DNA of 64,000 nt from an uncultured Acidobacteriota bacterium (lineage in GTDB: Bacteria; Acidobacteriota; Terriglobia; UBA7540): contig CAWDSK010000005.1 in assembly GCA_963804995.1 (NCBI GenBank), forward strand, positions 64,001 through 128,000, written 5' to 3'. This document shows, piece by piece, positions 1 to 64,000 of the stretch. The notes beneath the pieces are model-generated. The model did no database searches, had not been told where the DNA came from, and worked only from the letters and a program-made list of their open reading frames with translations. Position numbers and translations under genes: made by a program. Each line of letters begins with the position of its first letter. The first letter of the stretch is position 1.

Positions 1-208
1 CACCCCTCCTTAACTAAGGAGGGGAGTTCTTTAAAATGCTCCTCTCCACAGATGAGAACGTAGCGCCGCCCTATGGCGAGGTAAACTCGCCGCTACAAGC
101 TTAGACCGTACGACGACCCGCTCAGGTGATTGACTTCGGTTTGGGCTGGGCGTTAGAATAAAGTTTCCCTGTTGGCTTGCGTCGGGTACTTAGGAGGGAG
201 GCAAGTGG

Positions 209-1999
209 ATGTCCGGGGAGGATAACCATATCTTGCAGGAGACCGCAACTGACCAAGAACCGCAAATCGAGGTGAGCCCATCCCCTCCCAGCAACCCCGA
301 AGCGGGGGAGATGTCAAACCTGCTGGAAGGCATGGAGACGCTTGCGACATCCCCACTCACACCTGGAGAGGTTATACAAGGCAAGGTTCTCAAGGTGGGC
401 GAGGCTGAGGTTGTGGTTGACGTGGGGCTGAAGACGGAAGCCACCGTACCCATCGCCGAGTTCCAGAATAGTGAAGGCCAGCTCACCGTTGCTCCAGGCG
501 ATACCATTGACGTTCGGATTGAGCAATACGATGAGGTTTCAGGTCGGGTCTCGCTCTCTCACAAGAAGGCGGTTCGTCGAAAGGTCTGGGATGACATCGA
601 GCGCGCCTTCCAGGAACAGACCACAATTTCGGGGCGGGTTATTGACCGCATCAAAGGTGGGTTGAACGTCGATATTGGTGTCCCCGCCTTCCTGCCTGCT
701 TCGCACGCTGACATCCGGGCGCACAGTAATCTTGACACCTTGAAAGAGCAGGATTTTCCCTGCAAGGTTATCAAGATCAATCGCAAGCGGAACAACGTGG
801 TGGTCAGCCGGAAACTGGCGCTGGAGGAGGAGCACAATCGGCGCAAGGCTGAATTGGCGGAGCGCCTGGTAGAGGGCACCGAGTTGGTGGGGAAGGTCAA
901 GAGCATAGCCGATTATGGAGCTTTCGTTGACCTGGGCGGGATGGACGGCCTACTTCACATTACGGATCTCTCCTGGGGCCGGATCAGCAATCCTTCTGAA
1001 GTCGTGCAAGTGGGCCAGGAAATCCGCGTTAAGGTCCTGAAACACGATCTGGAAAAGGGACGGGTTTCGCTTGGCCTGAAGCAGTTGACACCCGATCCCT
1101 GGGAGATGGTGCCTCAAACCTACCAGGCGGGTGCGCATGTGACCGGCCGGGTGGTGAGCTTGACCGATTACGGCGCCTTTATAGAACTCGAACCCGGAGT
1201 GGAAGGGCTGATCCACATCTCCGAAATGAGTTGGAGTAAGCGCCTGCGGCATCCCTCAAAGATCCTCAACGTGGGGGATAAAGTCGACGTGGGGGTTCTG
1301 GAAGTGAACCTGCCCAAGCGGCGGATATCCCTAAGCCTGAAGGCGAGCTTGCCGGACCCCTGGACAACGGTAGGCGAGAAGTATGCCGTGGGCAGTGTGG
1401 TGCAAGGGCGCGTCCGGAACCTGACGGACTTTGGGGCTTTCGTCGAGGTTGAAGATGGGGTGGATGGCTTGATTCATCTCGCCAACATTTCCTGGAATCG
1501 CAACATCAAGCACCCGTCGGAAGTCCTGAAAAAGGGGCAGAAAGTGGATGCCGTCATACTCGCTTTGGATCCGGAGAAGCGGCGGCTGGCCCTGGGCCTG
1601 AAACAACTGGAAGAGGATCCCTGGCAGACCTTCTTCGCTAATGCGCATGTGGGCGACAAGGTGCGAGGCAAGGTTTCTCGAAATGTTTCCTTTGGAGTGT
1701 TCGTCGAACTCGAAAAGGGAATCGAGGGCCTGTGCCACATTTCGGAAATAGAAGACGGTCATGTCGGTGCCGGGGTGCCCAAGTTGGAAGAGGGAAGTGA
1801 GCACGAGTTCCGAGTCATCCGTCTGAATCCGGGAGACCGGAAAATTGCTTTGAGCATGAAAGAACCTGTAGTCGCGCCTCCGCCGCCTCCGCCGGAAGCC
1901 GTCAAACCGAAAGAACCGGTGAGACTTTCCACCATGGCGGAAGCCCTGTCATCTGCCGGCATCACTTTTGTCGAGTCCCCGCCGGCCAGGGAGGCGTGA
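209..1999 (+). CDS. rpsA: 30S ribosomal protein S1
   Basis: Tandem S1 repeats (YGAFVDLGGMDGLLHITDLSW, FGAFVEVEDGVDGLIH); GGAGG RBS upstream. Confidence 0.97.
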   Translation: MSGEDNHILQETATDQEPQIEVSPSPPSNPEAGEMSNLLEGMETLATSPLTPGEVIQGKVLKVGEAEVVVDVGLKTEATVPIAEFQNSEGQLTVAPGDTIDVRIEQYDEVSGRVSLSHKKAVRRKVWDDIERAFQEQTTISGRVIDRIKGGLNVDIGVPAFLPASHADIRAHSNLDTLKEQDFPCKVIKINRKRNNVVVSRKLALEEEHNRRKAELAERLVEGTELVGKVKSIADYGAFVDLGGMDGLLHITDLSWGRISNPSEVVQVGQEIRVKVLKHDLEKGRVSLGLKQLTPDPWEMVPQTYQAGAHVTGRVVSLTDYGAFIELEPGVEGLIHISEMSWSKRLRHPSKILNVGDKVDVGVLEVNLPKRRISLSLKASLPDPWTTVGEKYAVGSVVQGRVRNLTDFGAFVEVEDGVDGLIHLANISWNRNIKHPSEVLKKGQKVDAVILALDPEKRRLALGLKQLEEDPWQTFFANAHVGDKVRGKVSRNVSFGVFVELEKGIEGLCHISEIEDGHVGAGVPKLEEGSEHEFRVIRLNPGDRKIALSMKEPVVAPPPPPPEAVKPKEPVRLSTMAEALSSAGITFVESPPAREA

Positions 2000-2147
2000 G
2001 TTCAGGGGAACTGCAGGGCATACTTCTCAAAAGGGATGGCACCAAGGACGAGCGGGGCCAGGTTCGACCCTGCGGGGAAGGTGCTGAGGTCACAAGAGCC
2101 GAGCGAACTGCCGGAAGCACGATGAAACCTCGGACCAGGAGATTATT

Positions 2148-2492
2148 ATGACGAAAGCTGAGCTGATTGAAGACGTTTCGCGGGTAGTGGCCATGAGCCG
2201 TAAGGACTCCGAAATCATGGTGGAGACTATCTTTGATAGTATTGTCAAGTCACTGAAGGCCGGAGACAAGATCGAAATTCGAGGTTTTGGAAGCTTCCGC
2301 ACCCGCCAGCGCAAGCCGCGCATCGGCCGGAATCCCAAGACCGGAGCGCGGGTGGATGTCCCTGCGAAGAAAATCCCCTACTTTAAACCCAGCAAGGAGT
2401 TGAAGGACCTCGTCAACAGTTCCCAGTCCACGGAGAGTGCACCGGCCCCGGCAGCTCCCCCACCCGCGGCTTCGGAGCCCGCTGCGTCTTAA
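2148..2492 (+). CDS. ihfB: HU/IHF-family DNA-binding protein (IHF beta-like) with Pro/Ala-rich tail
   Basis: MTKAELIE...IEIRGFGSF...GRNPKTG...FKPSKELK; follows rpsA. Confidence 0.85.
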   Translation: MTKAELIEDVSRVVAMSRKDSEIMVETIFDSIVKSLKAGDKIEIRGFGSFRTRQRKPRIGRNPKTGARVDVPAKKIPYFKPSKELKDLVNSSQSTESAPAPAAPPPAASEPAAS

Positions 2493-2525
2493 GGGTTCCT
2501 GTCCCCCGTGCGGCCATTGGAATTT

Positions 2526-3021
2526 ATGGATTACTTGTGGAGTCCCTGGAGATACCGGTACGTCAGCCAGGTCGACAAGGTTGGAGGCTGCCTGTTCTGC
2601 GAGAAGGCAGCGCTCGAATCCCTCCCACGACCGGGAAGAACTGGTCCTGCACCGGGGACGGCTTAACTTTGTTCTGCTCAACCTCTATCCTTACACCACG
2701 GGTCACGTGATGATCTCCCCTTACGCCCATGTGGCCCAGCTCGATCAATTGACCGAGGAAGCCCTGGCAGAGATGATGGGATTGGCCCAGAGACTTCAGA
2801 CGTCATTAAAGAATTGCTATAACCCCGAAGGGTATAATCTCGGAATGAATTTAGGAAAATGCGCGGGGGCGGGGGTGGCCGATCACCTGCACCTCCACTT
2901 GCTGCCGCGTTGGACGGGCGACTCAAATTTCATGACCGTGGTGGGCGAGACGCGCGTGCAGCCGGAGGACCTTCTCGCCACCTACGACAAGCTCGCAGCT
3001 TTCCTTCCACGGACCAAGTGA
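2526..3021 (+). CDS. HIT family hydrolase, with a +1 frameshift at ~2617
   Basis: ATG 2526 reads MDYLWSPWRYRY...CLFCEKAAL; the next frame continues with NLYPYTTGHVM and HLHLHLLPRW. Removing one A at 2617-18 gives a continuous ORF. Confidence 0.88.
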
Positions 3022-3123
3022 ATAGCCGCCGGATTTGCCTGTGCTGCCAGGGGAGAGGCGCGGGAGTGTCGTCGGGTGCGGACGTTCCAGATCCAGGCGG
3101 CTCGCACCGGGATGATGGTGAGA

Positions 3124-4329
3124 TTACGACTTGGCAGACTTCGACGAATCCTCCTGGGGATGATCGATGGCAGCGGCCACGCCGATGCCGGAAGTGCGAT
3201 GGTCTTGGCCACCGCCCACCTTCTTTTGGCGCACCGCGCGGGCCACGAAGTTCATTCTTAAATCACCCTGATGCGTGATTTCGTTGGGGAGGGTCATTTC
3301 CAATTGCAAGGGTTCGTTGGTAAGAACCTCGCTGGGAACCATGAAATAGATTCCCGTCTTGGAGATATCCTTCGCCCACCCTTTCGCTTCGCAGGGTTTT
3401 CCCCCAGCGTCGCGCCACATCACACGCACCGGTAATTCCAGGTGGAAGCGGTGGTTGGTGCGGCGCTCGGTACCACCGATGGCCATGGTATTGGTGATGG
3501 CACAGTCCGGAAGGTGGATCGTCAGGCCTTCGTTGGCGCCCCAAACATTCGTGAACTCCTTCCGGGCCCGAGTCACCAAACCATCAACGTAGGCGTCGTC
3601 ACTGTCCGGGTCATGGTGAAAAAGGATCAAGTGTTTCACATTGCACTCCTGCGCAATGCGCACCCCTTCCAGCCACGAGCTGTGCCCCCAGCCTTTCTTT
3701 TCACCAGACAATTGCTCGGGGGTATATTGGGCGTCGTAAACCATGACGTCGGCATCGCGGGCCAGCTTGCGAACGTTTCGATCGTGAACGGGTGACCCTG
3801 GCTCGTTATCGGTGGCGAGGACGAAGATTCCGTCATCCGCTTCAATCCGGTATCCCACACATCCCTGCGGGTGGTTCAAGGAAGCAAACTTCAGAATGGC
3901 TCCGTCAATGCTGACCTGCTTCTTATCCAGGTTAAGAAATCGGCGACGGGCGCTCATGGCTCCCATTTTTACGGGGAAATAGGGATTCGCCATCTGCCCT
4001 TCAATAGCTTCCTTCAGTCGCGATCCTTTCCCCAGGACAGAGTGAAATTGGACGGTATTTCCACTGTGGTAGAGGGGCAGGAAGAAGGGAATACCCTGGA
4101 TGTGGTCCCAATGAAAGTGGGTGAGAAAGACGGAGGCCTGAATCGGCCGCTCCCCGAATTCACCCAGCAGGCTCTTCCCCAATCCCCGCAGGCCGCTCCC
4201 GCAATCCAGGATAATCAGGGAATCGTTGGCCAAGCGAACTTCCAGGCAACAGGTGTTGCCGCCGTAGCGGGAGTTGCGGGGATCAGGCGTCGGCGTGGAA
4301 CCGCGCACCCCCCAGAGCCGAATTCGCAT
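3124..4329 (-). CDS. Metallo-beta-lactamase-fold hydrolase fused to a C-terminal PilZ domain
   Basis: WGVRGS, YGGNT, THFHWDHIQG, GWGHS, LFHHDP; C-terminal ERRTNHRF (RxxxR) and DISKTG (DxSxxG). Confidence 0.85.
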   Translation of the reverse strand: MRIRLWGVRGSTPTPDPRNSRYGGNTCCLEVRLANDSLIILDCGSGLRGLGKSLLGEFGERPIQASVFLTHFHWDHIQGIPFFLPLYHSGNTVQFHSVLGKGSRLKEAIEGQMANPYFPVKMGAMSARRRFLNLDKKQVSIDGAILKFASLNHPQGCVGYRIEADDGIFVLATDNEPGSPVHDRNVRKLARDADVMVYDAQYTPEQLSGEKKGWGHSSWLEGVRIAQECNVKHLILFHHDPDSDDAYVDGLVTRARKEFTNVWGANEGLTIHLPDCAITNTMAIGGTERRTNHRFHLELPVRVMWRDAGGKPCEAKGWAKDISKTGIYFMVPSEVLTNEPLQLEMTLPNEITHQGDLRMNFVARAVRQKKVGGGQDHRTSGIGVAAAIDHPQEDSSKSAKS

Positions 4330-4544
4330 ATCGCACCACCGCGTCCTAAATAGACTGCACTTCCACTTGTGACATTGTCCTCCGGCTTCTGAAGGGCAAT
4401 GTGAGTCGTAGATGGAGCGCCAAAGGCAATAGCAAATACAGTAGATTCACACTACCAAAACCTCTCTGCAATGTCCATCCCCACCTGGTGATTTTCAAGG
4501 CCGGATGTCAACGCAGTCGTTGTATTCAGTTGGTCATTTAACTT

Positions 4545-5735
4545 TTGGCTACTTGCCTTGACCCTGACTTCCCTCCACCGCTAGAATCCCCATCGGTAGG
4601 GCGGGGCATGCATCTCCACAATTCTGCGGATTTCGACGCCGGGGCTGATTCGAAGCCGTTTTTCGAATCGCTTTCCTCGCAGCCTGCGGTCTTTGCCTTG
4701 TTTCCCGCTTCCCGTGACGGGCTTGCTTCCACACCCTATCTGGGCCGGACGCGCGATCTGCGACGCCGTCTCACCCGCTTGCTTTCTCCCAAGCGCGCCG
4801 GTTCCCGGATGCTGAACCTGCGGGAACTGACTTCCCGCATCGAATATGAAACGGTGGGCTCGGCGTTTGAAGGCCTGTGGCTGCTCTATCGCATGAACCG
4901 GCATTACTTTCCTCGGCAATACCGCGAGCGGCTGCGTCTGAAGTCCCCGGCGTTGCTGAAGCTGAAAATGCGGAATCGCTTCCCGCGCTGCTATCCCACC
5001 CGGCGGCTGGTTAACGACGGCTCGCATTACTATGGTCCCTTTCAATCGCCGCTCGCGGCGGAGCGCTTTGCCGCGGAGTTTCTGGATTTCTTCAAAATCC
5101 GCCGCTGCGTGGAAGATCTGGACCCCGATCCTTCCCACCCCGGCTGTCTCTACTCGCAGCTCCACATGTGTCTCGCGCCCTGTTTTGCCGGGTGTACGGA
5201 TGATGCGTACCAGGGTGAGGTCAAGCGTGTGGTCGAGTTCCTGGATACTCAAGGCAAATCGCTGCTCCACACTCTTGAAGCGGAGCGCACCCAGGCTTCA
5301 GAAGCGCTCGAATTCGAGCAAGCCGCAAAGATCCACCGCCGCATAGAGAAAGCGAATGAACTGCTTCGCCAACGGTCTGACCTCGCGCGAAACCTGCGTG
5401 ATCTCCACGCCGTGATGGTCTTGAAGGGCGCGGAAACGAAGTCCGTGGTTTTCTTTCGGGTGATCCACGGGGAGATTCGCGGTCCCGCCTCGCTATCGCT
5501 GGATGAAAATATCCCGTCTCCCACTCCTCTGGACCAGCAACTCCACAGTTTATTGGAATCGTTGAATCAGCCAGTCCCCCTGACCTTGCCCCCCTGGGAG
5601 CACCTGAGCCTGCTGGCGCGCTGGTATTACAGCAGCTTCCGCGAAGGCGAACTGGTGATGCTGAACCCGAACCAGGTGATGCCCCACGCGCGGTTGATCC
5701 GTGTCTGCCGCAAAGTCCTTGTGGTTCCCGATTGA
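4545..5735 (+). CDS. UvrC N-terminal/Cho-like nuclease (degenerate GIY-YIG, Cys cluster, UVR coiled coil); start may be 4608
   Basis: PYLGRTRDLRRRL, YYGPF, IRRC...GCLY...CLAPC, ASEALEFEQAAKI. Confidence 0.75.
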   Translation: MATCLDPDFPPPLESPSVGRGMHLHNSADFDAGADSKPFFESLSSQPAVFALFPASRDGLASTPYLGRTRDLRRRLTRLLSPKRAGSRMLNLRELTSRIEYETVGSAFEGLWLLYRMNRHYFPRQYRERLRLKSPALLKLKMRNRFPRCYPTRRLVNDGSHYYGPFQSPLAAERFAAEFLDFFKIRRCVEDLDPDPSHPGCLYSQLHMCLAPCFAGCTDDAYQGEVKRVVEFLDTQGKSLLHTLEAERTQASEALEFEQAAKIHRRIEKANELLRQRSDLARNLRDLHAVMVLKGAETKSVVFFRVIHGEIRGPASLSLDENIPSPTPLDQQLHSLLESLNQPVPLTLPPWEHLSLLARWYYSSFREGELVMLNPNQVMPHARLIRVCRKVLVVPD

Positions 5736-5822
5736 CCCCAAACAACTGACGGCTGAACACTGCCCTCCTCCGTTTGACTGGCGCTCGCGCTACGCCTAGA
5801 ATGAACTGCGGACGAACCACAA

Positions 5823-8322
5823 ATGCCCAACCAGTTTCTGTCCATAACTTCGGTGCCACCGGGTCGCGAACCGCCTCCCTCCGCAAGCAGCCGGAGGATA
5901 TTTGGCCAGTTTGTATTCCTAATCCTGGTATTACTCTCCGCAGGGATTGGGGCGCTGGGCGGCCTGGTCTTTGTCTATTCTTCCGACCTCCCCAAGGTGC
6001 GTGAGCTGGAAGACTACCGGCCCGAACGTCATGACGGAGGTGTTTGCCGACAACGGAACAGCCATCGGCAGCTTTGCGCTGGAGCACCGGGTCATCGTGA
6101 CTTACTCCCAGATCCCTCCCGTCCTCCGCAACGCCGTGATTTCCATCGAGGACCGGCATTTTGAGAGCCACTGGGGGGTTGACATCCTGAGGATCATCCG
6201 CGCCGGGGTCAAGGACGTGCTGGAGTGGCGCAAAGCACAGGGGGCGAGCACCCTGACCCAACAACTCAGCCGCATGCTGTTCCTCACACCCGACAAGAGG
6301 TTCCGCAGAAAAATCCAGGAAGTCCTGCTGGCTATCCAGATCGAGCGGTACTTCACCAAATCCCAGATCTTCACGATGTACGCGAACCAGGTTGATCTGG
6401 GGCACGGGAACTTCGGCTTCGCGGCCGCCGCCCAGTTCTATTTCGGCAAGCGGCTGGAGCAGTTAACTCTTCCCGAAGCGGCCTTACTGGCGGGTATCCC
6501 ACGCTCTCCGAGCGCTTACTCGCCGATCTTGCATCCTGACTCAGCACGCCGGCGGCGCAATCAGGTGCTGCTCGCCATGCTCGAAAATGGGAAGATTAAC
6601 TCTACCGACCTGCACCAGGCTTCCGCTGCTCCCCTGGGGCTGAATATCCAACGCTGGAATTACACCGTGGCCCCCTACTTTGTGGAGGAAGTGCGCCAAT
6701 TTCTGGAGAGGAAATACGGGCCGGAGGCCGTGCGCGAACAAGGGCTGCGGGTCTATACGAGCCTCAACATCAAGATGCAGCAGGTCGCCGAGGATACCCT
6801 GGAGAAGGGCCTGCGCGACAACAACAAACGGCGCGGCTGGCGCGGTCCTGATACCAACATCTTGAAGGACCCCCTCACGACGCCTGAGGGTGTACCCATT
6901 AGTCTCGAAACCTATGTCGACGGGGATTGGAAGAAGCCTCTGGCGGCTGGCGAATTGGTGCGCGGCCTGATCATGGAGGTGAAAGCGGATCACGCCGTAG
7001 TTCGCTTCAATGAGCTGCTGGCGCGCGTGACGGCTCCGGATTTTGCCTGGACCAACCAGAAACTGCCGGCTGATGTTTTTGCTCCCGGCGATGTCGACGT
7101 GTTTCAAATCAAGGAAATCAAAGGGGCCTCTCTCAAGGTAACGCTTGATCAGGAACCCGATGTGCAGGGCGCTCTACTGGCCATCGACAACCTCACAGGC
7201 GAGATCAAAGCCATGGTGGGAGGCTATGACTGGACGGAGAGCAAATACAACCGGGCGGTCCAGGCGGAACGCCAGGTTGGTTCCTCTTTCAAAGTTTACG
7301 TTTACACACAGGCGGTAATGGATGGTCTATCGCCCTTCGACACCGTTCTGGACGCCCCCGTCAGCTACCACACGTCTTCTGGTATGTGGGCCCCTCACAA
7401 CTATGACGAGAAATTCGAGGGGAACATTACGATTCTGCACGCCTTGGCCGAGTCTCGGAACGTCCCGGCGGTCCGCACCCTTGCCAAAATCGGAGTGGAC
7501 AAGGTCATCAAGCTCTGTCGCAAGTTTGGGATCACGTCGCGGCTGGTTCCGAACCTGCCGCTCGCCCTGGGCGCTTCTGACTTGACCCTGCTCGAACACA
7601 CCTCCGCCTTTACCACATTTCCCAACGACGGCGTCCACATGACGCCGCGCATGGTCACCCGGGTCACCAACTACGACGGGCGGGTCATCGATGATTTCCC
7701 GCCGGAAGTCGTGGACGTCATTCCCGCGCCCACGGCCCGCCTCATGGTGTCCATGCTGCGCGAAGTTTTTAACTCCGGCACGGCTACGCGCGGAAAGCCC
7801 TTCGCCACCAAGTACCCCGTGGCGGGAAAAACCGGAACCACCAACGACTTCACCGACGCCTGGTTCCTGGGTTTCTCGCCTTCCCTGACCAGCGGTGTTT
7901 ACGTGGGGTTTGACGATCATCGTACGCTCGGCGAGAAAGAGGAAGGCGCCCGCGTGGCCTTGCCGATTTGGTTGGATTTCATGGGAGCGGTCTTGAAAGA
8001 TAGGCCTGCTGAGGACTTCCCGCATTCCCCGCTCCTGACAAAGCCGGACCAGGTAAAGGAAATCCTGGCCAGCGCCGCCCCTGAACGCCTGCTGGCTCCG
8101 GAGTCGGCTGCTACGGCGACCGCAGTTGTGAATCACCCCGCCCCCCAGACCAATCCTCCCGCTCCGCCACCTCCCGAAACCACGCCCGCCAAGCCGAGCG
8201 TGATTCCCGCGGAAACACCCAAGAAGGATGTTGGGAATCCCAAACTGCCTGTAATTGCGCCGCCCGCGGCTCCCTCCGGCCCCGTGGCGAAGGGCACAAC
8301 CCCTGATTCTGGAAGGCCGTAG
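5823..8322 (+). CDS. mrcA: Class A penicillin-binding protein 1A, with a +1 frameshift at ~6025
   Basis: N-terminal TM helix in the 5823 frame; EDRHF, QGASTLTQQL, SSFK, SRN and KTG motifs in the next frame. Confidence 0.88.
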
Positions 8323-8408
8323 GTATACAGAGCGACATGAATTGTGACGGTGCTCTAAGCGCCCCGACCGGCGGTCGTAGACCGAGCTTGTCCGCGAGCC
8401 GCCCCTAG

Positions 8409-10424
8409 CCGAACTTTCGCACTTCAGGGTGTTGAGTTGGGTTAACTCGCTTCTTTTCAGTACAGGCATTGCCAAGGTCTGGCCTACAAACGCAGCATTC
8501 CAGCAGGAAAGATTTCCGGCTGGACCGTGATCCTGGGCGGTGGCTGAGTGGGGAGCACGAGCTGCAGTTCGTGCAACAGGAGCTTTTGTTCGGGTGTCGG
8601 CTCGGTGTAGCGGGGCATCACTAATCGGCGCCCATCCGTGGTCGGGAAAGACACATCGAGCATCTGCATGCCCGCCAGCTTCTCCAGCACCGCTTTCGGC
8701 GTCAGGCCCGGAGCGTGGGCCTGCAGACGCTGTTTCAGCGTCACCCACAAGCCGTACGCCAGAAAGGCAATGAGGATGTGGGCCTCGAACGCGATGTTCT
8801 ATTTGATGATAAATCGGCCGAATTCCCAGCTCACTCTTCAAACACTTAAAGGCCGCTTCGATCTGCGCCAGTTGCATGTAGCGGTCCCACAACACCTCGG
8901 GATTTTCCCCCGTCAGATTGGTGCGCAACAGATAATGTCCATCGCGCCGCTCCGCTTCCTCCAACTTGCTGCGCTCGAGCCGGAACTGGAAGGTCTGGCG
9001 AGTCACTTCTTCCTGGGCCTTGGGCACGCTGATCTTCACGAAACCGAAGGCCCGTCCGGCTTCACTCTTGGCTGCTCCGATCTTCATCAGCAACGCATCA
9101 CGCGTCGGACACACGCGCCGCAAGGCCCGCAGCCTCCACAACAGCCGTGCCAGCTTGCGTCGACGGATGGCCATCTCTTTCGCCTGGCGGCCTGCGCTCT
9201 TCGCCAGCACATACAACTCGCCTTCCTCCGCGAACAGTTTCACCTCTACCGACTCGCGCACCTTCCGCCACGGCAGTTCCGTCCACTTCGCTTCGTACTG
9301 CCGGATCTTGCCCCGTGGCGTCCCCACCAGGTAAAACATCTCCCGCCCCGGGGTGCGCATCTCCGCCAGCAGTTCTTCACTGGGAACTCCCCGATCCATC
9401 ATCCACACCCGCCGTGCCTTGCCGTACACGCTCTCGATCTTGTCCAGAAAACCGCGCAAGCTGTTCCGGTCGGAAGTATTCCCCTCCATCACTTCGTAGG
9501 CCAGCGGGAAACCTTCCGGCGTCAGCACCAGGGCGATCACCACCTGCCGACAGTCGAACCGCCCGTCCCGGCTGTAACCGTGGCGGGCTTTGGGAATCGC
9601 TTCCGCCTCTCCTTCCACATAGGTGCTGGTGAGATCGTAGAGGAGCAGATCAAAGCGCGCCGCAAAGAGGTCTTGCCACCGCAGCCGCAGGTGCTGGAAC
9701 AACTCCGCCTTGTGCGCCAGTATTCGATCCAGACAACGATAGAGCCGGTCCTTCTCGGCCACCGCGAAGTTCACTGCCAGCAACTCGGCCATGGCGGTCT
9801 GATCGAACCAGTGCCGATGCACACGGAATTCGCTGCCCGGCTCGATCAACCGGTTCACCACCAGCAGCCGTAGCACCTTCTCCCACGGAACTCCCTCGCG
9901 CCCTTCCGGCAACCTCGCCTGCCAGAACTCGTCCAGCTTCAACTGGCGCCACAGCTCGCAGCCCAACCAACAGCCACCGAAGGTGCGCGGCCGCTCAACG
10001 CGCATTTCACTCAACTTCACTTGTACGCCGTCCACAGCATCCGCAGGAAGTTCGCGGTCCTCCGGGAAGAGGCTCAGGGACGCGAGGACGCGACGGTCCT
10101 CGTCAAAAACCTCCAGCGTCTTGCGCCACGCGGATTGTTGGCTGTCGTTGATTTCGCCCAGATACAGCACCGTCCGATGCACGACCTTCGAGCGCGACAC
10201 GCGCCGACTCTCGACGATGCTGAAATAACGATGTTCCTTGCCGTCCTTTTTGCGTCGATGAATCTTCAGGTGCACGCCCCAGAATGCCAGACCTTCGCGC
10301 CCCAGAAAAGAGGGTAGGTCGGGCCTACAAGCACTCTTCAACCCGCGCCCATTGAAGGCAAAGACCTTGTGCACCGCAAGCTGCCAAAATCAGCCCGGTA
10401 GCGGGTGGAAGTGCGAAAGGCAGG
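8409..10424 (-). mobile_element. IS1634-family insertion sequence
   Basis: Imperfect inverted ends CCGAACTTTCGCACTTC / GAAGTGCGAAAGGCAGG, flanked by CTAG at 8405-08 and 10425-28; encloses a DDE transposase. Confidence 0.88.
8484..10275 (-). CDS. IS1634-family transposase, with a +1 frameshift at ~8788
   Basis: MHLKIHRRKKDGKEHRYFSIVES, LLYDLTSTY, GYSRDGR, MDRG, IEAAFKCLKSEL; the C-terminus continues in the 8484..8750 frame. Confidence 0.88.
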
Positions 10425-10428
10425 CTAG

Positions 10429-10538
10429 GAGCCTGTCGGAGATAGATTTCGTTGTACGTAGAATCAACAACTTAGCGAGATTCAAGTGTCTGTAAGTTAT
10501 TGATTCTTCGTTGACAAACTGTTATCTCCGACACGCTC
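10429..10538. mobile_element. MITE-like non-autonomous element (110 bp)
   Basis: TIRs GAGCCTGTCGGAGATA / TATCTCCGACACGCTC; CTAG on both sides; two inverted WATCAANNNNTTR sites inside. Confidence 0.75.
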
Positions 10539-10594
10539 CTAGGAAGGGAAGAAGTTCTGCCGGCGCACATCACATTACCAACGTTCCGCGCGCA

Positions 10595-11611
10595 TTAATG
10601 TTGCGTGAAGTGGTCGTATCCGTGGGGTTCGAGGGTGAGCCTCTTGCCGCTTGCAGCGATCAGGTCAAGCCGGCGGGAGGCGCGGATCTCTCCGATGCAG
10701 TGCAAGGGGAGTCTCCCGAAGTGATTGGGAATCTGTGCCGCTTTCGCGGGTGGGACGGTGAAAAGCAATTGATAGTCTTCGCCTCCATCGAGCGCCAACT
10801 GCAACGCCTCGGCCTTGTCGGTGAGCGGGGAAGTTGGAATCCGCTCCGCGAACAAGCGCGCTCCCACGCCGCTCGAAGCGCAGAGCCGCGCGAGGTCCAG
10901 AGAAAGCCCGTCGCTCAAGTCCATCAGCGCCGAGGCCCAACCTTTCTCAGAGAGCAATCGGCCCAGCGCACATTGGGGCATAGGGAAGAGGTGCGCCCGG
11001 ATGGCAGCCTTCTGCGCGGGCTTGGTGCTTCGCCTCCGCGATGGCAACAACCGTAGCCCCAGGGCGGAAAGACCCAAGCGCCCGCTGACAAAGATCTGGT
11101 CGCCGGGCCGGGCGCCGGAGCGGCGTAGAGCTTTGCCCCGCGGGACCTCGCCAGCTACCATCACGTCAATCATGGCAGGGCCGCGGGTGACCGCGGTGTC
11201 CCCCCCAATCACCGCCACGCCAAAGCGCCGGGCAAGAGACTGTAATCCTTTAAAGAACCCTTCCATCCAGACGCGCGTGGTGCGCTCCGGCATGGCCAGC
11301 GAAATCAGGGCGTAGCGTGGCGTTCCACCCATGGCGGCAATGTCGCTCAAGGAACGGGCGAGGGCGCGGTGCCCTACTGCCGGCGCGGGATGAAGGGCGG
11401 CCGTGAAGTGCACACCCTCGATGGACATGTCCGTGGTGAGGATCAGTTCTTGTCCAGAAGGGACTTCCACCAGCGCGGCGTCATCGCCAATGCCTAGGTT
11501 CAGGCCCGGTGCCTTCTGGGCAGTCTGGCGCCTGACCCAGGCAATGAATTCGGCCTCGCTTCGGAAATTGGCTTTGTTGCGCATGGCAATTCTGAGTTTC
11601 GGGTTCGCCAC
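10595..11611 (-). CDS. thiL: Thiamine-monophosphate kinase
   Basis: GIGDDAA, EGVHF, SDIAAMGG, IGGDT, DLSDGL, GGEDYQL, GYDHF; the true start may be slightly downstream. Confidence 0.93.
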   Translation of the reverse strand: MANPKLRIAMRNKANFRSEAEFIAWVRRQTAQKAPGLNLGIGDDAALVEVPSGQELILTTDMSIEGVHFTAALHPAPAVGHRALARSLSDIAAMGGTPRYALISLAMPERTTRVWMEGFFKGLQSLARRFGVAVIGGDTAVTRGPAMIDVMVAGEVPRGKALRRSGARPGDQIFVSGRLGLSALGLRLLPSRRRSTKPAQKAAIRAHLFPMPQCALGRLLSEKGWASALMDLSDGLSLDLARLCASSGVGARLFAERIPTSPLTDKAEALQLALDGGEDYQLLFTVPPAKAAQIPNHFGRLPLHCIGEIRASRRLDLIAASGKRLTLEPHGYDHFTQH

Positions 11612-11860
11612 TTCATCTTAGCCTAAACTTCTATTCATGGCAGGGCAAATGGCAAGCTGGCAAGATTCGCGGGGAACAAGGTGGAGAACGGAAAATGGTG
11701 ACTAAACCGGCATTAAGCGTGCTTATTAGCTGCAAGGTAGTGGCGCGGGCTCTAATCTTGAGAGCGGCGAGAGCGCCGCCATTCTTAGTCTATTCAGACT
11801 AAGAATGGCCTTATTCTGAGGAGGCCCAGGTCAAAATTTCTGAGGCATGGCATATTCGCC

Positions 11861-11889
11861 TTGACAAGCGCTGTGATATTCAATACCAT
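11861..11889 (+). promoter_or_regulatory. sigma70-type promoter of the M23 gene
   Basis: TTGACA-N17-TACCAT. Confidence 0.6.
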
Positions 11890-11994
11890 CCAACTCGCAA
11901 ATCGGAGTCGGGCCACAGCAAGTCTGTTTTAGTCCCCTGAAGTGCCTGGAGGGGGTATCTCGATTAGAAATAATAATCTTCGGGTGATCTAATA

Positions 11995-12880
11995 ATGGAT
12001 AAGAAGTTTTATACCTTTCTCATCTTTCCGGGCGCCCACGGGAATCTTCACAAAATCCGCCTTCCTTTTTATGTCGTCCACTTAGTGCTGGCATTCAGTG
12101 CAGTCGGGATCATGACCATCGCCGTCATGGCCAATAGTTATGCGCGAATGCTGTTGAAGGTGTCGAACTATAACAGCCTAAGAACCGAACGTGAAGCCTT
12201 GAAGACGCAAAACCGCACGCTGGAAAATGCTGTAACCACGTCCAATGCCAAGTTGGGTTCTTTGCAATCCCTGGCGACCGAGGTGGCGTTGACCTACGGC
12301 TTCGGCCAAGCCCGTCGTCCTGGTTTTCCGGGGGCGGCCCTGGCTTTGGCCACCCAAACCAACTCGAGTGTGGAGTTCGAGCTATCGTGCCTCACTTTAC
12401 GCCTTCAATTTGATTCGCCGTTCTTCCCTGGCCGCCTCGGGGGGTGCGGCGGCACTGGGCATCTTCCCTAGCTCCGACGGGGGACACGAAACTGTGCCTT
12501 CCCTTTGGCCGGTGCGGGGACAGATCACGGCGGGTTTTGGCCAGCGACTGGATCCCTTCAGCGGTGAAGGTGTTTTCCATTCCGGGTTGGATATTTCAGC
12601 TCCCTACGGCACTCGAGTGGAAGCGTCGGCGGACGGAATTGTGCTGCAAACCGGACCCGAGTCCGGTTACGGCAACGAGATCGCGGTCGATCACGGATAT
12701 GGTTTGATGACGAAGTACGGGCACCTCAGCAAAATTCTTGTGGTAGTGGGCCAGGAGGTCAAGCGCGGACAGATCATCGGCGCCGTGGGAATGACTGGTA
12801 GGACAACGGGCCCACATCTGCACTACGAAGTATACGTCAACGATACCCCTGTAAACCCGACGAAGTACTTGCACGAATAA
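11995..12880 (+). CDS. M23 family peptidoglycan endopeptidase (TM + coiled coil + M23), with a +1 frameshift at ~12376
   Basis: HSGLD, YGHL, TGPHLHYEV; the N-terminal part lies in the 11995 frame. Confidence 0.88.
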
Positions 12881-13114
12881 CTCGAGCCCCGAGCATTACT
12901 CTCAAGCAAGAACCGCGTTCGCAAAGCGGTCTGGGACGTACCGTTATCCTTCTTGATGATTTGCCTGTGTGGCGGACATAGTAACGGGTTCAAGTCAAGG
13001 GGCAGCGAGGTTAGCGAACAGCGTGGGGATTCCCATCCTTGGAAAGCGGGCATTCTGGGAAAAGCGGGTCGGGGGGGGCGTCCAGGTGGGCAAGAAATAA
13101 TGTGGAAGATTCCC

Positions 13115-13142
13115 TTGCAATTATGGGGCCGGTCGGTATAAT
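13115..13142 (+). promoter_or_regulatory. Stable-RNA-type sigma70 promoter for the tRNA-tuf operon
   Basis: TTGCAA-N16-TATAAT just upstream of tRNA-Thr. Confidence 0.7.
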
Positions 13143-13157
13143 AGTAAGTTTGCGGTC

Positions 13158-13233
13158 GCTGGCGTAGCTCAGCTGGTAGAGCATCTGATTTGTAATCAGA
13201 GGGTCGGGGGTTCAAATCCCTTCGCCAGCTCCA
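13158..13233 (+). tRNA. tRNA-Thr(TGT)
   Basis: Cloverleaf, anticodon TGT, GGTTCAAATCC, 3' CCA. Confidence 0.96.
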
Positions 13234-13460
13234 GTTTGGGCAAGCGTCGGCATGATTGGATCTGGCGGCGGGTGCCAATCAAAAAAATTGGGGAGCGGGT
13301 TTACCAAAATCTGAAAGTACTCAGGAATGCGCGGGAAGAGGAGTGTCTCCGCGCCCAACCGCATTCTCGATCCACTTAGCTCAAATGGATTCTGTGTCTG
13401 GGGCTGAGCGGAAGCCAGCGCCAGCGCTCGCCAGGGTTCCTGGGACGGAAGAAGCAAATT

Positions 13461-13549
13461 GGACAGGTGGCTGAGCGGTCAAAAGCAGCAGACTGTAAAT
13501 CTGCCGACCCCTGTGGTCTACGGAGGTTCGAACCCTCCCCTGTCCACCA
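13461..13549 (+). tRNA. tRNA-Tyr(GTA)
   Basis: Anticodon GTA, long variable arm, 3' CCA. Confidence 0.96.
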
Positions 13550-13558
13550 GTTTGGGAC

Positions 13559-13810
13559 TCGAAACTCGAAACTGGAAATTCGAAACTCGGGGGACGTTGA
13601 AAGTGTGGTGCGCTACGCGAGTTTCGGTTTTCGAATTTCGAGTTTCGAAAAAGGGCGGGAGTAACTCAATGGTAGAGTCACAGCCTTCCAAGCTGTTGGT
13701 CGCGGGTTCGATTCCCGTCTCCCGCTCCAGTTCGAAATTCGAAAATGGAAACTCGAAACTCGAGGGCAGGACGGTTCAGTACGAATTTCGGTTTTCGAAT
13801 TTCGGTTTTC
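13559..13810. repeat. Inverted pairs of heptamer repeats (TCGAAAC-like) in the tRNA spacers
   Basis: gaaactcgaaactggaaattcgaaactcg is paired with cgagtttcggttttcgaatttcgagtttcga; a similar pair occupies 13731-13810. Confidence 0.8.
13655..13729 (+). tRNA. tRNA-Gly(TCC)
   Basis: Anticodon TCC, GGTTCGATTCC, 3' CCA. Confidence 0.96.
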
Positions 13811-13831
13811 GCGCGCCGCAGGGCGCGGCGG

Positions 13832-13907
13832 GCCGATGTAGCTCAGTTGGTAGAGCACGTCCTTGGTAAGGACGGGGTCAGCGGTTCAATTCCGCTCATC
13901 GGCTCCA
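13832..13907 (+). tRNA. tRNA-Thr(GGT)
   Basis: Anticodon GGT, 3' CCA. Confidence 0.96.
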
Positions 13908-13934
13908 GAATTTGAAGTACTGGAATCAGGCTGA

Positions 13935-14348
13935 ATGTTGAGTTTGGAAGGAAGACGGCGAGCGAAGGACCATCTAAGCCTGGCTCGCGGTTTCATGGAC
14001 ACGGCGAAAGTAGGGCGTGCATCTTCTGAGTGCGATATTCGCAACGCCTTTTCCCGCGCCTACTATGCCCTGTTTCACGCGTGTTATGCATTGCTGCTGG
14101 GCCAGGGTAACGAGCCGGACTTGGTGCAACAGATTGCCAGGGATCATGGCCGCTTGCAGTCGAAGGTACGGCATCCCATGGGAAGGCCGTTTGAACACTA
14201 TGTAAGGGAAGCCTACGACCGGCGGCGGCAGTCTGACTACGAACCTGATTGGCCTGTGCCGTCGGCCACGGTTGCGCAAGAGGAGCTGAAGCGGGCAAGA
14301 GAGCAGTTCTATTGGGTTTTTCACACGACTCTGCGAAGTTTGGTGTAG
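13935..14348 (+). CDS. HEPN domain protein (UPF0332-like)
   Basis: NAFSRAYYALFHA, DHGRL, AYDRRRQSDY. Confidence 0.8.
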   Translation: MLSLEGRRRAKDHLSLARGFMDTAKVGRASSECDIRNAFSRAYYALFHACYALLLGQGNEPDLVQQIARDHGRLQSKVRHPMGRPFEHYVREAYDRRRQSDYEPDWPVPSATVAQEELKRAREQFYWVFHTTLRSLV

Positions 14349-14369
14349 TCACTGCGCTTGGAATTTGCC

Positions 14370-15242
14370 ATGACCGTCATTGATCTGGAACAATCCGTTC
14401 GTGGCGCGCTGCAAGAGGCGGGGCTCCTGCAGCTTCTGGATGAGGGTCAGACACAGTTCCTGGAGTTTCCGGACGGTTGGTTTGCCGAGATTGTTGTCAA
14501 AGACGGTTCCCGGCTGGCGGAGGTGGAGAAGGTTGTTGAAAGATACAAGGAGCGTCTGCGGCGCAATGATGATGGCGAACTTGATGAAATTGTCCGGCCC
14601 ATCTGGAGGATTGCAAAGATTGAACGCGTGGGGCCAAGTGTCAGCCTTCCGGCACTGGAATCGGCCATCCGTTTTAGGGTTGTGCTCCAGTCTGGGGACC
14701 TAAGCTGCGATGTTAAGGTCGACTTTACCGAGGGCGCGCTCAAGTTGATGCGCAAGAAACTGCGCGAGACGAAAGCGCCCGAAGATATGGCCTTAACAGA
14801 GATTGTCCATGAGTTCATGAGCCTGCAGTTAGCCCAGGGCGGGAAGAGTTTCTGGGATCCGCGCCGCGATTCGCGCCTCGAACTTGATGCGGGTGCTTTC
14901 ATGGCCCTGATGGGTCGCTGGGATTCGGTCGAGCACCTTAAGGCGTCCATCGACGCTGTTTTCAAGGCTCCTGAACCTATGACGACCATTCGTAACTTCC
15001 TGACGTTGGTATCGATGGGAGGTAGAAAGGCCCGCGATTTTGAAAGCGTGCTGGTTGATTTGCCGGGTCCGGGCGGCGCATTTCGTCCCGGCGACAAGCT
15101 GCCCACCAGCAACCACGAGTTGTACTCAACCCTCCTCGATTCCGAACGTGAGGTCTTGAGAAGGTATTATTGGGACCATCTTGAAAGAGCCAAAACTGAA
15201 TTTCCAGAGTTGAAGGAGCAATTTCCCAACGTGTTGAACTAG
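14370..15242 (+). CDS. Hypothetical protein, probably co-transcribed with the HEPN gene
   Basis: ~290-aa ORF with globular composition filling the gap to tuf; alternative start 14358. Confidence 0.7.
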   Translation: MTVIDLEQSVRGALQEAGLLQLLDEGQTQFLEFPDGWFAEIVVKDGSRLAEVEKVVERYKERLRRNDDGELDEIVRPIWRIAKIERVGPSVSLPALESAIRFRVVLQSGDLSCDVKVDFTEGALKLMRKKLRETKAPEDMALTEIVHEFMSLQLAQGGKSFWDPRRDSRLELDAGAFMALMGRWDSVEHLKASIDAVFKAPEPMTTIRNFLTLVSMGGRKARDFESVLVDLPGPGGAFRPGDKLPTSNHELYSTLLDSEREVLRRYYWDHLERAKTEFPELKEQFPNVLN

Positions 15243-15258
15243 CTGAGGAACGGAGACT

Positions 15259-16449
<1,191 letters not shown>

Positions 16450-16531
16450 CAGCGTTCGGCTCTCAGCTTTCAGCCAGGACATGGGCTGAGGGCGATGAGC
16501 TGAAAGCTGAGAGCTGAGAGCTAGGAACGCG

Positions 16532-16681
16532 ATGCGCGAAATCATTACGCTACAGTGCGGCGATTGCAAGAACCGCAACTACTCGTCGACGAAGAACAAG
16601 AAGAAGAATCAGGACCGCCTGGAGATCAAGAAGTTCTGCCCCTCGTGCCGGCACCATACGGTCCATAAAGAAGTAAAGTAG
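16532..16681 (+). CDS. rpmG: 50S ribosomal protein L33 (Zn-ribbon form; absent from the ORF track)
   Basis: [49 protein letters not shown]. Confidence 0.96.
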
Positions 16682-16779
16682 GCAGTCGGCAGAAGGCAGT
16701 AGGCAGCAAAAGGACAACGACGGCAGGAGTTCAAGGATCGCTGCTTACTGCCTTCTGCTTACTGCCGACTGGTTTTCAC

Positions 16780-16855
16780 AGGGGCGTCAGATTAACGGCT
16801 AATCTGCCGGTCTCCAAAACCGGTCATGGGGGTTCAAATCCCTCCGCCCCTGCCA
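16780..16855 (+). tRNA. tRNA-Trp(CCA)
   Basis: Anticodon arm CCGGT-CTCCAAA-ACCGG, 3' CCA; conserved position before secE. Confidence 0.93.
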
Positions 16856-16976
16856 GAAGACAGAAGGCAGAAAGCAGAAGGCAGAGAGCAGAAGGCAAAA
16901 GGCAGGCCAGTGGCAGTGGTCCTGAGGCGCGGTGATGGCAGGTAAGGAGAGGTAAAGGGAAAGAAGAAGGTACCGC

Positions 16977-17210
16977 ATGGGTGAAGAAGTCAGTATCCAG
17001 AAGAACTGGTTCCAGGTAGCGCGGCAATACTTTTCCGATGTGCGCGTGGAGATGAAGCGCGTGACATGGCCTGGGAAGCAGGAAATTTACGGGACCACGG
17101 TCATGGTGATTCTGACCACATTTCTTTTCGGGATTTATTTCTACATTTGTGATCTGGTATTTTCGCGGGCCGTAAAAGGGGTGCTGGATTATTTCCTGCA
17201 TCGTAGCTAG
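16977..17210 (+). CDS. secE: Preprotein translocase SecE
   Basis: EMKRVTWP followed by a TM helix. Confidence 0.96.
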   Translation: MGEEVSIQKNWFQVARQYFSDVRVEMKRVTWPGKQEIYGTTVMVILTTFLFGIYFYICDLVFSRAVKGVLDYFLHRS

Positions 17211-17239
17211 GGCAAAATTTCGACAAGCTGGGTGAGAGA

Positions 17240-17809
17240 TTGACGGAACAAGAAATCAACACCGAAAAGACGACGATAGCGGCGAAGAACTGGTACATCC
17301 TCCACACCTATTCGGGGTTTGAGAAGAAGGTTGCGGAGACCCTCAAGAGCCGCATTGAGGCGGAAGGCCTGTCCGGGCAGTTCGGGGAAATCATGGTCCC
17401 GACCGAAGACGTCATCGAGATGCGGCAAGGGAAGAAAGTGGTCACTCCCAAGCTCTTCTACCCCGGCTACGTACTGGTCGAGATGGAAATGAACGACAAC
17501 ACCTGGCACATGGTGCGCTCCACTCCCCGCGTCACGGGATTCGTAGGATCCGGCCAACGGCCCAGCCCGCTGACGGTTGAGGAAGTGGACCGGATTGTGC
17601 ACCGCGTAGAAGTGGCGGCTGAACACCCCAAGCCCAAGCTCAAGTTTGACCGGGGCGAGAACGTCAAGATTACCGACGGCCCCTTCAAGGACTTCAATGG
17701 GGTGGTGGACGAGATCAACGAAGACCGGTCCACTTTGCGCGTGATGGTGACCATCTTCGGGCGCGCCACGCCGGTGGAGTTGGATTTCTACCAAGTCGAA
17801 AAGATCTAG
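17240..17809 (+). CDS. nusG: Transcription factor NusG
   Basis: [23 protein letters not shown] domain DGPF. Confidence 0.98.
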
Positions 17810-17857
17810 GGAACAGGGAACAGGGAACAGGGAACAGGGAACAGGGAACAGGGAACA
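17809..17857 (+). repeat. Perfect heptamer tandem repeat (GGGAACA) x7
   Basis: Directly visible between nusG and rplK. Confidence 0.92.
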
Positions 17858-17903
17858 GAAAAGACCGGCTCTTAGAGCCCAGCAGCCCAACGGAGTTAAG
17901 TAC

Positions 17904-18335
17904 ATGGCAAAGCGCGTCACAGCGATGGTGAAACTGCAGATTCCCGCGGGGAAAGCGACCCCCGCTCCGCCCGTGGGGCCGGCACTCGGCCAACACGGCG
18001 TGAACATCATGGACTTCTGCAAGTCCTTCAATGGCAAGACCTCCGCGAAGGACCAGGAAGGCTTGATCATCCCCGTGGTGATCACGGTTTTTCACGACCG
18101 AACTTTTACCTTTGTGACCAAGACGCCTCCGGCCTCGGTGCTCCTGAAGCGGGCCGCGGGGATTGCCAAGGGTTCCGGTGAGCCCAATCGCAACAAGGTC
18201 GGGAAAGTTACGGAAAAGCAAGTGGAGGAAATCGCCAAGCTGAAGTTGCCGGACCTGAATGCCCGTGACCTGGCGGCGGCGGTTTTGACCGTCAAGGGGA
18301 CGGCGCGGAGTATGGGAATCGAAGTAGTCACCTAG
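17904..18335 (+). CDS. rplK: 50S ribosomal protein L11
   Basis: [21 protein letters not shown]. Confidence 0.99.
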
Positions 18336-18403
18336 GCGGCACGCGCAGCTCGAAACTCGAAAATCGCAAGGCGGGAAGCCGGGTTTCGAAGGGGAGTTGT
18401 TCA

Positions 18404-19105
18404 ATGGCTAAGGTAGGGAAAAAATTCGAGGCCTCGAAGAAGCTGGTTGACAAGCCCACTTACACCGTGGCGGATGCCATGCCAGTTGTCAAGAAGGCAG
18501 CCTTCGCAAAGTTTGACGAGACCGTCGAGGTCGCCATGCGCTTGGGGGTTGACCCCAAGCACGCGGACCAGATGGTGCGCGGTACGGTGGTTCTGCCGCA
18601 CGGTCTGGGAGGGAAGTCCAAGCGCGTGGTCGTGATCGCCTCAGGCGACAAGGTCCGGGAGGGCAGGGAAGCGGGCGCCGACGAAGTGGGCGGCGACGAC
18701 ATCGTGCAGAGAATCCAGGGTGGCTGGCTGGATTTTGATGCCGTCGTGGCCACGCCCGACATGATGAAATCCGTGGGGCGGCTGGGCAAAGTGTTGGGCC
18801 CCCGGGGGCTGATGCCCAACCCCAAGACGGGGACCGTCACCGTGGATGTGGCGCGCGCCGTCAGAGAAGTGAAGGCCGGCAAGGTGGAGTTCCGCGTAGA
18901 CAAAACTGGCATCATCCACTGCCCGGTGGGGAAGGTTTCTTTCGAAGCCGAAAAGCTGGTGGAAAACGCCGGCGCGCTGATTTCCAGCGTTATTAAAGCC
19001 AAGCCGGCCTCGGCCAAGGGGAAGTACGTTCGCAGCATTGTGATCTCGTCCACCATGGGGCCGGGGGTTCGCATTGATGTGGCCTCGGTGGTGGAGGCGG
19101 CGTAA
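18404..19105 (+). CDS. rplA: 50S ribosomal protein L1
   Basis: [22 protein letters not shown]. Confidence 0.99.
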
Positions 19106-19204
19106 ATAAGGAAGAAGCAAGAAGTTAGGAGTCAGAAGTTAGAAGTCAGGAGAAAGGCAAATGCATTCTAGCTTCTAACTTCTAGCTTCTCCCAAGGAGT
19201 TTGC

Positions 19205-19741
19205 ATGGACCGGGAAGAAAAGAAGAAGCAGGCAGAGTTGCTGCACGAAGATCTGAAAAAGGCGCGGGGCATTATCCTCTCGGGATTTCAGGGCATTACT
19301 GTGGCCCAGGATTTTGCGCTGCGGAAGAAGGTGGCGGGGACCGGGGCGAGATACAAGGTGGTGAAGAACAGTCTGATCGAACGCGCCTCCCAGGGGACAG
19401 CCGCGGAGTCGATTGCCGCGAAACTGGCGGGAACTACTGCCATCGCGCTTACCGATGCCGATCCCGTGGCGCTTGCCAAAGCCCTGACGGAATATGCCAA
19501 GGAGAATCCCCTCCTGATTTTCAAGTCCGGCGTGGTGGAGGGCAGAGTTGTTTCCCTGGCGGATTTGAACGCGCTGGCCACACTTCCTTCCAAGGAACAA
19601 CTGTACTCGAAGGTGCTGTTCTTGATTAATTCACCGGCGCAACGTGTGGCATCAACACTGTCGGGAGTGGCGCGCAACCTTGCGTACGTAATTCAACAGG
19701 GTGTGAAGGAAAAGAAGTTCCAGGAAGCAGCCGGCAACTAG
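19205..19741 (+). CDS. rplJ: 50S ribosomal protein L10
   Basis: YKVVKNSL, LATLPSKEQL; synteny. Confidence 0.97.
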   Translation: MDREEKKKQAELLHEDLKKARGIILSGFQGITVAQDFALRKKVAGTGARYKVVKNSLIERASQGTAAESIAAKLAGTTAIALTDADPVALAKALTEYAKENPLLIFKSGVVEGRVVSLADLNALATLPSKEQLYSKVLFLINSPAQRVASTLSGVARNLAYVIQQGVKEKKFQEAAGN

Positions 19742-19809
19742 CCGGTGGGGGCAAGAGATCATTCAGGTAACCATTCACTGAGCAGGTTTACTGAGGAGGA
19801 GAACCAAGC

Positions 19810-20199
19810 ATGTCGGAACGGGTTGAGAAAATTGTCGAAGATGTGAAGGGCTTGTCGCTACTCGAAGCCGCTGAACTAGTCAAGCGGCTGGAGGAAACCT
19901 TGGGTGTGTCTGCGGCAGCAGCAGCTCCCGTAGTTGTAGCCGGGGCCGCGGCTGGAGCTGCAGCGGGCGCCGCCCCTGCCGAGGAGCAGACGGAGTTTAC
20001 CGTTGTGCTTACCGGCATCGGCGCCAACAAGATCAATGTCATCAAGGCGGTCCGGGAAGTGACCAGCCTTGGACTGAAGGAAGCCAAGGACCTGGTAGAC
20101 GGCGCGCCCAAGCCTATTAAAGAAGGTGTCTCGAAAGACGAGGCGGAGAGCATCAAGAAAAAGTTCACCGAAGCTGGCGCTACCGTCGAAGTTAAATAA
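19810..20199 (+). CDS. rplL: 50S ribosomal protein L7/L12
   Basis: [23 protein letters not shown]. Confidence 0.99.
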
Positions 20200-20436
20200 C
20201 CGTCCTTCTGCCAGGCCCCGGAGAAGAAGCGGGTTAGACTCCACTTCATCGCTGGAGAACTTATGCCTGGCGGCTAGGCCCTCACTTGCAAGTGGCACGG
20301 GCAATCCCATGGGCTGCGGGGCCATCGGGGAGATCAGGTTGCATCCTCACAGGCTAAGTGCGCATCCATATAGATAAGGGATCAGTGTCACCATTGTCTG
20401 CAAAGGTTTTGAAACTTCAAGCAAGGAGCAAAAGGA

Positions 20437-23400
20437 ATGCCTAACGGCGGGAACGGCGCTGTCCGTCAGCGTATTAATTTCTCCAAAATTCCAACCGTCA
20501 TTAAAATCCCCAATCTGATTGAGGTCCAACGGCGCTCGTACGAACGCTTTTTGCAGATGAACCTCCTTCCCTCGGAACGGGAGGATGTGGGCCTGCAAGC
20601 CGTCTTCAACTCGGTTTTCCCGATCACGGACTTCCGCGGCATCGCGCAATTGGACTTCGTGGATTACTCCATCGGCAATTGGGAGTGCAAGTGCGGAAGC
20701 CTGAAGGGGCTCCACCACCTGCGCAGCACTTGTAAGAACTGCGGGCACACGGTTATTACCGATCCCTTCAAGGTGGGCGACGTCCTCTGCACGAAATGCG
20801 GAACGTTCAATAAGAACGTGGTGACGTTCTGTAACAAGTGCGGCGACCCGGTGGCTCTGCAGTTGAAATACGACGTTACGGAATGCCAGGAGCGCGGCAT
20901 GACCTTTGCGGCGCCCCTCAAGGTCACCATCCGCCTTACCCTGTACGACAAGGATGCGGATACCGGCCACAAGAACATCCGCGACATCAAGGAACAGGAA
21001 GTTTACTTTGGTGAAATCCCCTTGATGACGGAGAACGGCACGTTTATCATCAACGGCACGGAGCGTGTCATCGTCAGCCAGCTCCACCGTTCGCCGGGCG
21101 TTTTCTTTGAATCCAGCGCGCAGAAGACTTACTTCCTCGGCAAGATCATCCCTTACCGGGGCTCGTGGGTGGAATTCGAATACGACACCAAGAACCTTCT
21201 CTACGTGCGCATTGACCGGAAACGCAAATTTCTGGCCACCATTTTCCTGCGCGCTCTGGGATTGAAGAACGATTCCGAAATCCTCAAGACCTTTTACCAG
21301 GTCGAGAAGATTTCGCTTAAAGACCGCAAGCTCTTCATGGAGCCTTCGGAAGGCTTGGTCGGGAACAGAATTTCCAAGGATATCAACCATCCGCGCACCC
21401 ACGAGACCCTGGCGCATGCCGGAAAGAAGATCACCGCCGCGGTCTTCAAGGAAATCCAGAAGGCCAAAGTCGCACAGGTGGAAGTGGCATCGCATGATCT
21501 GGAGGGAGCCTTCGCCGCCACGGACATCGTTGATCCCTCGACCGGCGAGGTCCTGCTCGAATCCAACAGCGAAATCACCTCCACCGCCTTGAACAGCATC
21601 CTGGATTCGCAGATTACGGAACTGCAAGTGTTCTTCCCGGAGCGCGACGACACGGGCGTGACGATCGGCCAGACCTTGAAGCGCGACACCTTGAAGACCT
21701 CCCAGGAAGCGCTGATTGAAATGTATCGCAAGATGCGGCCGGGCGACCCGCCGACGCTGGACACCGCAACCTCCCTCTTCAACGGGATGTTCTTCGATCC
21801 ACGCAAGTACGATTTCTCCCGGGTCGGCAGGTTGAAATTCAACATCAAGCTTGGGTATTACACCAAGCTCAAGAATCGGCTGGATGATAAGGCAACGGAA
21901 TTTGAGCTGGAAGAGTCCCGGAACTTTCCGCGCGCCAATTTTTACGTGATCGTGGACGAAGAGAAGATGTTCGTGGGAAAGCGCGAAGGGAACATCTGCT
22001 CTGAGGTCGTGCGCGCCTGCGAAGGCACGCTGGCCACCGACCACTCGGAACACTCCCCGGTGCAATTGCCGCTCAACAAGCGGACGCTGGAGCCGGAGGA
22101 TTTCTACGCGGCCATCCGCTACTTGCTGGTGCTTCGCAAAAACCCCGGCGGGATTTACTCCGTCGATGACATCGACCATTTGGGGAATCGCCGCGTGCGC
22201 GCGGTGGGCGAACTGCTTGAGAATCAGTTCCGCCTGGGCCTGGTGCGCATGGAACGGGCAATCAAAGAGAAGATGTCGGTTTACCAGGAAATGTCAACCG
22301 CCATGCCGCATGATCTGATCAATGCCAAGCCGGTTATGGCGGCTATCCGTGAGTTCTTCGGTTCTTCGCAGCTCTCCCAGTTCATGGATCAGACGAACCC
22401 GCTCTCCGAGATTACCCACAAGCGGCGCCTTTCAGCGCTTGGACCGGGTGGGCTTTCGCGCGAGCGCGCGGGATTCGAAGTGCGTGACGTGCACCCCACG
22501 CATTACGGCCGTATCTGCCCCATCGAGACGCCGGAAGGCCCGAACATCGGCCTGATTTCTTCCCTCTCTTGCTACGCTCGCATTAACGAGTACGGGTTCA
22601 TCGAAAGCCCCTATCGCAAAGTCCGCGGAGGGCGCGTGGTGGATTACGTCACCGTTACGCACGGCGGAGACGGTGAGTGGAAAGTCGGAGAGCACCTGGA
22701 ATCGAGCCAGGTGGAGAAGGCCAACGACGAACTGCGCGAGAAGAAGCGCAAGCTGGTGGAGCATGAGCCTTACTCGTTCTACCAGTCGGCGTGGGAAGAA
22801 GACCAATATGTGATCGCGCAGGCAAACGTCACCATCGACAACAAGGGCCGCATCGTTCACGAATTGGTGAACGCGCGGCAGGCCGGCAACTTTGTGCTCA
22901 AGCGTCGCGATGAGATTGATTACATCAACGTCAGCCCCAAGCAACTGGTTAGCGTGGCAGCATCGCTGATTCCGTTCCTTGAGAACGACGACGCCAACCG
23001 CGCGTTGATGGGTTCCAACATGCAGCGGCAATCGGTTCCCTTGCTGCGCGCCCAGGCGCCCCTGGTGGGCACGGGGATGGAAGAAGTCACGGCGCGCGAC
23101 TCCGGCGCCGTAGTCCTCTGCAAACGCAACGGCGTGGTGGATAGCGTGGATAGCGAGCGCATCATCGTGCGCGTGGAAGGCGACGGTCACAGCGGCCAGC
23201 TTTCCCGCGAAGTGGGCGCAGATATCTACCAGCTCATCAAGTTCCGCCGCTCGAACCAGAACACCTGCATTAACCAGAAGCCCATCGTCCACAAGGGGCA
23301 GCGGGTTCATGCCGGGCAGGTTCTGGCGGATGGTCCCTGCACGGACCGCGGCGAGCTGGCCCTGGGCCGCAACGTGCTGGTGGCCTTCATGCCCTGGCGC

Positions 23401-25095
23401 GGTTACAACTTTGAAGACGCCATCCTGGTCAGCGAAAAGCTGGTGAAAGAGGATTCCTATACCTCCATCCACATCGAGGAATTCGAAATCGAATCCCGCG
23501 ACACCAAGCTCGGACCCGAGGAAATCACGCGCGACATTCCGAATGTATCGGAGTCTTTGCTGAAAGACCTGGATGAGAGCGGCGTCATCCGCATCGGCGC
23601 TTACGTGAAGCCGGGCGACATCCTGGTGGGGAAGGTTACGCCCAAGGGTGAGACGCAGCTGACGCCGGAAGAGAAACTCTTGCGCGCGATCTTCGGCGAA
23701 AAGGCCGGCGATGTCCGGGACGCGTCACTCACGTGCCCTCCGGGAATTGAAGGCATTGTGGTGGACGTAAAAATCTTCTCCCGCAAGGGCACGGAAAAGG
23801 ACGAACGAGCCAAGTCTATTGAGGGCTCGCAGGTGGGTCGCCTGGAGAAAAACCTCAACGATGAAATCCGCATTCTTCAGGACGAACGCTTGAAGCGCCT
23901 CTGCGCGTTGCTGGAAGATGAGGAACTTCAGGCCGACCTGCACGATGAGAAGACTAACAAACGCCTGGTCGCCAAGGGCACCAAGCTTACGCGCGATGTG
24001 CTGGCGCGGATCTCAACGCGCAATCTGAAGCGCATGAGAATTGGCAAGAAGGACCCGACTCTCGTCGAAAAAATCGATGAGATCGAAGAGATGACTTCGC
24101 GCCAGATCGACATCCTGCGCAAAATCACCGATGAGAAGATCCAGAAGCTGAAGAAAGGCGATGAGCTTCCGCCCGGAGTCATCAAGCTGGTCAAAGTCTA
24201 TATCGCCATGAAGAGGAAGCTTTCCGTAGGCGATAAGATGGCCGGCCGGCATGGAAACAAGGGCGTCATCGCGCGCATCCTGCCGGAAGAAGATATGCCT
24301 TATATGCCGGATGGAACCCCCGTGGAGGTTGTGCTGAATCCCCTGGGCGTCCCTTCGCGTATGAACGTGGGGCAAATTCTGGAAACCCACCTGGGATGGG
24401 CGGCGCGGGAACTGGGGAATAAGATTCGCCAGCTCTTTACGGTGGAAGCCCGTGCGGAAATCCTGCGCAAGGAGATGAAAGGTTACTTCCGTAACAACGC
24501 CATGGCGGCGACCGTGGAGAATATGGACGACGAGCAGGTCATCGACTACGCACACGCCATGGTGGAGGGGATTCCCTTTTCCACCCCAGTGTTCGACGGC
24601 GCGACGGAACGGGAAATCAAGGAATACCTGGAAAAGGCGGGTCTGCCTTTGTCCGGCAAGATCAATCTTTTCGACGGCATGACGGGCGAGGGGTTCGAGC
24701 AGCCGGTGACGGTGGGGTACATCTACATGCTCAAGCTCTCCCACCTGGTGGACGATAAGATCCACGCTCGGTCGATTGGCCCCTACTCTCTCATTACCCA
24801 ACAACCTCTCGGAGGAAAGGCCCAATTCGGAGGGCAACGGTTCGGCGAAATGGAAGTGTGGGCCCTGGAAGCTTACGGTGCGGCCTACATCCTGCAAGAA
24901 TTGCTGACGGCGAAATCCGACGACGTTTACGGCCGCGCCAAGATTTACGAAGCCATCGTCAAAGGCGAGGCCGCCATTGAACCCGGCGTGCCTGAGTCGT
25001 TCAACGTGCTGGTGCGGGAGCTGCAAAGCCTCTGCCTCGACGTGGAACTGATCAAGAAGCCCAAGGAGCAACTCGCCCCTGTGGGCGCTGAGTAG
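20437..25095 (+). CDS. rpoB: RNA polymerase beta subunit with lineage-specific insertions
   Basis: [34 protein letters not shown]. Confidence 0.99.
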
Positions 25096-25196
25096 CAAGT
25101 GAGATGACGCGAGGCTGGAGTCCTGCCGCTCCAAACGCAGGCCGCCCGCGAGTATGAATTACAAAATTTTCTTCTCTCCTTCAAAGGAGGAAAACC

Positions 25197-29384
<4,188 letters not shown>

Positions 29385-29392
29385 GAGTTATC

Positions 29393-29456
29393 AACGGCCA
29401 GTTGTCTGCCCTTGGTGGAAGAACCGGAGGGCTGGCGGCTGGCCGTTTTTCTTTTC
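29393..29456 (+). terminator. Probable intrinsic terminator after rpoC
   Basis: AACGGCCAGT...GCTGGCCGTT stem followed by a T-rich tract. Confidence 0.55.
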
Positions 29457-29500
29457 GGGGCGATTCGGAAACTTTGGTGCCGTTAACAGGCGACTGATTC

Positions 29501-29803
29501 GTGATGATTTTTGCCTGCTGCAAATGCGGTAAGAGGATTGAGTACCCCGCCGGGAACCGCGTGCTTCGCGGCGACACCTGCCCCCAGTGCGACTCCAACC
29601 TGCGCTGCTGCCTTAATTGCCAGTTTTACGACCCCGGCAAACATAACCAGTGTGCGGAGACCCATGCAGAGTGGGTCCGCGATAAAGAATTCGCAAATTA
29701 TTGCGACTACTTCCAACCTAATCCTGTCCTGATGGCGCGCGCCGGCAGTCCCCCCCGCGCCGGCGACGCCAAGAAGAATTTCGATTCACTGCTCAAAGTT
29801 TAG
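29501..29803 (+). CDS. Small Cys-rich zinc-binding hypothetical protein
   Basis: CCKC, CPQC, CLNCQFYD, NQCAE, ANYCDYF, KKNFDSL. Confidence 0.8.
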   Translation: MMIFACCKCGKRIEYPAGNRVLRGDTCPQCDSNLRCCLNCQFYDPGKHNQCAETHAEWVRDKEFANYCDYFQPNPVLMARAGSPPRAGDAKKNFDSLLKV

Positions 29804-29828
29804 TCTGCCGCGACGTTGCTATTTCAGT

Positions 29829-31295
29829 TCAGGCAAGTGTGAAGCCGCCCGCCTCTTCAAACGCATGGGCGACTCTAAGCAGGCGGGTTTCGTCAAAGTG
29901 CTTGGCGAGGATTTGCATACCTACGGGCAAGTGCGGTTCACTTGGGGTCCTACCGCAGGGAACCGAGATCCCGGGTATGCCGGCAAGGCTGGCGGTGACA
30001 GTGTAAATATCTGCCAGGTACATCTGGAGGGGATCGTCTACGCGTTCGCCGAGCTTGAAGGCGGGAATCGGCGATGTGGGTGTTACGATGACGTCAACCT
30101 CATCAAAGGCTTCGATGAAATCGCGTGTAATAAGAGTTCGCACTCGCTGGGCTTTCAGATAGTAAGCATCATAATACCCGGAACTCAATACGTAAGTTCC
30201 CAGCATGATTCGGCGTTTTACCTCTGTGCCAAAGCCCCCATCGCGGGTTTTCCGGTACATGTCCTGCAAATCTTCCGGGTGAGGGTAGCGGAATCCGTAG
30301 CGGACGCCGTCGTAGCGTGCCAGGTTGGAGCTGGCCTCGGCGGTGCAGATGATGTAGTAGCATCCGACGGCATAGTCCGTATGTGGCAAGCTGATGGGAA
30401 CGATGCTGCAACCGAGCTTGCTGAACAGATCGATCCCCTTCTGTATATTATCCCCGATATCCGGGTTCAGTCCCTTGAGGTACTCGGTGGGAACTCCTAC
30501 GCGGATTCCCCGGATATCACCCGTGAGCCCTTTATCGTAATCGTCCACTGGGACGGGCGCGGAAGTCGAGTCCAGGGGGTCGTGGCCGGCAATAGTTTGA
30601 AGCACCAGGGCCACGTCGCGCACAGAACGCCCGAAGGGTCCGATGTGGTCGAGTGAGGAGGCAAAGGCCACTAATCCGTAGCGCGAGACCCGGCCGTAGG
30701 TTCCCATCATCCCCACCAGGTCGCAGAATGAGGCTGGCTGCCGGATGGAGCCGCCGGTGTCTGAGCCCAGTGCCACAGTGGCCAGGCGGGCGGCGACGGC
30801 CGCGGCCGACCCACCGCTCGAACCCCCCGGCACGCGAGTCAAATCGTGGGGATTGTGGGTGGGATAAAAACCGGAGTTTTCCGTAGAGGACCCCATGGCA
30901 AATTCGTCGCAATTCGTTTTGCCTAAGATGACGGCCCCGGCGCGTTCTAGTCTTTCGACGGCGGTCGCGTCGTAGGGTGCTACGAAATTCTCCAGGATCC
31001 TCGAGGCGCAGGTGGTGCGGGTGCCTCGGGTAAGGATGACATCCTTGACTGCGACGGGGACGCCCGCGAGGGGCGAGAGCGTCTCGCCAGCGGCAATCTT
31101 CTCGTCCACAAGTTTCGCCTGCGCGAGGGCCCGGTCCGGGGTCAGGCTGAGGTAGGCGCGGACCTCGGTATCCTTCTCTTCGATGCGCGCGAGGTGAGCC
31201 TGGGCGATTTCGACAGCAGTCGTCCGCCGGTTCTTAAGAAGGTCCTGGATCTGGCTAACCGTCAGTGTGGTAAAATCCATCTTGGTATGACTCAA
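29829..31295 (-). CDS. gatA: Asp/Glu-tRNA amidotransferase subunit A (start may be 31280)
   Basis: [30 protein letters not shown]. Confidence 0.97.
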
Positions 31296-31355
31296 TAAGG
31301 TTTAGCCCACTGCCCTAGCCTGCTAGCCCCAGGGGCTTCGTGAGCGGCGCCGAGA

Positions 31356-31661
31356 CTATTCCTCTCGTTCGATTACGCGTGGCACCTTAAAACTTCCCGC
31401 ACCCTGCTCCGGAGCGTTGGCCAGAGCTTCATCCTGTGCGAAGGTCCTACGCGCCGTATCCGCCCGGAAGGAAGGCTTCTGGGAAGCAGGATAGGTGACC
31501 TGGGCCATCGGTTCGATTTCGGACGTGTCGAGTTCGTTCAGCTTCTCGACGTACTGCAGGATCGAATCCAGTTGTGGCAGAAATCTCTTTACCTCTTCCT
31601 CCGTGAGCTCCAGGTGAGCGAGGTCGGCGACGTAGCGAACGTCTTTTTCGGTCAAAGCCAT
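31356..31661 (-). CDS. gatC: Asp/Glu-tRNA amidotransferase subunit C
   Basis: VADLAHLEL...ALANAP...FKVPRVIE. Confidence 0.96.
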   Translation of the reverse strand: MALTEKDVRYVADLAHLELTEEEVKRFLPQLDSILQYVEKLNELDTSEIEPMAQVTYPASQKPSFRADTARRTFAQDEALANAPEQGAGSFKVPRVIEREE

Positions 31662-31670
31662 GGCTTAAAC

Positions 31671-32117
31671 TCATCTCCGCGGGCGCGTGAAGTATTTGGC
31701 ATACGAACTCGAGACGATGCGGGCGATTTCGGGATCGGGTATCGAATTTGTATCCACATCCGCTTCTTTGGGGTTAGGAGTACGGGTTGCCGCTTGGCGC
31801 GCTGGTCTGGCTGGAGGGTACAGACTGAGTTGGGCAACTTTCTTGATTCGCAACTTCTTTACAAGCGGCTGGCCCAGGAAGCTGTTGACCGTCGCGCGAA
31901 TCTCCTCGGCCATCTGCCGGAGCTGTGAACTCCAGTTAGGGCAATCCGTGGTAAGGGTCAAGACGCCGGATTCAAAAACCGCGGGCTGAGAATGCTCCGC
32001 CATGGACCGGCCCACGATACGGGGCCAAAGGGGCGCCAGTATTTCAAGCAGGTGCGGTTCCGCGCGGCGGACCTGCTTTCTGAAAACAAACGGTATGATC
32101 TTACCGACTTCATCCAC
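31671..32117 (-). CDS. DUF721/DciA family protein
   Basis: WPRIVGRSMAEHSQP...GVLTL...WSSQL. Confidence 0.8.
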   Translation of the reverse strand: MDEVGKIIPFVFRKQVRRAEPHLLEILAPLWPRIVGRSMAEHSQPAVFESGVLTLTTDCPNWSSQLRQMAEEIRATVNSFLGQPLVKKLRIKKVAQLSLYPPARPARQAATRTPNPKEADVDTNSIPDPEIARIVSSSYAKYFTRPRR

Positions 32118-32345
32118 GCGCAGTGGTCCCCAGATTGGTTTTTGAACTGTAACGAATTACACAGTCTAGCATATTGCCCGGTGGCGGGGGAAACCGTTCA
32201 GAGGCAGGTTGCCAATCCTGAACACCATGGCGTCTCGCCCTGCGCCCAGCCATGGCAGAATCATGGGCGGTGTGCCGCCGAGGCTAAAACACCTTGACCC
32301 TGCGAGGGGTTTCGACAAGAATAAGCCTGCAGGACCGTATACACT

Positions 32346-33641
32346 ATGAGCCCACGGAAACAACCTCCTGGTGATCGAGGCCGCACACTCGAAGTTGAAT
32401 GGACAACGATCTCCTACCGCACGATTGCGTTATACGTTCTTTTGGCGTTGGTGCTGGTGGGAATTGTCATGTACCTGATTTCTCCCCAATATGTCACCCA
32501 GAAGGCGAAGCGGGTGCTCGAAACGATTGTGGGCGACGCGGGGCGGGTGGTGAACTCGGAGTCGGCCGCTGGCCACAAGGAGGCCCACTTTGTAAATCTG
32601 GATGGCACTGTGCGTGTCAAAAAGGCGCGCTCCTTGCAATGGATCCGGGCCGACTACAACACCAGCCTGGAAAAAGGCGATTTCGTGCAAACCGGCAGCG
32701 ACGGCGTGGCGCGCATCATTTTTGCCGATGGCACGAACTACATGCTGCGGGCAGATGCCCTTATTGTGGTTGAGGAGAGCCGCGAAGATCCCGTAACTCG
32801 CGCCACCAAGGTGGCGGTGCAGGTGACCTCTGGCGCGGTGGACCTTTCTACGGGCCGCTTTGAAACTCCGGGCTCGACCTCCCAGGTGGCCTTTGCGGAC
32901 GCGGTGGCGTCTCTGAACCAGGAAAGCCATGCGGTCGTGCATAACGATCCTGACAAGAACGTCCACGAAATCACCATGGACCAGGGCCAGGCGCAGGTGA
33001 CGCGCGGCTCAACCAGCGTCCAACTGGGCCAATACGAGCAAGTCTCCTTTGAGTCCCAAGAGGCGGGCCTGGTGCGAACCAAGGTCATTGCTCCTCCCAC
33101 CCTGTTGTCACCTCGCAACATGGAGTTGAAACTCGTCAGGGATCCCAAGTCCGCGGTTCTGGAATTTTCCTGGACGGAGGTGCCCGAAGCGAAGTCCTAC
33201 CACTTGCGGATTTCTCCCTCCGTGATGCTCACGAACTTTGCGGTGGACAAGAAATTCACCGGGCGCACGTCCACTGAGATTACCGGCCTGGAAGAAGGGA
33301 ATTACTATTGGGTTGTTTCTTCGATTAATGCTAAAGGAGCGGAAAGCGAGCCCAGCCAGGCCAACCGGCTGAACTTGGTGCAGGAACTTGCCGGCAACCA
33401 GGCTTATCTGGAAATTACCAAAATCATTCAGCACGGGAGAGTGGTGGAGGTGCAGGGAAAGACTGAGCCCGGCTCCACCGTCATCATCAACAACGAGCAA
33501 GTCTTTTCGATTTCGCCCGACGGAACGTTTCGGCACTTCACGTCGCCCATGACGAATACCGGCTCGAACCAGATCACCATCACCGCGCAAGATCACAAGG
33601 GCGACACCAATACGATCCGGAAGACTGTTGTGATCGAATGA
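32346..33641 (+). CDS. Membrane-anchored FecR-like plus FN3/Ig-like domain protein
   Basis: TM helix; LEKGDFVQTGSDGVARIIFADGT; LEEGNYYWVV; GKTEPGSTVIIN. Confidence 0.7.
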   Translation: MSPRKQPPGDRGRTLEVEWTTISYRTIALYVLLALVLVGIVMYLISPQYVTQKAKRVLETIVGDAGRVVNSESAAGHKEAHFVNLDGTVRVKKARSLQWIRADYNTSLEKGDFVQTGSDGVARIIFADGTNYMLRADALIVVEESREDPVTRATKVAVQVTSGAVDLSTGRFETPGSTSQVAFADAVASLNQESHAVVHNDPDKNVHEITMDQGQAQVTRGSTSVQLGQYEQVSFESQEAGLVRTKVIAPPTLLSPRNMELKLVRDPKSAVLEFSWTEVPEAKSYHLRISPSVMLTNFAVDKKFTGRTSTEITGLEEGNYYWVVSSINAKGAESEPSQANRLNLVQELAGNQAYLEITKIIQHGRVVEVQGKTEPGSTVIINNEQVFSISPDGTFRHFTSPMTNTGSNQITITAQDHKGDTNTIRKTVVIE

Positions 33642-33693
33642 GCCAGCCCCTCGCCCGTCATCCAGGCCCAGCAGAGCAGGAGTTCACAAGCGA

Positions 33694-34719
33694 ATGAACC
33701 TTCGTTCCTTATTCAGCCTTTTTTCTTCCGACCTCGCCATCGACCTGGGCACGGCCAACACCTTGGTGTACGCCAAGGGTAAAGGCATCGTCGTGAACGA
33801 ACCCTCGATTGTGGCCATCAACAAGGTCAATGGCGAAATTGAAGCCGTGGGCCGCGATGCCAAGGAAATGCTGGGCCGCACGCCCGGAAATATTGTGGCC
33901 ATCCGCCCCTTGAAAGACGGTGTCATTGCCGACTTCAAGGTGACCGAGAAAATGCTGGCCTATTTCATTCAAAAAGCCCACAACCGCAAGATGTTTGTCC
34001 ACCCGCGGATTGTCATCGGCGTCCCCTCGGAAATTACCCAGGTGGAAAAACGTGCCGTACAGGACTCCGCCATGCGTGCCCGCGCCAGCGACGTCTTCCT
34101 GGTGGAACAGGCGATGATGGCGGCCATCGGGGCGGGTCTGCCCATTACCGAGCCTTCCGGCAGCATGATTGTGGATATCGGCGGCGGCACCACCGACATC
34201 GCCGTTATCTCTCTGTCCGGGATCGTTTACAGCCGCTCCGTGCGGGTGGCCGGCAACGAAATGGACGAAGCCATCACTGCCTACCTCAAGCGCAAATACA
34301 ATCTGCTGGTGGGCGAGCGCACGACGGAGCAAATCAAAATAGAAATCGGCTCCGCCTACCCCCTGGAGAAACCCCTGACCATGGAAATCAAGGGGAGGCA
34401 TTTACTCGAAGGCATCCCCAAGACGCTCACCATCGACGATTCGGAAATTCGTGACGCCTTATCTGAGTGCGTGTCCACTATCCTCAACGCCATTCGTGTC
34501 GCCCTGGAGCGCACACCGCCGGAGCTCTCCGCCGACATCTCCGACCGGGGAATTGTCCTGACCGGCGGCGGCGGCCTGCTCAAGAACCTGGATAAACGCA
34601 TTCGGGAAGAGACGGGGTTGCCCGTCTCCATCGCCGAGGACCCTCTAGCATCGGTAGTATTAGGCACCGGCAGAATGTTGACGGATTTTGACCTTCTCCG
34701 CCGGGTTGCGATAGAATAG
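33694..34719 (+). CDS. mreB: Rod shape-determining protein MreB
   Basis: IDLGTANT, VDIGGGTT, LTGGG. Confidence 0.98.
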   Translation: MNLRSLFSLFSSDLAIDLGTANTLVYAKGKGIVVNEPSIVAINKVNGEIEAVGRDAKEMLGRTPGNIVAIRPLKDGVIADFKVTEKMLAYFIQKAHNRKMFVHPRIVIGVPSEITQVEKRAVQDSAMRARASDVFLVEQAMMAAIGAGLPITEPSGSMIVDIGGGTTDIAVISLSGIVYSRSVRVAGNEMDEAITAYLKRKYNLLVGERTTEQIKIEIGSAYPLEKPLTMEIKGRHLLEGIPKTLTIDDSEIRDALSECVSTILNAIRVALERTPPELSADISDRGIVLTGGGGLLKNLDKRIREETGLPVSIAEDPLASVVLGTGRMLTDFDLLRRVAIE

Positions 34720-34906
34720 GCAACGCTTCTAGTCGGTAGCAAAAGATAAAATTGCTAATCTTATTAAGCGGCCGAGCCGATAATTGGATTGAGGGTATAC
34801 GAAGGTGGCAGAATTACCGGGCGCACTCTTACTCAACTGGAAACGCCCGCACGGGTTTGAGTACCGCATAAACTTGGGTTTCGACAACGGACCCGGATGT
34901 TTTTTG

Positions 34907-35824
34907 ATGTTTGATCCGAACTCCCCCGATTTGACGCGTCCGGTTGAGACCTTGGACCATGAGGGCCCGGACGTGCCCGCCTTCGTCAGCCGGCGACGCT
35001 ATTTCTTTGCCCTCCTGGCCGTGGTGATGGCGCAAGTCCTGCTGCTCTCCGTGCAGATTACCCGCAACGATAATGTGCGTTTGATCCGTTATTGGGCCGT
35101 GGCGGCGTTCGACCCCTTTGAGCGTTCCCTCGGTGGCCTCATAGATCTCTCCTCCAGCGCCTACACAACTTACCGCCACCTCTGGCACGCCCAGCAGGAG
35201 AACGAGGAGCTGCACGTACAGTTGGTGGCGGCACAGGAGAATATCCAGAAGCTGGCCGAACAGGCGGGTGAGGCGCAGCGCTTGCGGAGTCTGCTGGAAT
35301 TCAGGAACCAACTGGCTTTTCAGACCGTGGCGGCAGAGGTCATTGCCTCCAGTCCGGGAGAGAATTCCAACGCCATTTTTATCGATAAGGGCACAGATTA
35401 CGGACTGACCAGCGACCTAGCCGTCATCACTCCGGAAGGTGTGGTGGGCAAAATCCTGGCTATCTTCCCGCATAGCGCCCAGGTGCTGCTGGCCACGGAC
35501 CCCTCGAGTGGCGTGGGCGTGACCCTGGCCCAAAGCCGCGTGCAGGGTATCCTCAAGGGTGGCAGTGATAATCTCTGCCACGTTCACTACGTGATGAATG
35601 AGGAGCCCGTGGCGCGGGGCGAAACGGTGGTGACCTCCGGGCTTGACCAGGTCTACCCCAAAGGCCTCCCTGTGGGCGCCGTCGTGCAAGTGGGGAATGG
35701 CAATATCTATAAAGAGATCGCCGTGAAGCCCGCCGTGGACCTGAGCCGCCTCAAGATGGTACTGGTGGTCCTCAAGCCGGCCGCCGGCCGGCAACAAGCC
35801 ACGAACCTGCCCACCAGACCGTAA
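34907..35824 (+). CDS. mreC: Rod shape-determining protein MreC
   Basis: TM, coiled coil, IDKG, TSGLDQVYPKGLPVG; start uncertain. Confidence 0.93.
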   Translation: MFDPNSPDLTRPVETLDHEGPDVPAFVSRRRYFFALLAVVMAQVLLLSVQITRNDNVRLIRYWAVAAFDPFERSLGGLIDLSSSAYTTYRHLWHAQQENEELHVQLVAAQENIQKLAEQAGEAQRLRSLLEFRNQLAFQTVAAEVIASSPGENSNAIFIDKGTDYGLTSDLAVITPEGVVGKILAIFPHSAQVLLATDPSSGVGVTLAQSRVQGILKGGSDNLCHVHYVMNEEPVARGETVVTSGLDQVYPKGLPVGAVVQVGNGNIYKEIAVKPAVDLSRLKMVLVVLKPAAGRQQATNLPTRP

Positions 35825-35884
35825 TCCTTCGAAAACCGGGACTTGTTCCCAATCCCAACCCAATTCTGTTAGTCTAGTGGCCCG

Positions 35885-36397
35885 ATGCCTGCTTCCACCA
35901 GCCGTACGGTCGCGGTTTATCGTGTCCATCCTGTCATCCTTGCGGGTGCGGCGCTGGCGGCACTCCTCCTGCAAACCTTTTTGCCGCTCAAAGTGCCTCT
36001 GGCTCGTCTGATGGATTTCCCCCTGCTTATCGTCATCTATTTTGCGTTGCTGCGGCGGGATAAGCTTTTTGGCATCTTCCTGGGCACAGGCTTGGGCCTG
36101 CTGCAAGACGCTCTCTCGCACGGCTACATTGGTGTATTCGGCATCCCCAAGGCCATCGTGGGGTACCTGGCAGCGTCGGCGAGCACGCGTTTTGAGTTGG
36201 AGTCATTGTTCGCGCGCACCGTGCTGACCGCGATCTTCGTGCTGGTCAACAACCTGTGCCTGGCGGTACTTCAACGCGCCCTGCTTGAGTCGCCACCACC
36301 TTTTCAGCCCGTTGCCATGGCAAGCTCTGTGCTGGTAAACGTCGCGCTGGGCCTCATACTTTTTCAGATTCTCGATCGTTTCCGCCGCCCGGCGTGA
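35885..36397 (+). CDS. mreD: Rod shape-determining protein MreD
   Basis: Hydrophobic, GLLQDAL; synteny. Confidence 0.92.
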   Translation: MPASTSRTVAVYRVHPVILAGAALAALLLQTFLPLKVPLARLMDFPLLIVIYFALLRRDKLFGIFLGTGLGLLQDALSHGYIGVFGIPKAIVGYLAASASTRFELESLFARTVLTAIFVLVNNLCLAVLQRALLESPPPFQPVAMASSVLVNVALGLILFQILDRFRRPA

Positions 36398-36512
36398 GGG
36401 GTAAACCAGCCCGCTCTGGCGGCCCCAACCAGTGGTGGGCTGTCGCAGCGCGGCGCGGCAGAGCCGCAAGCAACACGTCTCGTAGGGGCAGGCCTCGTGG
36501 CGTGCCCGTACA

Positions 36513-36682
36513 TCAGCACCACCCCGGCGCTCGGCCCCGATCATCAATTTGGAAAGAACGCGCTATCGGGGCTCGGCGCGCCACCCACCTCATCTGAGGA
36601 GGGGAGCATTAAAGCGGAACTTCCTTCCTGATTTAGGAGGGGTGGCGCCGAAGGCAACGGGGTGGTTACGCGAGCACCTGGA
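36513..36682. repeat. Composite palindromic repeat (CACCACCCCGGCGCTC...CCTCATCTGAGGAGGGG...TCCTGATTTAGGAGGGGTGGCG...GGGGTGGTT)
   Basis: Related copies at 46054-46294 and 59341-59507; partial copies at 1-26 and 60757-60804. Confidence 0.85.
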
Positions 36683-36795
36683 GGCGAGGGGTGGTTACAG
36701 CGGGCTGGCCGAACCCCCGCTGCTGAGGTCCGCGGTTCTTCGTTGTGACCCCATACCTGCCAAATGGCGGTCCGTATGCGCCGCCCGCGATCCCA

Positions 36796-37593
36796 TCATT
36801 CCACCTCCAACACTTCCTGCACCACGGGTTCGCCGTACTGTGCGCTGCCGGTGCGCACCACCAAGTTGTCAAGGATGCGGGCGAAGCCGGGGCTATGCGT
36901 GTGCCCACACAGCACCACCATGGTCTGCGCCGGGTGGGAACACAGGAGGGTGGCCAGGCGGTCTCCCACGGCGCGGCAAGCAAAGTGCGGCAGGTAAGCG
37001 TCGTTCGAAATCTCGCCTTCGTGCCAGCACGATTCGCGAAAGGGCGGCACATGCGTGAGAACGATTACGTTCCGGAACTGGGTAAGAGCTTCGCGTGCAC
37101 GATTCTCGATGAATTCGGCCGCCTCATCGCCCAAGGCATTCAGCTTGAGGTAGCGTTCCTGCTTCTCCAAGCCGCATAGTTCCCCGATGAGCAAATAATC
37201 GTTCAACATGACCTCGGACCGGAAGAAATCGCCTAGGCGCCCGTCCGCCCACGAATCGTGGCCGACCAACGCGGTATTGGCGGTCAGGGGGATCACCCCG
37301 TTGGCGGTAAGCCAATGTAGCCAGGGAGAGGCGAGGGCTTCACGTGCCACCCTCTCCCGGACTGCAGCGATGGTGCCATGATAAAAATCGTGATTCCCCA
37401 GCACAAAGTATATCGGGATGCGCAGCTCCTCCGCGATCTCCGCCAGGAAAGTCGTCACGGAATCAGCTTCGCCCACGTCTCCACCGAGCAGAAGGCCCTG
37501 GAGCCTTTCCCGGCGAACCCGCGCGTAGAATTCCGAACGTTTCAGCGGGGACACAAAATTCAAGTGGATATCGGTTAGCCAGCCCAGTCGCAC
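36796..37593 (-). CDS. Calcineurin-like metallophosphoesterase
   Basis: TDIH, GGDV, GNHD, THVPP, GHTH. Confidence 0.9.
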   Translation of the reverse strand: MRLGWLTDIHLNFVSPLKRSEFYARVRRERLQGLLLGGDVGEADSVTTFLAEIAEELRIPIYFVLGNHDFYHGTIAAVRERVAREALASPWLHWLTANGVIPLTANTALVGHDSWADGRLGDFFRSEVMLNDYLLIGELCGLEKQERYLKLNALGDEAAEFIENRAREALTQFRNVIVLTHVPPFRESCWHEGEISNDAYLPHFACRAVGDRLATLLCSHPAQTMVVLCGHTHSPGFARILDNLVVRTGSAQYGEPVVQEVLEVE

Positions 37594-37917
37594 GTCAAAA
37601 GTATACAGCAAAACTTTCTGGATTCCCGCCCCTCGTCCGGCTGGCGCAGGCGGGTGAGGAGTCTCCGCGCAGCCGGTGCATATGGACCGAGGGTTGTGAT
37701 CGCAAACATGCCAAAATGCGGCACGTATGGGCCACCCGCGTGATTAGCCATTAAAAGCCGCGGAATCACAACGACAGGTCCGCGGTGCACTGGCTAGGAC
37801 AGCCTATCCACAGTTCTTTTACCAGAGACATCCTGTGTTCCCATAGCGTGCTAGAATTCCACTCTGCTCTGGCTCCGGTCACTAGCTAGCGAGGTCATTT
37901 TCAAGGAGGAGTTTTCC

Positions 37918-39330
37918 ATGTCGAAACCCACAACCTTTGGCGTCATCATCGGTAACCGAGGCTTTTTCCCGGCCGTACTGGCTCGTGATGGGCGCGAAGA
38001 AATCCTGCGCGTGTTGGAGAAGGAAGGGTACGCAAGCATTTGTCTGGGGCCCGAGGAAACTCAATTTGGTTCAGTTGAGACTCTTCACGACGCCCACAAA
38101 TGCGCGGAGCTATTCAGACAGCATCGCGACGAAATTGACGGTGTGCTGGTCAGCCTGCCGAACTTTGGCGACGAGCGGGGTGTGGCGAATTCCTTGCGCC
38201 TGGCGGGATTGGACGTGCCCGTGCTCATCCAGGCTTTCCCGGATGAGCCTCACAACATGCTGATGGGCGGCCGCCGTGACAGCTTCTGCGGCAAGATATC
38301 CGTCTGCAATAACCTCTGGCAATACGGGATCAAATACACTTTGACCTCGCGGCACACGGTGGCGCCCGCCTCCGCCGAATTCCAGTCTGACCTTAAATCG
38401 TTTGCGGCCACCTGCCGGATCGTGAAGGGGCTGAAGAACCTCCGCGTGGGCGTGTTGGGAGCGCGTCCGGCAGCCTTCAACACTGTGCGCTTCAGCGAAA
38501 AACTTATGGAACGCCACGGCATTTCGGTTGAGACGCTTGATCTATCCGAAGTCTTCGGCCGCATCGCCCGGCTCACCGACGATGACCCCAAGGTGCAAGC
38601 CAAAATCGCCGGCATCCACAATTATGTCAGCTCGCAAGGTGTGCCCGCGCCCTCACTCGTGAAGATGGCCAAGTTTGGTGTGATCGTGGATGACTGGATG
38701 TTGGATAACGATCTGGCGGGATCCTCCGTGCAATGCTGGACCGCTATGGAGGAATTTTTCGGCGTCGTCCCCTGCACGCTGATGAGCATGATGTCGAATA
38801 ACCTGCTGCCCAGCGCCTGCGAAACTGACATGATCGGGATGGTCGGCATGTATGTGCTGCAGCTTGCCGCGGGTGAGCCCAGCGCTATTGTGGATTGGAA
38901 CAACAATTACGGCGATGATCCTGACAAGGCCGTCATCTTCCATTGCTCGAACCTGCCCAAACACTTCTTTGAAGATTTCAAAATGGATTTCCAGGAAATC
39001 CTCTCGGGCACCGTGGGCAAAGAGAATTCCTTCGGAACCGTGGTCGGCAAGCTCAAGGCTGGGCCACTCACCTATTGCCGTGTTTCGACCGACGATTTAC
39101 GCGGCAAACTGCGCGCCTACTGCGGCGAAGGTGAGATCACATCCGAGAAGCTCCAAAGCTTCGGCGGGTATGGCGTGGTGAAAATCCCCGGATTGCAGGC
39201 GCTGCTCCAATACGTGTGCAAGCAGGGCTATGAGCACCACGTGGCCGTCAATCGCAGCCACTGCGGCCGCGCCGTCGTCGACGCGCTGGGGAATTACCAG
39301 GGCTGGGAGGTTTATCACCACGGTGCGTAG
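37918..39330 (+). CDS. L-fucose/L-arabinose isomerase family protein
   Basis: GNRGFFP, NFGDE, RRDSFCGKISV, SACETD, FHCSN, EHH. Confidence 0.87.
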   Translation: MSKPTTFGVIIGNRGFFPAVLARDGREEILRVLEKEGYASICLGPEETQFGSVETLHDAHKCAELFRQHRDEIDGVLVSLPNFGDERGVANSLRLAGLDVPVLIQAFPDEPHNMLMGGRRDSFCGKISVCNNLWQYGIKYTLTSRHTVAPASAEFQSDLKSFAATCRIVKGLKNLRVGVLGARPAAFNTVRFSEKLMERHGISVETLDLSEVFGRIARLTDDDPKVQAKIAGIHNYVSSQGVPAPSLVKMAKFGVIVDDWMLDNDLAGSSVQCWTAMEEFFGVVPCTLMSMMSNNLLPSACETDMIGMVGMYVLQLAAGEPSAIVDWNNNYGDDPDKAVIFHCSNLPKHFFEDFKMDFQEILSGTVGKENSFGTVVGKLKAGPLTYCRVSTDDLRGKLRAYCGEGEITSEKLQSFGGYGVVKIPGLQALLQYVCKQGYEHHVAVNRSHCGRAVVDALGNYQGWEVYHHGA

Positions 39331-39627
39331 GGGGCAGGTTGCAGGATGGGCCGGAGCTTACCTCACACTGGTTATAACCTCCTTATTATCATCATCCTAG
39401 CCCCGTCCGCCCATGGCCGCGGGGGTCACGGCAGAAGGGAGAAATCAGGCGGGAGTCGAGGTTTGCAGTCACGTATTTAAGATCGGATTTATCCGTACCA
39501 GACGGCCTCGGATTCAGCATAATCCGTCCGGAGAGAGCGCCAGGACAAGCCAGCGAAGTCGATTTGCTTTCGGTCATCTCAAGTGCTACCCTATTACCTT
39601 CGCTTCGCAATCTTAGGAGGCTCTATT

Positions 39628-39813
39628 ATGTTGCGTTCGTATCCGCTTTCTCGCTGCCCCGCTTGCAAGAAGGCATTCCGGATGGAGATCAAGAGTCCCA
39701 CCGCCCCTCAACCCAACCCGGGTCTGGCCGTCTGTCCCCACTGCGGCCTGCAGTTTCAGCGCTTCGACCCGAAGTACCTAAAGGGAGTAGCTGCCCAAAC
39801 TGCTGCTCGGTAA
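39628..39813 (+). CDS. Small zinc-ribbon protein (61 aa)
   Basis: AGGAGG RBS; CPAC...CPHC. Confidence 0.65.
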   Translation: MLRSYPLSRCPACKKAFRMEIKSPTAPQPNPGLAVCPHCGLQFQRFDPKYLKGVAAQTAAR

Positions 39814-39916
39814 TTTTCGCCCCTCTGCTTAGCCATTGTTTCCGATACCCCGGCTCAGGCCCGAGGCAGGTGGCGACGTGTCCACCCGACGAACAAACTG
39901 CGTTACAATTCAATTC

Positions 39917-40387
39917 ATGATCCGCTCTGACTCCGGGCGCGTACGTTGGCGCCTCATTCTGATTCAACTCGTGGTTGTTGCGGGACTGGTGGCCTTCTTC
40001 AAGTTTTATCTTCCACGTTTCGACCGTGAGAAAGCGGCTCACGCAGCCGCGGAGCGCGAGCGGAGGATTGAAGCCTTCTTTCCGAAAGAAATCGTGGAAG
40101 ACCCCTCACACGAAGTTGCCGTTTCCTTGGAGGGTTCCATCGTGAAGCGGCACCCACAGAGGCTCCGCGCAACACTCAGCGTGGAAGACGTGGAAGCCGA
40201 GCTTGGCGTGCCTGACCTCTCTACGACTGACTTCCGCGGGGGCCAGCATCTAACCTGGATCGGCGCCACCCACAAGATCCAAGGATCCTTCAATGCCGGA
40301 CGCCTTTATTGCCTCACCCACGAAGATCGCTCGACCGGTCACGGCGTGATGGTCTTTGACTCCATCTGGTCGTGGCACCCCTACTGA
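39917..40387 (+). CDS. Hypothetical membrane-anchored protein
   Basis: N-terminal TM helix; VEAELGVPD motif reminiscent of BamE/SmpA-like folds. Confidence 0.6.
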   Translation: MIRSDSGRVRWRLILIQLVVVAGLVAFFKFYLPRFDREKAAHAAAERERRIEAFFPKEIVEDPSHEVAVSLEGSIVKRHPQRLRATLSVEDVEAELGVPDLSTTDFRGGQHLTWIGATHKIQGSFNAGRLYCLTHEDRSTGHGVMVFDSIWSWHPY

Positions 40388-40652
40388 CAGAGAAGGCAGT
40401 AGGCAGTAAGCAGTAGGCAGTAAGTGAGGTTTGTCTGCCAGGTGTCGCGACGGACGGAGCCTGATGGACCTTGGGCAACCACTTCACGATGAGTTGGATG
40501 CGAGGGCAATTGGCCGCGAAGCCATATCGATAAAGAATTCAATCATGGCGGTTGAGAATCCCGCGCCGGAAGACCGCAGAACTATTGATGGGGGAATGTC
40601 GCTCGCTGCCTACTGCCTTCTGCTTACTGCCTACTGTCTTCCCTTTGCGGGG

Positions 40653-42578
40653 CTAATCCTCGGAGGTGAGCTGGTAGATTTTCGCCTCGACGAAGAGGGC
40701 GAACAATACCGGGTCAAGCAACTGCGATTTCACTTCGTCACCGATGATGTTGAGGGCGCGTTCCACCGGCACAGCTCGCTTATAGGGCCGGTCGCGGGCG
40801 GTGAGGGCGTCGAAAATATCGGAGATAGTCATCATCTTCGATTGGAAGGGAATTTCCTCCGCTTTCATGCGGTAGGGGTAGCCGGAGCCGTCCAGCTTTT
40901 CGTGATGTGCCTTGGCGATTTCGGGGACGCGCTTCAGTTCCTTGGTCCAGGGAATCTGGCTCAAGAAGCGGAAGCTGTGAATGACGTGCGATTCGATCTG
41001 CATGCGCTCGTCGGGGTCCAGGCTTCCCTTGGAGATGGACAGCAACTGCAACTCATCTTGCGTAAGCAGCGGTTCGGTGGGGCCGGCAGGGTTGTCAAAG
41101 CTCCAGCCGGCAATCTCCACGAGCTTCTCGGAGGTCTTTTCCGGCAGCACGGTGGGTTCGTTGGCCTGCAGGACATTTGCCATGAACTCATCGAGGTTTT
41201 GCAGTTCGCGGTTCTGCTCGCCTTCGATCCCAGCGAAGGACTCCTCATAGCCTTGATTGCCGTGGCGCAGCACGTGGTCAAGCTTCTTGCGACAGGCCTC
41301 CAGTTCAAGCGCTTTCCGAATGTACAGGAAGCGTTTCTTGATCAGCTCGAGCTGTGGGGGGTAGAGTTTCTTGGCTTTGACCAGAACCTCTTCGCGCACT
41401 CCGACCTTGCCGAAGTCATGCAGGATGGAAGCGTAGCGAATTTCCCGAATGTCTTCGTGCGTGAAGCGGATGTCCTTGTAAGGTCCGGAGTCCAGCCGGT
41501 CGACGGTTTCTGCGAGGGCCACCGTAAGCTTGGCGACGCGCTCCGAGTGACCGAAGGTGGTGGGGTCGCGCGACTCGATGGCCGTAACTGAAGCCCTCAC
41601 AAACCCTTCGAACAGCTTCTCGATGTCCCGGTACAGCAGGTTGTTTTCGAGCGCCACCGCGGCCTGGCTGGCAAGTGAAGAGGCCAGGTCCTGGCTGCTT
41701 TGCGAAAACGCGACGACTTCACCTTCCACGACCTTGCGGGATGTGAGCTTTGCGGCAGCGTGTTTCTTGGAGTTGATGAGCTGCAACACGCCGATCACCT
41801 CGTCCTTCTGGTTCTTCATAGGGAGAACCAACATGGACTTGGTGCGGTAGCCGAACTTCTGATCAAAGTCGCGGTTCAGCCGGAAGGGAAGATTGCGAAT
41901 TCGATAGGCGTCCTTGATGTTGAGAATCTGGCCCGTGGCCGCAGCGTAACCGGAAATACTGCGCGTGTCGATGGGCAGCGTGAATTGGCGAAAGGGCACC
42001 GAATGGCTGTCGCTCTGCGTAAGCTTGAAGACCAGATGCTTGGGGCCACCCTGGTCTTCTTCCACCAGATAGAGCGAACCCGCGTCGGCGGACGTGATTT
42101 CGCGACTCTTGCTCAGAATGAGTTCCAGCAGCCCATCGGTGTTGCGTTCCGTGGAAAGTGCTACACCAATCTTATTGAGCGTCTCGAGGTCGGAAACGGC
42201 ACGCTTCAATTCCAGGCGGGTGCGGCGGCGCTCCTCCTGGGCGTGCAGGTTATCAAAGGCGCGCTCAACCGTCTTCTCCAGAACCAGGCCCGGCACTTCA
42301 CGCGGGAGGACCGCGAAAATCCGCTGGTGAAGCTTGGCTGGGCGGTTCCCATCACCATCCAACAAGCAGATGGCGCACCAGGCTTCCGACTTGGGCGCTG
42401 ACTTTGCCAGGCGGGCTAAGTTGTCTTCAGTGCCATCGGCCAGCAGAACGGCGGGCAACTCCAGGGCGGGAAGTTTCTCCTCGTTACGCTCAAGGGGGAT
42501 GAGACGGTAGTCCTCACCCAGCTTTCCCAACTCTATGCGGTCACCGAGGGGCCGGAAGTAATATAGGTTAGAAGGCAT
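40653..42578 (-). CDS. GAF + HD-GYP cyclic dinucleotide phosphodiesterase
   Basis: ADAGSLYL, GYRTKSML, TFGHSERV, LHDFGK, HHEKLDGSGYP. Confidence 0.92.
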   Translation of the reverse strand: MPSNLYYFRPLGDRIELGKLGEDYRLIPLERNEEKLPALELPAVLLADGTEDNLARLAKSAPKSEAWCAICLLDGDGNRPAKLHQRIFAVLPREVPGLVLEKTVERAFDNLHAQEERRRTRLELKRAVSDLETLNKIGVALSTERNTDGLLELILSKSREITSADAGSLYLVEEDQGGPKHLVFKLTQSDSHSVPFRQFTLPIDTRSISGYAAATGQILNIKDAYRIRNLPFRLNRDFDQKFGYRTKSMLVLPMKNQKDEVIGVLQLINSKKHAAAKLTSRKVVEGEVVAFSQSSQDLASSLASQAAVALENNLLYRDIEKLFEGFVRASVTAIESRDPTTFGHSERVAKLTVALAETVDRLDSGPYKDIRFTHEDIREIRYASILHDFGKVGVREEVLVKAKKLYPPQLELIKKRFLYIRKALELEACRKKLDHVLRHGNQGYEESFAGIEGEQNRELQNLDEFMANVLQANEPTVLPEKTSEKLVEIAGWSFDNPAGPTEPLLTQDELQLLSISKGSLDPDERMQIESHVIHSFRFLSQIPWTKELKRVPEIAKAHHEKLDGSGYPYRMKAEEIPFQSKMMTISDIFDALTARDRPYKRAVPVERALNIIGDEVKSQLLDPVLFALFVEAKIYQLTSED

Positions 42579-42921
42579 CGCCTTTCGAACTTGAGGGGCA
42601 ACAGGAATTATACCCCTATTCCCCCATTCGCAACCTTAGGCGCCGTGCAAGAAAATTTAGGAATAGTGGAGTCGCCCCTGGTACTGAAACCAATTCTAAC
42701 ATCGCAAGCCACAAAGTCGATGAATTTTGCAGGGAGTCCTGGCGCTCATGCTTGACGCGCATCAGTATTTCCCCACTGCACCCGGGATTCGGTACCAAAG
42801 TGCCATGGCGAACCGTGCTCAAGGGCATTTATCATCGTACCTACACTACGAAGCGAACCATTTGGGCTTCCAGGGAATCTAACAGAATGGGAACACTCTA
42901 CTACAACGGGAGGTCGAATCT

Positions 42922-43218
42922 GTGGCTGCTTCAGATTTGAACAGCATGTTCATGGAGTTTATCAACTTGGCGATTCTGGCCGGCGGGATTCTCTACGCTG
43001 GGCTCGTGCTGATGAGCTACCGGACCGAAGGGCCTCATTATCGTGTCCGCTTTGATTCGAAAGACCCGGCTCGGTCAGCCCAGCGGTTACTGGTTTGGCT
43101 GGGTGTGAAGGCCTTGGCATTTGTTATGCGGGTTGGCATCCCGATTCTTGGGATGCTCTCCGAGGCCTCGGCAGTAGTGGGTGAGTGGTTCCTGCGCCGG
43201 GCTAGTCCTGAAACCTAA
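42922..43218 (+). CDS. Small hypothetical membrane protein
   Basis: GGGAGG RBS, GTG start, hydrophobic segments. Confidence 0.5.
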   Translation: MAASDLNSMFMEFINLAILAGGILYAGLVLMSYRTEGPHYRVRFDSKDPARSAQRLLVWLGVKALAFVMRVGIPILGMLSEASAVVGEWFLRRASPET

Positions 43219-43427
43219 GCAGCAACCCATTCGCGCTTTCTGGTGTGATTCCTACCGCACGCGTTGCGGCAGACGCTCCCTGTTTGCCGTCTAGTGAGTA
43301 GCGCGGACCCCCGTCGTTGGGGTCCGCGGTTCTTCAGTTGGGAATACTACCAATTTCAAAAACGGGGATCAGGCCGTTACCGTCCGCAGGCTGAAATCCA
43401 AAATCGAAAATCCAAAATCCAAAATTA

Positions 43428-44344
<917 letters not shown>

Positions 44345-44507
44345 ATTAAGCTTTCAGCGTTTAGCTATCAGCTTTCAGCCCGGTTCGAAACTCGAAACTC
44401 GAAATTCGAAACTCGCAAAATCTGCCTGCCTCGACGGTGGCCTTTCATTCGCTCCTAACCTTTTTACCCTTCACCCTTCACCCTTCACTACTTCTGCCTA
44501 CTGCCTT

Positions 44508-45845
44508 TCACCCTACCGGCCGCGTAGCCGCCATGGGGGCAAACCACGCTTCAAATTCGGTCAGTGCTCTCTGGCACTGTCTCTCCCGCCTCGCGCGGCG
44601 GTCTCGTGCCACGACTCGGGGCAGATTCTCCATCGGGGGCAGCAGGTCGAAGGAGATGTTGGCGGGCTGATAATTGCCAGAGGTGGCGTGGGTGATGTAA
44701 TGCACCAGTGACCCAAGCGCCGTGGTGCGCGGGGGCGGCGGCAGGGTCTCTCCCGCCAGGCGCGCGGCCATCCCCAGACCTGCAACAAGACCTGTAGCGA
44801 TGCATTCCACGTAACCCTCTACACCTGAGAGTTGGCCCGCCACAAAAACCTGGGGGGCGCTGCGAAAACTCAAGTCGGCGTCGAGCAAGCGTGGCGCGTT
44901 GATATAGGTGTTGCGATGGATTTGCCCCAAGCGCAGGAACTCCGCGTTTTCAAGACCCGGAATCAGCCGCAGGATGCGTTTCTGGTCGGGGAATTTCAGG
45001 TGGTTCTGGAAACCCACCAGGTTGTAACTCGAGAAGCGCAGATTCTCCGCCCGCAGTTGCACGATGGCAAACGCCTGACGGCCCGTGCGCGGATCGACGA
45101 GGCCCACCGGCTTCATGGGGCCAAAGCGTAGCGTGTCGTAACCGCGCCGCGCCAACTCTTCAATTGGAAGGCAGGCCTCGAAGAATTTGGCGTCTTCGAA
45201 TTCGTGAGTCTCGACGATTTCCGCACCCGTCAGCGCCTCGTAGAAAGCGCGGTATTCGTCCTCGCTCAGGGGACAGTTCAGGTAGTCTTCGCCCCCCTTG
45301 CCGTATCGCGAGGCGCGGAAGATGCGCTCGAGGTTGAGCGTCTCAGCGTCGACGATAGGGCTGATGGCATCATAAAAAGCCAGGTTCTCAGACCCGGTCA
45401 ACGATTGGAGCTGCGCGGCGAGAGCGTCAGAGGTGAGAGGTCCGGTAGCAATGAGCGCCAGACCATCGCTGGGGATATTTTGAAGCTCTGCGCGTTCGAG
45501 GGTGATCAGCGCGTGGCTTTCGATGGCTGCGGTCACGCCCTCGGCAAAACGTTCGCGGTCGACAGCCAGCGCGGCTCCTCCCGGTACGGCGCATCCATCC
45601 GCCACACGCAGCAGCAGCGATCCCGCGCGGCGCAACTCCTCTTTGAGCAGCCAGGAAGCGGAGCCGGCGGCGTTTGACTTGAGCGAGTTGCTGCAAACCA
45701 GCTCGGCCAGGCGGTCCGTCTTGTGCGCGGGAGTCGGGCGGGCGGGACGCATCTCATAAAGCGTCACGGCCACCCCGCGTTCGGCAAGTTGCCACGCCGC
45801 TTCGCTCCCTGCGAGGCCTCCTCCGGCGATCACCACGGGTATCAT
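44508..45845 (-). CDS. trmFO: tRNA (uracil-5)-methyltransferase TrmFO
   Basis: GGGLAGSEAAWQ, ELVCSNS, FYDAISP, FGPMKPVGL, HRNTYIN. Confidence 0.97.
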   Translation of the reverse strand: MIPVVIAGGGLAGSEAAWQLAERGVAVTLYEMRPARPTPAHKTDRLAELVCSNSLKSNAAGSASWLLKEELRRAGSLLLRVADGCAVPGGAALAVDRERFAEGVTAAIESHALITLERAELQNIPSDGLALIATGPLTSDALAAQLQSLTGSENLAFYDAISPIVDAETLNLERIFRASRYGKGGEDYLNCPLSEDEYRAFYEALTGAEIVETHEFEDAKFFEACLPIEELARRGYDTLRFGPMKPVGLVDPRTGRQAFAIVQLRAENLRFSSYNLVGFQNHLKFPDQKRILRLIPGLENAEFLRLGQIHRNTYINAPRLLDADLSFRSAPQVFVAGQLSGVEGYVECIATGLVAGLGMAARLAGETLPPPPRTTALGSLVHYITHATSGNYQPANISFDLLPPMENLPRVVARDRRARRERQCQRALTEFEAWFAPMAATRPVG

Positions 45846-46180
45846 TCGGTCCCCATCCCGATCACGATCTCATCTGCAAGCGATTATAACAGCCGGGCGG
45901 GAGAGTCGCACATCCTCACCGCACAGGCGCCCATGCTCTTTCGGAGCACCACTGACGATGAAAATGCGCGCAGCGCTTTGGACTGCGGTCGCAGCAGCTA
46001 CCGCTTTCTGACTTCGTTCTTACGGCAAATCTAAATGGGGTGCAGGGAGTATGTCAGCACCACCCCGGCGCTCGGCCCCGATGATCAATTTGGAAAAAAC
46101 GCGCTATCGGGGCTCGGCCCCGATGATCAATTTGGAAATAACATGCTATCGGGGCTCGGAGCGCCACCCCTCCTCATCTG

Positions 46181-46277
46181 AGGCTGTCTCAAAACTGGCA
46201 AATTCACGGTTTTTACGACGAATAATCAATAACTTACGCTGTGCAAAAGTCAGAAATACCTAGTTTTGAGACAGCCT
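46181..46277. mobile_element. 97-bp MITE-like element inserted into a palindromic repeat
   Basis: Perfect 16-bp TIR AGGCTGTCTCAAAACT / AGTTTTGAGACAGCCT; CATCTG duplicated on both sides; empty sites at ~36590 and ~59419. Confidence 0.85.
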
Positions 46278-46760
46278 CATCTGAGGAGGGGAGCATTTTC
46301 ATAACAGGCGCGGAGGCGCAGAGATTTGAAACTAGAATGCTTTTCCCCTGCGTCTCAGCGCCTCTGCGGTAAAGAAAGCACGAACTCCGCTCCCACACTC
46401 CAGGGCGCCGAGGGCGAAGACGCCGCTGCTCCTCCCCATCGCCATCGCGGGGCCGGTAGAGCGGGACGAAAGGTTTACTGCAAATTTCCCCGGCCCTTTT
46501 CGATCCACTTGGACAATCCCGCCATTGGATCCGAGCTGAAGTCCCGTCATCTCTCGCCTTCTTATCTGCCTTTGCCCCGAATTACCGCACAACCCCTCCA
46601 ATTTCTGCTAAAAATCCGCTCGAATGTGTCCATTACCGTGAAATTTCTGCATTTTCTTGCAAAAACACCGTTAGATTGCCAGACATTTTGTCATCCTTGC
46701 CTTTGTTTTCATACACATCCCCGGAGGTTCCTTCATTTTTAACATCTTTATGGGTCGGCT

Positions 46761-48705
46761 GGTTGTGTCAAGAATTTTTGTCCCCTAAGGCGATAACCCA
46801 TTGAATTGCTGGGAGAAACTGGATTTTCTGCTTTCTCCCCCCTCCGGGTGCGCTTGACTAGGACGTTGGCGTGAGGTGCGGTCGGGTTGCCGCGCTTAAG
46901 TTCCTGGACGTAACTGCGTCGTGGGGCTTGACGGCAAACAAAAAGGGCGGTGAAGTCTCTCTTTCCCAATCCACCTTGTAGGGAACCCGCCAGGTTCCCG
47001 AGAGACTCACCGCCATGGGCAAGATACCACGATTGGTGCTTTGGCTCTGTAGGAAATTTACCCGCCAGGATTTGCAGGAACTGGTCGAGCAACTGCAAGA
47101 GATTCTCGCCGGGCGCCAGCCCGAGCCTCAACCCCGCGACGACTTTCGCCAGCAGCATCCACACTATCGCGACTTCTACGTTGACCCTCTGGCTCCCTTG
47201 ACCCAGCCGCCTCCGGCACCTCGCACCTGGAACTGGCGGCAGTTGCTGGCTCAGTACCAGCGCCAGCACCGCCGACCGTTGGCTCCGATTCAGCGTTCTG
47301 GCGCCCACCCCCTGCCTCCCACTTGTCGTTGTGCCCACTGCGGCGCACCGCGCGACTTCCTCTACCTCAACGATGGCCGTCACGCCCGCCAACTGCGCTG
47401 CAAAGTCTGTGGCCGGCTGTCGCAAATCGCTCGTCGTCATCGCCCGACGAAAACTCCTTACTGGTGCCCCTACTGCGGCAGCTCCCTCTTCCGCTGGAAG
47501 CAGCGTGCCGATTGCACCATCTACAAATGTCCTGGCGAGCGTTGTCCTCACTATCTCCAGAAGCAGCAAGCCCTGCACTGGAACGAGAAGTTGCTCCAGA
47601 AGCTGCGCCGCACGCAGTTCAAGCTGCGTTACCAGTATCGCGAATACCACTTTCAACCCGCCCAACTGGCCCCCACCGCTCCCGATCCGCCCACCGTCGA
47701 CCTCACCCGTCTGCATCGTTCTTCCGATGTCTTGGGCCTGGTGTTGGCCTTCCACATCTCTTTCGCCCTCTCCGCCCGCAAGACCGCCCAGGTCCTGCGG
47801 CAAGTCTTCGGCGTGCCTCTCAGCTACCAGTCCGTTCTCAACTATGCCCAGGCCGCCGCTTACTACTGCCACGCCTTCAACCTCCGCTACAAAGCCCCGC
47901 TCAGCGCCACCGCCACCGGCGACGAGACTTATATTCGCGTCGCGGGGAAGCACCCATACACGTTCTTCTTTCTCGATCCCCAAGGGCATCGCATCACGTC
48001 CTATCACGTGGCGCCGGAGCGCGATGCCTTGGCCGCCACCGTGGCCCTGGGCGAGGCCGCGCGCACCTTGCCCGAAGATCAGGCCCTGCGTTTCATCACC
48101 GACGGCAACCCCGCTTATCAGGCCGGCGTACACTTCCTCAACGCTCACCGCACCGCTTCCCAACCTCCCCATACCTTGCGGCAGGTCATCGGCCTGGAAA
48201 ACCTCGACGCGGTCTCCAAGGAATTCCGCCCCTTCAAGCAACTCATCGAACGTCTCAATCGCACCTACAAATACCACGTCCGCCCGGCTTGCGGCTTTGC
48301 CACGCGCAACGGCGCCGTGGCCCTCACCACCCTGTTCGTCACCCACTACAACTTCCTTCGCCCCCATCTGGCCCTGGGCTACCGCGTACCCATCCCCTTG
48401 CCGGAGTTGAGTTCCCTCACCACCTTGCAAGGCCAGTGGAACAAGATCCTCGCTCTCGCCCTGGCGGCCTGAGCCCGGTGGGAGTAAACTTCGCGGTGGC
48501 CGGGGCGGAGGATAGGGCTCCGCAGGGATGCGACCTGAGCGCCGACCCCGGGGCCGAGATCGGTCGGGAGCGAGCCCCACTCGCTCCCCCAGTCCAGACC
48601 CATCTTGGCACCAAAGCGATAAATCCTGGGGGTCTGGGGGCAAATCCCCCAGCTCTACCCACCTCCCGACCCTTCATTACCTTTCATAAAACTTTTGACA
48701 GAACC
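46761..48705 (+). mobile_element. IS6-like insertion sequence (1945 bp)
   Basis: TIR GGTTGTGTCAAGAATTTT / AAAACTTTTGACAGAACC; 8-bp direct repeat GGTCGGCT at 46753-60 and 48706-13. Confidence 0.87.
47015..48472 (+). CDS. DDE transposase (IS6/IS240-like core) with N-terminal Zn ribbons
   Basis: CAHC, CKVC, CPYC, CPGERC; GDETYI, ITDG, IERLNRTYK, YNFLRPH. Confidence 0.87.
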   Translation: MGKIPRLVLWLCRKFTRQDLQELVEQLQEILAGRQPEPQPRDDFRQQHPHYRDFYVDPLAPLTQPPPAPRTWNWRQLLAQYQRQHRRPLAPIQRSGAHPLPPTCRCAHCGAPRDFLYLNDGRHARQLRCKVCGRLSQIARRHRPTKTPYWCPYCGSSLFRWKQRADCTIYKCPGERCPHYLQKQQALHWNEKLLQKLRRTQFKLRYQYREYHFQPAQLAPTAPDPPTVDLTRLHRSSDVLGLVLAFHISFALSARKTAQVLRQVFGVPLSYQSVLNYAQAAAYYCHAFNLRYKAPLSATATGDETYIRVAGKHPYTFFFLDPQGHRITSYHVAPERDALAATVALGEAARTLPEDQALRFITDGNPAYQAGVHFLNAHRTASQPPHTLRQVIGLENLDAVSKEFRPFKQLIERLNRTYKYHVRPACGFATRNGAVALTTLFVTHYNFLRPHLALGYRVPIPLPELSSLTTLQGQWNKILALALAA

Positions 48706-48706
48706 G

Positions 48707-48890
48707 GTCGGCTGGCGCAGGGCGAGCCCAGCCCTGCGATTCACGTGCCCCCCGTGCCTGCCGATGTTGCTATTGATGCCCAAAGAGCCTCCTCCTCTCT
48801 TATCTGAACGCTTCGTCTGTCCTGACCAGGCGCCGGCTTGCCTGACCCGCACCAAGTCGCAGAGCTGGGCTCGGTCTGCGCCAGCCAGAC
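48707..48890. repeat. Inverted REP-like pair (GGCTGGCGCAG...CTGCG)
   Basis: gtcggctggcgcagggcgagcccagccctgcga versus tcgcagagctgggctcggtctgcgccagccagac; related copies at ~37639 and ~62687. Confidence 0.7.
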
Positions 48891-49088
48891 CTAGTACATA
48901 TATTAACATTTATTATAAGTTTAATTGAAAGGGAAAGATGTAAGTTTTGGCTACCGGTAGCCAAAATCGTAATGGAGTGGCGACAAATTGCCTGAAGTCT
49001 TTCCGGCACGCAGGGTTGTCGCACATGGCCCGCTCGTAGGTCCGCCAATCTTGATGGCGGACGGCCCTTCCACCGCGGCGACCCGCGG

Positions 49089-49117
49089 TTGACGTGCGTT
49101 ACGTAACGCGTTACACT
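49089..49117 (+). promoter_or_regulatory. sigma70 promoter with palindromic operator
   Basis: TTGACG-N17-TACACT enclosing the perfect palindrome GCGTTACGTAACGC. Confidence 0.75.
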
Positions 49118-49123
49118 ACAGGT

Positions 49124-49417
49124 ATGATCCGGATAAAGAATCCACCCCACCCCGGCGGCTTTGTGCTGCGCCAGTGTATTGAGCCTTTGGGCTTGACGAT
49201 TACGGACGCCGCCGCCGCGCTCGGAGTCACGCGCACTACCCTGTCAGAGCTGGTGAACGAGAAGCGGGGGATTTCTCCCGAAATGGCCGTAAGGCTGTCG
49301 AAGGTTTTCGGAGGCAGCGCCGAAACCTGGCTCACGCAGCAGGCGCACTACGACCTTGCCCAGGTTCACGCCGACCGCATCAAGCTCAAGCGCCTCGAAT
49401 TGCGTTTGTCATCGTAG
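49124..49417 (+). CDS. higA: HigA-family antitoxin (orphan)
   Basis: [48 protein letters not shown]. Confidence 0.92.
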
Positions 49418-49586
49418 GAAGAGCCCACGGTCACGGGACGTTGCCGAGGCGACACCGTGTTAAACGCTTGAGCACGATAGATGAGAGTAGCCTCGGACCT
49501 TGAAAAACAGGTCTGTGCGAGCCAACCGCTCTTCTCGGAAGTCGGACAGTCTGTGCGTCGATCACACGTCATGGATCGACGGCGAT

Positions 49587-49811
49587 TCACAGCAGTTTTT
49601 CCAGGTCCTCAGCGCTCAGCTCAGCGTTGCGCAAGATGCTTTTCAGGACCTTTGGGTGGAGGATCTTCGCGGTGTGAAATGGAATCGTGGCCCTCTTGCC
49701 GGCGGCATTCTTGTAAATCTGGTGGCTACCGCTCTGGCGAGTCAGGGAAAATCCGAGTCTTTCCAAAACCGTGGCTATCTGGCGGGCTGTGACGCGGGGC
49801 AACTTCGGCAT
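49587..49811 (-). CDS. hicA: HicA-family toxin
   Basis: MPKLPRVTA...LGF...RQSGSH...TIPFH...LKSIL. Confidence 0.92.
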   Translation of the reverse strand: MPKLPRVTARQIATVLERLGFSLTRQSGSHQIYKNAAGKRATIPFHTAKILHPKVLKSILRNAELSAEDLEKLL

Positions 49812-50035
49812 TAGACGGATACTTCGACGGTGGAGAGGCTCACGGAAACCGCTTCGGGGATTCCCTCCCCATTCGCCAGGCGATCTTCCAGATGCAGCCG
49901 CATAGCATCCTTGATGTTCGCCATGGCCTCTTCGTAGGTCTCCCCTTGGCTGTAACAGCCCTGGAGTGCGGGGCACGAGACGAAATAGCCGTCTTGGTCG
50001 CTCTCAAGAATTACGGGAAGCGTTAGGCGTTGCAT
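49811..50035 (-). CDS. hicB: HicB-family antitoxin (short form)
   Basis: GYFVSCPALQGCYSQGETYEEAMANIKDA; TAATG overlap with hicA. Confidence 0.92.
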   Translation of the reverse strand: MQRLTLPVILESDQDGYFVSCPALQGCYSQGETYEEAMANIKDAMRLHLEDRLANGEGIPEAVSVSLSTVEVSV

Positions 50036-50111
50036 GAGAGAAGTATATTCCTTTCGCTGAGGAAATAACAACCTGTCTTCGGAGCAGTCGAAGGGCGGGC
50101 CCTGCGCTACT

Positions 50112-50204
50112 CCTGATGTCCACAAGGCTTTTCGCAGTGGAAGAGCCGTCAACGACGCCTTGCGCTTGGTGATCGAGTTGCGCAAAGTCGGAAGCTCCAA
50201 ATGA
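50112..50204 (+). pseudogene. C-terminal remnant of a BrnA-like small antitoxin
   Basis: PDVHKAFRSGRAVNDALRLVIELRKVGSSK*; no start codon; the 5' end abuts a GTAG-type REP. Confidence 0.5.
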
Positions 50205-50318
50205 GCATAGCGACCTGTTGGGTAGGTCCGCGGCGTGCGTCCGGCGAGAAAAGCCGCAGAGCTTGAAATGCGGCTCTGCGCCTGCCGGCCTGCCAGCAGA
50301 GGCGCTGCCGCCATTCTC

Positions 50319-51215
50319 TCAAGTGCCGGGGGTCGGTCGGTAGAGATCTTCGAGCACCAGACGAGTCTCATCAACAAGTTTCCAAACCTTATCGTCGGTG
50401 TCGTAGAGCGACTGGAATTCGACAAGCCGATGAATGGCAGCGTCACCAGCATCCTTTACCCTCCCGCCTGCCTCCGCTCTGCTTCCATCAAGAATGCCTT
50501 TGGCTTCAGCTTCGTCGAGCCGTCTGAGGATGTCAGACTTGGCCCTGCCCCACGCGTCTAACTTGTTACTGGGTTTCCTCCGTCGACGCCCTTTACGCGG
50601 TTCGAGTCTTTCCTTGAGGGCAACCTCCAGGAGGGCTCGGCATAGCACTGCGCAAGCTACGTGGAAGCCATACAAGAAGCAGTTGTGCACTTCCGCGAAG
50701 TACCCTCTCACTGCCGTGACAGAATTCCGGCTCATTTCCACAGGGTTGAGCGCGGAAACGAGACGGACAATCCGTGAGAGCTTAGATGTGACTTCTTCCG
50801 CGTAATGCCTGTCAAGTGCGTCGTCACGTCTAGCATCCAGGTGCCGTACGACACCAACAGATCCGGCCCCCTGCTCGGCCAACTTACTCATTGCCTTCTT
50901 CAGGAGTTCTAAAGTCTCTGGGTGGAGGTCTTTCATCGCATCACTCATGTCTATGGGCGTTGCGCCATCCAGCGATGTAAGCTCTGCAGCCAAACCTAAC
51001 CCGTGTTGGCGCCTAAACTTCTCAAAAAAACCATCCAAATCCTCAGAAACCACTTGGTCTTGTTGGTCTTCCCTCGGCGACGCTTGAGTCCCCAAAGCCC
51101 TAAACGCCTCTTTCCCAAACACTATGAAATCGTCATATTCCTCCCAGTCGTCCTTGTCAATGTATGGCAAAATCTTCGAAAAGATTGACGCTCTTCTAGA
51201 CATCACAACCTCCAT
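50319..51215 (-). CDS. DUF4145-like (HEPN-related) domain protein
   Basis: EVHNCFLYGFHVACAVLCRALLEVAL...GDAAIH; visibly more AT-rich than the core genes. Confidence 0.65.
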   Translation of the reverse strand: MEVVMSRRASIFSKILPYIDKDDWEEYDDFIVFGKEAFRALGTQASPREDQQDQVVSEDLDGFFEKFRRQHGLGLAAELTSLDGATPIDMSDAMKDLHPETLELLKKAMSKLAEQGAGSVGVVRHLDARRDDALDRHYAEEVTSKLSRIVRLVSALNPVEMSRNSVTAVRGYFAEVHNCFLYGFHVACAVLCRALLEVALKERLEPRKGRRRRKPSNKLDAWGRAKSDILRRLDEAEAKGILDGSRAEAGGRVKDAGDAAIHRLVEFQSLYDTDDKVWKLVDETRLVLEDLYRPTPGT

Positions 51216-51310
51216 GCAGAGCGGCTACCCCCCGCCGCGGTTTTTGTTCCCTGGGCCTTTGGTCGAAGAAGAACCCACGGCGTACAACCCATGCCCGGGC
51301 TTCCCGCTCA

Positions 51311-52576
51311 TCATTTGCTTAGCTGCTGCGATAGGCGCGCGTAATTCTGCCTGTAGGTTGCGTTCTTGGGGTCGAGCGTGCAGGCCGCGCGGTATTCCTC
51401 CAGAGCTCCCAGCCGGTCGCCCGTCTTCTCCAGTGCGAGTCCGAGGGCGGCGTGCGCCAAGCCATTATTGGGGCTCAGGCGCACCGCTTCGCGTTCTTCG
51501 GCTATCATTCCCTCATTGTCACCCTTACTTCCGAGCGCGAGGCCGAGGCCAACGTGCGCCATATCATTGTTGGGGTTCAAGCGCACCGCCTCGCGTTCTT
51601 CTGTGATCATTCCATCCCGGTCACCCTTGTTTCCAAGCGCAGTGCCGAGCCCGACGTGCGCCATATCATTATTGGGGTTTAACCGCAGCGCTTCGCGTTC
51701 TTCAGTGATCATTCCATCCTGGTCGCCCTTATTTCCGAGTGCGGCTCCGAGGTTAGCGTGTGCCAAGGAATTATTGGGGTTTAAGCGCAGGGCTGTACGT
51801 TCTTCAGCGATCTCTCCATCCCAGTCGCCCTCGTTTCCGAGCGCAACGCCGAGGTTGACGTGCGCCAGGTCATTATTTGGGTTCAAGCGCAGCGCCTCGC
51901 GTGCTGCGGACGCGGTATCGTCCCACTTCTTCTGCTCAAGCAGGACATACGCTAGGCTTACGTAAATGTCGTCGTTTTGAGAATCAACTAGCAACGCCGC
52001 GCGGTATTCCAGTTCAGCTTCCGCATATTGGCCTTTCTTTGCGAGCTCCGTTCCATGCGCGACATGTTGCCGGATTTCCGCTTGTCGCGCCCGGAGTGCT
52101 TGGTCAATACTTTCCGGCTTCGTCACCCTGGCGTTTTTGAGCGCCGCGATCAGCTCATCGCCGCCGCCGCTCAGACGCACTTCCTGGAGATAATCATCCT
52201 TCACATCGAAGTCGATGCCGCGCTCCTCCACCAGCATCGCCACGCGGTGGCTCGGCACCTGCGCGGCGAGCAGGGTGATAACCTGCACCTGGTTCAGCGG
52301 CTTCTTGGCGCTCGTGGGCTCAGGGTGTTTGGCAGACCGCAGCGCGTTAAGAAATGCCTCGCTCGCGCCTGCGGCCTTGAGGGTTTGGAGAAAGTCATCC
52401 GCCGGGGCGAAATCAATCCCGCGCTGCTCGATCAGCTTTGCGCCCGAATCATCACCCAACCCGTCCCGCACCAGGCCTTCGACCTGATCCCGCGTAAAGG
52501 GCTTCTGCTGCGCCCGCAGGGGCAGCGTCAGAATCAGGGGTATGAGGAAGATAAGCAGGAATAGTCGGGGCCGCAT
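51311..52576 (-). CDS. Secreted TPR repeat protein
   Basis: Signal peptide; two xxQ/ERGIDF repeats; tandem 34-aa units REALRLNPNNDxAH. Confidence 0.88.
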   Translation of the reverse strand: MRPRLFLLIFLIPLILTLPLRAQQKPFTRDQVEGLVRDGLGDDSGAKLIEQRGIDFAPADDFLQTLKAAGASEAFLNALRSAKHPEPTSAKKPLNQVQVITLLAAQVPSHRVAMLVEERGIDFDVKDDYLQEVRLSGGGDELIAALKNARVTKPESIDQALRARQAEIRQHVAHGTELAKKGQYAEAELEYRAALLVDSQNDDIYVSLAYVLLEQKKWDDTASAAREALRLNPNNDLAHVNLGVALGNEGDWDGEIAEERTALRLNPNNSLAHANLGAALGNKGDQDGMITEEREALRLNPNNDMAHVGLGTALGNKGDRDGMITEEREAVRLNPNNDMAHVGLGLALGSKGDNEGMIAEEREAVRLSPNNGLAHAALGLALEKTGDRLGALEEYRAACTLDPKNATYRQNYARLSQQLSK

Positions 52577-52930
52577 GGGCACCTCCCGAAAGTGGGAATC
52601 GCGGGCATTCTACCACGTAGCGCAGGACGGTGAAGCCGCAACCAAAGACGTAGGGGCAGGCCTCACCGCCCACACTTTCCCGCTTCGGCTATCGGCAGTT
52701 TGAGGCGAGAAGATGAATCGATTTGCCGACTGCGAAAATCGCGAATCACCAATCGCAAATCGGCAATCATGCAATCACCCAATCGCCCGTTGAACCGATG
52801 ACCAGATTTCTCCCCCTCAAATTGACGCCCTCGAAAGCTGAGTGTAGACTGGCCTCTTCGCATTGAATTGCAGCGGCCTTCCCTGTCCGAAACAGGTGAA
52901 GGTGAATCTTGGGGAAATTACAGGAGGACT

Positions 52931-54307
52931 ATGAGCACTGCACTCTTCGACTATTACCAGGCCAACCGTGAACGCCACTTGGAAGGGCTCTTGCAGCTCT
53001 TGAGAATTCCCAGCATCAGCACGCTTCCCGAGCACAAGCCGGACATTCGCCGCGCGGCGGAATCCCTGGCGAACGGGCTCGGCGAGATGGGTATGAAGAA
53101 TGTGGAGGTCATCGAGGGCAAGGAGAATCAGCATCCCCTTGTTTACGCTGAGTGGTTGGAAGCGCCGGGCAAGCCCACGCTGCTGCTCTACGGCCACTAC
53201 GATGTGCAGCCCGCCGACCCGCTGGAGGAATGGGTCTCGCCGCCCTTCGAGCCTACCATCCGCAACAACAACATCTATGCGCGCGGGGCAGTGGACGATA
53301 AGGGGCAGGTCTATCTGCTCATGAAAGCCTTGGAGGGCTTCTTCAGGACGGAAGGCAAGCTCCCTGTGAATATCAAAGTCCTGATCGAGGGCGAAGAGGA
53401 AGTCGGGGGCGAGCACATTGATGAGTATGTGGCCGCGCATCCTGACCGCCTGAAAGCCGACGCGGCAGTGGTCTGCGATACGGAAATGTTCGCGCCGGAG
53501 CTGCCCACCATCACCACCGGTCTGCGCGGGCTTGTCTATACGGAACTGGAAGCGCGCGCGGCGGCGCACGATCTGCACTCGGGAGTGTACGGCGGAGCGG
53601 CGCCCAATCCCATGCAAGCTTTGGCGGAGATGATCAGCAAGCTCAAAGCGCCCAACGGCAAGATCCTTATTCCCGGATTTTACAAGCGGGTGAAGAAGCC
53701 CACCGCGGCGGAATTGGCGAGTTGGAAAAAGTTGCCCTTTAACGAAAAGAACTTCATGAAGAAGGAAATCGGCACCACGGCGCTGGTGGGTGAAAAAGGC
53801 TTCACGGTCCTTGAGCGCCTCTGGTCACGGCCGACCTTCGAAGTACACGGCTTCCGGGGTGGCTTTACGGGTGAAGGCGCGAAGACCGTGATCCCCGCCG
53901 TCAGCACGGCAAAAATCAGTATGCGCCTGGTTCCGGACATGAATCCGAAAGAAGTCTTTCGGCAATATGCGGCTTACGTGAAGAAGATCACGCCCAAAGG
54001 GATTCGGACGGCCACGCGAGTTCTCAGCTCCGCGCCGGCTTCGGTGGTGAGCACCGACAGTCGCTGGGTTGCCGCCGGCGCCGAAGCCATGGAGCAGGTG
54101 TTCAAGAAAAAGACCGTCTACATGCGCTCGGGTGGCTCCATTCCCATCGTGGGAACTTTCCAGCGTTGCCTGAAGATTCCTAGCGTCATGATGGGCTTCG
54201 GCCTGCCCGATGACAACTTGCATGCGCCCAACGAGAAATTCTATATCCCGAATTTCTATCGCGGCATCGAAGCGGTGGGGAAGTATTTAGAGCTGCTGGG
54301 ACAATAA
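52931..54307 (+). CDS. M20-family dipeptidase
   Basis: YGHYDVQP, ARGAVDDKGQ, EGEEE, DLHSG, HAPNE; AGGAGG RBS. Confidence 0.93.
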   Translation: MSTALFDYYQANRERHLEGLLQLLRIPSISTLPEHKPDIRRAAESLANGLGEMGMKNVEVIEGKENQHPLVYAEWLEAPGKPTLLLYGHYDVQPADPLEEWVSPPFEPTIRNNNIYARGAVDDKGQVYLLMKALEGFFRTEGKLPVNIKVLIEGEEEVGGEHIDEYVAAHPDRLKADAAVVCDTEMFAPELPTITTGLRGLVYTELEARAAAHDLHSGVYGGAAPNPMQALAEMISKLKAPNGKILIPGFYKRVKKPTAAELASWKKLPFNEKNFMKKEIGTTALVGEKGFTVLERLWSRPTFEVHGFRGGFTGEGAKTVIPAVSTAKISMRLVPDMNPKEVFRQYAAYVKKITPKGIRTATRVLSSAPASVVSTDSRWVAAGAEAMEQVFKKKTVYMRSGGSIPIVGTFQRCLKIPSVMMGFGLPDDNLHAPNEKFYIPNFYRGIEAVGKYLELLGQ

Positions 54308-54582
54308 AGGAAGGGTTGGAGAAGGCTAAAGGTTAAAGTGTAAAGTTTAAAGGGTAAGGGCCGGCACCCGCCGCGTGGATTGCTGGCCCTTTCCATTAGT
54401 CGTCTCAAGCCTACTGCGAGCACGTCAATCAACGCAGTTGCTCTCGCCAAACGGAAGCATCTTGTGAATTGCGGGTATGCAGAACCTACCCACCCCCCGG
54501 TTCTTCCTGCTCTTATCCGAATCTGCAAATTCCCCCGGCCTCGTGCTATAGTCCCGAGTTCCCATTCTCTCCGGAGGCGCCT

Positions 54583-56622
54583 GTGCCCGAATTCAAACCC
54601 TTTGTTCCACACGACTCAACGGAACGAGAATTCACGCTCAAGTCTGTTCTTGCCGGCATCATCATGGCGGCAATTTTTGGAGCGGCAAATGCCTACCTGG
54701 GCATGAAGGCCGGGCAGACCGTGGCGGCCACCATTCCCGCCGCGGTGATTGCCATCGCGCTTTTCCGCCTGCCGTTCTTTCGGGGGGGCGTGCTGGAGCA
54801 GAACCTGACGCGCACCGCGGCCTCCGTGGGTGAAGCTTTGGTGGCGGGAGCTATCTTTACGATCCCCGCCTTCATGATGGTCAACGTGGGCGGCCACCGC
54901 CTGTGGACCGACTTGCGCAGCCATTACTGGACGGGCACACTGATTCTGCTGGCGGGGGGCCTGCTGGGAGTATTCTTCATTATTATTCTGCGCCGGCCCC
55001 TGTGCGTGGAGTCGGAGCTGCCCTTTCCGGAAAGCACCGCCAGCGCCGAAATCGTCAAGGCCGGACAGCGGGGCTCGACCGATGCGCCCAAATACATCTT
55101 TGGAGCCATGGGCGTGGCTGCGTTGCTGCAACTCCTGAAGGATGATAAGGGCTTCCAACTTTTTCAAGACTCCGTCAGCTTCTTCTGGAATTTCCCCAAG
55201 TCCGTGGTCAGCTACTTCGGCTACCAGAAAGAATTACTCGGCAAAGTTGATTATGCGGGCGGTGTTGCCTTTACCACACCTTCTGCGTCACCGGCGCTGA
55301 TTGGGATTGGTTACATCATCGGACCGCGCTTGGCCGCCATCAACTGTTCGGGTGGGGTCATTGCCTGGCTGGTGCTGATTCCCTTGGTGCTTTTTATTGA
55401 TCCGGAACTTCCTCAACGCGTGGGTACGACGACGGCGGGCGGCACGGCGCCTTGGGACCTGGTGAGTTACACGGTTTGGTACAACGTGGTGCGGCCCATC
55501 GCCGTGGGCGCAATGCTCGTGGGCGCGGTTTACACGCTCTACAGCATGCGCGAGTCGATCTGGCGGTCCATCAAGGGTGCGTTCCAGGCCGCAGAGGCGA
55601 CGGCCGAAGGCGGAGCGCTGCGCACTCGCCTCGACATCGATATCCCCATCAAGTGGATCATCGTCTCCATCTGCGGGTTAATCATTCCCATCACCATCAT
55701 CTATTACTACTTCGCGCACAGTTGGGGCGCCGCACTGGTAGCGGCCGTGGTGATGACAGTGACCGGATTCTTCCTCTCTGCCGTAGGCGGTTACCTGGTG
55801 GGATTGGTGGGTTCGTCGAACCAGCCCGTTTCCGGACTCACGCTCGCGGCCTTGGTGATTGCGGCCATCATGATGGTCGCCATCGGCGTCAAGGGACTGG
55901 GCGGTGTCGCGGCAGTGCTCGGCGTCGCGTCGGTGGTGTGCTGCGCGTGCTGCGTCTCCGGCAGTTTGATTCAGGATTTGAAGGCCGGTTATCTCTTGGG
56001 CGGGACTCCCTGGAAAATGGAGGTCGTGGAAATAATCAGCGTCGCTGCGGTTTCTTTCTTCCTGTTGCTGCCCATCATCGCGCTGCACGAAGCGAATCTC
56101 GCGAGCGGCGGCATTGGTGGCAAGCTTCTGCCCGCGCCGCAAGCCGGGCTGATGGCGCAACTCGCACAAGGCATTGTGGGCGGCCAAATGGCTTGGGGCC
56201 TGCTTCTGATTGGTTGTCTGTTCGGAGTGTCGCTGGTGATGATTGGAGCGCCGTCGCCCATGCTGATTGCCGTCGGCATGTATCTGCCGCTTGAAACCAC
56301 GGGCGCGATCTTCCTGGGCGGCGTGATGAAGTGGATCGCCGATCAGTGGGCGGCGCGTCGCAATCTTTCCGGCGACGAGAAAGCAAAGTTTGAGGAGCGC
56401 GGCACGCTGCTGGCTTCAGGCTTCATCGCCGGTGAAGCCATTACCGGTATTCTATTGGCGACGCTTTTCCTGACCGGTGTTAAGTCGATCACACACGTCT
56501 TCACCGGCCAGGATGTTTTCCCGTTTGTCGAGAGTTGGGGCGGATGGATTTCGCTCATCGCCTTCGCCGTCATCGCCTACGTGCTGATTCGAATTCCGCT
56601 GAAGAAGGCGGCAAAACCCTGA
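54583..56622 (+). CDS. OPT-family oligopeptide transporter
   Basis: ANAYLGMKAG, LPFPES, GSSNQPVSG, QDLKAG, LPAPQA; multiple TM segments. Confidence 0.93.
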   Translation: MPEFKPFVPHDSTEREFTLKSVLAGIIMAAIFGAANAYLGMKAGQTVAATIPAAVIAIALFRLPFFRGGVLEQNLTRTAASVGEALVAGAIFTIPAFMMVNVGGHRLWTDLRSHYWTGTLILLAGGLLGVFFIIILRRPLCVESELPFPESTASAEIVKAGQRGSTDAPKYIFGAMGVAALLQLLKDDKGFQLFQDSVSFFWNFPKSVVSYFGYQKELLGKVDYAGGVAFTTPSASPALIGIGYIIGPRLAAINCSGGVIAWLVLIPLVLFIDPELPQRVGTTTAGGTAPWDLVSYTVWYNVVRPIAVGAMLVGAVYTLYSMRESIWRSIKGAFQAAEATAEGGALRTRLDIDIPIKWIIVSICGLIIPITIIYYYFAHSWGAALVAAVVMTVTGFFLSAVGGYLVGLVGSSNQPVSGLTLAALVIAAIMMVAIGVKGLGGVAAVLGVASVVCCACCVSGSLIQDLKAGYLLGGTPWKMEVVEIISVAAVSFFLLLPIIALHEANLASGGIGGKLLPAPQAGLMAQLAQGIVGGQMAWGLLLIGCLFGVSLVMIGAPSPMLIAVGMYLPLETTGAIFLGGVMKWIADQWAARRNLSGDEKAKFEERGTLLASGFIAGEAITGILLATLFLTGVKSITHVFTGQDVFPFVESWGGWISLIAFAVIAYVLIRIPLKKAAKP

Positions 56623-56737
56623 CCGGGATTTTTCAACAGGGGATGATTATTCTTCTTGATCATTTAGGGGGGTAGGCGGGGAATTAAGTGGGACCTCGCT
56701 CGCTATGCCCCGCTAAGCGCGATTTCTGGGACATGAG

Positions 56738-58345
56738 CTAGGGGCGATGGACGAGGGACAAGTTGTCGATAAACTCTTCTTCCGCCACCAGGTGCTCGCT
56801 GAATTCCCGCAGCGTCCGGTCTCCGATTGCGAGCAGCACCGTGGGATCGCCCGAAAGCTGGTAAGAAGCCATCTGCCTTTCGAACTTATCCAGGTCGATT
56901 CCCAGACGCTCGTGCGCGGTGTAGAAGGCTTGGACGGTTTCTGGGGTATCTGTAAAGGTTGGGAAAAGGGATTTCTCCTCCCGCCGGCAACTTTCCATCA
57001 CAAAGCTTTTGAAGAAATGCAGGGTCATGCGCAGCGCCGCGAGCACCGCCTGGCGTTCAATCGCATCCTCGCCGCGATGAAGGGTCAGCCCGGCGAGAAT
57101 CGCGTGCCAATCCTGCAATCCGGCGCGAATCTGCGCGTGCTCCTCCTTCCATTTCGACGCATCCGGCGCCAGCGTTTTGGCCCGAGGCTCACTTGCCGGG
57201 AGCGCCGTCTCGGGTCTGAGATATAGACTCTTGAGCCCGCGCGCGGCCAGCGCCTGCACCACTTCCCTCCGGCCGGGGAACCCGTGGGTTGAGAACTGGC
57301 CGGGCGTATCATGGTGCAGGTAGCCGCCCGGGAAGGTGTCACAATCCACCGTGAAGAGGTCTCCGGCCTCGACCATGGAGATGTTCATCTCGTAATTTTC
57401 GCGGGTATTAAAGAACAGGCGTGAGCCCGGGAAGGCGAGATGATAAAGGCTGAGGATCAGGCGGTAGTCGTCGTCGGATACCGTGAAGCGCGAGGATTTC
57501 TGCGACGCCAGGACGCCCCGCGCGGGCTTTAAGCGCGGAATGCCGATGGCGTGCGGGTCAAGACCGTAGGCGCGGCGCAGGTAGTTGCCGTGTTCGATGG
57601 TGGCCAGCGCGTTGTAGCGCCAATCGTAAAGCCCCAGCAGCGCCCCCAGCGCGATTTTCTCGATGCCTGCCCCGATGACGCGGTCCCACAAATCCAGGCG
57701 ATATTCGAAGTCCCGTTTAGGCGAGCCGGTCACGTGCCAGCGATCGAAGTGGGGCTGGTGGTAAGTCTCCTGCCACTCGACCACCCATTCGAGTCCGGCG
57801 GCGCGGAGGCGCACGTAGTCCTCGCGCTCATAAACCGGCGAGCAGAGCCCCACCACCCCGCCGCCCAGGCAATCGAGCTTCTGCCGCGTCAGCTCAACGT
57901 ACCGCGCCACCACGTCAGGGCCGAACTGGGGGTCTTCTGAGAGCACCAGCTCAATCTGCCGGTGGCCCCAGGAGAGAATCAGGTCGAGTTCGCGGCTGAA
58001 CTCGTCCAGGCTCAGGCGGACGCGCTCAGCCAGCGCATTGCTCTGGCGGTAGCCGCAGTAGAGGCACTCGTTTTCGCAGAAGCTGGTGAGATAAACGGGG
58101 ATGACGAATTCGACGGTATGCGGAGCCAGCCGTTCGCGAACCTGCCGCGCCGCCGCGTGGATTTCCGCGACCCGCTCGGGAGTGCGCGCCCAGGCAATCA
58201 GCGCCGCCGCGTCTTCCACATCCAGGCCGGGATTGGACTCCGCCGCTTCGAGAATCGCCGGCAGCGAACGCGTGGGTTCGGTGAGCGCCGCAAGTGACTC
58301 GATGCGAGCGTCAGAGACGCGGAAGACTTCACTGAATGTTGCCAC
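56738..58345 (-). CDS. ThiH/HydG-like radical SAM enzyme fused to a hemerythrin-like domain
   Basis: PVYLTSFCENECLYCGY, WQETY, LGALLGL, PRLKPA, TRE, PGGY...GQF; C-terminal EEH / REEKSLFP / AHE / EHLVAEE. Confidence 0.82.
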   Translation of the reverse strand: MATFSEVFRVSDARIESLAALTEPTRSLPAILEAAESNPGLDVEDAAALIAWARTPERVAEIHAAARQVRERLAPHTVEFVIPVYLTSFCENECLYCGYRQSNALAERVRLSLDEFSRELDLILSWGHRQIELVLSEDPQFGPDVVARYVELTRQKLDCLGGGVVGLCSPVYEREDYVRLRAAGLEWVVEWQETYHQPHFDRWHVTGSPKRDFEYRLDLWDRVIGAGIEKIALGALLGLYDWRYNALATIEHGNYLRRAYGLDPHAIGIPRLKPARGVLASQKSSRFTVSDDDYRLILSLYHLAFPGSRLFFNTRENYEMNISMVEAGDLFTVDCDTFPGGYLHHDTPGQFSTHGFPGRREVVQALAARGLKSLYLRPETALPASEPRAKTLAPDASKWKEEHAQIRAGLQDWHAILAGLTLHRGEDAIERQAVLAALRMTLHFFKSFVMESCRREEKSLFPTFTDTPETVQAFYTAHERLGIDLDKFERQMASYQLSGDPTVLLAIGDRTLREFSEHLVAEEEFIDNLSLVHRP

Positions 58346-58519
58346 GACGCTAAGACCTCCCGGTTCAGGGAAAAATCACAGACAATCGAGGGCCAAACAG
58401 ATACTCAGCAATCCCCACTCCATGATGAACCCGGAGGGGCAGGTTTGGGAATAGACAGAATGTCCGGTGGGTGCGAAATGGGCTTCCGGTCTTCGAAACC
58501 GCCAGGGGTTGCCAGTTTC

Positions 58520-59634
58520 CGCGTGCCGGATTTGGCCTCACGCTCGGATATCAACCTACCGATAACCGATGTGGGGGAGTGTGGCACAGCGGGGGAGGGC
58601 AATCGGGTGATTTGCGAATGCGATTTGTGATTGGTGATTTTTGCAGTCGGCCTTTGATTCATCTTTTTACTTGGCGCCACCGATAACCGATGTGGGGGAG
58701 TGTGGCACAGGGCGGATTGGTTCATTGATTCATCGGTTCATTGGTTCATTGATTCATTGGGCCGTCGGGTCATTTGCGATTTGTGATTGGTGATTGGGCG
58801 GTTGCCGATCCTCCGGCGTGCCGAATTGGGCTCATGTTCAGTGATAAACCTTCCGATAACCGTAGCGGGAGAGTGTGGCACAGCGCGGCGGGTTGGTCAG
58901 TGGTCAGTCGAATTTGCCCCATCCCTAGTCCCCAGCACCAAGTCCCTAACCCCTGCCTTTCCCGTGGCACTGCGCGGATGGGTTCATTGATTTATCGGGC
59001 CATTGAATCATTGATTGATCGGGCCATCGGTTCTTTGAATCATCGGATCATTGGGTCATTTAATGATTTGTGATTGGGCGGTCGCCGATTCTCTGGCGCG
59101 CCGAATTGCGCTCATGCTCGGACCTCAACCCACCGATAACCGATACGGGGGAGTGTGTCACGGCGGGGGTCGGGGGGTCGGTGGGCGAAGGGGGGCGAGC
59201 AAGCGTAGCGCGGACCTCCGCCGTTGAGGTCCGCGGTTCTTCGTATGCAATTTGAGCGAAGGTATCATGGCGAAGCAGCAGTCGCGCGACGGTTGGAGCT
59301 ACGTTTGCTATTCCCTCGTCAGCACCACCCCTTTTTCTTGTCAGCACCACCCCGTCGCTCAGCCCCGATGATCAATTTGGAAAGAACGCGCTATCGGGGC
59401 ACGGCGCGCCACCCCTCCTCATCTGAGGCGGGGAGTTCTTTAAAGCTCCCCTCCTGATTTAGGAGGGGTGGCGCTCCGAGCGCCGGGGTGGTTACGGGAG
59501 CACCTGGGGCAAAGGGATGGTAAATCCCTCCGCCGCGCCGCGTTACCCAATCTGCGCCACCTGCTACAGTCGGTTTTTGGCCTCATCTTCGGGCATCAAC
59601 CCACCGATAACCGATATGGGGGAGTGTCACGGCC
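58520..59634 (+). repeat. Five copies of a ~70-bp direct repeat (core CCGATAACCGatnnGGGgGAGTGT(gg/gt)CAC)
   Basis: CCGATAAC starts at 58559, 58680, 58853, 59133 and 59604. Confidence 0.92.
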
Positions 59635-59686
59635 GGGGAGAAGGGATTCGGGACTCGGGATTTGGGGCTGGGGGCGGACAGCAAGC

Positions 59687-59761
59687 GTAGCGGCGGGTTT
59701 ACCCCGCCATTTGGCGAGGTACACTCGCTAGCAGGAAATGGCGGGGTAAACCCGCCGCTAC
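59687..59761. repeat. GTAG-type REP doublet (GTAGCGGCGGGTTTACCCCGCCA)
   Basis: Inverted pair; further copies at 60671-60738 and 60-96. Confidence 0.85.
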
Positions 59762-59955
59762 GAAGCAACAACCCTCAGACGCGAAGCCGGCTCTGGGGCG
59801 CAGGGTGCTCGGCCCTACATGAACCACCGGCGCTTGCCGCTGGCGCATCGGGCAGGAGGAAAGCCCCCAGTCATGACGGGTTGTCCGCCATTAAGATAAG
59901 TTGACGTTCAGCCGCGGCGACACTGGGGTTATCCGCTTGCACCGACCTTATGGGG

Positions 59956-59984
59956 TTGACATGTGTAAGGTAACAGGCTACAGT
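59956..59984 (+). promoter_or_regulatory. higBA promoter, probably giving a leaderless mRNA
   Basis: TTGACA-N17-TACAGT, with the GTG start 7 nt downstream. Confidence 0.7.
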
Positions 59985-59991
59985 TGATCCG

Positions 59992-60282
59992 GTGAAAATA
60001 CGGAACTTCACCCACAAGGGCCTGAAAAGGCTCTACGAAGAAGACAGCTCCCAAGGGGTTTACCCCGACACGGTGGATAAGCTCCGTAAGATGCTGGCAT
60101 TTCTTGATGACATGCAAGACCCGGAGGAGTTGCGTTCGCTCTCGAGCTGGAAAGTTCACACGCTGACCGGCGACCGCAAGGGTACCTGGAGCCTGAGCGT
60201 CACCCGCAACCGGCGTTTGACGTTTTGCATCGACCGGGGGGAGCGCGAAATCTACGACCTGAATTTGGAAGACTATCACTAG
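59992..60282 (+). CDS. higB: HigB-family (RelE-like) toxin
   Basis: IRNFTHKGLKRLY, HTLTGDRKGTWSLSVTRNRRLTF, LEDYH. Confidence 0.93.
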   Translation: MKIRNFTHKGLKRLYEEDSSQGVYPDTVDKLRKMLAFLDDMQDPEELRSLSSWKVHTLTGDRKGTWSLSVTRNRRLTFCIDRGEREIYDLNLEDYH

Positions 60283-60301
60283 GACGGAGGAAGCAAACGC
60301 C

Positions 60302-60604
60302 ATGCCCATGAAGAACCCGCCCCATCCCGGAGATTTTATTCGGACGGAGATTATTGAGCCCGCGGGCCTGTCGGTGACCGCGGCAGCAGCGGCGCTGCAG
60401 ATTTCCCGGCCTACCCTGTCGAGCTTACTTAACGGCAAGGCCAGCCTTTCCGGAAACATGGCGCTGCGCGTTGAAAAAGCTTTTGGCGTGAAGATGGACA
60501 CGCTCCTGCGCATGCAAACCTCCTACGATATCGCCCAGACGCGCAAGCGCGAGAACCAGATCCATGTCCGGCGCATTCACCCGCTCGCCGAAATTTCCGC
60601 CTGA
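60302..60604 (+). CDS. higA: HigA-family antitoxin
   Basis: MKNPPHPG, MALRVEKAFG, MQTSYD. Confidence 0.93.
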   Translation: MPMKNPPHPGDFIRTEIIEPAGLSVTAAAAALQISRPTLSSLLNGKASLSGNMALRVEKAFGVKMDTLLRMQTSYDIAQTRKRENQIHVRRIHPLAEISA

Positions 60605-61033
60605 GCCTCGGCGGATAAGGTGGGGCTGGCGCGGTTTAAGGCAGTAAGCAGAAGGCAGTAGGCAGAAGTCGTAGCGGCGGGTTTACCCTGCCATTTTAGG
60701 CCACGCGATCGCGGGCAGGTTGGCGGGGTAAACCCGCCAAATTGCCCCCGGCAAAACTCCCCCCCTGATTTAGGAGGGGTGGCGCTCAGAGCGCCGGGGT
60801 GGTTATTCTCTTTAGCGCGTCCGCCGGAGGGCGAGCGGCGCTCGCCCTCAAATAACATAGGGCCGAATGGCATTCGGCCCAGGCCGAGCGCCGCTCGGCC
60901 CTACATGAACCACCGGCGCTTGCCGCTGGCGTTTCGGGCAGGAGAAAAGCCCACAGCCAGTCAAACCGCTGACTGGGGCCACCCGCTCCTTCAAGATTGA
61001 ACTTTTGGGGAACTCAGGGGGGCGCGCAAGCCT

Positions 61034-61309
61034 TTAGGGCCGGTCCTGAACGCCGTGATAAATCCGCAAGACTTCTATGCTCTGCTCCTTTACGCGATAG
61101 ACAGCGATGTAGGGCAGGGGAGGGAACAAAAGCTCCCGGGTTCCATCCTCACGTCCGAGCCGGCCACGATGCGGCCACTCCTTTAGGGATCGGATGGCGG
61201 CGTACATTTTACGCAGGGTCGGCTGCCGGTATTGTGGATGGTGGTCCTTCAGGTAATCGCTGATGTGCTGTAGGTCTGTCGCGGCGGCCGGGGTCCAGCG
61301 GATAAGCAT
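61034..61309 (-). CDS. ParE/RelE-family toxin
   Basis: IRWTPAAATDL, PHRGR, GTREL, PYIAVYRV, VLRIYHG. Confidence 0.9.
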   Translation of the reverse strand: MLIRWTPAAATDLQHISDYLKDHHPQYRQPTLRKMYAAIRSLKEWPHRGRLGREDGTRELLFPPLPYIAVYRVKEQSIEVLRIYHGVQDRP

Positions 61310-61311
61310 TC

Positions 61312-61536
61312 TTATGACCGCAGCATCTGCTCCAGGCGGGCGTCCATTTCCTCTTCCTCGATGAACTCGCCCCGGTCGGCCTGGGCAATACCCTGGCGCA
61401 CGGCGGCACGAAAGCGGGCTTCTTCCTCAAGGAGACGCACGGCGGCATCTTTCACCAACCGTTCGGCGTCGATGCCTTCCTGGGTGGCGATCTGCGCAAG
61501 CTGCGCTTCCTGCTCAGGGGTGAAATGTATTTCCAT
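61312..61536 (-). CDS. Cognate antitoxin (ParD/CopG-like)
   Basis: MEIHFTPEQEAQL...AVRQGIAQADRGEFIEEEEM; immediately upstream of the toxin. Confidence 0.85.
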   Translation of the reverse strand: MEIHFTPEQEAQLAQIATQEGIDAERLVKDAAVRLLEEEARFRAAVRQGIAQADRGEFIEEEEMDARLEQMLRS

Positions 61537-62065
61537 GACCCTCAGGATACGGGAAAACCCCACGTGTTGCAAGTTGCGCTGAGGTTCAGCGCGTTTAACT
61601 CGCCACTATCCACTATCTACTATCCACTGTTCTTCTGAGCTTCGCTTGCCGCTCGCGTATCGGTCAGGAGAAAAGCCTACTGTCAGGGCGGGTCGCCAGC
61701 CATTAAGATGGGCGGACTTTCAGCCGCGGCGACACTGTGGCCACCCACTCGAAAATCGAAACACATGGTTTGATTTCAGAGCATGGCAGAGGCTTTCCTC
61801 CGCAGCAGGGGGTAGCCACGGTCAACGTTCTAATGACCGTGGGCTTTTCTCATGCCCACTGCAATTGACCGCAAAATCCATCACCAAAGGAAGACCCATA
61901 GTCAGAACTGCACTGACTGTGGCTACCCGCCTGTGTAAAAGGGTACGATCGCAACCAAACTGAGCTGGGAAGTTCCAAAGCAACGCCGGGAGGTGTACAC
62001 TCAAGCCATTCGGGGTTCCGGCATGGAAATCAATACCCACCCCTGCGAACGTCGAGGACGAGAAT

Positions 62066-62662
62066 ATGAAAAAGTCGCTCACTTGGTTGATTAATACGGC
62101 GGTCGTCTACTTCATTTACTTGGGTTTACTCATTCCATTTTTGAACGAAGAACATTGGGCTATTGTGATCGTCGTCGGCGTTCCCTTCGCCATTTCGACG
62201 GCATATTTGTGGGAGCGTACTCGGCTAAGCGGAATTCTGCTTCGGACAGGTCTGCCCCATTGCGGGACAGTCGAAGCGGAGAAATTCCTTCTCAAAGACT
62301 CCAGCGGGAAAACACGAGCCGTCTTGGGCGTAACCGATTGTGGCCCAGGCCTTGATTTCTACGATACCAGCGGGGCACTGCGGGCATCGATGGGGCTGTT
62401 GAGGGAAATGCCAGGCTTTACGCTATCGGATAAAGAAGGGGCCTCGATGGTGCAGCTAACCGCTCTGGCAGATGGGCCCCATGTCGTGCTTTACGACGCA
62501 AACCATCAACTGAGAGCGGCGTTTGATGTGCTACCAAAAGGCCCGCGTTTGGAGCTATACGATCGTGAAGGTAACTCGCGAGGAAAGCTAACAGTGGTGG
62601 AGGGTGGAGCGCAATTTGGCTTGTTTGACGTCGAAGGGAAGGCGGTCTTTTCAGCACCTTGA
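62066..62662 (+). CDS. Membrane-anchored hypothetical protein with ~22-aa beta-repeats
   Basis: Two TM segments, then repeated GxxRAxLG...GPxLxLYD units. Confidence 0.75.
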   Translation: MKKSLTWLINTAVVYFIYLGLLIPFLNEEHWAIVIVVGVPFAISTAYLWERTRLSGILLRTGLPHCGTVEAEKFLLKDSSGKTRAVLGVTDCGPGLDFYDTSGALRASMGLLREMPGFTLSDKEGASMVQLTALADGPHVVLYDANHQLRAAFDVLPKGPRLELYDREGNSRGKLTVVEGGAQFGLFDVEGKAVFSAP

Positions 62663-62901
62663 CAGCCGTGCAGGGTGAAGACCGGCGGGCTGGCGCAGAC
62701 GGTCGGTTTTAACCGTCTGCGATCTCCTACAGGGACTGTCCTCTGGCACGGCATTGTCGCGGGTATAGTCTCCGGCAGTGTGCCGTTTTGCAAGCTGACC
62801 GAGTTGACCCGTCAGTTCCCACAACTCCCATCGGGAATCCGCACACCCCAGGAACAGGGATCTGCGCCAGGCACTGGGGGGAAAGCACAAGTATATAGAT
62901 C

Positions 62902-63873
62902 TCATTTCTCGCTTTCGCCAGCATGAGGGATCTTCGCAGCATCCTTTCCTGACGACGTTGACACATCACGGATTTTATACAGCCGCCGAAAGTCGAAGTG
63001 TTCGAGGATCGCTATCCGTGCCTCTTCGAAGAGGTCGGTGTCCGCGTTCGCCGCATGTATTGGCACGCTTAACTTTTCGTACCAGGACTTCAGTGAAGGC
63101 ATATGGTCGCGCTGTTTCTCTGGCAGCAGCGCTTGGTATGCGTCAAGGATTACCTCGCCTGTCTGCCTATCCTTGATTCCTGTTTGACGACGGCCAAATT
63201 GCTCGATAAACGTCCGCAAAAGGAACAAGCCAGCAAGGGTGTTCCCAGTTTGAGCGGCGACAATTGCCTCGCTAAACAGTCGCTTTTCGGTCTTCGGAAT
63301 ATAGTTTGGGACATCAACTTCTTCGAACGGCGAACGGCCAGCAATCGTCAGCTTCCAACCTCAACGTTCTATGAGAAAGGTAACAGGGGCCGATTTACAT
63401 GTCTCACACTGGTACGCCAGCACGAACATCTGAAAAAGGGGAGGAGGTAATGCGATGCGATGGTCACGACTATGACGCTCCATTATTCCGTCCGTTGCAT
63501 CCTTGTACCACGTCGGACTAAAGGTTTCACGCGTCTTGCAGGTCGAGCAATACAACTTGACGTTTTGCAAAATTAGTTCCAGGCGCAGGGCGGGTTTGGC
63601 CCCCGAACCGTTTGGTACCGTTGAGCTATCCTGCTCTGCGGGGGCGATTCGTTCTTCGCTTAGTTTCTTGGCAAATGTGTACAAAGCCTGCACGTGCGTC
63701 GTTAAAACAACGCTTTTCGAAACCTCGCTGAGAATCTCCGAAAAATCGACTGAGACAACATTCTGGTACAAGTGTCTCTCCTCAAGTAATAGCTTGAGTT
63801 GTCCTTTCATCGACTGGTTCACAGAACTCGCTAACAAGTATGTGGCCTCGGCATAATTGAGTGTAGCGACCAT
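62902..63873 (-). pseudogene. Zn-ribbon + DUF4145/HEPN-like gene with an in-frame TGA at 63361-63363
   Basis: The two track ORFs are in frame and joined by open codons (FLIER*GWKLTIAGRSPF...AGLFLLRTFIEQF); CSTC and CETC motifs. Confidence 0.7.
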
Positions 63874-64000
63874 CCTATTTCTCCCTAACCACGCATTAAC
63901 CGGGAGTATAACATTTTCCGTGTGGTGATACGCGCAGCGCGGACATGTTTTGCAGGTCCACGGCTCTCTGTTGCAGATTGGGGACAAACTCGTTTGGCCC

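What the first reader, a model, noticed from the sequence alone, without database searches (positions are those of the whole stretch)
21856..22068. RpoB carries a 71-aa in-frame insertion resembling a phage-structural beta module
Seen: between conserved GRLKFNIKL and KRTLEPEDF lies [71 protein letters not shown], where most RpoBs have only a short linker. From memory, its pattern (T-L...T-x-x-x-x-x-S-x-x-FP...I-x-D-x-E-x-M...GN...V-x-R-x-x-x-GT-x-A-x-x-H...V) matches a module common in phage tail/structural and surface proteins, not the sandwich-barrel hybrid motifs usual in RNAP inserts. No intein termini are visible. Inference: a domain captured into core RNA polymerase, possibly a new lineage-specific insertion and taxonomic marker.
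Basis: partly seen in the sequence, partly recalled or inferred. Interest (0 to 1): 0.78.

Follow-up and report, generated by a model that had tools for sequence, protein, structure and literature searches.

The report
Phage-tail barrel fixed in RNA polymerase
One whole order of uncultured soil Acidobacteria carries, inside the beta subunit of its RNA polymerase, a small folded domain of a kind otherwise found in phage tails and cell-surface proteins, a donor not seen in the insertion survey I could read; what it does there is untested.

Summary
Real, and the phage-module reading holds. RpoB (window 20437-25095) has 71 residues (net +68) where other Terriglobia have a three-residue linker. The site is the beta-lobe loop that carries the Firmicutes beta-i5 insert.

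The insert is not BEAN/BBM, not SBHM and not an intein. It is a six-stranded beta-barrel (pLDDT 97), homologous by sequence and fold to the N-terminal domain of phage GP4 tail fibre (Z 11.3, 1.2 A) and to barrels of the JBD30 and Chi tail-tip proteins. The same module recurs in giant surface proteins.

It is present in 117 of the 119 order genomes with a match (two contigs end at the site). It was not found in RpoB of other orders sampled. It arose once, is length-invariant (98 of 98), is under purifying selection (dN/dS about 0.1) and has been recharged (30% against 12% charged residues).

Most likely it is a captured virion-type domain, fixed as a structural surface appendage beside beta-i4. 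A docking role is the rival. The donor could also be a cellular surface protein.

Earlier scan notes report other foreign domains in RpoB, none of this family. The classic catalogues (Lane and Darst 2010, Iyer 2004) were not read.

The parts
20437..25095 (+). rpoB, 1552 aa, host gene of the insert, in the ordinary tuf-nusG-rplKAJL-rpoBC cluster
21856..22068 (+). 71-aa six-stranded beta-barrel of the phage tail-fibre / tail-tip type, inserted in the beta2 lobe (RpoB 474-544); family core P25, E36, R53, T58, H63
21805..21855 (+). conserved upstream anchor of the insertion site (aligns to B. subtilis beta up to about residue 281 and E. coli beta up to residue 409)
22069..22185 (+). conserved downstream anchor (resumed lobe helix up to DDIDHL; aligns to B. 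subtilis beta from residue 374)
21292..21696 (+). beta-i4 (SI1, BEAN/BBM2 type) insert of the same lobe, with an intact helicase-interaction motif; used as positive control
   Evidence: Z 13.1 to E. coli lobe 7EGS; motif in 89 of 98

Best explanation
A virion-type beta-barrel was captured once and domesticated as a structural surface appendage of RNA polymerase. Step 1 (shown): the insert belongs to a mobile 70-residue barrel family found in phage tail fibres, tail-tip proteins and cell-surface proteins. Step 2 (single origin shown by trees; mechanism inferred): in the ancestor of this Terriglobia order an in-frame recombination put about 204 bases of such a gene, most likely a (pro)phage tail-fibre-type gene, into the permissive beta-i5 loop of the beta2 lobe. 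It was tolerated because the barrel folds on its own and, by inference from its topology and its internal insertions in other proteins, has its two ends close together. Step 3 (shown): it was fixed; the fold core stayed, and the Thr/Ser/Ala surface was replaced by Lys/Arg/Glu/Asp, as suits a cytoplasmic protein. Step 4 (inferred): it now sits on the outside of the lobe near beta-i4, takes no part in catalysis, and is kept mainly because it must fold and because its hinge and lobe-facing surface have co-adapted with the lobe; deleting it should leave basic transcription intact, with at most conditional defects, as reported for E. coli beta-i4.
For: Homology: (profile hits to 8JOV E 2.7e-6 and 4.8e-10, 8RK3 E 4.3e-7, 8VJH E 2e-7). 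Fold. Site: and PMC11515920 Table 1. One origin: RpoB tree without the loop, 24 insert-bearing rows in one group, SH-aLRT 98; module tree, 28 RpoB rows in one group, 99, inside a 96-supported group with 24 other modules, mostly N-terminal ones of short proteins. Constraint like that of a neighbouring accessory domain: mean pairwise identity 72% against 66% for beta-i4, 83% for beta-i9, 98% for core; dN/dS 0.095 against 0.056 and 0.003 in the flanks. Invariant residues are mostly those of the donor family (E36 139 of 139, R53 138 of 139, H63 137 of 139 non-RpoB modules). Charged residues 30% against 12%. The known docking function of this region (helicase motif) is kept in beta-i4, and no TGE occurs in the insert (0 of 98).
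Against: No length change in 98 of 98 RpoBs and RpoB-specific conserved polar residues (Q70 28 of 28, E65 26 of 28, K/R at positions 6 and 42 in 27 of 28; rare in the 139 other modules, though the end columns are often gapped there) fit a binding surface as well. No loss was seen in the order, which mere tolerance does not require. The position of the barrel on the lobe was not determined (lobe model pTM 0.43). No near donor was found (best 52% identity over 46 residues), the module tree has only 72 columns and is a quick search, and the comparison set was itself chosen by likeness to the insert.
Confidence: 0.55

Rival explanations
1. The barrel has become a docking platform for an order-specific transcription or repair factor, as the Bacillus insert at the same site docks the PcrA helicase.
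For: Same site as beta-i5, which binds PcrA (PMC8318588, passages read). RpoB-specific conserved polar residues in both families and invariant length. In virions the barrel makes protein contacts (JBD30 hub domain VI contacts domain VII; PMC11445458 passage).
Against: Overall conservation is close to that of beta-i4 and below beta-i9; the two families differ at many surface positions (35-44% identity to the window copy); the helicase motif is absent from the insert and present in beta-i4; no candidate partner was identified.
Confidence: 0.3
2. The barrel was kept as a steric shield or decoy against phage proteins that attack the beta lobe.
For: T4 Alc resistance mutations map to the E. coli beta2 lobe (R368, P372; PMC2939025 section read); the insert lies about 40 residues downstream of these, at E. 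coli position 410.
Against: An arms-race surface should vary fast; this one is under purifying selection with no indels. Nearness in space to the Alc site was not shown, and no phage of this order was examined.
Confidence: 0.08
3. On origin only: the donor was a cellular secreted or surface protein, not a phage gene.
For: The module is repeated in giant RTX/cadherin, FG-GAP and Tad-like proteins and occurs in chromosomal Terriglobia proteins of other orders.
Against: The RpoB copies group with mostly N-terminal modules of short proteins, not with the surface repeats or the other Terriglobia copies; that subtype occurs on viral contigs in a tail gene block (L198, E 1.1e-12; 5 of 55 viral loci hit, 0 in the reversed control).
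Confidence: 0.25
4. The segment is an intein, an intron or an assembly chimera.
For: In-frame insertion in a conserved housekeeping gene.
Against: Present in 117 genomes of 119 with a match, protein-level purifying selection, no intein termini, fold of a virion barrel, no Rfam family over it.
Confidence: 0.01

Closest known systems
Firmicutes beta-i5 (beta-In5, SI1 of B. subtilis; type 3 BEAN insertion of PMC11515920)
   Same: Same loop in the C-terminal half of the beta2 lobe (B. subtilis about 282-373 by flank alignment; O. iheyensis 286-370 in Table 1 of PMC11515920); lineage-restricted, inherited vertically.
   Different: Different fold (all-beta closed barrel against the alpha/beta BEAN), no TGE motif, 71 against about 90 residues, order-level instead of phylum-level, and it coexists with an intact beta-i4 in the same lobe.
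N-terminal domain of phage GP4 putative tail fibre (PDB 8JOV chain 1, residues 10-90)
   Same: Best structural match, Z 11.3, rmsd 1.2 A over 70 residues, 21% identity; profile hit E 2.7e-6 to 4.8e-10.
   Different: N-terminal domain of a virion fibre present in 18 chains; in RpoB it is internal, single, lacks the helix that follows, and is charged.
Six-stranded barrel of siphophage tail-tip/hub proteins (JBD30 8RK3 residues 480-555, which I take to be hub domain VI of PMC11445458; Chi 8VJH)
   Same: Z 10.5 and 10.1; E, RG-T and H motif aligned by profile, E 4.3e-7 and 2e-7; an internal domain there too.
   Different: Structural role in the virion tip; 17-20% identity.
HABAS / SBHM insertions of beta and beta-prime
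   Same: All-beta accessory domains of similar size inserted in RNA polymerase.
   Different: Open four-stranded sheet with GD box (PMC11515920); no profile similarity to this genome's beta-prime i6 (probability 0.2%).

Membership tests
Lineage-specific insertion at the beta-i5 site | Lies between the YDxxxVGRxKxNxKL helix and the helix before DDIDHLG in the beta2 lobe | tested here: met
Lineage-specific insertion at the beta-i5 site | Confined to one clade and inherited with rpoB | tested here: met
BEAN / BBM domain | Two helix-strand-strand brackets (alpha/beta fold) | tested here: not met
   model has seven listed strands and no helix of 4 or more residues, pLDDT 97
BEAN / BBM domain | Profile similarity (HHalign above 70%) and TGD/E motif | tested here: not met
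   0.7% against this order's own beta-i4 alignment; TGE in 0 of 98 inserts. Not compared with a Firmicutes beta-i5 profile.
BEAN / BBM domain | Structural match to solved BEAN domains | tested here: inconclusive
   fold lists show only the top 50 rows; the beta-i4 part of the same model did match 7EGS, 6J9E and MoeA
HABAS / SBHM domain | Sequence similarity to SBHM repeats, GD box | tested here: inconclusive
   0.2% against a single sequence, this genome's beta-prime i6, a weak test; no Pfam match at E 1
HABAS / SBHM domain | Open four-stranded sheet | tested here: not met
   whole model superposes on six-stranded barrels at 1.2-1.7 A over 69-70 residues
Intein | Cys/Ser at position 1, His-Asn end, Cys/Ser/Thr at +1, HINT fold, about 130 residues or more (features recalled) | tested here: not met
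   starts with Y, H, Q or S, ends VQL then Pro, 71 residues, other fold
Virion six-stranded barrel (GP4 fibre N-terminus, JBD30 and Chi tip proteins; no Pfam name found) | Sequence homology with the P...E...RG..GT....H pattern | tested here: met
Virion six-stranded barrel (GP4 fibre N-terminus, JBD30 and Chi tip proteins; no Pfam name found) | Same fold over the whole domain | tested here: met
   (predicted model; the first used an alignment that included non-RpoB rows, the second RpoB rows only)
Virion six-stranded barrel (GP4 fibre N-terminus, JBD30 and Chi tip proteins; no Pfam name found) | Assembly or attachment role in a virion or at the cell surface | not testable with these tools
   host protein is cytoplasmic; the role must differ

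The most novel reading that the evidence does not exclude
A phage structural domain was domesticated inside core bacterial RNA polymerase late in evolution, at the origin of an abundant soil order, and now serves as an order-specific docking or shielding surface on the beta lobe. That would be a virus-to-host gift to the central transcription machine and a counter-example to the view that RNA polymerase stopped taking up domains early and drew them from two folds.
Probability: 0.28. Interest if true: 0.85.

Novelty: new variant of a known kind. Interest (0 to 1): 0.63.

Why it matters
The 2024 survey of RNA polymerase insertions (PMC11515920) assigns most lineage-specific beta insertions to the BEAN domain and argues that insertion tapered off after early bacterial evolution; its main text has no occurrence of 'phage'. 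Here an unrelated, virion-type domain entered a known hot spot at the base of one order and was kept. It gives a near-binary marker for that order, a natural experiment on what the beta lobe tolerates, and a testable case of a phage-type module in an essential host enzyme. The barrel family itself is widespread and had no Pfam or fitting NCBIfam model in my scans. If the domain proves passive, the interest is evolutionary and taxonomic.

Tried and rejected
Pfam on the insert: no family; NCBIfam on 19 modules: only two unrelated single weak hits. Single-sequence PDB search: 0 hits at E 10. Foldseek PDB gave no match at E 0.001 or better; best 8JOV at 2.2e-3. No RNA polymerase chain appears among the 50 rows listed for the insert model; this is a cut list, not an exclusion. 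F1-ATPase, EF-Tu domain II and P22 I-domain barrels match at Z 4.7-6.3 and were treated as a common fold only. Second copy of the module in the own genome: none by two searches (genome 92% complete). Viral contigs with the insert as sole query: none; P0155 as query: none; two alignment queries could not be run for lack of a conserved stretch. Lobe model from 49 close RpoBs: insert and beta-i4 confident, lobe core under pLDDT 50, placement not usable. Complex prediction of insert against lobe pieces: no verdict. Repeats around the junctions: only short two-copy matches, taken as chance. The RNA 'joint' skipping the insert has 145 other letters between and unlike ends: read as an insert-less rpoB of another organism, not splicing. 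C48/C55 as a metal site: rejected, both are absent in the second family. P0135 dropped as a low-complexity false hit. G088's second, insert-less rpoB groups with another family: read as contamination. Atlas hits: unnamed, largely viral clusters at 0.93-0.95; named ones under 0.9, leads only. The A1002 paper (PMC13730344, section 11 and passages) concerns a different GP4 fibre (8JOU) and was not used. Lane and Darst 2010 was not held; Iyer 2004 was not looked up.

Full report
The observation. Window 21856-22068 reads in frame as the 71 residues quoted, residues 474-544 of a 1552-aa RpoB at 20437-25095 in the usual tuf-nusG-rplKAJL-rpoBC cluster. Pfam covers both sides and nothing in the insert. 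Between the anchors GR.K.N.K. and DDIDHL there are 103-104 residues in all 123 stored proteins that have both anchors (these were found through the insert, so this shows constancy of site, not distribution), against 33-36 in 16 of 17 RpoBs from outside the order and 58 in one. The 71 residues replace three, a net gain of 68.

Distribution. Of 137 genomes of the order, 119 gave a match to the 180-aa region and 18 gave none. In 117 of the 119 the match runs continuously across the insert; the contigs of G012 and G143 end inside or at the site. Both families have it. G088 also holds an insert-less rpoB, which groups with another family at support 100 and is read as contamination. With a profile of 28 RpoB inserts, 401 class genomes gave 68 of 72 and 4 of 4 in the two families of the order at E 1e-28 or better, and 23 of 324 elsewhere at E 2.5e-8 or weaker. 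I cut out 18 of those weak loci, from 18 of the 23 genomes; none is RpoB: by my reading of the frames they are secreted proteins, prophage tail-like proteins, a sheath-like pair and hydrolase-like proteins. The five genomes not cut out have open frames of 179-1296 aa. In 400 phylum genomes, 3 matched at E 1e-5, best 7.4e-6; one of them was checked and has a short loop in RpoB. These are samples: not found in those searched. A pattern scan of the species collection returned 78 loci, all titled Terriglobia, Terriglobales or Acidobacteria/Acidobacteriota, from metagenome bins by their titles; two are labelled gp13. The order is therefore probably subdivision 13; the GTDB name UBA7540 is recalled, not from a call. 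An RpoB tree with the loop removed puts 24 insert-bearing rows on one branch (SH-aLRT 98, quick search, 42 rows; L121 of the 43 chosen gave no row).

What the insert is. A phmmer search of 1.84 billion representatives gave 45 proteins at E 0.001: three RpoB fragments, one low-complexity repeat that I dropped, and 41 others at 29-52% identity over the matched parts. They are short proteins with the module at the N-terminus, or large proteins with tandem copies, some with RTX, cadherin, FG-GAP or Tad domains (43 of the 44 new proteins scanned). Of 37 non-RpoB proteins scanned against PHROGs, 25 match tail or virion-structural families at E 1e-6; these matches run mostly through the module itself, so they place the module in tail families but do not prove that each protein is viral. 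The insert alone hits a tail-fibre PHROG at 9.8e-5; 18 of 28 inserts do so at E 0.01. RpoB-only against non-RpoB-only profiles align over 69 columns without gaps at probability 99.5%. Profiles reach solved structures by sequence: GP4 tail fibre 8JOV (E 2.7e-6, and 4.8e-10 with the non-RpoB profile), JBD30 8RK3 and Chi 8VJH (E 4.3e-7, 2e-7). AlphaFold gives an all-beta model at pLDDT 97. Against 48,161 solved chains the six rows at Z 8 or more are all phage virion proteins: 8JOV 11.3 (1.2 A, 70 residues), 9IN6 10.6, 8RK3 10.5, 8VJH 10.1, 9N71 8.8, 8GTC 8.0. BFVD gives 75 matches at E 0.001, TM up to 0.95. The JBD30 paper describes a small six-stranded barrel, domain VI of the hub protein, that contacts domain VII (PMC11445458, passages); that this is the matched stretch is my inference. 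A second model, from RpoB rows only, folds the insert the same way in context: its insert part again matches the virion chains, while its beta-i4 part matches the E. coli lobe (7EGS, Z 13.1) and MoeA. That serves as an internal control.

The site. Flank alignments to solved subunits put the insert after E. coli beta 409 and in place of B. subtilis beta about 282-373, the beta-i5 or type 3 BEAN position (PMC11515920 Table 1; PMC7749167 passages call the beta2 lobe a hot spot for insertions). The insert is not BEAN: no helices, 0.7% against this order's beta-i4 profile, no TGE in 98 of 98. Against the genome's own beta-prime i6 the probability is 0.2% (one sequence, weak test). The helicase-interaction motif that B. 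subtilis carries in beta-i5 (PMC8318588, passages) is present here in beta-i4 in 89 of 98 RpoBs, so the barrel did not replace it.

Origin. In a 72-column quick tree of 28 RpoB and 139 other modules, the RpoB rows form one group (99) inside a group (96) with 24 modules, mostly N-terminal ones of short proteins, apart from the surface repeats and from the other Terriglobia copies. The careful search did not finish, composition differs, and the set was chosen by likeness, so this is suggestive. The RpoB-only profile hits 5 of 55 viral loci fetched with two such proteins, and 0 in reversed frames; the best (L198, E 1.1e-12) lies between a long NlpC/P60-bearing gene that looks like a tape measure and a LamG-bearing gene, near an amidase. 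Direction is inferred from the wide, diverse family outside against one shallow clade inside RpoB. No second copy is in the own genome, and codon-position GC matches the flanks (GC3 0.75 against 0.79-0.80), as expected for an old event.

Constraint. Over 87 pairs from 77 sequences (pairs not independent), dN/dS is 0.095 in the insert, 0.056 upstream, 0.003 downstream. In 98 full-length RpoBs the insert is always 71 residues, mean identity 72%, against 66% for beta-i4, 83% for beta-i9, 55% for the beta-i11 region, 98% for core. The invariant E36, R53, H63 and P25 are the family's own core. Charged residues rise from 12% to 30% and Thr/Ser/Ala/Gly fall from 47% to 25%. A few polar positions are conserved only in RpoB copies (K/R6, K/R42, E65, Q70); several lie near the ends of the insert and so probably near the hinge.

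How it most likely works. I put 0.55 on a structural surface appendage next to beta-i4, with no part in catalysis, kept by folding and co-adapted hinge contacts; E. coli beta-i4 is the precedent for mild in vitro and conditional in vivo defects on deletion (PMC2939025, section 12 and passages read). I put 0.30 on a docking platform and 0.08 on an anti-phage shield. Nearness to beta-i4 rests on PMC8318588, which says the two SI1 motifs occupy a broadly similar space; my own models did not place the domain. Separately, a phage donor is about 0.7 against 0.25 for a cellular surface protein.

Novelty. In PMC11515920 (parts 1, 2 and 4 of 6 and passages read; one supplementary file searched, with no occurrence of Acidobacteria, and its tables may not be in that file) lineage-specific beta insertions are mostly BEAN, 'phage' does not occur in the main text, and insertion is said to have ceased in late-diverging groups. 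Literature searches (listings only, apart from the papers named) showed no report of this insert. Lane and Darst 2010 was not held and Iyer 2004 was not looked up, so the classic catalogues are unchecked; since all named carriers are metagenome bins, they are unlikely to list it (inference). The scan's own index holds no look-alike of the insert but several other foreign domains in RpoB (unchecked notes), which suggests that late captures are not unique. Verdict: a new variant of a known kind, at a known site with a donor class not found in what I could read. Interest 0.63.

Noticed in passing
window 20680-20844 (+), RpoB 82-136: Eight-cysteine zinc-ribbon-like insert near the RpoB N-terminus; present in all 8 loci checked, inside and outside the order, 91% mean identity in the order. 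Earlier scan notes describe similar modules in Dependentiae.
   Followed up: partly
protein P0133 (622-base contig): RpoB fragment with the second half of the barrel followed by a downstream flank like that of family f6 (L197), which lacks the insert; ends in an unrelated tail. Probably an assembly chimera; a transfer of the insert into another order is not excluded.
   Followed up: no
protein P0085: About 790 residues of insert-bearing RpoB fused to a topoisomerase I of very different composition; likely a mis-assembly.
   Followed up: partly
L191 (G032, family f6): An unrelated 25-residue expansion in the same loop (spacing 58 against 33), showing that the site is permissive in this class.
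   Followed up: no
L082:3275-5620, L087:3557-5902, L091:3459-6191, L093:3308-6217, L095:3092-7697: The same barrel sits internally in propeller-like, hydrolase-like and tail-sheath-like proteins of other Terriglobia (host labels from my reading of the sequences): a promiscuous insertion module without a Pfam model.
   Followed up: partly
   Followed up: partly
window 13935-15242 (+): A HEPN-domain gene (E 3.9e-6) and a 294-aa gene without Pfam match directly upstream of tuf.
   Followed up: partly
G060:C14:139456-139975: rpoB match in two pieces just downstream of the insert: probably a frameshift error in the assembly.
   Followed up: no
G088:C153 (L051): Second rpoB without the insert that groups with family f10: a contaminating contig, which the marker detects.
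   Followed up: yes

Follow-up and report, generated by a model that had tools for sequence, protein, structure and literature searches.

What kind of enzyme is encoded at positions 56738 to 58345 of the window (the whole stretch of DNA analysed, 64,000 nucleotides from an uncultured Acidobacteriota bacterium)? The initial annotation had read the gene as a ThiH/HydG-like radical SAM enzyme fused to a hemerythrin-like domain. The ORF and its coordinates 56738-58345 are real, and the motifs cited, CxxxCxxC (C90/C94/C97), WQETY, GALLGL, PRL, TRE, PGGY and GQF, were all located in the translation. Pfam assigned Radical_SAM (PF04055) to aa 85-236 (35.6 bits for a cut-off of 29.5) and Hemerythrin (PF01814) to aa 398-523 (28 bits for a cut-off of 25.3; 33.1 bits with the tail alone). 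The CxxxCxxC motif and the PF04055 match above gathering score place the protein in the radical SAM superfamily; a full barrel, an N-terminal helical domain and the Arg of T-R-E (R315, in 120/120 homologues) place it in the ThiH/HydG/NosL fold group. The fusion is a genuine architecture, both Pfam domains being present in 113 of the best 120 homologues (62-84% identity). In conclusion, the gene is a real, lineage-wide fusion of a ThiH/HydG-family radical enzyme and a di-iron domain, with the following features.

56738..58345, minus strand: CDS of the radical SAM-hemerythrin/HHE fusion, 535 aa, GTG start; N-terminus xSTFSEVF, conserved family-wide
58121..58345, minus strand: N-terminal helical domain, aa 1-75 (AF2 model; structural alignment to ThiH and HydG from residue 1-3)
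57212..58120, minus strand: (beta/alpha)8 radical SAM barrel, aa 76-378 (Pfam, AF2 model, structure matches)
58055..58078, minus strand: CxxxCxxC [4Fe-4S]/SAM motif, C90, C94 and C97, invariant in 120/120 homologues
57950..57952, minus strand: Glu132 in strand 2, a clade signature (106/106 unfused clade members versus 2/85 others)
57842..57844, minus strand: Cys168, aligned with ThiH Glu158, a carboxylate contact (PMC9046217); 120/120 homologues, mostly Asn in the unfused clade
57761..57775, minus strand: WQETY, with Trp191 for ThiH Tyr181 of the dehydroglycine exit gate, whose partner Tyr76 is Val81 (residue map, same source)
57383..57406, minus strand: T314-R315...N321, ThiH T299 and amino-acid-binding R300 kept, phenolate R306 replaced by Asn (residue map, same source)
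57341..57352, minus strand: T332-V-D334-C335 for ThiH S318-A-G-S321, distal ring pocket (residue map, same source)
57155..57211, minus strand: linker, aa 379-397, poorly conserved (0.54), pLDDT <50 at 382-392
56750..57154, minus strand: hemerythrin/HHE four-helix bundle, aa 398-532 (Pfam, model, ligand alignment)
57137-57139, minus strand: ligand H403 (family alignment)
56990-56992, minus strand: ligand position 452, Ser in the window copy, His in the family
56978-56980, minus strand: ligand E456 (family alignment)
56912-56914, minus strand: ligand H478 (family alignment)
56792-56794, minus strand: ligand H518 (family alignment)
56780-56782, minus strand: ligand E522 (family alignment)

Our main reading, to which we give a probability of about 0.5, is that the protein would represent an undescribed third branch of radical SAM amino-acid lyases, next to ThiH/HydG and NosL, acting on a non-phenolate aromatic amino acid and carrying an accessory RIC/YtfE-type di-iron domain for O2/NO sensing or cluster repair. 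Neither the fusion nor the clade to which its barrel belongs was found described in the literature searched, which took in few subscription journals; the accessible parts of PMC4919030, PMC4916742 and PMC8593015 held no such description, the supplementary domain-architecture figures of PMC4919030 lying outside that scope.

The barrel model was closest to HydG (Z 39.4, rmsd 2.5, 355 aligned), followed by ThiH (Z 38.4, rmsd 2.7, 355 aligned) and NosL (Z 34.5, rmsd 3.1, 359 aligned). An N-terminal helical domain of this type also occurs in ThiH, HydG, NosL and BioB, according to PMC9046217. The best NCBIfam models for the 535-aa ORF were thiH, HydG and NosL, each under its cut-off (191.6/380, 141/312 and 67/400 bits, respectively). 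The pocket was mapped by carrying over the TcThiH residues given in PMC9046217 via PDB sequence and profile alignments, with no use of model coordinates. Pro83, Tyr85, Thr314 and Arg315 are retained in the fusion barrel, and the changes are R306 to N, E158 to C, S318 to T, G320 to D, S321 to C, Y76 to V and Y181 to W. The ThiH Tyr-binding set T299/R300/R306/S318/S321/E158 is incomplete, N321, T332, C335 and C168 differing from it. Strand 8 has the same length as in ThiH, with its beta-bulge retained; PMC9046217 gives R306 and the beta-bulge as the two primary Tyr markers. The pocket is coherent but unlike that of ThiH, which suggests a substrate other than tyrosine. It probably still fits one ring, because the bulge that marks Tyr lyases versus NosL is retained, and the phenolate is probably no longer stabilised; with the bulge retained, Tyr therefore stays a possible substrate.

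A tree of 203 barrels (sequence hits shorter than 330 aa, proteins from the loci shorter than 300 aa and rows with fewer than 230 filled columns left out) placed the fusion family inside a clade of 118, apart from ThiH/HydG (FastTree support 0.986). The rebuilt pocket extends beyond the fusion. Gly268 is present in 106/106 unfused clade members versus 2/85 others, and Arg at 321 in only 1/106 versus 77/85. Cys335 is found in 98/106, for Ser in 65 of the 85 others; the position of ThiH G320 is Asp or Asn in 82/106. Trp191 is present in 105/106, a count that is partly circular, since 80 metagenome loci were retrieved with the W-Q/M-ETY pattern. The nearest unfused relatives have the same pocket as the fusion apart from Asn at 168, and lie in LIV/methyltransferase operons; the joining of the fusion family with this LIV-operon group has a support of just 94/82. 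On these comparisons of sequence, the barrel is none of ThiH, HydG and NosL and belongs to a separate undescribed clade in which the predicted amino-acid-binding Arg is kept and the phenolate Arg is gone. The possibility that the fusion might be an ordinary ThiH or HydG variant is answered in the same way: it falls below both curated cut-offs, in a separate clade and with a rebuilt pocket. Two other architectures were seen in this clade: a radical SAM-SIR2-FCD fusion in Ca. Methanoperedens (P0139, P0161) and a radical SAM protein with a C-terminal domain that looks like a methyltransferase by inspection (L139:6890-8731).

Compared with the characterised enzymes, the fusion shares with ThiH (TIGR02351; TcThiH 7PD1/7PD2; PMC9046217) the barrel with its N-terminal helical domain, CxxxCxxC, R300/T299 and the strand-8 bulge length; it differs by its low thiH score, its rebuilt pocket and gate, the new Glu132, the extra di-iron domain and the fact that it is never beside thiG (0/57 loci). 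HydG (TIGR03955; 4WCX, 4RTB) is the best fold match and also carries a C-terminal metal-binding extension, which in the fusion is predicted. However, that of HydG is a Cys-ligated Fe-S domain, and that of the fusion is a hemerythrin-like bundle with one Cys. As initially noted, there is no HydG-type C-terminal Cys motif: the Cys residues of the whole ORF are 90, 94, 97, 159, 168, 335 and 453 only, and only C453 lies past the barrel. A HydG role was rejected on this account, together with the score under the HydG cut-off and the lack of HydE/HydF in the window's assembly (G000, 92% complete); in G410, a genome that carries the fusion, HydG occurs as a separate protein together with HydE/F. NosL, the tryptophan lyase (TIGR04158; 4R33), has the same fold and also lacks an R306 equivalent and the E158 acid. 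It differs in that the one-residue bulge kept in the fusion is absent from NosL and in the fusion's score of 67/400 bits; no thiopeptide cluster was seen in the fusion loci.

That the tail is of the hemerythrin/HHE type is borne out by the Pfam score over cut-off, by its modelling as a four-helix bundle (pLDDT 91) and by a di-iron ligand set. Its best structure matches were 3cax (Z 15.2, rmsd 2.6, 141 aligned) and 2p0n (Z 15.1, rmsd 3.1, 138 aligned), barely above the Z 14.0 of generic helical bundles; a Foldseek search with the bundle model gave no match at E<=1e-3. We take 3CAX (PF0695) and 2P0N (NMB1532), uncharacterised by their entry titles, to be hemerythrin-like proteins. Hemerythrins that carry O2 bind it reversibly and have five His plus Glu/Asp. 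In the fusion only four His are conserved, and DcrH-Hr ranked 31 (Z 11.5). The full set of four His and two Glu, arranged as H, HxxxE, H, HxxxE, is present in 112 of 116 aligned homologues (the best 120 minus four truncated matches); conservation is high (0.86) over these six ligands and the hairpin of helices 3 and 4. H403/H452xxxE456/H478/H518xxxE522 aligns with the ligand order of E. coli YtfE, H84/H129/E133/H160/H204/E208 in PMC9268430. The site is of the RIC/YtfE type and complete at family level, and incomplete in the window copy (Ser452). The likeness to RIC/YtfE and other HHE proteins (PF01814; PMC9268430) thus concerns ligand order and the four-helix bundle. The fusion differs by the lack of ScdA_N (no Pfam match in the fusion protein), the junction to a radical SAM barrel, the Cys after the first HxxxE His and, in the window copy, a Ser for one His.

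The statement that a Cys stands in place of the first HxxxE His does not hold, since HxxxE spans 452-456, Cys453 is the next residue and it is position 452 that is Ser in the window copy. The family motif is H-C-x-x-E-E, with His452 in 114/116 and Cys453 in 116/116 homologues. Cys453 as a metal ligand was ruled out: it follows the His in a hydrophobic slot, which is filled by Phe in genus g249; in NMB1532 the same slot holds a second His. Among short matches, stand-alone relatives of the bundle were also discarded, as the 46 found look like pieces of fusions by identity and contig size (P0283 was traced to a frameshifted locus).

The fusion was found in 59/133 genomes of the window's Acidobacteriota family, in 0/4 genomes from the other family of the order and, as a full-length protein, in 0/400 further genomes sampled from the phylum. 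Clustering at 50% identity put the whole family under one full-length representative, and in the ESM Atlas 132 members of the same architecture form one cluster, which bears an automatic name; source records name the homologues 2-iminoacetate synthase or hemerythrin-domain protein. Genera cluster together on the barrel tree, so vertical descent fits. L048 and L052 lack the di-iron domain, and L049 and L053 carry it in decayed form. All four are nested within the family and pair up with supports of 99/93 and 93/99; the domain was therefore lost or decayed at least twice. Because of these losses, the di-iron domain is classed as accessory and predicted to be dispensable for catalysis. The sensing or protective role first proposed for it fits the repeated loss, and also the redox operon that lies upstream in other genera. 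The di-iron domain probably protects or switches the radical enzyme. Several other searches were empty: PADLOC had no match for the fusion protein, a promoter/terminator scan gave no surplus over shuffled sequence, none of the best 30 of 35 plasmid records spanned the bundle, and no RNA run was among the public sequencing runs listed for the gene. The barrel-bundle complex prediction, with a score of 0.00, spoke neither for nor against docking.

In the window, the fusion is surrounded by housekeeping genes, with thiL about 46 kb away. The early remark that neither thiG/thiS nor hydEF lies nearby agrees with profile scans of 41 other window genes (of 55 called), which were empty for thiG and hydE/F at E<=1e-25, as were those of the direct neighbours. 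Apart from one weak ThiF-like match, thiG/E/C and hydF/E were found in none of 57 fusion loci or 84 unfused clade loci. The convergent M20 peptidase-OPT pair to which the initial annotation drew attention is real, but its link to the fusion did not stand: the pair is a neighbour in just 4/44 loci, with one new case (L187) in 14 more loci, several of them repeats, and it was rejected as a partner. In genus g1, DUF1015 is upstream of the fusion (15/44 loci). In g232, g235, g243, g245 and g249, the fusion is downstream of a redox operon (12/44 loci, some with the operon partial) in the order two GcvH-like genes, HmcB-like ferredoxin, HmcC/NrfD-like gene, CxxCH kinase, sigma-54 regulator and archaemetzincin. 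The kinase has its CxxCH motif in 11/11 full-length copies, and the gap between archaemetzincin gene and fusion is 2-181 bp in 10/44 loci. The NrfD gene of the window's assembly has a match in 72/133 family genomes; both this gene and the fusion were found in 50 genomes, the fusion only in 9, NrfD only in 22 and neither in 52, these being kin genomes and not independent. Both the DUF1015 and the redox-operon clusters are elsewhere in the window's assembly, so the fusion gene has moved in that genome.

A few observations were made around these loci. The redox operon of the window's assembly (G000:C1:615640-623927; two GcvH-like genes, 4Fe-4S, NrfD, CxxCH kinase, sigma-54 regulator, archaemetzincin) has no catalytic subunit in view and adjoins genes that look like feoAB and CRP/FNR by inspection. 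A 549-aa protein without Pfam or NCBIfam match (L051:5826-7475 and relatives) is directly downstream of the fusion in 9/44 loci. Upstream of the fusion, window 58490-59762 is non-coding and contains five copies of a 77-nt repeat, tandem runs of the ATTGATTC type and a perfect 27-bp inverted repeat; these look like dispersed intergenic repeats. The peptidase-OPT-fusion block is flanked by a DDE transposase and several pairs of toxin-antitoxin type (window 47015-48472, 49094-49417, 59992-60604, 61034-61572; HigA confirmed twice), so a rearranged region fits. A XerC-like gene (window 43428-44344) appears as two ORFs.

The unfused clade members have neighbours of another kind. A methyltransferase was fused or within 3 genes in 43/84 unfused loci (37/71 groups at 90%), an EgtD-like one in 19/84 (17/71), and LIV transporter genes were present in 27/84 (26/71). 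In canonical ThiH/HydG control loci the corresponding values were 2/29, 0/29 and 0/29, with thi or hyd neighbours in 22/29; controls were scored with Pfam at 1e-12 and test loci with BLAST clusters. PF10017 was over cut-off in 12 of 13 EgtD-like neighbours examined, which match EgtD weakly and in the N-terminal half only. A LIV binding protein, a permease and three methyltransferases from the unfused operons, used as queries, matched in 0/57 fusion loci. Co-occurrence of the fusion with canonical EgtD was rejected, EgtD being present in 98/133 genomes and missing from several fusion carriers. With these partners absent from fusion loci and EgtD not tracking the fusion, the unfused operons may therefore not reflect the role of the fusion.

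A recurrent unfused operon (L083, L084, L088, L100, L105, L106, L112, L126, L142, L150 and others) has the order LIV binding protein, TM-/PNP-linked protein, methyltransferase(s), clade radical SAM, two permeases and two ATPases; one of the TM-/PNP-linked proteins looks DUF6879-like by Atlas features, and TIR proteins are upstream in L115 and L133. This operon, undescribed in the literature searched, may make and import a small-molecule signal. In L143, L145-L149, L153 and L157, the clade radical SAM gene is followed by a methyltransferase (EgtD-like in L143 and L145-L149), and a divergent TrmB-type regulator is present in several of them. In L064 and L065, clade members are in polysaccharide clusters with CapK/PaaK-looking ligases and B12-radical SAM genes.

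Readings other than a lyase of a third branch were weighed against these results. An enzyme that is still a tyrosine lyase, producing p-cresol and dehydroglycine or glyoxylate from a neutral phenol bound by Thr/Thr/Cys/Asp and passing its product to a non-thiamin pathway, is unlikely. Its closest folds are indeed ThiH and HydG, and in the residue map to PMC9046217 T299 is kept, S318 to T and S321 to C are conservative and the length of the strand-8 bulge is kept. However, R306, named there as a primary Tyr marker, is gone almost clade-wide, 1/106 keeping the Arg, and G320 has become Asp or Asn in 82/106. It is very improbable that the di-iron domain is itself catalytic, the protein being a two-step enzyme in which this domain oxidises or scavenges the product of the barrel, or reduces nitrite or NO as reported for YtfE. 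The strong conservation of the ligands and hairpin would suit such a role, as would the reactivity of YtfE-type sites with NO and nitrite described in PMC9268430; on the other hand, two nested members lack the domain, in two more it has decayed, and the unfused relatives that share the pocket do not have it. As to the window copy, we see an even chance that it is losing its metal site or that the Ser452 codon is an assembly error, which would leave the family function unaffected and is compatible with the other readings. It has four changes at 48 conserved bundle positions (Ser452 and three others) for a median of 1, at least 4 being found in 7/89 close homologues, and other genes of the same assembly are frameshift-split, probably by assembly errors: thiG (C4:138002-138740), thiO (C6:1081325-1082384) and selB (C5:338038-339949). 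Against decay or error, AGT at codon 452, for CAT in three relatives checked, is a two-base difference with no indel, and the five other ligands are intact. The di-iron site may be weakened in the window genome by His452Ser.

A role in thiamin synthesis overlaps the lyase of a third branch in chemistry and differs from it in role. The fusion would here be a co-opted dehydroglycine synthase, an anoxic stand-in for the O2-dependent ThiO switched on at low O2 by the di-iron domain, with Tyr or another aromatic amino acid as substrate; we regard this as rather doubtful. ThiG is present in 125/133 family genomes, and the fusion gene is the sole thiH-model match in the window's assembly, in which thiG and a thiO-like gene are present elsewhere, both as the split genes mentioned above. 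The redox operon context fits as well. On the other side, ThiO is present in 109/133 genomes, most fusion carriers included. In favour of the role, a recheck of 10 of the 24 ThiO-negative genomes left 5 without any ThiO trace at 1e-8, of which 4 carry the fusion; the apparent ThiO losses in G403, G420, G462 and G531 were rejected as split genes. The four supporting genomes (G488-G490, all of genus g249, and G491) have the fusion, ThiG and ThiC, and no ThiO or canonical ThiH was found in them, but they represent 2 lineages and are 85-96% complete; in G504, ThiG and ThiC are present and neither ThiO, canonical ThiH nor the fusion was found. The absence of the fusion from the side of thiG (0/57 loci, versus thi neighbours in 11/29 canonical control loci) also speaks against this role; it counts less, since in the 16 family loci examined thiG does not lie with other thi genes. 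Finally, the exit gate that hands dehydroglycine to ThiG in PMC9046217 is rebuilt (Y76V, Y181W).

For a lyase of a third branch, a mechanism can be proposed from ThiH chemistry: SAM would be cleaved, the 5'-deoxyadenosyl radical would abstract a hydrogen from the alpha-amine of a free L-amino acid that Arg315 holds in place, and cleavage of a C-C bond would follow. The most likely outcome would be Calpha-Cbeta cleavage to dehydroglycine and a methyl-(hetero)arene, with rearrangement as in NosL a possible alternative. The pocket points to a side chain that would be neutral or cationic, not phenolate. Tentatively, the substrate may be His or a methyl-His; Trp, Phe or O-methyl-Tyr is an equally tentative proposal, His being our single best guess from the residues of the pocket. 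Homology and operon context suggest that the di-iron domain would sense O2/NO or donate iron to repair the [4Fe-4S] cluster, and the enzyme would therefore work across oxic-anoxic swings. A more elaborate and improbable proposal is that of a histidine-cleaving (or other non-Tyr) enzyme with its own RIC-type di-iron switch or repair unit, which would supply dehydroglycine when O2 is too low for ThiO. Its origin would lie in the wider clade, where LIV/methyltransferase operons that also include PNP-, TIR- or SIR2-linked partners may serve to produce a small-molecule signal and take it up. If true, this proposal would provide a third route to thiamin thiazole and, as far as the literature searched goes, a radical SAM enzyme that is the first to bring its own iron-repair domain.

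Three reaction types have been characterised in the ThiH/HydG/NosL group, and the default database label for the present clade is '2-iminoacetate synthase'; if a separate branch is true, many thiH annotations in these genomes would be corrected. Its different but coherent pocket allows the rules that PMC9046217 sets out for the choice of substrate and bond (R306, bulge, E158, exit gate) to be tested directly, and the clade may extend radical chemistry by a new reaction of a common amino acid. With fused, unfused and decayed forms side by side in one family, nature has in effect set up an experiment on how an O2-labile [4Fe-4S] enzyme stays functional under changing oxygen.

Follow-up and report, generated by a model that had tools for sequence, protein, structure and literature searches.

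The five short repeats in the window, that is, the whole stretch of 64,000 nucleotides analysed here, are one cluster of a small intergenic unit that has about 200 copies and is almost confined to one genus. We propose that the fixed part of this repeat is a promoter of the sigma28 family followed by a short G-rich leader, and that the repeat is probably a non-autonomous module which owes its spread to recombination with other repeats. From the sequence comparisons, the probability of this reading can be estimated to roughly 0.58. The evidence that carries it consists of the 209 copies found in the genome, their co-orientation and fixed 16-nt spacing, the empty locus in relatives, an orientation that faces gaps rich in repeats, mosaic units found in common at distant clusters, and fewer changes in the -35 and -10 elements than in their flanks.

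Results and Discussion

An exact search for TCAY-N16-WCCGATAA gives five matches in the window, all on the plus strand and starting at 58538, 58659, 58832, 59112 and 59583, and none in 100 shuffles of the window. The five copies of TCAT/TCAC-N16-(A/T)CCGATAA given in a preliminary description of this DNA are thus confirmed at their places, and the core-to-core distances of 121, 173, 280 and 471 bp are reproduced as start-to-start spacings. The array and its surroundings contain the following features, where the +1 positions are predicted from a promoter swap at RAYT loci and from the -10 placement in P. aeruginosa (see below).

52670-52716, minus strand: sixth copy, divergent and solitary, about 119 nt upstream of a TPR-protein gene
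56738-58345, minus strand: genus-conserved radical SAM-hemerythrin gene, behind the array
58517-58537, plus strand: left boundary (approximate) of the insertion specific to this lineage; native-flank similarity to relatives stops at about 58517-58520
58538-58587, plus strand: copy 1, with -35-like TCAC (58538-41), 16-nt spacer, -10-like ACCGATAA (58558-65), predicted +1 at 58573 and then the G-rich leader
58573-58693, plus strand: unit 1, 121 bp, running from the predicted +1 of copy 1 up to that of copy 2, with near-full-length matches in three other arrays at 77-80% identity
58659-58708, plus strand: copy 2, -10-like element at 58679-86, predicted +1 at 58694, left arm of the commonest family
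58716-58795, plus strand: 8-mer and 7-mer tracts of unit 2, of tract families common to other genome sites
58832-58881, plus strand: copy 3, -10-like element at 58852-59, predicted +1 at 58867
58981-59060, plus strand: 8-mer tract of unit 3
59112-59161, plus strand: copy 4, -10-like element at 59132-39, predicted +1 at 59147
59205-59242, plus strand: GTAG-type REP-like hairpin of unit 4, a separate family with 123 motif hits and an apparent group II intron target
59395-59485, strand not applicable: multicopy inverted repeat of unit 4
59583-59630, plus strand: copy 5, -10-like element at 59603-10, predicted +1 at 59618, leader minus one dinucleotide
59686-59762, strand not applicable: REPIN-like perfect inverted repeat of 27 bp, 3' of copy 5
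59956-59984, plus strand: sigma70-type promoter match, 7 nt upstream of higB
59992-60604, plus strand: higB-higA toxin-antitoxin pair, opening the variable region ahead of the array

The space between the copies is filled with 7-/8-mer tracts and REP-like hairpins, as had been claimed, and the G-rich leader reported for every copy is present overall, being one dinucleotide short in copy 5. The TGTG-G-CACA dyad does not hold as a family feature, since the genome-wide consensus is GTGTGTCAC and conservation drops past GTG. The five-copy array is real but not unique: a sixth copy is found in the window at 52716 on the minus strand, and the genome contains 209.

These 209 copies were obtained with a profile built from the five copies, rebuilt once and run on the 7.55-Mb genome at a cut-off of E<0.01; the reversed genome gives none. 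They form 84 clusters, and all of the 54 multi-copy clusters are co-oriented. The family consensus is TCAT-N16-RCCGATAACCGA-WRY-GGGGRAGTGTG. The fixed spacer length noted for the five copies extends to the family, with 16 nt in 193 of the 209 copies, 17 in three and 15 in two, TCA being absent in 11. CCGAT is conserved to 98-100%, the next A to 85% and the A after it to 93%, while the preceding base is G in 52% and A in 41% of the copies. None of the copies is located inside a gene, as called with a simple gene finder.

The strict pattern is present in 16 of 24 genomes of the genus and in none of 16 outside it, and in 300 further genomes of the phylum it was found in one, as a single match. 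Within the genus, the number of strict-pattern copies ranges from 0 to 132, in draft assemblies that lose repeats. A scan of species-representative genomes yielded 44 loci, every one titled Terriglobia or Acidobacteriota, and the viral contigs searched gave no match to the repeat. In three relatives, regular tandem arrays are found, with a period of 96-97 or about 175 bp and unrelated unit bodies. In relatives (L017:6996-10650 and L021), promoter arrays are broken a few bases 5' of TCAT by an IS and by short palindromic insertions with AAGGTGTGA-type ends; at L017, the first site overlaps the rsmB stop codon. In terms of replication, 42 of the 84 clusters are on the leading strand, 22 on the lagging strand and 20 unclear, a bias whose direction resembles that of genes.

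We now turn our attention to the placement of the repeat. The arrays face repeat-rich gaps and do not serve neighbouring genes. For 83 clusters, the next downstream gene is on the same strand in 39 cases and on the opposite strand in 44, and the nearer gene is behind the cluster instead of ahead of it in 68 (p=3e-9), with median distances of 272 bp behind and 1094 bp ahead. Multicopy DNA is denser ahead of the clusters than behind them, and the flanking genes include no constant neighbour. The array in the window is, as described earlier, oriented away from the radical SAM-hemerythrin gene and toward higBA. A functional link to higBA is unlikely, because higB has a sigma70-type site of its own (TTGACA-17-TACAGT) and the clusters have no bias to sense-oriented downstream genes.

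The higBA pair is bracketed by direct repeats (59807-59873 with 60893-60959, and 59442-59494 with 60753-60805), which suggests that it arrived as a repeat-flanked cassette; it is followed by a parE-type pair at 61034-61572. Upstream of the radical SAM gene, at 58408-58423 on the minus strand, there is a sigma54-like site of the consensus form TGG...TTGC. It is kept in most relatives in the genus, and insertions gather just outside it.

The fixed part of the repeat, TCAT-N16-RCCGATAA with the G-rich leader, matches a class of host promoters and is a likely start signal for a flagellar-type sigma factor. The published sigma28 consensus is TAAA/GCCGATAA (PMC8325347). The repeat has the -10 element GCCGATAA, and its -35 is TCAT at 16 nt (193 of 209 copies), compared to the textbook TAAA at about 15 nt; this equals the conserved host class. 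A FliA site with TCAA as the -35 is described in E. coli (PMC4183435).

The host class was counted in 4872 upstream regions outside the repeat. Before 143 sense DCCGATA sites, TCA/TAA occurs 13 times at 15 nt and 19 times at 16 nt, against 2-8 times at other spacings, and in the antisense control of 148 sites the corresponding numbers are 7 and 3. The genes with class sites include cheA, PAS-GGDEF, HDOD and propeller kinase genes. As to whether TCAY-N16 also precedes flagellin and chemotaxis genes, a check called for earlier, the sites of flagellin, flgM and cheA are spaced by 15 nt; the 16-nt spacing is found at the HDOD gene and the propeller kinase as well as at a DksA-like gene and a phosphorylase. 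At 24 HDOD loci of the genus (one partial locus of 25 was excluded), the promoter is TCA-N16 in 19, TTAT-N16 in three and N15 in one, and one is truncated. The HDOD sites are often preceded by GGCC and followed by GTT, and many repeat copies are alike in this respect. The comparison defines a conserved class of putative TCAT/TCAA-N16 promoters in this uncultured Acidobacteriota genus.

One clade of RAYT genes displays what appears to be a natural promoter swap in a leaderless transposase gene. Of the 30 loci fetched, 24 were examined; by eye, 7 of the 24, all in this clade, have TCAY-N16-GYCGATM 6-9 nt upstream of the ATG, and among 16 copies that are more distant, TATACT/TATAAT takes that spot in 15. 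The replacement of the sigma70-type -10 by the sigma28-type site before the leaderless ATG can be seen at L112:400-480 (G000:C2:467400-467480). In P. aeruginosa, GCCGATAA is located at -15 to -8 (PMC12784957). From these two pieces of information together, the +1 of the repeat is predicted to be the first G of GGGG.

The sigma28-family reading put forward in the preliminary description is therefore well supported by comparison, namely by the fixed 16-nt spacer, by host promoters of the same geometry and by the presence of the FliA family in the genome. It should be added that the leader and CCGA are likewise conserved, which exceeds what a bare promoter needs, and another protein may therefore read the site.

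The promoter motif is under constraint. For 94 copies that have two close neighbours, private changes amount to 3/278 in TCA and 3/463 in CCGAT, compared to 173/3835 in the arm and spacer; in the -35 and -10 elements, changes are 4-7 times rarer than in the flanks. The three bases before the +1 (58/201) and one base of the leader (16/69) vary freely. When the arms were located without using the motif, 37 of 41 and 13 of 13 of them led into an intact site, which means that the detection bias is small.

The genome encodes FliA at C2:295157-295978, whose presence had been proposed as a check, together with FlgM, flagellin and three FliA/WhiG paralogues. One of the paralogues, at C9:163190-164116 and with 38% identity to FliA, is genus-specific, as it is found in 22 of 24 genomes of the genus (4 as fragments) and in none of 16 outside. 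A divergent class site lies beside it at all 11 core loci, in the form of TCAA-N16 in 10 and TCAT-N15 in one. Because of this genus restriction and the site at every core locus, the paralogue is the better candidate, and there is moderate support for it being the relevant sigma factor rather than flagellar FliA; it would then be a second sigma28. Seven genomes of the genus have the paralogue but no strict repeat match, and one incomplete genome has repeats but no paralogue. As the HDOD gene is near flagellin, FliA may read both N15 and N16. In several genomes, a small protein with no Pfam match is encoded downstream of the paralogue (paralogue loci L004:730, minus strand, and L175-L184). The two further FliA paralogues are carried by helicase-bearing islands, and no consistent N16 site was found across the 8 island-borne loci.

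Another option considered was that the repeats act through an RNA product. The proposed CsrA-type or SD-decoy small RNA is unsupported, because no CsrA was found (the genome is 92% complete), GGAG occurs in just 105 of the 209 leaders and the copies share no conserved fold. A CsrB/RsmZ-type RNA is disfavoured on the same lines, with no CsrA match, no conserved hairpin for GGA motifs and no Rfam match. The Rfam and covariation checks that had been called for came out negative. No Rfam match at the gathering level was obtained, the 13 weak hits being mostly hairpin or miRNA models on other repeats, and four further loci gave no hits. Of nine pieces folded, only the one with the REPIN hairpin beat its shuffles, and 128 de-duplicated copies have no stacked helix according to the covariation analysis. 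An array of CRISPR-like or guide RNAs is not consistent with the 16-mer spacer, which is partly conserved and tracks the left arm, and is thus neither unique nor unlinked. Finally, short antisense ORFs starting from the ATG within TCAT were considered and rejected, as their lengths scatter (median 29 aa, 10th-90th percentile 11-96).

To assess the mobility of the repeat, we compared the radical SAM locus in 20 relatives, excluding two truncated loci and assigning classes by eye. The repeat is absent within 1.5 kb in all 20, and in 8 of them a DUF1015 gene directly adjoins. At the HpnJ loci, the repeat is present in 3 of 19 and the coupled operon is kept in 7 of 19. For 181 of the 209 copies, the nearest copy in sequence is in a different cluster, and unit 1 of the window array recurs in three distant arrays. 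The left arm and the spacer are co-inherited, and the linkage falls across the core; the left-right linkage is reduced but not abolished, since 60 pairs match on both sides compared to about 6 expected. The units join varied heads and tails via 7/8-mer tracts, a kind of tract known in other bacteria (PMC4679880), and their left edges are variable with no common end. Of the readings offered previously, the one that agrees best with the data is an amplified portion of an unknown mobile unit.

No inverted match of at least 7 nt, of the kind that terminal inverted repeats would give, was found between the left edge of the array and the region on its right. The search for a target duplication gave 7-8 nt matches, which is at chance level, with the right boundary of the array undefined. 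The analysis identified no mobilising enzyme for the repeat. One low-depth contig joint, in two DNA runs holding small shares, suggests a relative with the site behind the same gene, but is too weak to use.

The tracts near sites are single and co-oriented in 57 of 57 cases. Further heptamer tracts in the window are located at 13557-13811, 16677-16905, 19113-19190, 40394-40636 and 44349-44488, several of them as inverted pairs that resemble those beside four-helix-bundle genes elsewhere in the genome. A link of the repeat to these genes was rejected: at the 12 of 15 loci examined, none is within 10 kb of a site, and their tracts are inverted pairs. A group II intron family of 39 copies apparently inserts into the GTAG-type REP-like family (see G000:C2:580358-582301), of which 59205-59242 in the window is an empty copy. 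As a mobiliser of the present repeat the intron was dismissed, since it inserts into a different repeat.

The best reading of these comparisons is a promoter-headed non-autonomous module that would move between loci by recombination. In its first step, for which the support is good, RNA polymerase with a FliA-family sigma would bind the site and begin transcription at the first G of GGGG. The resulting RNAs would be variable read-through transcripts and not a single small RNA family. The conserved core and the 7/8-mer tracts might serve for the exchange of copies, which might frequently sit at the margin of a second repeat element, consisting of an AT-rich motif array and an ORF. One can speculate that copies which the polymerase is able to open are better donors or targets and that the promoter is kept intact for this reason; polymerase binding would then favour the copies of the module. 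The repeat is probably a self-spreading element making use of a regulator of its host, since the site points into repeat-rich DNA and not at genes.

A more far-reaching version, which we put forward only tentatively and do not expect to hold in full, is that a selfish promoter-headed module took over the genus-specific second sigma28. The promoters would act as transcription-primed landing pads, where the open complex and read-through lead to downstream capture and one-way reshuffling of REPs, toxin-antitoxin pairs, IS and other modules, and the repeat would hold most of the sites of that sigma in the genome.

Alternative Explanations

The site could instead be one end, facing inward, of a single defined mobile element, made up of the AT-rich array, the ORF and a palindromic promoter and moved whole by its own machinery, with arrays such as that in the window being eroded or amplified ends. 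We consider this unlikely. In 19 of 84 clusters, the AT-rich motif does indeed follow downstream in the same strand orientation, compared to one in each other arrangement, and 24 of 77 gaps with a site contain it, compared to 29 of 931 without; no other partner is linked to the repeat as strongly. Furthermore, the distance from a site to the start of an AT array is 145-489 bp for 21 of the 44 arrays, and at the radical SAM locus an AT-rich array is seen by eye at about the same spot in 9 of the 20 relatives. However, the other 23 AT arrays have no site nearby, and 6 of 10 copies of the ORF, which has no Pfam match, have none within 3 kb. The motif is absent up to 1.5 kb downstream in 65 of 84 clusters, including the window array, and neither motif of the element was found in 58300-64000. 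As most clusters are without the motif, the site is not simply the end of that element. The lack of a common terminus at the left edges and the unrelated unit bodies in the tandem arrays of the relatives also speak against this option.

The ORF has one marginal PHROG hit, and a terminase likeness proposed for it was not confirmed. Separately, a phage-like head-tail cluster is present at G000:C5:301000-333200 (L196, L197), with a large-terminase match that has an internal stop. Upstream of it there are four copies of the same palindrome that is found before the ORFs of the AT-rich element. The cluster runs up to DUF1015, which was ancestrally next to the radical SAM gene of the window.

Less probable still is that the host keeps the sites, either as a sink for sigma28 or to produce regulatory or antisense RNA across gaps rich in mobile DNA. 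The constraint on the motif positions, which is seen even on terminal branches, fits this idea, as does the ratio of about 6 to 1 between repeat sites and the 33 candidate host promoters. In E. coli, non-canonical FliA sites have been proposed to alter the FliA pool (PMC4183435). Against it, the copy number varies from 0 to 132 within the genus (with the loss of repeats in drafts), the positions are not conserved (0/20 at the radical SAM locus and 3/19 at HpnJ), and there is no antisense bias, no CsrA in the 92% complete genome and no conserved RNA fold. It is this instability of copy number and position that disfavours the sink.

It is very improbable that the units are retro-elements, in which an RNA that reads through the next promoter is reverse-transcribed and inserted at the +1 of another copy. 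The strict co-orientation, the left edges that resemble those of truncated units, and the 49 matches to reverse transcriptases found in this genome would all be compatible with such a scenario. However, a junction at the +1 predicts that the three bases preceding it follow the left arm, where 58/201 private differences are seen instead. Promoterless leaders are at background (6/86 compared to 4 in the control; 0/60), and the reverse transcriptase matches all belong to a few multicopy families, the main one of which inserts into a different repeat.

Finally, a recombinase or transposase binding site that merely resembles a promoter is hardly credible, because the same bipartite geometry is conserved upstream of host genes present in single copy and also occupies the leaderless-start position, with no dyad symmetry and no covarying stem, even if exchange apparently occurs in or near the conserved core and two transposon-end-like palindromes join close before CCGAT.

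Comparison with Known Systems

In its layout, the repeat is like the NIME arrays of Neisseria, and the presence of a promoter is a feature that it shares with REP2, IR-A and Correia elements, but it fails the defining tests of each. Similarly to FliA/WhiG (sigma28) promoters, it has the -10 RCCGATAA, a fixed distance to a T-C/A-A -35 and 7 nt to a purine start. It differs by having TCAT as the -35 and a 16-nt spacer, the E. coli sites examined having 15 (PMC4183435), and by its extra conserved leader and its about 200 copies within a repeat, not upstream of genes.

In NIME, which combines dRS3 and RS, a 20-bp inverted repeat separates many families of variable units of 50-200 bp, and recombination has been proposed as the driver (PMC1797815). 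The present repeat shares with this system a short conserved element between many variable unit families, arrays that collect other repeats and IS, and the restriction to a genus. Unlike the inverted repeat dRS3, its anchor is polar, promoter-like and non-palindromic, and its arrays are strictly directional and not syntenic at the loci compared, radical SAM and HpnJ. Neisseria REP2 and Borrelia IR-A are likewise dispersed intergenic repeats that carry a promoter and have no terminal inverted repeats (PMC3184786). The present repeat differs from them in that there is no RBS-ATG fusion, as seen from the strands and the median distance of the next gene, in not preceding genes, in lacking the two internal stem-loops, and in its alternative-sigma type and tandem stacks. 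Correia elements and promoter-carrying MITEs are also non-autonomous, with a promoter able to transcribe adjoining intergenic DNA (PMC3184786); here, no terminal inverted repeats or target duplication and no fixed length were found.

Like REP/REPIN/BIME with RAYT, the repeat is multicopy and intergenic, REP-like hairpins are interleaved with it, and one RAYT clade has the same promoter class. REP and REPIN sequences are GC-rich palindromes with a GTAG/CGTC end. In contrast, the present repeat is not palindromic and its orientation never alternates, the REP-like hairpins being separate passengers. In the literature covered, with most subscription papers outside its scope, we found no account of a repeat anchored on an alternative-sigma promoter, in polar stacks and facing gaps of mobile DNA.

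Conclusion

Bacterial repeats that carry promoters are already known. The present case is a real variant of such promoter-carrying mosaic repeats, with an alternative-sigma anchor, polar stacking and an orientation toward gaps of mobile DNA. If the sites are active, a single host regulator would turn on about 200 additional start sites, which could exceed its usual targets in number. The promoter class and the candidate second sigma28 of this uncultured genus can both be tested in vitro, with no need for culture.
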